Numbered from the stretch's first letter, positions 1 to 32,000 are shown. The stretch is 32,000 bases of DNA from Candidatus Electronema aureum (GCA_004284765.1 NQJD01000030.1:344-32343); one strand, 5' to 3'. Notes: generated by a model from the letters alone, not told the origin. A program made the numbers and translations.

Positions 1-33
1 ATCTTCAAGGCAGACGGCAGGATCATGAGGCAT
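1..33 (-). CDS. probable HepT/DUF86-family toxin, 5' end only (runs off the window)
   Basis: A minus-strand ATG at 33-31 (MPHDPAVCLED...) overlaps the stop of the upstream nucleotidyltransferase gene by 11 nt. That is the usual MntA-HepT layout. Only 11 codons are visible, so the call rests on context. Confidence 0.3.
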   Translation of the reverse strand, partial: MPHDPAVCLED

Positions 34-334
34 AAACAGTCTTTATGTTTGAAAAGATGTATTCTTTGATGCGGCTGTTTTTGAGGGATTTTGGCATAAC
101 AAGATCAACTGGACGAGAGAACAGCTCTTCCAGCTCAAACTTCACGTTCATATATCTTTTGATTCCATCTACTGCACCCTCAAGCTCGATGAGGAAATCA
201 ACATCGCTGCTCTCGTTAAAATGCTCAGTGAGTGCGCTGCCAAAAATGCTCAGACTTTTAACCCTATATTTCTGGCAGATACTGATAATTTTCCGCTGAT
301 AATTTTCGATATCTAGCATGTTGTTATCTTGCAA
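23..334 (-). CDS. minimal nucleotidyltransferase (MNT/MntA-type antitoxin)
   Basis: 103-aa ORF with the G-S-x(n)-D-x-D nucleotidyltransferase signature (IFGSALTEHFNESSDVDFLIE). Size and context match HepT/MntA pairs. Confidence 0.8.
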   Translation of the reverse strand: MQDNNMLDIENYQRKIISICQKYRVKSLSIFGSALTEHFNESSDVDFLIELEGAVDGIKRYMNVKFELEELFSRPVDLVMPKSLKNSRIKEYIFSNIKTVYAS

Positions 335-456
335 AAGGCGCTTGATTGCCGCGCCATAAAGATCATGATTTGTTTGACACGGCAGACATCAGCTTGCAAC
401 TGCAAACGGCCCGTTACCGATGCGGTAATAGGGCAGGTTCGCCCGCCCTTGGAGGA

Positions 457-711
457 TTATACGTTGACTCCTCTACTCCACAGCTCAAATTCACTGAGAT
501 CAATTGCATCGTTCCAAGAGACAGCCGAGCCTCCCTGTTCCACGCGGACAGATTTGAAGAAGGCAGAGTTTTTCAATGGCGCAAACATCTCCTTTTTAAG
601 CAAGGGAGTTACGTCATATTGTCTCTTTTCGTTATTATCAAACTCAACGATCAGGATATGATTGTCAGTCGCCTTGACTGAGCGCACTTTCGGGCAGTTC
701 ATAGCAATCAT
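457..711 (-). CDS. DUF2442 domain protein
   Basis: 84-aa ORF. The pattern VKATDNHILIVEFDNNEKRQYDV...WNDAIDLSEFELW is typical of DUF2442. Its start overlaps the stop of the upstream DUF4160 gene by 4 nt (ATGA). Confidence 0.7.
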   Translation of the reverse strand: MIAMNCPKVRSVKATDNHILIVEFDNNEKRQYDVTPLLKKEMFAPLKNSAFFKSVRVEQGGSAVSWNDAIDLSEFELWSRGVNV

Positions 712-956
712 GCCAATGGTGGAAGTTTAAGAAATTGCTGCTCGTTCCACATGTTCATAAGTTCTTTTTGATGAAGATTTGCCCATTCAACAACTAATTT
801 CTCCGCTCTGCTCGGTAAATCACCTTCAATCATCTCAAGTGTTTCCATGTTGAATAATCCGAGATATTCACCATACACGGCATGGAAGTGCGGCGGCGGA
901 TGGTCGCCAAAAAATAATTTGATGACAATGCCGTAGAATCGAGCAATTTCAGGCAT
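708..956 (-). CDS. DUF4160 domain protein
   Basis: 82-aa ORF beginning MPEIARFYGIVIKLFFGDHPPPHFHAVYGEY, the characteristic DUF4160 N-terminus. It is translationally coupled to the DUF2442 gene, a recurrent two-gene pair. Confidence 0.75.
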   Translation of the reverse strand: MPEIARFYGIVIKLFFGDHPPPHFHAVYGEYLGLFNMETLEMIEGDLPSRAEKLVVEWANLHQKELMNMWNEQQFLKLPPLA

Positions 957-1105
957 GACGTATTCCTTTAACTTTCCTCGGATGCTCTTGCCGGACTGTC
1001 AGCCCAGTTAATTTCTGTGCTCGGAGCAGCAGCCCCCTGCTGCTTTAGCAGAATAAAACGGTTCATTTTTCTCTGCTCTTTTCCTACTTGTTTGAGACAA
1101 GCACA

Positions 1106-2383
1106 TCATCCTTTCTTCAAGTTGCATATCCTATGACAGAGTTTTGCATTTTCAGGAATAGTTTTTCCTCCAATCCAATAACGTGTATCATGGTCCAGTA
1201 CAGCATCATCAATAAGAACGATCTTGTTCCCGCAAAGGGCGCATGTCGGATCAGCTTCAAAAATTTCCTTCTTGAGTTTTTTAGAGAAAGTTCGCTTAGT
1301 ATCCTGCGACTGACTCTGAGACATTATCTCATCGAGTCTTTCGTACCACGTTTTAAACGTATATGTCAGTCGAGTTGATTCGCCAGTTGCGCGTCTTATT
1401 CTGTCCACCCAAACCGCATCAGATTTAATCAAATCTAAATATCCTTCATATATACTGTCTGCTTTTTGAGTGATCTGCCCCAGATCATATTTTACAAACG
1501 AAGTTGCTACAACTTGAAAAATTGCCGCATTCGGCTTGCGTGACCATTCTCCAAAGCTGTATTTTCCTGGCTTTGTAATATCACTCTTTAGCCGGAAAGC
1601 ATTCTCTCCAAAAACAGTCAGGCATCCTCGCATAGATTTTTCAAATACTGCTCGATACTCTGACACCTTTGATTCAGGAGCATTTTTATAAGTTTCCAAA
1701 AATTCATTCAGAAAACTTTTAAGACCTGCTGTGCATTTCAAGTAAGTCCGTTCATAAAATGCGAGAAAACGCAAAACAAATGCTCTGTCCTGCATACGTT
1801 TGCCAAAATTTTTTTGATTTATCGTCCTGATGAAATTAGAATTCTCGCTTAATTCCTTGATGCACTCGTTAAGTGTCCCCCGAAATATACAATTTCTTAC
1901 TTCCATATCGTTTAGCTTGATACCCCCTGTATTCAACCTTTGGAATACGATAAAATGAATATCACTATCACTATCACAAAGCTCAAACGAACGTAATATA
2001 GAGTCTTCAATCTTGTTTTGAATCTCAACCGGAAGATCAGAAAATAATTTTCCGTGATACTCTTTTAATCTATCAAGTTTTTGCAGATTATATTTACCGT
2101 CTAAATAATTAAAAACGGAAGTGAGCCGCTGTAATCCATCAATAACTTCATATTTTCCGTTATCATTCTTTGCTAAATAAATCACCGGAACAGGTATATC
2201 AAGCAAGAAAGACTCGATAAGCCTTGATGCTCTTACATTATCCCAGACATAATTTCGCTGCCATTCTGGGTCAATAATTAGTCTTCCATTCTTATACCAT
2301 CGATGTAGCCTCAAAGAGGCTTCTGTCTGCCTTCTCAAGGATAACTTTCTTGAATCTCGAAATTGGATTAAGTTCTCCTTCAT
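1106..2383 (-). CDS. DUF262 (ParB-like/GmrSD N-terminal) nuclease fused to a C-terminal HNH motif
   Basis: 425-aa ORF. DUF262 hallmarks are present: DPEWQRNYVW, VIDGLQRLTS, FQRLNTGGIKLNDMEVRN. The C-terminus CALCGNKI...LDHDTRYWIGGKT...NAKLCHRICNLKKG is an HNH/His-Me finger. The gene is AT-rich. Confidence 0.8.
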   Translation of the reverse strand: MKENLIQFRDSRKLSLRRQTEASLRLHRWYKNGRLIIDPEWQRNYVWDNVRASRLIESFLLDIPVPVIYLAKNDNGKYEVIDGLQRLTSVFNYLDGKYNLQKLDRLKEYHGKLFSDLPVEIQNKIEDSILRSFELCDSDSDIHFIVFQRLNTGGIKLNDMEVRNCIFRGTLNECIKELSENSNFIRTINQKNFGKRMQDRAFVLRFLAFYERTYLKCTAGLKSFLNEFLETYKNAPESKVSEYRAVFEKSMRGCLTVFGENAFRLKSDITKPGKYSFGEWSRKPNAAIFQVVATSFVKYDLGQITQKADSIYEGYLDLIKSDAVWVDRIRRATGESTRLTYTFKTWYERLDEIMSQSQSQDTKRTFSKKLKKEIFEADPTCALCGNKIVLIDDAVLDHDTRYWIGGKTIPENAKLCHRICNLKKG

Positions 2384-2498
2384 CCATTCCTTCTGCTATA
2401 TCGCTGTCGTCACCTTCTTGATCAGCGCATTGTTCTTCTTGATCAAAAACCAATTCGTATTCATTCAGATTTCCGTTTTTGTTCATAGTGCCCACCAT
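2292..2498 (-). CDS. small acidic ORF overlapping the 5' end of the DUF262 gene (either a real uORF or a frameshifted N-terminal extension)
   Basis: 68-codon ORF (MVGTMNKNGNLNEYELVFDQEEQCADQEGDDSDIAEGMDEGE...). It lies in the -1 frame relative to the DUF262 ORF, which is therefore +1 to it, and overlaps it by 92 nt. There is no clear SD sequence and I recognise no family. Confidence 0.2.
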   Translation of the reverse strand: MVGTMNKNGNLNEYELVFDQEEQCADQEGDDSDIAEGMDEGELNPISRFKKVILEKADRSLFEATSMV

Positions 2499-2920
2499 GT
2501 TGTTGAATATTTCTTGTTAAGATATAAGCTAAACCAGCAGGTTTATCTCCTCACATACGCATCATTGGCGACAATCACCCTGCGCCCAGCCAGCCGCTCA
2601 TGATGATGCCCACAGAGCCGACATGAAACAACCCGCCCACCTCGTTGTAGGCGGGTGCTTGATACGGACAACAGTATCTACATGCGGTATCCTTATTCTC
2701 AAGGGTACCCACTTGGGGTGCCTTGCAGTATTCCAGATAGCGCAGAAGCCACCCAGGCCGGAGATTATCTACTCACAACCTGATGCAGCTCATCCTAAAG
2801 AGCTGTGCAGGCTTTGTCAAGGAAATGCTTGGGGTTGCTTGTCACAATGAAGGCGGCGCGGCGAAAGGATGGCAGGGGATGCGGGGCTGATGTCTTCGGC
2901 CACAGTGCGTGTGTTGTAGG

Positions 2921-2948
2921 GGGGCGGACACCTCTGTGGCCGCCCTTT
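2921..2948 (+). terminator. intrinsic terminator oriented on the + strand
   Basis: GGGCGGACAC-ctct-GTGGCCGCCC forms a 10-bp stem with one A/G mismatch, followed by TTTT. The U-tract exists only on the + strand, although the only neighbouring gene (FNT) is on the minus strand. Confidence 0.5.
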
Positions 2949-2971
2949 TGACTTTCCTGCCCCAGCAGCAA

Positions 2972-3781
2972 TCAGGCTTTCCGCCTGCTGTTGCGGAGGT
3001 AAGCGACCCAATACACTGCGCCGACCTGCACTGCACCACCAACGATGTTGCCTGCGGTTGACATGATGATGTTAGTCATGCAGCCAAAGACAGAGATCGC
3101 GCCATGGTCATCCAAGATCAGGCCAAAGGGTAGGAAAAACCAGTTCGCAATAGAATGCTCAAAGCCAATGGCGACAAAGGCGGCTACCGGCAAGAAGATT
3201 GCCATGATCTTGTCAATCACGCTACGACCACCCATTGCTAACCAGACCGCTAGGCAGACCAGCGCGTTACAGAGCATCCCCCGGAGAAAAGCCTCGCAGA
3301 GGGTGAGATTAGCCTTGTTCGCCGCAATCTTCACGGCGGTTGCCCCTACTGCCCCACCGTTGATGTCAGCAATTCCAGCCAGCACCACCAGCACCACGGT
3401 GAGGACTGCACCGATTACGTTACCAAGATAGGAGTAGAACCAGTTCCGCAGCACACTGTGGGCGCTAATCTGACCACTGGCCCAAGCCATAGTGAGCAGG
3501 TTATTGCCCGTGAACAGCTCTGCCCCACCCACCACCACCAGAATCAGCCCCAGGCTAAAGCTCAGGCCACCCAGCAAACGGGTCGGGCCGAAACCGAGGG
3601 TAGAGTCGGTTATCACCACCGTGAAGAAGAGCGAGCCAAGGGCGATGAAGGCCCCGGCCAGCATCGCCAGTACCAGCAAGGTCAGGGTGTCAGCATGGGC
3701 TTTTCTCACCCCCATGCTTTCGACCTTACGGGCAATGTCGTCCGGCGAGTAGGCATCGCCTAAGCCTTGTGCGGTTCTCAT
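2972..3781 (-). CDS. formate/nitrite transporter (FNT) family channel
   Basis: 269-aa polytopic membrane ORF with FNT-like layout and motifs (LLGGLSFSLGLILVVVGGAELFTGN, FEHSIANWFF). A strong SD (AAGGAGGAGG) precedes the ATG. Substrate (formate, nitrite or hydrosulfide) cannot be told from sequence. Confidence 0.85.
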   Translation of the reverse strand: MRTAQGLGDAYSPDDIARKVESMGVRKAHADTLTLLVLAMLAGAFIALGSLFFTVVITDSTLGFGPTRLLGGLSFSLGLILVVVGGAELFTGNNLLTMAWASGQISAHSVLRNWFYSYLGNVIGAVLTVVLVVLAGIADINGGAVGATAVKIAANKANLTLCEAFLRGMLCNALVCLAVWLAMGGRSVIDKIMAIFLPVAAFVAIGFEHSIANWFFLPFGLILDDHGAISVFGCMTNIIMSTAGNIVGGAVQVGAVYWVAYLRNSRRKA

Positions 3782-4034
3782 GAATCCTCCTCCTTGTTGA
3801 GTTATCCCCTGCCGCTGGGCGGCTCTGATTCACTTCAGTTGCTGCCGCAATTCAGTTTCAATGATACTGCAAGCAATAGCAAAGAGGAAGGGCTTCTTGA
3901 ATGGGTTGCGTGCTGCGCTCTCGACTGCATGCTGCCTTGTTCTCATAGGAAACAGACAACTCTGCATGGGCATCGGATAATCCACGGCAGCCGCAACCAA
4001 ACAGTAGAGAGTAGAGAGGCAGGAAGGATCACTT

Positions 4035-4541
4035 TTATTTATTCTCCAGCAGCTTCTTCAGCTTTCGCTTGTACATGTCCTGCTTGAGTCGGCTGATGCG
4101 GTCAATAAACAAAGTGCCGTGCAGATGATCCACCTCATGCTGAATGATGCGGGCAAAGCGATCTTCCGCGATGAAATCTAACTGCTTGCCCTCCACATCT
4201 TGACCAGTGACGCGGATTTTTTTGAAACGCTCCACCTTGGCATCATACTCCAGCACACTCAAACAGCCTTCTTTGCCGCTCTCGCAGCCTTCGCCTTCAG
4301 AAATCACCGGGTTGATCAGCACAAGGTATTTCTTCTCATTGTCTTGGGTCGAAATGTCGATCACCGCAATTTGACGAGCAATGCCGATCTGGTTGCCTGC
4401 TAAACCGACCCCTTGCTCTTCATACATGGTGTCAGCCATATCTTTGGCTAATTGCCGCAGTTCTGCATTGAATCCGGTGATCTTTGCTGCCTGCTCGCGC
4501 AGTACAGGATGTGGGTGGGTGAGTATCTTTCTGAGAGCCAT
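4035..4541 (-). CDS. def: peptide deformylase
   Basis: 168 aa with the three deformylase motifs: GVGLAGNQIG, EGCLS, QHEVDHLHG. Confidence 0.95.
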   Translation of the reverse strand: MALRKILTHPHPVLREQAAKITGFNAELRQLAKDMADTMYEEQGVGLAGNQIGIARQIAVIDISTQDNEKKYLVLINPVISEGEGCESGKEGCLSVLEYDAKVERFKKIRVTGQDVEGKQLDFIAEDRFARIIQHEVDHLHGTLFIDRISRLKQDMYKRKLKKLLENK

Positions 4542-4565
4542 TGTCGGAGCGTGAAGTTGTAAGGG

Positions 4566-5294
4566 TTAAGGCAGCGGGTCAAGGTTGTGCAGGGCATTCT
4601 GAACTAAGGCAGCAGCGACGATGGACGCGGTTTCGGCCCGCAGTATCCGAGGACCAAGAGAGACCGTTGTGAAACCAGATGCTTGAGCGTGTTCCACTTC
4701 GTCGATATGAAAGCCGCCTTCTGGTCCGATCAACAGGGTTACGGGCTGTCCTGCTGTCAAACCAAGCGCGGCAAAAGGGCAGGTGGTTTCGTTCTCCCAC
4801 GGCATAATTTTGCGGCTTACAGCGGGAAAGGTCAGCTCATGCAAAGGTTGCGGCAAACTGATCTGCATCGGCACAGGTCGCCCGCACTGTTTGCAGGCTT
4901 CGAGCATGATCCGCTGCCAGCGTTGGAGCAGCTGACTGTCCTTGCCCTGCGGCTCGCAGTAGCGAGTGATAACTGGCACAAAGCTGTGAACGCCCAGTTC
5001 TGTGGCTTTCTGGACGACCGTATCCATCTTTTTGCCTTTGTTGAGCAGAGCTTGCACCAACGTCAGCGGGCTACAGCTCTCCTGCTCTTGGCGGCGGGAA
5101 AGAATGCGAAAGGACACGCTGTTTGCGCTGATTTGTTCAATTTCACCACAAATCAAGCTACCTGCGCCGTCATACAGCTCCGCCTTTGCACCAACGTGCA
5201 TCCGTAGCACAGTCTTGAGATGATGCGCCTCGGCACCGGTGATCAGGACATACTCGGTAGTATCTTGGGCTGGGTTATAAAAAAAACGTCGCAT
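4566..5294 (-). CDS. rsmE: 16S rRNA (uracil1498-N3)-methyltransferase
   Basis: RsmE-like N-terminus MRRFFY plus the GPEGG motif (LLIGPEGGFHIDEV). I chose the ATG at 5294 rather than the ORF-track start at 5375, because the longer ORF would run through the tRNA-Phe terminator hairpin. Confidence 0.85.
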   Translation of the reverse strand: MRRFFYNPAQDTTEYVLITGAEAHHLKTVLRMHVGAKAELYDGAGSLICGEIEQISANSVSFRILSRRQEQESCSPLTLVQALLNKGKKMDTVVQKATELGVHSFVPVITRYCEPQGKDSQLLQRWQRIMLEACKQCGRPVPMQISLPQPLHELTFPAVSRKIMPWENETTCPFAALGLTAGQPVTLLIGPEGGFHIDEVEHAQASGFTTVSLGPRILRAETASIVAAALVQNALHNLDPLP

Positions 5295-5370
5295 GATGCA
5301 GGGCTTAGGTTGTGCGGAGGAGTCGATAAGGCTGGGTGGGCGATGAGCTTCAAATCCGTTAATGGTGGAG

Positions 5371-5416
5371 AACAAAACAGGAAAACCCAGCCAACTTATT
5401 CAGTTGAATGGGTTTT
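5371..5416 (-). terminator. intrinsic terminator downstream of tRNA-Phe
   Basis: On the minus strand, AAAACCCA...TGGGTTTT forms an 8-bp outer stem with an inner CAAC/GTTG pairing, followed by TTTTCCTGTTTTGTT. Confidence 0.65.
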
Positions 5417-5436
5417 GAATTGGCAGGCTATAAAAA

Positions 5437-5512
<76 letters not shown>

Positions 5513-5553
5513 ACACGATACATACAGAATGTGTCGAAAGAATATACCGCAAT

Positions 5554-6522
5554 TCAGCGTTCTCTGTCAATCTCTTTTATTTCTTTTTTTCCGCCGCCAC
5601 CCAGCAAGTCACCGAGATCAACGTTGAAATCATCAAGTGCTGTACCCGTTTTTGCCGCAGGCCGCATTTTCTTACCTGCTGCGCTGGCCGCAGGCGGCAG
5701 AATCGGCGTACTGAGATCAAGCCCGTCCATCGACAAGTCGGGTAACGCGTCTGTTGCCTGCGCTTTTTCTTTTTTGCCCCCACCAGCCTTCTTTTTTGGG
5801 CTTTCTTCCCCTTCTAAACTCAATTCACCGATACCACTGAAGGAAAAATCTGTCTTCTGCTCCTCAGCCTCTGGTGGCATCAGGCCGGAGAGGTCAAGTC
5901 CACTCAGGTCGAGTGACGGCTCTTTTGCAGGTTTTGCAGGAGCTTTTTCCTTTTTTTCAGCAGGAGGTTTGGTCGTTTTTTCTAACTTTGGCTCAGGAGC
6001 TGCGGCCCCAGCATCGTCATCAAGATCAAAATCCAAGCTATCCAAACCCAAGTCTGAACCGCTCGTATCTTCCATCGACAAATTCAGACCGCTTTCTTCT
6101 TTGTCTTTTTTCTTGGAGAGATCAAGCGTACTCATGGGCTTTTTTGCCTCTTCTTCGACTCCACCTGAGAGGTCAAATTCTATCTCTTTGCTTTCCTCCT
6201 CAGCCGGAGCTTCAAGCTCAATGCCGTCTGCATCGGCGGCAAACTCTACTGTATTGTCCGCATCAGCCGCTTCTTCCACTTCGGTTTCTGCATCCATATC
6301 AAAACCGATGTCGTCACTTTCTGCTTCGGCGTTATCGTCTTCATCAGGCGTTTCTTCCTCTGGTTCCTCTTCTTCAGGCTTCTCGAACCAGAGAAAATCA
6401 GGAACTACACTCCGCATCACCACGCCGGAAAGCTCTTGGGAGAATTTCGTGATATTCTTTTTGCATCCCCCACATATTTCTTCTTTGTCAAAAGAAATGT
6501 AGCCGCATTTAGGACAACGCAT
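5554..6522 (-). CDS. zinc-ribbon protein with a long acidic low-complexity tail
   Basis: The N-terminus MRCPKCGYISFDKEEICGGCKKN is a CxxC-x11-CxxC ribbon. About 290 residues follow, rich in D/E/K with recurring (L/F)-D-L-S motifs. I chose the ATG at 6522; the ORF-track start at 6558 is a TTG. The opposite-strand 338-aa ORF overlaps the tRNA and is Ser-rich shadow. Confidence 0.6.
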   Translation of the reverse strand: MRCPKCGYISFDKEEICGGCKKNITKFSQELSGVVMRSVVPDFLWFEKPEEEEPEEETPDEDDNAEAESDDIGFDMDAETEVEEAADADNTVEFAADADGIELEAPAEEESKEIEFDLSGGVEEEAKKPMSTLDLSKKKDKEESGLNLSMEDTSGSDLGLDSLDFDLDDDAGAAAPEPKLEKTTKPPAEKKEKAPAKPAKEPSLDLSGLDLSGLMPPEAEEQKTDFSFSGIGELSLEGEESPKKKAGGGKKEKAQATDALPDLSMDGLDLSTPILPPAASAAGKKMRPAAKTGTALDDFNVDLGDLLGGGGKKEIKEIDRER

Positions 6523-6850
6523 AATCTTGATCTGGCGGTGAAAATTAAACAAAAACAAGAGGCTGTCTCATGCGACCACAAGGCGGGCCGAAGCTGCGCA
6601 GCCGGAGAATTGAACAATATCCTTAACTGCCATCATTTCACAGAGAAGGAGGACTGTCAACAGCATTTTTTGTCCATCGGTATCGTTGACTGCTCTTTTG
6701 AGTCGGATTTACGCGGAGAATCTGCATTCAGGTTGAACGGCATTTTTCAGGGCTGATACCGGTTGACAACGCCCTCTTTTTCTGAACGGCGCGAAAATAG
6801 GCATTTTCCTCGGAATGACAAAAAAATACCACCGGTAGCATGTTTTCCAC

Positions 6851-6890
6851 TTGAGCTGGCACAATATGTTGTGCTATAAGATTGGCACAA
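6851..6890 (+). promoter_or_regulatory. candidate nrdJ promoter with an NrdR-box-like operator
   Basis: TTGAGC (6851-6856), an 18-nt spacer, then TATAAG (6875-6880). The spacer holds the near-palindrome GCACAATATGTTGTGC (6859-6874). A third GCACAA half-site lies at 6885-6890. The palindrome resembles the NrdR box consensus acaCwAtATaTwGtgt. Confidence 0.35.
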
Positions 6891-6980
6891 CCGCCTGCGG
6901 GACAAGCCTGCCGCCAGCGTTCAGCAGAGCCGGATTCGTGGCCGAAAACAACTGATTTACAGCTCAAGGGAAAAAGAGAG

Positions 6981-9900
6981 ATGGGAAAAGACATGACCAG
7001 AAGCATTACCAGACAGCTTCTGACCGAGACCGCTGAGACCGTATTGACCCGCCGTTATTACCTCAAAGACGGCCAAGGCAACATGCTGGAGAACTGGGAG
7101 TCGCTTTGCCGCCGGGTTGCGGATGCTGTGGCTGGGGTTGACCGGGGGCAGGAGGACTACGAGACCTTGCGCGAGCAGTTCTTTACTATGATTTATCGGC
7201 TTGATTTTCTGCCCAACTCTCCTTGCCTGATGAACGCGGGTACTGATCTCGGCCAGCTCTCGGCCTGCTTTGTCCTGCCGGTCGAGGACTCAATGGACGG
7301 CATTTTTACCTCCATTCATAACGGTGCGCTGGTGCATAAAACCGGCGGCGGCACAGGCTATTCCTTCTCCCGGCTGCGGCCTAAAAATTCATCGGTGCGC
7401 TCGACCCAAGGCGTGGCCTCCGGGCCGCTTAGTTTTGCTGCCGTCTTTGATGCAGCCACCGAGACCATCAAGCAGGGCGGCAAGCGACGCGGAGCCAACA
7501 TGGGCATCCTGCGGGTGGATCATCCTGACATCATGGATTTCATCACAGCCAAGCAGGATCAGAGCAAGTTCACTAACTTCAACTTCTCCGTAGCGATCAC
7601 CGACAAGTTCATGGAGGCGGCGAAGAACAATCAGGAATATGACCTGATCGACCCTTCCAACCGCAAGGTGGTCTGCCGGATGAATGCGGCCAAAGTCTTT
7701 GATAAAATTGTTGATCTGGCTTGGCACAACGGCGAGCCAGGCGTGCTGTTCATTGACGCGGCCAACCGCGCCAACGCCACCCCGCAGCTCGGTGAGTTTG
7801 AGGCGACGAACCCATGCATTGTCGGCGACACCTTGGTGGCGGTGGCGGACGGGCGCGGCGCAGTGGCCATCCGCCAGCTTGCCGAGGAAGGCAAGGATAT
7901 TCCGGTCTTCTGCCGCAACAGCAAAGGCGGCGCTTCGGTGCGGATGATGCGCAATCCCCGTATCACCGGATATGGCAAGCAGATTGTGAAAGTCACCCTC
8001 GATGATGGCAACAGCGTGAGAGTGACAGAAAATCACCGCTTCGTGCTTTCTGACGGCAGAGTGAAAGAGGCGAAAGAGCTTGTTTCCGGCGACAGTCTGA
8101 GTCTGATGACTAAGCGTGAGGCCCCGTTCGAGAAAATATTCTCACAGTCTAACAGCAGGTCTCAAACTTATTGCTGGTTATCGACAACAGACAAACCAAA
8201 TTGGCAGCCTGAGCATCGTCTGATTGCTAATTTTTATCATCGGCATCAGACCGGCAAAAATTTGGACTGGAATCAAGTAGTGCATCATCGCGATTACAAC
8301 GGCCTCAACAACAATCCGGCCAATCTTGAGGTGATGAGCAAAGAGGCGCATTACCGGCTGCATTCGGAAGACCGCAAGGGAGACAAGAATCCGATGCGGC
8401 GTTTCCCGGAAAAGAACTGGATGAACGATCCGGTCAAGCAGCAGGAACTCCGCATCAGGCATCATGTTGGCGCAAAACGAAGTCAGGCAACTAAAGAGCG
8501 GATTGGTGCCGCGACAAAACTTCGCTTCCAAGATGAAGCATACCGTCTTCGTCATACAGAAGCGGTGCAAGAAGGAGTTGCTCTTCACCAAGATAATTTT
8601 TTACAGGGACTGCAACAGCGCGCTCAACAGAAGCTGGCGGAATGTCAGTCCATGACTGACTTGCGTTGCTTCCTTGATGGCAACAGTGTCATGGTTGAAC
8701 GCAGATGTGAACATTGCAGTGAATTATACACAGTATCTTGGAGCAAACGCGAACAGTCTTTCTGTTCAAAGCCCTGCTATGTTGTTTGGCATAACAGCAA
8801 CCAAGCCGTCCGTCAGAAAATTACAGATGGCATCCATGCCACGTATGCTGCCAAGGCAGAGCAGACCCGTCGGCTCCAAGTAGAATGCTTTCTGAATTTG
8901 AAATTTGCGCAAGGCCAGACCCCGCTGAAAAAAGACTGGGAGAGCCGCTGCGCCGAGCAGGGCATTCCCAAGCGACTGGGCACGGAATTTGGCTTTCCGA
9001 CCTATCATGCCTTGCAGGAAGCCGCACAGACCTTCAACCACCGGGTTGTGTCGGTTGAGCGCGACGGCATCGAGGATGTGTACAACGGCACTGTTGACGA
9101 ATTCCATAACTTTTATATCGGTCATTTCCTTGGTGAAATTGATGGAGATAAAAGTTACAGCTATATCAATAATTTGCAGTGCGGTGAGCAGTGGCTTTTA
9201 CCAATGGAATCCTGCAATTTAGGCTCAATCAACCTCGGCCAATACGTCAAAGACGGTGCGGTCGATTTTACTCGCTTGCAACAGACGGTGCGTACCTCCG
9301 TCCGTTTCTTAGACAACGTGATTGACTGCAACCGCTTCCCGATCCCAGAAATCGGTGAGATGACTCGCAAGACCCGAAAAATTGGATTAGGAATCATGGG
9401 CCTGCACGACATGCTCATTCAGTTAGAGCTGTCCTACGGCGACGAGGACGGTCGAGCCGCTTCAGCCGAGGTCATGCAATTCATTCGTGATGAGGCGGAG
9501 GCCGCCTCCATTGCGCTGGCAAAGCTGAAAGGGCCGTTCCCGGCTTGGGACCCGCAGCACAACCACTACCCCGCCCGTCGCAACGCGGCTCTGACCTCTA
9601 TTCAACCCACTGGCACGGTTTCGATGATTGCCGACTGCGCTTCCGGCTGCGAGCCGTATTTTTCGGTGGTGACAGAGAAAAACGTCATGGACGGCGACCG
9701 CTTCCTGATGGTCAACAAGCATTTTGAGACCGTTGCTAAACGGGAAGGTTTTTTCTCCGAAGTCTTGTTGAAAAAGGTGGCGCAAAGCGGCACCGTGCTG
9801 GAGCAGGAAGAAATCCCAGAAAAATGGCAGCGTATCTTCCGCGCCGCTCAAGACATCAGTCCGGTGGAGCATATTCTGATGCAGGGCGCACTTCAGGCCA

Positions 9901-10529
9901 GCGGGGTGGATTCCTCCATCAGTAAGACCATTAACCTTCCGTCTTCAGCCAGCAAAGAAGATGTGCGCGAGTCGTACTTGCTCGGCTTTGAGTTAGGCTG
10001 CAAAGGGTTGACCGTGTATCGCGACGGCTCGCGAGAAGGCCAAGTTCTCAGCACGGCGGCTTCAACTGCCAAGCAGACCGCGACGGTTTCCTCGCAGGGT
10101 GAAACGCAAAAACAAGAGTTGCCGGATGTCCTCAGTGCCAAGCGCTACCGGCTGAAGGATGCCAATGGCGACCGCATTTATATCATCGTCTGCTTTGATG
10201 ATAATGAAAATCCGATGGAGGTTTTTGCTAAATTTCCATTCGATAACCGGCTTGATCTGAAAGATAAATCCACGATGTGGACAACCACGTGCAGGTTAGT
10301 TTCTTTAGCTCTGCGCTGCCAGATACCGATGGAGGAAATTATCCGCCAGCTGGACCGTTCCAGCGGCCACATGCTCGATTTACCTGCCCAGCTTGGTAGG
10401 TTGCTGAAATCCTTCATGGCCGGAACCCAGAAGGGCTTTACTTCCTCTTGTCCAGAATGCCCAGGCACCTTAGTTTTTACTGAGGGCTGCGAGGTCTGCC
10501 GCGACTGCGGCTATTCTCGGTGCTCGTAG
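6981..10529 (+). CDS. nrdJ: class II (adenosylcobalamin-dependent) ribonucleotide reductase, intein-containing
   Basis: RNR motifs are present: LPNSPCLMNAGT, GGGTGYSFSRLRP, ATNP|...|CGEQWLLPMESCNLGSINL, and a C-terminal CxxC...CxxC zinc finger. The start is set at ATG 6981 (MGKDMTRS), which follows a purine-rich stretch; ATG 6993 is an alternative. The upstream part of the ORF-track ORF is unlikely to be coding. Confidence 0.9.
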   Translation: MGKDMTRSITRQLLTETAETVLTRRYYLKDGQGNMLENWESLCRRVADAVAGVDRGQEDYETLREQFFTMIYRLDFLPNSPCLMNAGTDLGQLSACFVLPVEDSMDGIFTSIHNGALVHKTGGGTGYSFSRLRPKNSSVRSTQGVASGPLSFAAVFDAATETIKQGGKRRGANMGILRVDHPDIMDFITAKQDQSKFTNFNFSVAITDKFMEAAKNNQEYDLIDPSNRKVVCRMNAAKVFDKIVDLAWHNGEPGVLFIDAANRANATPQLGEFEATNPCIVGDTLVAVADGRGAVAIRQLAEEGKDIPVFCRNSKGGASVRMMRNPRITGYGKQIVKVTLDDGNSVRVTENHRFVLSDGRVKEAKELVSGDSLSLMTKREAPFEKIFSQSNSRSQTYCWLSTTDKPNWQPEHRLIANFYHRHQTGKNLDWNQVVHHRDYNGLNNNPANLEVMSKEAHYRLHSEDRKGDKNPMRRFPEKNWMNDPVKQQELRIRHHVGAKRSQATKERIGAATKLRFQDEAYRLRHTEAVQEGVALHQDNFLQGLQQRAQQKLAECQSMTDLRCFLDGNSVMVERRCEHCSELYTVSWSKREQSFCSKPCYVVWHNSNQAVRQKITDGIHATYAAKAEQTRRLQVECFLNLKFAQGQTPLKKDWESRCAEQGIPKRLGTEFGFPTYHALQEAAQTFNHRVVSVERDGIEDVYNGTVDEFHNFYIGHFLGEIDGDKSYSYINNLQCGEQWLLPMESCNLGSINLGQYVKDGAVDFTRLQQTVRTSVRFLDNVIDCNRFPIPEIGEMTRKTRKIGLGIMGLHDMLIQLELSYGDEDGRAASAEVMQFIRDEAEAASIALAKLKGPFPAWDPQHNHYPARRNAALTSIQPTGTVSMIADCASGCEPYFSVVTEKNVMDGDRFLMVNKHFETVAKREGFFSEVLLKKVAQSGTVLEQEEIPEKWQRIFRAAQDISPVEHILMQGALQASGVDSSISKTINLPSSASKEDVRESYLLGFELGCKGLTVYRDGSREGQVLSTAASTAKQTATVSSQGETQKQELPDVLSAKRYRLKDANGDRIYIIVCFDDNENPMEVFAKFPFDNRLDLKDKSTMWTTTCRLVSLALRCQIPMEEIIRQLDRSSGHMLDLPAQLGRLLKSFMAGTQKGFTSSCPECPGTLVFTEGCEVCRDCGYSRCS
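7815..9179 (+). mobile_element. intein (455 aa) with an HNH homing-endonuclease module
   Basis: It splits the conserved NPCGE loop. Block A is CIVGDTLVAV. Block B is VRVTENHRF (TxxH). Block F is VYNGTVDEFHNFYIG. The last residues are ...YINNLQ, followed by the +1 Cys of CGEQ. The internal HNH is VVHHRDYNGLNNNPANLEVMSKEAHYRLH, with a CxxC...CxxxC ribbon (RCEHCSELY...FCSKPC). The central part is AT-richer than the flanks by eye. Confidence 0.85.
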
Positions 10530-10555
10530 AAACTGCGTTGAATAAGGTGAGCAAG

Positions 10556-11158
10556 ATGCGGACTGCGCGGAAATCTTTGTCGATTGCAGTGACGCTGCTG
10601 CTTACCGCCGCCGTATATTCTTGGAGTGCAGCGGTGGCACCGCCGAATCTCTCTCATCAGGCTGTATCTATCAAGGATGGCCTGATAACCATGCAGGCGC
10701 GGAACCTACCTATGCGAGATGTGTTGCAAAACATTGCAACACAGGCAAACGTAGAAATCGTCGTGCAGGGTAGTGTCGAGCAGACGGTCTCTGCTGATTT
10801 CAGCCGCACTGTGTTGGAGGAGGCTTTGCGGCGGATCACACAGGATTTCAACAGCGTGTTCATGTACGGAACCCAGCAATCAGGACAGAGTCGTCCGCCG
10901 ATAGAAAAGGTGTTGCTCTACGCAAAAACAGCTCCCGGTAGCAAGGCCAATGCTCAGGTTGTTGTTTTCCGCCCCGGCTCTACCCTACCGGTCAAAATAA
11001 CACCGCAGCAGGAGAAATCAGAACAAGTCCAGATTGAGTCGGAAGAAGCGGAACAGCCCTCCATCGAAGCTATTGTTGAGCAAATGAAAAGCAATGATCC
11101 CGCCCTTAGACAGGAGCCAAGTCGTCGCCGTCCTCCTTCAGCTCCGCACATGAAATAA
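10556..11158 (+). CDS. exported hypothetical protein with a secretin/TonB N-terminal (STN)-like domain
   Basis: The ATG at 10556 follows AAGGTGAG. A signal-peptide-like N-terminus is present (MRTARKSLSIAVTLLLTAAVYSWSAAV). The segment ITMQARNLPMRDVLQNIATQANVEIVV...LEEALRRITQDFNSVFMY follows the STN/N0 pattern, and the tail is acidic. The gene starts 26 nt after nrdJ. Confidence 0.5.
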   Translation: MRTARKSLSIAVTLLLTAAVYSWSAAVAPPNLSHQAVSIKDGLITMQARNLPMRDVLQNIATQANVEIVVQGSVEQTVSADFSRTVLEEALRRITQDFNSVFMYGTQQSGQSRPPIEKVLLYAKTAPGSKANAQVVVFRPGSTLPVKITPQQEKSEQVQIESEEAEQPSIEAIVEQMKSNDPALRQEPSRRRPPSAPHMK

Positions 11159-11185
11159 TGAGCCTATCCCACTAATACACAAAAC

Positions 11186-11572
11186 ATGGTAAACTTGCCC
11201 TCCATCAAGGAAGGCCATGATATGGCAGGGAGATTTGAGGGGTTAAAGGATGCTGAGTGGAAGCTGCTTGAAGATATTTTTCCCGGAAAAGACAGAAGAG
11301 GCCGTGGAATGCCTGCTGCGCATCCGCGCAAAATTTTGAATTCGCTGCTGTGGCTGCTGATCACCGGATGCCGGTGGTGCGATCTTCCGCGAGGATCGCA
11401 ATGGGCATCGAGAAGCGCACGCCATCGCTGGCGCAAAGCATGGCATCTTGATGGAAAATTGGATGATATGAAAGCGCGTCTTCTTGGAATCGCCCAGAGT
11501 CATGGCCTGATTCACTGGATTTCAGGAGCCTTTGACGGCTCTTTTTCCCCCTGGGAAAGGAGGCGGCATTGA
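11186..11572 (+). CDS. IS5-family transposase, N-terminal frame (orfA)
   Basis: LKDAEWKLLEDIFP...RKILNSLLWLLITGCRWCDLP...AFDGSFSP is the helix-turn-helix/DUF4096-type N-terminal part of IS5-family transposases. The likely start is ATG 11222 (MAGRFEGL). Confidence 0.75.
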   Translation: MVNLPSIKEGHDMAGRFEGLKDAEWKLLEDIFPGKDRRGRGMPAAHPRKILNSLLWLLITGCRWCDLPRGSQWASRSARHRWRKAWHLDGKLDDMKARLLGIAQSHGLIHWISGAFDGSFSPWERRRH

Positions 11573-12032
11573 AGTGGCTTATGGATATAAAGGAAAAGGC
11601 GTGCTGATTCATCTTCTTGTTGACGATGAAGAAATGCCTGTCTCAGCAGTGACAACAGCCGCAAATGCGGATGAAAGGAAACAGGTACCGCGTCTGCTTG
11701 ACGGAATTGAAGTCAAAACAGGAAAACGGGGCAGACCTGCTAAAAAACTTAGAAGAATTGCCGCAGACAAAGGATATGATTCTGAAGAGCTGAGAAATTT
11801 TCTTCGGGGCAGAGGGATTCAGCCGCAGATTCCAAGAAAGAAGAATGCGAAGCGGCGGCGCGGACGGTCAGTCAGCATGAAAGCTCCACGATTTCAATTT
11901 GAACGGACTTTTTCGTGGATGCAAAGAAAATTCCGCCGTCTAGTTGTCCGCTGGGAAAGGCAGCCCTGCTGCTTTGATTCTTTTCTTTGCTTGGCTGTTT
12001 GTTTTATGTGGACGCAGCGAATAGTGGGATAG
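11532..12032 (+). CDS. IS5-family transposase, C-terminal DDE frame (orfB)
   Basis: PGKGGGIEVAYGYKGKGVLIHLLVDDEEMPVSAVTTAANADERKQVPRLL...IAADKGYDSEELRNFL is the DDE_Tnp_1-type catalytic part. It lies in the +1 frame relative to orfA. Confidence 0.75.
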   Translation: MTALFPPGKGGGIEVAYGYKGKGVLIHLLVDDEEMPVSAVTTAANADERKQVPRLLDGIEVKTGKRGRPAKKLRRIAADKGYDSEELRNFLRGRGIQPQIPRKKNAKRRRGRSVSMKAPRFQFERTFSWMQRKFRRLVVRWERQPCCFDSFLCLAVCFMWTQRIVG

Positions 12033-12188
12033 GCTCATCGTTGAGCAAAAAAGCGAACAAACCGCAGCGGCGGTGCGGGCGATGGATAAGGGTGCTTTGC
12101 TAACTTTTCCTTTGACAACTGGGCTGATTTACAGGATGATGAGAGAAGTTTTGCTCCGTTTCTATCCCCTTATGCTTTCTTTGCACCT

Positions 12189-12695
12189 ATGATCAAAATC
12201 AGCCGTAACCAGCCCTGTCCTTGCAGATCGGGCAGAAAGTACAAACACTGCTGCCTGTCTCTCCGACAGGCTGGGCTACCGACTGCTCCTGTCCGGCAAA
12301 CCCAAGTTTCCCTGCTGGTAGAAATTGAAAAAATTCAGCAGGCCGCCATGCGTTGGCAGGAAACCTGCCATGAGCTGGGAGTGTTCATTTTTTTCAGCAC
12401 CAAAGACGGTGATGCTTGGGTGTTAGAGACCACTGAATCCGATGCGTTTCAAGCTGCTATGTCCGGTCAGCCGCTGTCACCGCCGGTGATGGAGAATCGA
12501 GATGTGATTGAAGTGGACTGGAGTCACGCCTTTGTTTTACGCAAACGCAGCTTGATGTTGACTCACCACAAAGACGGCACTGAAAGTGCGCTGGTTAATG
12601 CGCCAACCCTGCAAATCAGTGCAGCTTTGCGCAGAATTAGAAAGCACTATTCTGCGGAATTGCTCCGTCAAGTGCATGTACCGACAGCAGAATAG
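12189..12695 (+). CDS. SEC-C motif domain protein
   Basis: The N-terminal NQPCPCRSGRKYKHCC is the SEC-C metal-binding motif. I recognise nothing in the rest of the 168 aa. Confidence 0.65.
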   Translation: MIKISRNQPCPCRSGRKYKHCCLSLRQAGLPTAPVRQTQVSLLVEIEKIQQAAMRWQETCHELGVFIFFSTKDGDAWVLETTESDAFQAAMSGQPLSPPVMENRDVIEVDWSHAFVLRKRSLMLTHHKDGTESALVNAPTLQISAALRRIRKHYSAELLRQVHVPTAE

Positions 12696-12921
12696 TTTTT
12701 TTAGATGAAATGAGCCTATTTCCTCTCCTCCCACCCGGCACTTGCCACGGCCGCTGTTCCCGATGATCTGATCGCAGACAGTGTTGGTGCCGCCGTTGCT
12801 GTATTGACCCGTCTGGCAGCGAAAAATATTTTGAACTGACCGCAGCTTCTTCCTTTCCCCGCCTTTTTGCCGTTTTTTCTTTTCAGAAGAAACCTTCTTG
12901 AAATTCATAAAAAAAGCAGGT

Positions 12922-12943
12922 ATAAATTGTGAGTACAATTTAT
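12922..12943. promoter_or_regulatory. perfect 9-bp inverted repeat upstream of the GGDEF gene (candidate operator)
   Basis: ATAAATTGT-gagt-ACAATTTAT lies about 140 bp upstream of the diguanylate cyclase start, in an AT-rich spacer. Confidence 0.3.
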
Positions 12944-13084
12944 TGTACCGTGCGGAATGTTTTGTCACAACTCTGGGGCCGGAAACAATACTACCAACTT
13001 TCATCTTGACTGGGGAGCAGAATGATCTCGCGCATCAGAAATTGGGTAGCACTACACTGCCGCCACCAGCAAGGCAAACTGAAC

Positions 13085-14584
13085 ATGCGACTGTCAGTTA
13101 GTAGAACCATCAGCAAAAACAAAAAGCTGATCATCTGCCTAAGCCTGATCATTTTTGTTGTCAACACGGTTTTTCTGTCAATCAATTTTTATTCTCTCCG
13201 AGAGACGCTGTTGTCTTCACTTTTCCAGCAAGCGAAACGACACGAGGAGGAATTCAAGCTCAATCTGAAAATGGTGTATAGCAGTATGCTACAAATGTCC
13301 ACCCTGATCAGCAGCAGTGGGGTGAGCCAAGCCTTCTTGCTCAACAAAAAACAAACCACCGAAAGCAAAAGCAGTCAGAATCAAGAGGCAGAGGACAGCA
13401 GTGCCGGACAGAAGACTTATCAATTCGGCTCAGTGGAAAATAAGCCACCACATTTGCTGTCTGATAAAATGCAGGGCTATACTTGGCTACGCGGCATTTC
13501 GCCACTTTGGGCTGTTGATCCAGAAACAAACGGAAAAATTTATGTTGGTGCGATGGACATAAGCACCTCATTCAAAGATATCGTACCGCTTTATGCAAAG
13601 CTCTTTCAAGTTGAGGCGGCTGTTTTGCTGAATAAGGATTATATCAGAACAAAGATGTGGAATAAAAATACAAAAGAATATTTTGAACAGCATCCAGAAG
13701 CCAATCATTATGTTGAGATAGCAAGCTCGTGGGATGAGCTTCTAAAAATACTCCCCAAAGTATTTGTCAGAAGTGACTACAAGACAGATGCTGTGTCAAT
13801 GGTGTATCAAGACAAATCTTATTATGCTCTCTATTATTTTGCACTGCCTGATTCACAGGACGGAGAGAGTGAGGAAACACAAACAGAACCTGCGGGCTTC
13901 ATGCTGATTTGGGAGAATGTATCAGAGCAGGTCTCACAATCCGCCACGAATTTTTTTGTCAATATCCTGCTGGCAATTTTTGGCTTTGTTCTAATTGAAA
14001 TCGGCCTAATATGGGTGCTGAATCGTGAGACTCGCTTATCGGTGGCCGAGCAATGTGCAGCGATTGATGAGCTGACCGGCCTGTTCAATCGTCGCTATCT
14101 CGACGATCTTTTAGACAATGAACTCCGCCGTACTGCCAAGAGCCAAGACACTCCTCTGTCGCTGATCATCTGTGACGTGGATTATTTCAAACGGTACAAT
14201 GATACCTATGGTCATAAATCTGGCGACGATTGCCTGAAAAAAATTGCTGACAGTCTTAGGCTCCAAGCACGGCGAAGCAGTGACTGTGTGGCCCGCTACG
14301 GCGGCGAGGAGTTCGTCATTGTGCTGCCGCGCACTGATTTGCATTCAGCAACTGATATCGCCGAAGCCGCCCGAAAGGCAATCCTTGCCCTCAATATTCC
14401 GCACTCCAGCTCCGACATCGTACCGGTAATCACAATCACGCTGGGTGTGGCCTGCACCTCTACTTTGGCTGAATACGACACACTTTTCGAGGCAGCAGAC
14501 CGCAATCTGTACATTGCCAAGAACAATGGCCGTAACCGGGTTGAACCAACTAAGGTTGCTCTTCCACCGCGCAGGTTAGTCTAA
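13085..14584 (+). CDS. membrane-bound diguanylate cyclase (GGDEF) with an N-terminal periplasmic sensor region
   Basis: The C-terminal GGDEF domain is clear (LTGLFNRRYL, DVDYFKRYNDTYGH, RYGGEEF, NLYIAKNNGRNRV). Two hydrophobic segments flank a loop of about 260 aa. The start is either ATG 13085 or ATG 13022. Confidence 0.85.
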   Translation: MRLSVSRTISKNKKLIICLSLIIFVVNTVFLSINFYSLRETLLSSLFQQAKRHEEEFKLNLKMVYSSMLQMSTLISSSGVSQAFLLNKKQTTESKSSQNQEAEDSSAGQKTYQFGSVENKPPHLLSDKMQGYTWLRGISPLWAVDPETNGKIYVGAMDISTSFKDIVPLYAKLFQVEAAVLLNKDYIRTKMWNKNTKEYFEQHPEANHYVEIASSWDELLKILPKVFVRSDYKTDAVSMVYQDKSYYALYYFALPDSQDGESEETQTEPAGFMLIWENVSEQVSQSATNFFVNILLAIFGFVLIEIGLIWVLNRETRLSVAEQCAAIDELTGLFNRRYLDDLLDNELRRTAKSQDTPLSLIICDVDYFKRYNDTYGHKSGDDCLKKIADSLRLQARRSSDCVARYGGEEFVIVLPRTDLHSATDIAEAARKAILALNIPHSSSDIVPVITITLGVACTSTLAEYDTLFEAADRNLYIAKNNGRNRVEPTKVALPPRRLV

Positions 14585-16168
14585 TGACTCAGTTTCTTTT
14601 ATTTTGAGCAGCAGTCTTTTCTCAGCTACCCAGATCAGTCCCAGCACCGGCAGGCCCAGCAGGGCTGTGGCCAAGAAGAACCGCTCATAGCCCCAGGCTG
14701 TGGCCATTGTGCCGGAATAGCCGCCGAGGAGCTTGGGCAGCAGGGTCATCAGTGAGCTGAAGAGCGCGTACTGCATGGCGGTGAAGGAGATGTTGGTCAA
14801 ACCGGCGAGAAAGGCGACAAAGGCGGCGGAGGCCAAGCCCGCGCTGAGGTTGTCCGCCGCGATGACCAACGAGAGCAGCGGCACGTTGGCCCCGGCCTGC
14901 GCCAGCAGGAGGAAGAGCAGGTTGGTCAGGCTGGAGAGCAGCGCACCGAGGAAGAGCATCCGCATCACACCGTAGCGCACGGTCAGGGTGCCGCCGACAA
15001 AGCCGCCGAGCAGGGTCATGAAGAGGCCGAAGGTCTTGGTCACGCTGGCGATGACTTCCTTGGAGAAGCCGATATCTTGATAAAACAGATTGGAGACCAC
15101 GCCCAGGAGGATGTCGGAGATGCGGTACAGGCCGATCAGGGCGAGGAGCAGGAGTGAGGTCTGGAGGCCGTAGCGACGGAAGAAGTCCAGCACCGGGCTG
15201 ATGTAGGTCTCGCTGACCATGCCGCTGTCGGCGAGATTGGCGCGGATGAGCAGGACAGCGGCCGCCAAGGCGGCGCAGGCGGCAAAGAGCAAGCGGCCTG
15301 TCTCGGCCAGCAGGGAGGAGAAGGGAGCCAGCTCGCTGCCCAAGGCGGAGCTGAACAGGCCCTTGAACAGCCCGTCCAGTGCCAGCACCACGCCGCCGCT
15401 GAGGAAGAAGACGCAGGCAAAGACTGCGGCGGCGCAGAGGAAGAGCAGCAGGAAGCGCAGGTAATAGCTGGCCGGATAATAGACCTTCTTCCGGTTCGCC
15501 GCTGGTTCCGGGATGAGCAGTGTGGTGATGACTCCAGCCAGCATGACCGCTGCCATGATCAGATAGCTGCCCTGCCAGGCGGCGTAGTTGTACGCCTCCA
15601 TGCTCGTGCCAAACCAAGCGGCGAGATACAGCGCGCCTGCCCCGGCAGCCAGCATTCCCAAGCGGTAGCCCGCAATATAGGCCGAGGAGAGCAGGGCTTG
15701 CAGCTCCTGCTCCGCGCATTCAATCCGGTAGGCATCAATGACAATGTCCTGCGTAGCCGAGGACAAGCCGAGCAACACCGCCGCAACGGCCATCATGGTC
15801 AGCGTTTGCCCGCCCGCCGCTGGGTTGATCATGGCCATCAGGCAGATGGCGGCAATCACTGCCAGCTGCGCCGTCAGCAGCCAAGCGCGCCGCCGCCCCA
15901 GCCTTTTGGTCAGCAGCGGCAAGGGCAGGGTGTCCACCAGCGGTGCCCAGACGAACTTGAAGGAATAGGCCAAGGCGGCCCAGCTGAAATAGGTGACTGT
16001 GGAGCGGTCAACGCCCGCCTCGCGCAGCCAGAGCGAGAGGCTGGAGAAGATCAGCAGGATGGGCAGCCCGGCGGAAAAGCCGAACAGGAGCATGGTCAGC
16101 ACTCTGGGGTGCAGCCAGGCCCGCATGGTCTCGCGCCAGTTCTTCGCCGCCGCGTTCTCTACACTCAT
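14576..16168 (-). CDS. ampG: AmpG-family muropeptide MFS permease
   Basis: Polytopic MFS protein with an AmpG-like N-terminus (LLFGFSAGLPILLIFSSLSLWLREAGV...FKFVWAPLVD). The start is ATG 16168 or 16180. Its 3' end overlaps the convergent GGDEF gene by 9 nt. Confidence 0.8.
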   Translation of the reverse strand: MSVENAAAKNWRETMRAWLHPRVLTMLLFGFSAGLPILLIFSSLSLWLREAGVDRSTVTYFSWAALAYSFKFVWAPLVDTLPLPLLTKRLGRRRAWLLTAQLAVIAAICLMAMINPAAGGQTLTMMAVAAVLLGLSSATQDIVIDAYRIECAEQELQALLSSAYIAGYRLGMLAAGAGALYLAAWFGTSMEAYNYAAWQGSYLIMAAVMLAGVITTLLIPEPAANRKKVYYPASYYLRFLLLFLCAAAVFACVFFLSGGVVLALDGLFKGLFSSALGSELAPFSSLLAETGRLLFAACAALAAAVLLIRANLADSGMVSETYISPVLDFFRRYGLQTSLLLLALIGLYRISDILLGVVSNLFYQDIGFSKEVIASVTKTFGLFMTLLGGFVGGTLTVRYGVMRMLFLGALLSSLTNLLFLLLAQAGANVPLLSLVIAADNLSAGLASAAFVAFLAGLTNISFTAMQYALFSSLMTLLPKLLGGYSGTMATAWGYERFFLATALLGLPVLGLIWVAEKRLLLKIKETESLD

Positions 16169-16255
16169 GTAGTTGTCCATTATTCACAACTGTGTTATTT
16201 TGAAGGAAAGCGGGAAGCACCCGGCACCTATTCTATCCTTGCACGAAATCATCCG

Positions 16256-17728
<1,473 letters not shown>

Positions 17729-17938
17729 TTTTCGTCCTACCGGAATCGGTAGCCCGACTCGCTGGGTTACAATGATGCATCCACCTGCGTACGATTATTC
17801 ACAGGATGGGAAGTGAAGTATTTCGTCACCATTTGGTAATCAACAATCCAACAACCAGCTCGTCCGACTTGATTTAACGAATTTTTCCTGTACACTGCCG
17901 GAATCCCCTAACTATCAGCCGCAGTGTAAAGAAAAACC

Positions 17939-19726
17939 ATGTCCAAAATACGCATCCTCTCCGATCAGCTTGCCAGCCGCATCGCCGCTGGTGAAGTCGT
18001 TGAACGCCCTGCCTCTGCCGTTAAGGAGCTGCTGGAAAACGCCCTTGATGCTGGAGCCAGCAGGATCGAGATTCAGGTGGAGGATGACGGCACCCGCCTG
18101 ATCAGGGTAGCGGACAACGGCTGCGGCATGGATCAGGATGACGTGCTGCTCTGCCTCGAGCGCCATGCCACCTCTAAATTGACCGAGAAAAGCCAACTTG
18201 ATGCCATCGCCACGCTCGGTTTTCGAGGCGAAGCTTTGCCCAGCATCGCCTCGGTCTCGCGGCTGACCATCCTCTCGCGTACCCACGAGGCGACATCAGG
18301 CACACGGGCCGAGGTGCGTTGCGGCATTCTCCACGATCTGCACGAAGACGGCTGCGCCTGCGGCACTATTGTTGAAATTCGCAATCTCTTCGCTAACATC
18401 CCAGCACGGCGCAAATTTCTCAAAAGCAAACGCACTGAACTGGCGCATATTGAGGAAGTTATTCGCAGTCAAGCTCTGGCCTACCCAGAAGTCAGTTTTT
18501 CTCTGCACATCGATGAGCGCAAGACCCTCGACCTGCCCGCCGCCAGCCCGGAGCAGCGGTTGCGTGACGTGTTTCGCTGGCCGGAGGAAAAGTTGCTTGT
18601 GATTGAGGCCAGCGGCGGTAGCTTGGCTGTGTACGGCTGGCTTTTGCCAAGCGGAACAACGGTTGGCCTACTGCGGATTTGCGTCAACCGGCGGCCTGTG
18701 CAGGATCGGATGCTGCGCCATGCGGTAGCGGAAGGGATGCAGAGTTTGCTGATGAAGGGCCAGCAGCCTGCGGGTGGGCTGCTGCTGAAGCTGTCCCCAG
18801 AGCTGGCGGATATCAACGTGCATCCTGCTAAGCGGGAAATTCGTTTCCGTAATTCCGGCGAGGTGCATCAGGCAGTGGTAAAGGCTGTGGTCGAAGCGGT
18901 GCGGCAGCAGCAGGGGCAGCTGCGCTCGCAGCTTTTTGCGGTGCCGAAACAAATGGAGCCGGTTGCTCCGCCTGTCTTTCATGAGACTTCTTGCATGACC
19001 GCCCCTGCGCTCAGTGGCTGCTGCGATGTAGGGGCGAAAAATTTTTCACCCCTACAGGTGCGGCTTCCGCAAGGGGTCTGTGTTGCCGAGCCGCAGCCGC
19101 AGTTCCGGGAGCAATTTGCCAAGCTGCCGGAAATGCGGCCCCTGTTGCTTGAGCCGAAACGTGGTGGCCTGCGTTTGATCGGCCAATTGCTCAACCTTTA
19201 CCTGCTTTGTGAACATGAAGGCCAGCTGGTGGTGATTGATCAGCACGCGGCCCATGAGCGGATTATCTATCAGCAGCTGCGGGAAAATTACGAGCAGCGG
19301 CAGCCAGTCAGCCAAACACTGCTCTTTCCGGTTACAGTGGAGCTTAAACCGGAACATGCTGATATCTTGGAAAAGAAAGGAGAAATGATCTCCGCACTCG
19401 GCTTGGAGGCGGAGTTCTTCGGCGGCAGCACGTGGATCATCAAAACTCTGCCTGCTCTGGCTGCACATCTTCCACCGCAGGAGATATTACTTGAAATTAT
19501 AGATGGTTTGTCCTCTTCCGTGCCTGAACATGTTAATAAAATGCTTGCTGCTTTGGCCTGCAAGGCAGCGGTTAAGGCGGGAAACCGTCTTCAGCCAGAG
19601 GAAATGCTGAAGCTTTTAGAGCAGATGGGTGAATGTACGACCTTCTCGCATTGCCCCCACGGTCGTCCGGTGCTAAAGTTTTTTTCCCAACAAGAAATGG
19701 AAAAATGGTTCAAACGAGGAGGATGA
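17939..19726 (+). CDS. mutL: DNA mismatch repair protein MutL
   Basis: The GHKL ATPase N-terminus is present (IAAGEVVERPASAVKELLENALDAGA, DNGCGM). The C-terminal dimerisation/endonuclease region contains DQHAAHERI. Confidence 0.95.
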   Translation: MSKIRILSDQLASRIAAGEVVERPASAVKELLENALDAGASRIEIQVEDDGTRLIRVADNGCGMDQDDVLLCLERHATSKLTEKSQLDAIATLGFRGEALPSIASVSRLTILSRTHEATSGTRAEVRCGILHDLHEDGCACGTIVEIRNLFANIPARRKFLKSKRTELAHIEEVIRSQALAYPEVSFSLHIDERKTLDLPAASPEQRLRDVFRWPEEKLLVIEASGGSLAVYGWLLPSGTTVGLLRICVNRRPVQDRMLRHAVAEGMQSLLMKGQQPAGGLLLKLSPELADINVHPAKREIRFRNSGEVHQAVVKAVVEAVRQQQGQLRSQLFAVPKQMEPVAPPVFHETSCMTAPALSGCCDVGAKNFSPLQVRLPQGVCVAEPQPQFREQFAKLPEMRPLLLEPKRGGLRLIGQLLNLYLLCEHEGQLVVIDQHAAHERIIYQQLRENYEQRQPVSQTLLFPVTVELKPEHADILEKKGEMISALGLEAEFFGGSTWIIKTLPALAAHLPPQEILLEIIDGLSSSVPEHVNKMLAALACKAAVKAGNRLQPEEMLKLLEQMGECTTFSHCPHGRPVLKFFSQQEMEKWFKRGG

Positions 19727-19793
19727 TATTTTCTGCTTAATTTTGAAGTTTAAGCCTTTCAATGGGCAGAAGTCAACCGGAACTCATAAAAAT

Positions 19794-19822
19794 TGACACG
19801 GGCATATTTTTTTCGTATCCTT
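19794..19822 (+). promoter_or_regulatory. sigma70-type promoter candidate
   Basis: TTGACA (19794-19799), a 17-nt spacer, then TATCCT (19817-19822). It lies about 80 nt upstream of the 104-aa ORF. Confidence 0.4.
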
Positions 19823-19901
19823 TAATTAGGAATGATTATCAATACCGAAAAGAAGGGACATGTAGGGGGAACATGTTCAATCATCGAGGGAGGATACGAT
19901 C

Positions 19902-20216
19902 ATGAGGAAATATATCATCGTACTACTTGCAATCACGGCACTAATTACAGGTCAAGCGTATGCCGACGAGGCCAAGAAGACTTGCGTTAGAGGATACGGA
20001 AAAACTGCTGCTGAAGCCTTTGCACTGGGAGTAAAGCTGGCGGAAAGCAAGGATGCGGAACTGGGCAAAAAACACTATCTTCGAGCAGACACCCGCATCC
20101 GCGTTCTACCGGAAAAGGTGAATGGTCTATATGTGGTTGAGGTCTATTCCTCGCGCAAGGGTGCTTGTGATTTGAAACTTGAAGGTGCTATTGCAGACAC
20201 TGTTGTTGAACCGTAA
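19902..20216 (+). CDS. small exported hypothetical protein
   Basis: 104 aa. GAGGGAGGA precedes the ATG. A signal peptide is present (MRKYIIVLLAITALITGQAYA|DE), and there are two Cys residues. I recognise no family. Confidence 0.5.
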   Translation: MRKYIIVLLAITALITGQAYADEAKKTCVRGYGKTAAEAFALGVKLAESKDAELGKKHYLRADTRIRVLPEKVNGLYVVEVYSSRKGACDLKLEGAIADTVVEP

Positions 20217-20241
20217 AGATGGCCTCTGCGTTGTGGCTCGG

Positions 20242-20273
20242 CCCGTCATGTGCAAAGCATGACGGGATTTTTA
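20242..20273 (+). terminator. intrinsic terminator
   Basis: CCCGTCATG-tgcaaag-CATGACGGG forms a 9-bp stem, followed by ATTTTTA. It sits immediately after the 104-aa ORF and abuts the folP stop. Confidence 0.7.
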
Positions 20274-21077
20274 TTCCACCTGTGATGTCAGTACCTCAGT
20301 CAAGCGCACCGCCGCCACTGTTTTTCCAATTTCATGCACCCGCAGAATATCAGCCCCTTGCTGGGCGCATAAAGCCGAGACCACCGCTGTCGCAGAATCT
20401 CGTTCTTCCACTGGCAGGCCAAGCAGTTTGCCAAAAAAGGATTTGCGCGAATGGCCGATCAGCACAGGAAAGCCGAGCTGTTTGAATGCGTGAATGTTGC
20501 GCAAGATGGCGAGGTTGTGTGCCAAGGTTTTGCCGAAACCAATACCAGGATCGATGATGATCCGCTCTCGGCTGATGCCCTGCGCTTGCATCCACGCTGT
20601 CCGTTCTTGAAAAAAGGCACAGATTTCTGCAATCACGTCGCTATATTGCGGAGCAAGCTGCATGTCGCCGGGCTTGCCCTGCATGTGCATGATGATCACT
20701 GGGCAAGCAACGTCCTGCGCCACCTTAATCATACTTGCATCATGACGGAGTGCGGAAATGTCGTTGATCATCGTCGCTCCGGCGGCAAGAGCAGCCCGCG
20801 CCACTGCGGCCTTGGTGGTGTCGATGGAAATCGACAGATCAGCAGACAACGAACGGATAACCCGGATGGCCGGAATAACCCGCTGTAACTCCTCCTGCTC
20901 GGCAACCGGTTGCGCAAAAGGTCGGGTTGATTCGCCGCCCACGTCGATGATATCCACGCCCTCATCCATCATCCTGCGCACTTGACTGAGCAAAGCCTGC
21001 TCATCAGCAAAGCTGCCGCCGTCGGAAAAAGAATCTGGGGTGACGTTCAGAATGCCCATGATCTGCGGGTGGTTCAT
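20271..21077 (-). CDS. folP: dihydropteroate synthase
   Basis: MNHPQIMGILNVTPDSFSDGG and the rest of the pterin-binding domain. ATG 21077 has the best spacing from GGAGG; ATG 21080 is the alternative. The ORF-track start at 21095 is a TTG inside the terminator T-tract. Confidence 0.9.
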   Translation of the reverse strand: MNHPQIMGILNVTPDSFSDGGSFADEQALLSQVRRMMDEGVDIIDVGGESTRPFAQPVAEQEELQRVIPAIRVIRSLSADLSISIDTTKAAVARAALAAGATMINDISALRHDASMIKVAQDVACPVIIMHMQGKPGDMQLAPQYSDVIAEICAFFQERTAWMQAQGISRERIIIDPGIGFGKTLAHNLAILRNIHAFKQLGFPVLIGHSRKSFFGKLLGLPVEERDSATAVVSALCAQQGADILRVHEIGKTVAAVRLTEVLTSQVE

Positions 21078-21092
21078 CATTGCCTCCGTCTG

Positions 21093-21126
21093 CAAAAAAG
21101 AAAAGGCGCAGGTTTATCCTGCGCCT
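21093..21126 (-). terminator. intrinsic terminator/attenuator between ftsH and folP
   Basis: On the minus strand, AGGCGCAGG-ataaa-CCTGCGCCT forms a 9-bp stem, followed by TTTTCTTTTTTG. Confidence 0.7.
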
Positions 21127-21153
21127 CGTTGTTCTCAGGTAGAAAAAACGTTC

Positions 21154-23007
21154 TTAGATTGCTGCCGCTTCCGATGGAGCAGCTACGGAAGTTTCTTCCT
21201 TCCTTAGCCCGCCGATGAGCCGATCAATATCTTCAAGCGTGATGGTTTCTTTTTCCAACAGCTCGTCGGCCACGGCCTTCAGGATGTCCTTATTTTCCGT
21301 TAGCAGGGTCTCAGTTTCTTCCGCAGCCTTCTCGATGATATTCTTGACTACTTCATCAATGCGGCGGGCAGTGTCCTCGCTATAATCGCGCTGCTGGGCG
21401 ATTTCACGACCAAGGAAAACCTGCTCCTCTTTCTTGCCGTAGGCCAGTGGCCCCAGCTCCTCGCTCATACCCCACTCGCAAACCATCCTGCGAACTAAGT
21501 CGCTCGCCCGTTCAATGTCGTTGCCAGAGCCGGTGGTGATCTCACCAAAAATGATTTTCTCCGCTGTCCAGCCGCCGTAGAGTATCTTGATGGTGTTCAG
21601 GAGAAACTTCTTAGAATGAGTGTACTTCTCATCGGTGGGGAGCTGCATAGTCAAACCAAGTGCACGACCACGTGGAATGATCGTTACCTTGTGAACGGGG
21701 TCAGTGCCCGGTAACAGACGGGCGACTATCGCATGACCAGCTTCGTGATAGGCGGTGATCTCCTTTTCCTGCTCGGAGATAATCATTGACTTGCGCTCCG
21801 CACCCATCATCACCTTGTCCTTGGCCTTTTCTAACAGCTCATTGGTGATTTCTTCTGCACCCTGCCGGGCTGCCATCAAGGCGGCTTCGTTGACTAAGTT
21901 CTCTAAATCCGCGCCAGAAAAACCGGGAGTGCCACGCGCGATCACCGCCATATCTACCTCGGCAGACATCTTGGTCTTTCTCCCGTAAATCTCCAGTATC
22001 ATCTGCCGCCCCTTGATATCAGGAATCGGTACCACCACCAGACGGTCGAAGCGGCCCGGACGAAGCAGGGCAGGATCGAGTACGTCAGGCCGATTGGTAG
22101 CAGCGATGATGATCACGCCGTCATTGGCGTTAAAGCCGTCCATCTCCACTAAGAGTTGGTTGAGGGTCTGCTCGCGCTCGTCATGACCACCACCTAACCC
22201 AGCCCCACGATGCCGACCAACCGCGTCAATTTCATCGATGAAGATGATGCACGGAGCGTTTTTCATACCCTGCGTAAACAAATCACGCACGCGCGAGGCA
22301 CCCACACCGACAAACATCTCAACAAAATCGGAACCAGAAATGGTGAAAAACGGCACCCCAGCTTCACCAGCAATCGCCTTGGCAAGCAAGGTCTTGCCCG
22401 TACCCGGAGGGCCAGCCAAAAGCACACCCTTGGGGATACGCCCGCCGAGCTTCGTAAATCGCTCTGGATCCTTCAGGAAATCAATGATCTCCTCCAGCTC
22501 TGCCTTGGCCTCATCAATGCCCGCTACATCCTTGAAGGTGATTTTAACCTCACCTTCCTGCTGCATCTTAGCTCTGGTGCGGCCAAAACCAAGCGCACCG
22601 CCCTTACCACCGCCCATCTGCATCTGGCGCATGAAGAAAACCCACACGCCGATCAACAGCAGCATCGGGAACCAAGAAATGAAAATCGACAGCCAGAGGG
22701 ATTCCCGGTCAGTTTCCTTGACCGTGATCTCGACTCCCGCCTTGCGCAGCATGGGAATCAGCTCGGCATCATGCGGCATCATGGTGACAAAGGGACGACC
22801 ATCGGCAGTTGAGCCGACCAATTTGTCGCCCTTGACTGTGACTTTATCAATCGCCTTGCTCTCGACATTGACCAAAAATTGGCTATAGCTCAGGTCGATG
22901 CTACTGCTGATCTGCCGTTCGGTTCCAGTGCCAAGTAGCTTGACCAGCACAATTGCAGTTAGCCCGATCACCAGCCACATGCTCAGATTCTTATAAAAAT
23001 TATTCAT
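21154..23007 (-). CDS. ftsH: ATP-dependent zinc metalloprotease FtsH
   Basis: Walker A GPPGTGKT, the AAA second region of homology, the zinc site HEAGHA, and two N-terminal transmembrane segments. Confidence 0.95.
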
Positions 23008-23085
23008 GCCTCTACAGGGGAATTATGAGTTGAGGACATCTCTCCGGCACAGTGCCTTCGGGTCAAGGTATGACCTTACTGCGGT

Positions 23086-26313
<3,228 letters not shown>

Positions 26314-26319
26314 GGCGAA

Positions 26320-26529
26320 CTGTGCGAAAATATTTAAGCTGACAGGCAGCGGTCCTTTTGAAAGGGAGAATGTTCTTTTGCTGGCTGCGAACGGCGCATT
26401 CCGGGCGAAAAACGGCCTGTTCCCGGCTGCGAATGGCCCGTTTGAGGCTGGCAATGACCCATTGCCAACTGACAACGTCGCAGTGCCAGTGTCAAATGCG
26501 GCATTTCCAGCCGGGAACGCCTCATTGCT
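26320..26529. repeat. ten phased 21-bp units filling the carA-carB spacer, each with an AAyG-N3-CrTT palindromic core
   Basis: When cut every 21 nt from 26320, column 8 is A in 10/10 units, column 9 is A in 9/10, and column 11 is G in 9/10. Columns 17 and 18 are T in 8/10 and 9/10. The seven best units span 26383-26529; examples are GAACGgcgCATTC, CAATGaccCATTG and AAATGcggCATTT. Confidence 0.8.
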
Positions 26530-26533
26530 GCTG

Positions 26534-27643
26534 TTATCTCCGCCCTTCCATCAAGCCGATGAAGCGGTCGAAGAGGTAAACGGCATCGTGCGGGCCGGGC
26601 GCGTGTTCCGGGTGATACTGGACGGAAAAGGCGGGGTATTCTTTGTGCCGCATCCCCTCAAGGCTGCCGTCGTTGAGGTTGATGTGCGTGACTTCGACGC
26701 TGGCGGGCAGGCTTTGCGGGTCAACGCAGAAGCCGTGGTTCTGCGAGGTGATCTCCACTTTGCCAGTCTGCAAATCCTTCACCGGCTGATTGCCGCCGCG
26801 ATGTCCGAACTTCAGCTTGAAGGTTGTGCCGCCATACGCCAAGCCGAGCATCTGATGGCCGAGGCAGATGCCGAAGATCGGCTTCTTGCCGAGCAGGGCG
26901 CGGATGTTCTCGACCACGCCTTCCACGCCCGCTGGGTCGCCGGGGCCGTTGGAGAGAAACACGCCGTCCGGGTTCAGGGCCAAAACCTCTGCTGCCGGAG
27001 TTTTCGCAGGCACGACCAGAACGCTGCACCCCTTTTCGGCCAGAATGCGCAGCTGATTGTATTTGATGCCGAAGTCATAAGCCACGACCTTGAACCTGCC
27101 GCCCGCCGGGAAGGTGTGACCTGCGGCCGGGCCACCGTTGCTCCAGGTGTAGGAACGGGCGGTGCTCACGTTTGCCACCATGTCTTGACCAACCAAGCCT
27201 GCCCAGTTCCGCGCTTTTTCCACTAATGAAGCCTCGCTGAGGTCTTCGGTGGAGATGACCGCCTTCATCGCCCCGCGCTTGCGGATGATCCGGGTCAGCA
27301 TCCGGGTGTCGAAACCCTCGATGCCGAGCACCCCGAACTTGCAGAGGAAGTCGGCCAAGGTGCCGCTGGCGCGGTAGTTGCTCGGCACGGCCTGATATTC
27401 GCGCATCAGGAAGGCGCGGGGATGCGCGGCGGCGGATTCCATGTCCTCCGGGTTGATGCCGTAGTTGCCGATCAGCGGGTAGGTCATCGTCACCATCTGG
27501 CCGGTGTAGGAGGGGTCGGTCAGGATTTCCTGATAGCCGCTCATGCTGGTGTTGAACACGATTTCCCCGGCTGCCTCGCCCGCCCCGGTGAAGGAGCGGC
27601 CAGTCAGCACAGTGCCGTCTTCAAGCGCGATTAGTGCTTTCAT
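26534..27643 (-). CDS. carA: carbamoyl-phosphate synthase small (glutaminase) subunit
   Basis: [19 protein letters not shown]-type N-terminus and a class I amidotransferase triad region (GICLGHQ, HGF...H.E). Confidence 0.95.
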
Positions 27644-27666
27644 ATAAATTGTTTTTCAGATTGAGA

Positions 27667-27900
27667 TCACCCGCTGTTGCGCTGCAAAGCAAAATGGCGC
27701 GGCGCAGTGTCAGTCGGATGCGATGATTTGTCAGCGGAGGGGGGATGAATTGGAGGCGCAACAACGTGACAGCCGGATTGAATATGTTCTGCTTCTGACT
27801 TCTTCAAGTCTTCATAAATTGCCCGCAAGTCATAATTGAATTTAGCCGCGTGCGCTTCCCGGTTTTTTCTGACTTCTTGAAGAATTTCATCAGTCGGCAT
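27667..27900 (-). CDS. putative antitoxin partner of the upstream PIN protein
   Basis: 77-aa ORF overlapping the PIN gene stop by 11 nt. The N-terminal EILQEVRKNREAHAAKFNYDLRAIYEDLKKSE resembles small partners seen downstream of this PIN subfamily. This comes from memory and was not searched. Confidence 0.45.
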   Translation of the reverse strand: MPTDEILQEVRKNREAHAAKFNYDLRAIYEDLKKSEAEHIQSGCHVVAPPIHPPSADKSSHPTDTAPRHFALQRNSG

Positions 27901-28372
27901 GGTCTTCTCCTAACAGTTCTTCAGGGGTGCAGATGAAAGGAAGAAACAGGTCTATTTCGTTCAAGTATGAGGAGATATTTCTCTGGATTTCAGGATTCGC
28001 GATGTGTTTGCAATTCCATGTCAGCAGATAGTCAACCTTATGCACTGTTGCAATGGCAATATGCAGGCCATCCTCCGCCGCTTTTGCTGGAATTATTCCT
28101 CGTCCCAGCAACGCAGCGGTTATCTGAAAGGCTTCTTCGGTGATCAATAACAATGAAAAAGACTTGGCAATCTCCAAACGTTTCAGTGCTGCTTTAGGAT
28201 CCCCAGCAGCGCATTCTCGTAATACAGCCTCTGAAACCAGCAAGTCATATGCAAATCGTTTTTCCCACCATGCCGCAGTGATCTGCTGATGCGCGGCACC
28301 GATAATAGTTTTGCTTGGTCTTGCTGTCAGATAGCTGATGACAGAGGTTTCAAGATAAACTCTGCGCTTCAT
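27890..28372 (-). CDS. PIN-domain (VapC-like) toxin
   Basis: 160 aa. The N-terminal VYLETSVISYL carries the first acidic PIN residue context. Also present are EDGLHIAIATVHKVDYLLTWNCKHIAN. Its start overlaps the waaA stop (ATGA). Confidence 0.75.
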   Translation of the reverse strand: MKRRVYLETSVISYLTARPSKTIIGAAHQQITAAWWEKRFAYDLLVSEAVLRECAAGDPKAALKRLEIAKSFSLLLITEEAFQITAALLGRGIIPAKAAEDGLHIAIATVHKVDYLLTWNCKHIANPEIQRNISSYLNEIDLFLPFICTPEELLGEDHAD

Positions 28373-29673
28373 TGATTTTCTCTGATTTCCCGCATCACCA
28401 ATTCCGCCTGCCGCTGCGCCGAACCCTGCTGGGATGCTGCCAACCGCTCCGCCGCCTGGCAGGTCTGCGCATACAGCCGCTCATCGCGCAGCAGGGCGGA
28501 CAGGCAGTCTGCGAGACCTTCAGCGTGTTGTGCCTGAAAACCCGCACCCGCTGTCAGCACCAAATCGACCGCATCCTGATAATCCTGCATAAACGGCCCA
28601 AAGCAGACCGGCCTGCGCCAGCGCACCGGCTCCATGATGTTGTGGCCGCCTTTGTTGACCAAGCTGCCGCCGCAGAAGCTGATATTCGCTGCTGCGTAGA
28701 GATCGGCCAGCTCGCCAAGCGAATCCAGCAGCACGATGTCTTTGTTTCGGCCCTTGGCAGCGCAATCGGAGAACAGCTCGTATTCCAGCCCGACTTCATA
28801 GAGCAGCCGCCTGACCTCATCCAGCCGCTTCAAGTGGCGCGGCGCGATGATCCAGAGCAGGCCGTCCGCTGTTTCCGCCCGCAGGCGGCGGTAAACCGGC
28901 AGGAGCAGCTCCTCCTCGCCCGTGCGGGTGGAGCCGCAGATGAAGACCTTTTTCCCGCCCGGCTTGAGCAGCCGCCGGTATTTCTCCCGCATCGCTCCGG
29001 CATCAGCGGCGGGCAGGTCGTATTTCAGATTGCCGCAGACTTGCACCTGCTCCGCCCCTAGCTGTCGGAAGCGTTCGCCGTCTTCTTCACGGATGACTCC
29101 AATTACGGCAAAGCCTTTGAGCAGATCAGCCATGAAGCCGGGCAGCCGCCGGTATCTGCGGAACGAACGCTCTGAGAGCCTGCCGTTGAGCAGAAGCAGC
29201 GGAATCCCGGCCCGGCTGGTCTCGCGCAGCATGGTCGGCCACAGCTCAGTTTCCAAGCAGACATAGGCATCAGGCCGCACCGCCCGCAGCGCGGCGGTCA
29301 CAGCTTGGGGCGTGTCTATCGGAGCCAGCTCGCAGCACACGGTTTCCGGCAGGCGGGCGCGGGCCGCGTCCCTGCCCTGCCTGGTCATGGCACTTAAAAA
29401 AAAATGGCAGCCGGGAATCTGCGCTGTCAGCGCGGCGATCAAAGGGCGGGCGGCCTGCACCTCGCCCACCGAGGCAGCGTGAATCCAGATGAGCGGGCCG
29501 GTGCGGTCGAAATTGCCTTGATATCTGCCCAGACGCTGCTCTGTCTCCCAGCCGGGCGCGGTGATGTTCAAAACAGGCAGAACAGCCGGAAGCAGGGCAT
29601 GAACAGCCGTGCCAAGTATGCGGTAGAGAACATGCAGCATGACGGTCTTGCGGTCTCGGCTGTCTTTTTTCAT
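28369..29673 (-). CDS. waaA: 3-deoxy-D-manno-octulosonic acid (Kdo) transferase
   Basis: IWIHAASVGEVQAARPLIAAL plus a C-terminal glycosyltransferase region (GGSLVNKGGHNIMEP). The alternative start is ATG 29640. Confidence 0.9.
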   Translation of the reverse strand: MKKDSRDRKTVMLHVLYRILGTAVHALLPAVLPVLNITAPGWETEQRLGRYQGNFDRTGPLIWIHAASVGEVQAARPLIAALTAQIPGCHFFLSAMTRQGRDAARARLPETVCCELAPIDTPQAVTAALRAVRPDAYVCLETELWPTMLRETSRAGIPLLLLNGRLSERSFRRYRRLPGFMADLLKGFAVIGVIREEDGERFRQLGAEQVQVCGNLKYDLPAADAGAMREKYRRLLKPGGKKVFICGSTRTGEEELLLPVYRRLRAETADGLLWIIAPRHLKRLDEVRRLLYEVGLEYELFSDCAAKGRNKDIVLLDSLGELADLYAAANISFCGGSLVNKGGHNIMEPVRWRRPVCFGPFMQDYQDAVDLVLTAGAGFQAQHAEGLADCLSALLRDERLYAQTCQAAERLAASQQGSAQRQAELVMREIRENQ

Positions 29674-29865
29674 CCTTTCGCAAAACAGGCTATTTAAACA
29701 GGATTGCCCCGGAACGTCAAGAGGGAAGCAGTCGCGACCGGGAAAAATCAGGTTTTGCTTGACAGTTGCGCCTATAATCTGGTAGCAAACCCTTTACCCG
29801 CTGCGTTTTCCTGCGGGAGAAACCTTTTTCGTGTACCACACCAAAACTGCTGCTGGAGAACTCTT

Positions 29866-30960
29866 ATGACTGTACCGTTGATACGTCTTTTGCCTGCGCT
29901 CGCGCTGGCAATGTTGCTTGTTTTTTCAGGACAGACTGCTTCAGGGCAACCTAAGGCGGCCCATCCCGCACCCACTTCTCCAACCTCAGAACCCAAGGAA
30001 ATAAAAATGAAAGACGGACTGTATGCGAAGATCAAAACCGACAAAGGCGATATCCTGCTGGAGCTGTTTTACGACAAGGCACCGCTCACGGTGATCAACT
30101 TTGTTGGCTTGGCTGAAGGCACACTGACCTATGGCGGCGCAACCAAGCCCACTGGCACCCGTTTCTACGACGGCCTCAAGTTCCACCGGGTGATCAGGGA
30201 CTTCATGATCCAGGGTGGCTGTCCGCTTGGTACTGGTACTGGTGGCCCAGGCTACACCTTTGCCGACGAATTTGAGTCGCGGCTGAAGTTCACCGGGCCG
30301 GGCATTCTGGCCATGGCCAATGCTGGGCCTGGCACCAATGGCTCACAGTTCTTCATCACCCATGTTGCCACGCCGCATCTGAACGACAAGCACACCATCT
30401 TCGGTAAGGTGGTAGAAAGCCAGAACGTAGTTGATGCGATCAAGCAGGGGGATGTGATCAACACGATTGAGATCATCCGCCAAGGCGAGAAGGCGCAGCA
30501 GTTCCAGACTGATCAGGCTGCCTTTGAGCGGGCCAAGGAAGAAATTGAGGCCAAAAAGCAGATTGGTGCTGCCGAAGGCCAGAAGAAGACTGCGCAGCTG
30601 ATCAAGAAACGCTGGCCCAAAGTGCAGTCGAACAAGGAAGGGCTGTACTGGGTCGTGACCAAGGAAGGCCAAGGCGAGAAGCCCGCGTCAGGCACTAAGA
30701 TCAGCGTTCACTACACAGGCCGCCTGCTGGACAATGACCGGAAATTCGATAGCTCCTACGACCGGGGCGAGCCGATTCAGTTTGAAGTAGGCACTGGTCG
30801 GGTTATTCCGGGCTGGGACATGGCTCTTGCCAGCATGAAGCAGGGCGAAAAGCGCACCCTGATCATTCCGCCAGGCTTGGCTTACGGAGCACAGGGCGCG
30901 GGCGGCGTTATTCCGCCTAACGCTTGGCTGGTCTTCGACGTGGAGTTGGTGGGCTTCTGA
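29866..30960 (+). CDS. exported dual-family peptidyl-prolyl isomerase (cyclophilin domain + FKBP domain)
   Basis: Signal peptide [27 protein letters not shown]. The cyclophilin domain spans about 30010-30480 ([29 protein letters not shown]). The FKBP domain spans about 30637-30957 ([51 protein letters not shown]). Confidence 0.9.
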
Positions 30961-30961
30961 T

Positions 30962-31005
30962 TGACTTGTCCGCATTTTGCAATCAGCTAAAATGCGGACA
31001 AGTCA
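30962..31005. terminator. long perfect hairpin between convergent genes
   Basis: TGACTTGTCCGCATTTT-gcaatcagct-AAAATGCGGACAAGTCA forms a 17-bp perfect stem. It begins 2 nt after the PPIase stop. There is no external U-tract; the A/T runs lie inside the stem. Confidence 0.5.
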
Positions 31006-31110
31006 GTGCCTGCGCCAAACTGCCCAAGCCTGCTGAGGCGATATTTTCAGCGATTGCCAAGCTATCTTGGTGATGGCCCGAAAGAGGCCCTGCACCAGTG
31101 CCGTCCCTCC

Positions 31111-31851
31111 TCAGCTCCCCGCGCTCACATCCAATAGCCTGCCGCCGTAAGAAGTCCTGACCATCTTCAGCAAGGCGGCATAATTGTTGATCCGCACCTC
31201 CAAGTTCGTCAAGCCTGAACCCGCATAGCCTGGCAGCGTGCAGGCATCATTCGCGCTCACCCGCACTTCATTGCCTGCCGCGCCGTTGTCTTTCATGTCC
31301 AAAAGACTGAGGCGCAGGTCGCCCTCCTGAACATCCAGCAGAGCCTGAATCCGCACTTTCGCAGCCGCAGTCAAGGTGCCGCCCGTGACCGTCACATGCG
31401 GAACCACCGCATTGTCTGTGAGGATGCCGGTCTCCGGCAGATGGGGATGGCCAGAGAGCGGCACAGCCAGCGGCGCGCGCAGCAGCCTGCGGTAGGTGCC
31501 AGTGCGGAGGCTGCCGTTTTCAGTGTAATGCGTTGAGACGGACAACCGGTACTCGTTGTTCCACGGTTCAGTCTGACTGGGAATGTCCGGCATGAGGATG
31601 ATCTCGCTGTTGGAGATCGGCCCAAAGCGGCTCTGCACCGTTCTGCCGCTGCGGGTGCCCTCGATCACGCATTCGCCGCTGCCGTCCTCTGGATCAAAGA
31701 AGAGATCTGAGCCGGTCAGCCGCAGCAGGCCAGCCGGGTTGAGCACGTCAGTCAGCTTCAGCACCGTATCTTCAAGCGAGCTGATCACCGGAGCCTTCTC
31801 AGTCATGGGCAGCCGTTCCATCCGCGCCGCCTGCCGCACCTCCTCAACCAA
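31111..31851 (-). CDS. DUF4469-like (Ig-fold) protein, probably a 5'-truncated remnant
   Basis: LLRLTGSDLFFDPEDGSGECVIEG...NSEIILMPDIP...YRLSVSTHYTENGSLRTGTY matches the pattern I recall for DUF4469, which is normally fused behind an HU-like domain. No such N-terminal domain is present here. The only starts are a TTG or internal ATGs, and an in-frame stop lies at 31876-31878. Confidence 0.4.
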   Translation of the reverse strand: MVEEVRQAARMERLPMTEKAPVISSLEDTVLKLTDVLNPAGLLRLTGSDLFFDPEDGSGECVIEGTRSGRTVQSRFGPISNSEIILMPDIPSQTEPWNNEYRLSVSTHYTENGSLRTGTYRRLLRAPLAVPLSGHPHLPETGILTDNAVVPHVTVTGGTLTAAAKVRIQALLDVQEGDLRLSLLDMKDNGAAGNEVRVSANDACTLPGYAGSGLTNLEVRINNYAALLKMVRTSYGGRLLDVSAGS

Positions 31852-31901
31852 GCGTTTGGAGAGATAGAGTTTGACCTAATGTGCAACTCTTTTAAACTTG
31901 A

Positions 31902-32000
31902 TTAGGCAGCAATCAAGCCATCCAAGTCAAGTGGAGGGCGGTTATAGACCAAATTAAGGAAGACACAAACAGTGTGCGCCAAAATTTTACGAATCAGACG
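31902..32000 (-). CDS. 3' end of a transposase gene (IS982-family-like), partial
   Basis: The minus-strand frame reads RLIRKILAHTVCVFLNLVYNRPPLDLDGLIAA*, entering from the window edge. The K-I-L-A-x-T...F-L-N tail resembles IS982-family transposase C-termini. This comes from memory, and only 32 codons are visible. Confidence 0.3.
   Translation of the reverse strand, partial: RLIRKILAHTVCVFLNLVYNRPPLDLDGLIAA

Follow-up and report, generated by a model that had tools for sequence, protein, structure and literature searches.

Why carA and carB of Candidatus Electronema aureum should be separated by a spacer of 220 nt, built in large part from 21-nt palindromic units, is the question addressed here. 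The locus was studied within a 32-kb stretch of genomic DNA, to which we refer as the window. An earlier inspection of that sequence alone (the original prediction) had described the spacer as a phased array of ten units, and had offered three readings for it: a multi-site platform for protein binding, an RNA hairpin array in the carAB transcript, or a variable-number tandem repeat (VNTR).

Layout of the carA-carB spacer

Candidatus Electronema aureum GS is a freshwater cable bacterium (PMC11976967). A CarA protein identical to that of the window is encoded on its 2.94-Mb chromosome (OW818638.1 of GCA_942492785.1). The genes of the locus are all located on the minus strand, in the order waaA, two small ORFs, carA, the array, carB and ftsH. 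CarA (26534–27643; 369 aa) includes the Pfam domains CPSase_sm_chain and GATase, as determined for the identical gene in locus L081, and is 93% identical to CarA from Electronema/Desulfobulbaceae. CarB (23086–26313; 1075 aa) has the canonical start MPKRTDI, and its Pfam domains were likewise recognized in L081. The spacer (26314–26533) is comprised between the TAA stop codon of carA (26536–26534) and the ATG of carB (26313), and the array starts 4 nt past the carA stop.

Read on the sense strand of carAB, the unit is GGnAAYG-N3-CRTTnCC followed by a 4-nt linker, which in the window is GGCT, CACT, AGTT, AGCC or similar. Seven well-preserved units occupy positions 26383–26529 (minus strand), their boundaries on the plus strand being 26383, 26404, 26425, 26446, 26467, 26488 and 26509. 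They were delimited by lag-21 autocorrelation, by column counts and by the orthologous units of two related loci, L087 and L088, and they match seven or eight of the eight specified core positions when counted by hand; the chain of phased cores spans 26390–26526. Nearer to carB, two decayed units (26341–26382, minus strand) match six core positions each and are both conserved in L087. Upon leave-one-out scoring with a position weight matrix the decayed units reach 3.5 and 7.6, and six of the seven preserved ones 10.6–18.4; the remaining preserved unit (26488–26508) scores 2.2 though its core is perfect.

The sequence transcribed in the original prediction and its unit cuts at 26320–26529 were correct. 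Its count of ten units has to be reduced: seven good and two decayed units (26341–26529) are confirmed, but the AT-rich tenth (26320–26340) matches the core at only two of eight positions and is part of a conserved carB leader. This leader, GGACCGCTGCCTGTCAGCTTAAATATTTTCGCACAGTTCGCC (26314–26355, minus strand), lies outside the array, although the decayed unit closer to carB (26341–26361) overlaps its beginning. It is near-identical in L087 and L088, and it is recognizable in the UBA5173 lineage, which has no 21-nt array; a related motif is present in L002. The last 42 nt ahead of carB are kept across four lineages, and the leader is the ancestral short spacer. It does not include a Shine-Dalgarno sequence. 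The lack of this element at carB had been pointed out beforehand and is real, but it is not peculiar to the locus, being common across the Desulfobulbales. The distance from the units of the window array to the carB ATG is 27–69 nt.

The two perfect palindromes reported earlier were found as described. One is the 13-nt dyad CAATGACCCATTG (26452–26464), which extends to the 17-nt GGCAATGACCCATTGCC (26450–26466), and the other is the 13-nt dyad AAATGCGGCATTT (26494–26506). A longer, imperfect inverted repeat (26419–26518) has 49-nt arms that are 73% complementary; it is a product of unit-to-unit pairing and underlies a predicted long stem. No sigma-70 promoter or terminator consensus was found in the window spacer. 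The sigma-54, NtrC-type, LacI-type, Fur, parS/Noc and Lrp-type consensus sequences, compared by eye, showed partial resemblance only, with wrong spacing, and none of the known operator consensus sequences compared matches the array.

Periodicity of the spacer

At lags of 21, 42 and 63 nt, the 220-nt spacer has autocorrelations of 0.477, 0.528 and 0.471, respectively. The spacer was also shuffled 2000 times; the highest value at any lag was then 0.33 on average, and its 99.9th percentile was 0.39. The 21-nt periodicity in register that had been proposed is hence well beyond the shuffled sequences, and the spacer represents the strongest local periodicity of the window. Tandem Repeats Finder did not report any array in the window, because the units are too diverged. 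The pattern AAYGNNNCRTT matches seven times in the window, five of them inside the spacer, 2.25 matches being expected by chance. A scan for at least four phased cores detects the array, and gave no match in three shuffles of 1.04 Mb. As had also been anticipated, one stop-free frame per strand runs across the spacer; both frames follow from the unit consensus, and are by-products of the repeat.

The same site in related genomes

The carA loci of 80 species, one genome per species, were compared. Relatives, on which the original prediction had made its operator reading depend, are divided: two other Electronema lineages carry the same family, and others have short or unrelated spacers. About 16 units of the 21-nt family are present at the same site in L087 (CarA 93% identical, spacer of 346 nt) and in L088 (CarA 90% identical, spacer of 333 nt). 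The L087 spacer exceeds that of the window by 126 nt (346 − 220), which is exactly six units, and the array indels among the window, L087 and L088 are whole units without exception. In the UBA5173 lineage (L001, L085 and L086; CarA 93% identical), the site is occupied by an unrelated array with a 23-nt period, built on the palindrome TCATACGTATGA and devoid of AA/TT phasing; a remnant of the last 21-nt unit persists downstream of it. L089 (CarA 88% identical) has a short spacer only, with no array. Most spacers from the Desulfobulbaceae are 20–80 nt long and lack an array, and carB has no Shine-Dalgarno sequence there. The 21-nt array was absent from the carA-carB spacers of the 70-plus other species examined, and none was found outside Electronema in about 0.9 Mb of carA-centered loci from other species. 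Replaced in the UBA5173 lineage and missing in L089, the array is dispensable for carAB.

The window spacer is identical in three assemblies, which probably derive from the same enrichment strain. The VNTR reading is accordingly right as to the whole-unit differences between species, and wrong in that the three assemblies of the strain do not vary and the units diverged anciently. Contingency-type VNTRs have near-identical units in strain-variable number, whereas the units of these arrays differ at 52–65% of their non-core positions. Tandem arrays are about 13 times denser per base at the carA-carB junction than in the loci overall, and the genomes that have them at this junction carry such arrays elsewhere too. 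We considered the junction as a special repeat hot spot and discarded the idea, the density being similar to that of intergenic DNA generally.

Conservation and selection within the unit

An alignment of 226 distinct units in register was used to determine which positions are kept. The invariant part is A4 A5 Y6 G7 ... C11 R12 T13 T14; G1 G2 and C16 C17 are usual, while the center and the 4-nt linker vary freely. When paralogous units from the three Electronema arrays are compared, 17–23% of the core positions differ vs 52–65% of the others. For orthologous units, the values are 9.4% in the core and 20–24% elsewhere (Fisher p = 0.003), and neutral four-fold sites of carA and carB differ at 17–30%. 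As the core changes more slowly than both the remaining positions and the four-fold sites, these comparisons indicate that purifying selection acts on the AAYG/CRTT half-site core alone, and that the remainder of the unit changes at a roughly neutral rate. The slow evolution of the core could in part be due to a mutation bias at A/T positions; four-fold sites ending in A or T differ at 50–70%, so A/T positions are not intrinsically slow.

The spacing between neighboring units is exactly 21 nt in 231 of 235 cases, and small indels inside the arrays were not found. The AA/TT steps are 9 and 12 bp apart, which gives a 10.5-bp rhythm. The AA/TT resultant at 10.5 bp is 0.46–0.61 in the window, L087, L088, L222 and L224; when compared with 500 shuffles, it is at or just below the maximum in the first three and above it in L222 and L224. 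A strict 21-bp register combined with the 10.5-bp AA/TT rhythm places all sites and bendable steps on one face of the helix.

A dispersed family of 21-nt arrays

When the plus-strand translation of the spacer was used in an exhaustive phmmer search, 16 predicted proteins were retrieved, several of them made of GN(A/E)x(F/L)P heptads; the sense-strand translation gave no match in a word-indexed protein search. Inspection of the contigs of the retrieved proteins showed that the heptads come from ORFs (P0122–P0136) predicted across 21-nt arrays like that of the window. These ORFs include no domains and continue into unrelated sequence. The top phmmer match (P0121, 2803 aa) is a genuine repeat protein; its match is convergent, and it was not retained as a relative of the array. 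Metagenomes were then scanned with a two-unit pattern, and at least 120 loci matched. Among the matches listed, at least 28 loci have four or more phased cores, on contigs of 36–69% GC, and about 93 of 121 are single chance matches without periodicity, which were set aside. A scan of viral contigs yielded one match, due to chance.

At least 11 of the loci correspond to one orthologous site, upstream of a gene coding for a 202-aa fn3-domain protein within capsule/EPS clusters, the order being wza, wzz, array, fn3, LamG and wzx. One of these arrays comes from a MAG labelled Planctomycetes. The array at this site is kept across contigs whose fn3 genes share only 67–90% identity. Other arrays adjoin Polysacc_synt_2, glycosyltransferase, MFS, MacB, hybrid histidine kinase, solute-binding, dapA and peptidase genes. 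An array lies upstream of a waaA-like gene in L090, after a HEPN/nucleotidyltransferase pair in L094, after a terminator-like hairpin in L216, and between mnmE and infA in a Treponema MAG; on a contig encoding a type-9-secretion tail protein it reaches about 45 units. Typically, the arrays are located about 20–260 nt upstream of a co-directional gene, and those of L104, L198, L222 and L224 are young, with almost identical units. MAGs bearing arrays are named to four phyla.

Searches of 72,556 plasmids and 50,697 phage records with blastn and tblastn gave no match to the family. With Rfam, the window had no match at gathering score, and nine array-bearing loci had none at E ≤ 1; near the spacer there was noise only. 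A literature search returned no match to the motif or to 21-bp phased intergenic repeats. The array belongs to a dispersed, non-coding family that is retained by its hosts. It is a variant of the intergenic palindromic or tandem repeats of bacteria, and the 21-bp family is apparently undescribed so far.

A proposed platform of phased dyads upstream of carB

Taking into account these properties, the reading that we favor, with a probability of roughly 40%, is that the array acts at the level of DNA, as a platform upstream of carB on which symmetric sites for a protein are set in phase. Each unit consists of a 17-bp dyad (GGnAAYG-N3-CRTTnCC) and a linker of 4 bp, and the units follow one another head to tail in strict register. 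The mirror-image half-sites, conserved as sequence and not as pairs, are the footprint expected of a symmetric dimer on double-stranded DNA. A putative dimeric DNA-binding protein may cover the bendable array, or wrap it, immediately ahead of the following gene. For Electronema, this would mean control of carB expression apart from that of carA, through an effect on the shape of an internal promoter region or through a block to transcription reading through from carA. [quoted passage not shown] A broader version appears doubtful to us: that a conserved DNA-binding or architectural protein, shared by Desulfobacterota, Spirochaetota, Planctomycetota, Bacteroidota-like and soil bacteria, polymerizes along 10 to 45 phased dyads and controls selected genes (capsule/EPS clusters, and carB in cable bacteria), which would amount to a novel regulatory or architectural system of wide occurrence.

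Several observations speak against a platform. Since neither a sigma-70 promoter nor a terminator consensus is present in the spacer, the array could just be a transcribed part of the carAB mRNA. The arrays are mostly found between co-directional genes. Furthermore, the strand asymmetry of the unit (AATG...CGTT) is co-oriented with the flanking genes in six of seven locus types, which is not significant; this co-orientation hints at an RNA-level or transcription-linked role. Finally, relatives have lost the array (L089) or replaced it (UBA5173 lineage). Both a role at the RNA level and a neutral repeat are live rivals.

Alternative explanations

The former of these rivals, possible but clearly less likely than a platform, is that the array is transcribed in the carAB mRNA, or in 5′ leaders at other loci, and provides sites for an RNA-binding protein or a loose structure that alters how the downstream cistron is processed or translated, or how stable it is. 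Such a role would resemble that of REP/BIME elements in operons, or the one proposed for heptamer repeats, which are similarly patchy and have been suggested to be post-transcriptional sites (PMC4679880). All the neighboring genes of the window array, from waaA to ftsH, are co-stranded, and besides the missing promoter and terminator signals and the co-oriented asymmetry, the whole spacer folds modestly beyond its shuffles (z = −2.1 for the sense strand and −3.8 for the antisense strand). Yet it is the antisense strand that folds more strongly, and reverse-complement symmetry without base-pair covariation is unexpected for an RNA motif. Positions 6 and 12 (Y/R) assort independently (T-G 90, T-A 82, C-A 22, C-G 13), outer stem positions covary weakly within arrays (permutation p = 0.04–0.18), and G-T and A-C mismatches are about equally frequent (about 108 vs 111, from summed pair counts, the orienting position being excluded). 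A hairpin array, which was the second of the early readings, is weak: the unit hairpin fails to form in seven of eight window units, the only one predicted to fold being that of GGCAATGACCCATTGCC (−9.2 kcal/mol). In addition, hairpin arrays have no need of strict 21-nt spacing, and Rfam gave no match. Two more specific structures were rejected. The array is not a pair of inverted half-arrays forming one long hairpin, as all its units point the same way and its folding z-score is modest; and the T6-G12 wobble together with the purine-rich center was not retained as evidence of pairing in a sense-strand RNA, since the other positions show no strand preference and the two criteria used to orient arrays conflict in L224 and L107.

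Somewhat less probable again is a tandem repeat without function for the host: slippage or unequal recombination would have multiplied a palindromic 21-mer in an intergenic gap that tolerates it, and the repeat would at present be undergoing decay and changes in copy number. The likeness between lineages would come from horizontal spread or from a sequence bias shared by the expansion process. The short spacers of most Desulfobulbaceae, the absence in L089, the unrelated 23-nt array of the UBA5173 lineage, the length changes by whole units and the young arrays at other loci all agree with this, and short-period tandem or inverted arrays are common in the intergenic DNA of many of the loci compared. 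A functionless repeat does not readily account for a core that stays 77–83% identical when the other positions are near saturation, nor for a core substitution rate among orthologous units of about half the non-core rate. The retention of the fn3-site array in spite of 67–90% identity of the fn3 genes, and the lack of small internal indels, also argue against it. The family has no plasmid or phage match, and no transposase is consistently close to the arrays. The nearest Y1 transposase, the only one seen (L081, 3621–3983), is of the IS200 type and not a RAYT, since it scores 112 bits with the IS200/IS605 model (cut-off 55) and 31.9 bits with the RAYT model (cut-off 80).

A car-specific operator, that is, an ARG-box-like stack bound by ArgR, or else a set of PyrR or PurR sites, through which carB would come under arginine or pyrimidine control, has been largely refuted and we consider it very improbable. 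Paired ARG boxes are 18 bp long, lie 3 bp apart on one face of the helix and are bound by an oligomeric repressor (PMC6245113). Their center-to-center distance is the 21-bp period of the array (PMC6245113), the half-sites contain GAAT/ATTC, and the array sits inside the carAB cluster; as in the ArgR operator at carAB P2 of E. coli, imperfect dyads are set at 21 bp on one helix face, in connection with carAB. The half-sites are nevertheless at GAA-N7-TTC, 1 bp beyond the GAA-N6-TTC of the ARG box (TGAAT-N4-ATTCA). This offset and the 21-bp geometry of an ARG pair had both been recognized in the original prediction and are confirmed, but an ARG consensus is absent: TGAATWWWWATTCA with up to three mismatches has no match in 26314–26533. 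ARG operators have two boxes and are located at the operon promoter, whereas the window array has nine units, others have up to about 45, and its position is between carA and carB. ARG operators belong to arginine/carbamoyl-phosphate promoters; the family described here also adjoins capsule/EPS, transporter, kinase and infA/mnmE genes unconnected to arginine or pyrimidines, and is missing from the carA-carB spacers of the 70-plus other species. Because the same 21-mer family is scattered through unrelated intergenic regions, the idea of a car-specific operator falls.

That the array codes for an N-terminal extension of CarB or for a small heptad-repeat protein (G-N-x-x-F/L-P-x) is scarcely credible, and the sequences indicate that it is not translated: one stop-free frame per strand exists, the window sense frame is in phase with carB and gene callers annotated ORFs through such arrays elsewhere (P0122–P0136), but these ORFs have no domains and run into unrelated sequence, the carB-phase frame of L087 has a stop ahead of the ATG, the heptad frame of L088 is out of phase with carB, whose own frame has three stops there, the changes summed over orthologous units are 26, 18 and 24 at codon positions 1, 2 and 3, with no third-position excess, the array of a sister lineage at the same site has a 23-nt period, and CarB begins at the universal MPKRTDI.

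Comparison with known repeat systems

REP sequences are 20–40 bp long and are present hundreds of times in a genome; their orientation alternates within BIMEs, and they have a GTAG/CGTC tag and an associated RAYT transposase. Like them, the units studied here are short imperfect palindromes clustered in intergenic gaps within groups of co-directional genes. Unlike in BIMEs, they follow one another in the same orientation at a constant 21-bp period, and they lack the GTAG/CGTC tag, CGTC being present in one soil subfamily only (L158, L108). A single array was found in the 37.6 kb of the Electronema aureum genome scanned. Among the roles put forward for REP/BIME elements in two articles are effects on mRNA stability and on DNA structure (PMC3333891, PMC3733652).

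The array also resembles iteron and centromere arrays in being made of tandem repeats at helical phasing. Iterons, ParR-binding parC sites and the dyad-symmetric iterons of the phage lambda origin are tandem protein-binding repeats of 17–22 bp, about two helical turns. Some of them are palindromic and some lie inside ORFs, and they form extended nucleoprotein structures. Those arrays belong to a plasmid or phage and have the gene for their binding protein beside them, whereas the present one is on a 2.94-Mb chromosome between metabolic genes, with no Rep- or ParR-type gene among its neighbors (waaA, two small ORFs, carA, carB and ftsH).

The Neisseria carA-carB spacer, which had been mentioned in the original prediction as a possible precedent, is kilobases long, variable in length and made of Neisseria-specific dispersed repeats. 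The spacers of Electronema are similar in containing repeats and varying in length between these same two genes. Heptamer repeats (the cyanobacterial STRR, and TAACTGA of Beggiatoaceae, Cyanobacteria and Bacteroidetes) have no common downstream function (PMC4679880). They share with the 21-nt arrays this lack of a common downstream function, the intergenic location, the patchy occurrence across phyla, the presence of up to tens of copies and a putative binding factor (PMC4679880), and the 21-nt unit, as two inverted heptamers (7 + 3 + 7 + 4), recalls them. However, heptamer repeats are 7-nt direct units, usually a few nucleotides from the start codon, and here the unit is a 21-nt dyad at 27–69 nt from the carB ATG; autocorrelation of the spacer at lag 7 is 0.30, inside the shuffle range.

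Implications

For annotation, the arrays explain the spurious ORFs with GN(A/E)xFP heptads that are present in metagenome protein catalogs, and they show that non-coding repeats can be traced by protein-level search. Should the arrays turn out to be functionless, they would still show clearly that palindromic tandem repeats unrelated to each other can repeatedly colonize the same intergenic site. If the platform reading is true, a long row of same-phase dyads under purifying selection would represent an unrecognized cis-element present in several phyla, with positions ahead of capsule/EPS operons and, in the case of freshwater cable bacteria, in the carA-carB gap. It would imply a trans-acting factor, and would make unequal expression of carA and carB possible in cable bacteria.

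The carA-carB spacer and carB leader in related lineages

In Desulfobulbaceae UBA5173, the closest sister lineage, the corresponding carA-carB position is occupied by a different tandem array (nucleotides 7126-7221 of locus L001, and also in loci L085 and L086). It has a period of 23 nt and comprises about 4-5 units that are based on the 12-bp palindrome TCATACGTATGA, and AA/TT steps are nearly absent from it. Downstream of this 23-nt array lies a leftover of the last 21-nt unit.

The 42-nt carB-proximal leader (window 26314-26355, GGACCGCTGCCTGTCAGC...TCGCACAGTTCGCC) is kept in four lineages, one of which lacks the 21-nt array. A small GCTG/CAGC stem lies within these 42 nt, which lack a Shine-Dalgarno sequence. 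This leader may be the real carB initiation or promoter element. An A/C-rich, G-poor carB leader devoid of a Shine-Dalgarno sequence is general in the Desulfobulbales (loci L001-L031, about 20 nt upstream of the carB starts).

In L088, repeated CAG triplets at the edge of the array (2230-2244) add four residues to CarA, which ends in GRGQQQQ. The CarA call in L089 (4001-5173), a locus without the array, exceeds the usual length by 21 residues.

Other repeats and insertion-sequence genes

The carA-carB spacers and other intergenic gaps of many distant phyla contain runs of three to five tandem heptamers or octamers, followed by a loop and the reverse-complement run. Such runs were located in L032 (7112-7201), L033 (1213-1298), L046-L048, L051 (7130-7215), L072 (6716-6773) and L075 (7123-7242), with further sites elsewhere in L028, L048, L051 and L054. 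They would fold into long periodic hairpins and seem to represent a general class of repeat similar to the STRR or TAACTGA types. The Poribacteria locus L039 contains a 50-nt tandem repeat in 6.6 copies and a 27-nt one in 6 copies, at 2662-2990 and 3573-3733. The search with the spacer translation matched P0121, a predicted 2803-aa protein consisting mostly of SNAAFxx heptads. It appears to be an authentic fibre-like repeat protein whose similarity to the spacer translation is convergent.

An insertion-sequence gene cluster, comprising an IS630-type HTH, an IS200/IS605 TnpA and a DDE transposase, is located 6-7 kb past the window end (3116-5742 of L081, the locus with a gene identical to the window carA). 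Its NCBIfam score does not place the TnpA among the RAYT transposases.

Array units outside the carA-carB spacer

A single unit-like site (CTGCAAACGGCCCGTTACC, weight-matrix score 18.3) is present at window 398-418, where a short gap separates small genes; it stands alone, outside any array, and is compatible with a chance origin. Among the arrays found elsewhere, those in L127, L136, L122 and L179 have in their upstream part another type of 21-nt unit, TACAATG...CATTGTAAGCT, which abuts the GGAAATG...TTTCC units directly. Many arrays have a 42-nt super-period, AGTT and AAGA linkers alternating.

Between the array and the fn3-domain gene of L122, a sigma-70 promoter-like site near consensus (TTGACA, 17 nt, TAGAAT) is found at 574-602, within an insertion of about 150 nt that loci L219 and L220 lack. 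This fn3 gene, 202 codons long as counted in its product (202 aa), follows many of the arrays. Its start, ATGGCACGTTTTCCAG, which encodes MARFP, resembles one array unit plus one extra T (L122 717-735; L090 1085-1100). The gene start and the 21-nt repeat may share a common origin.
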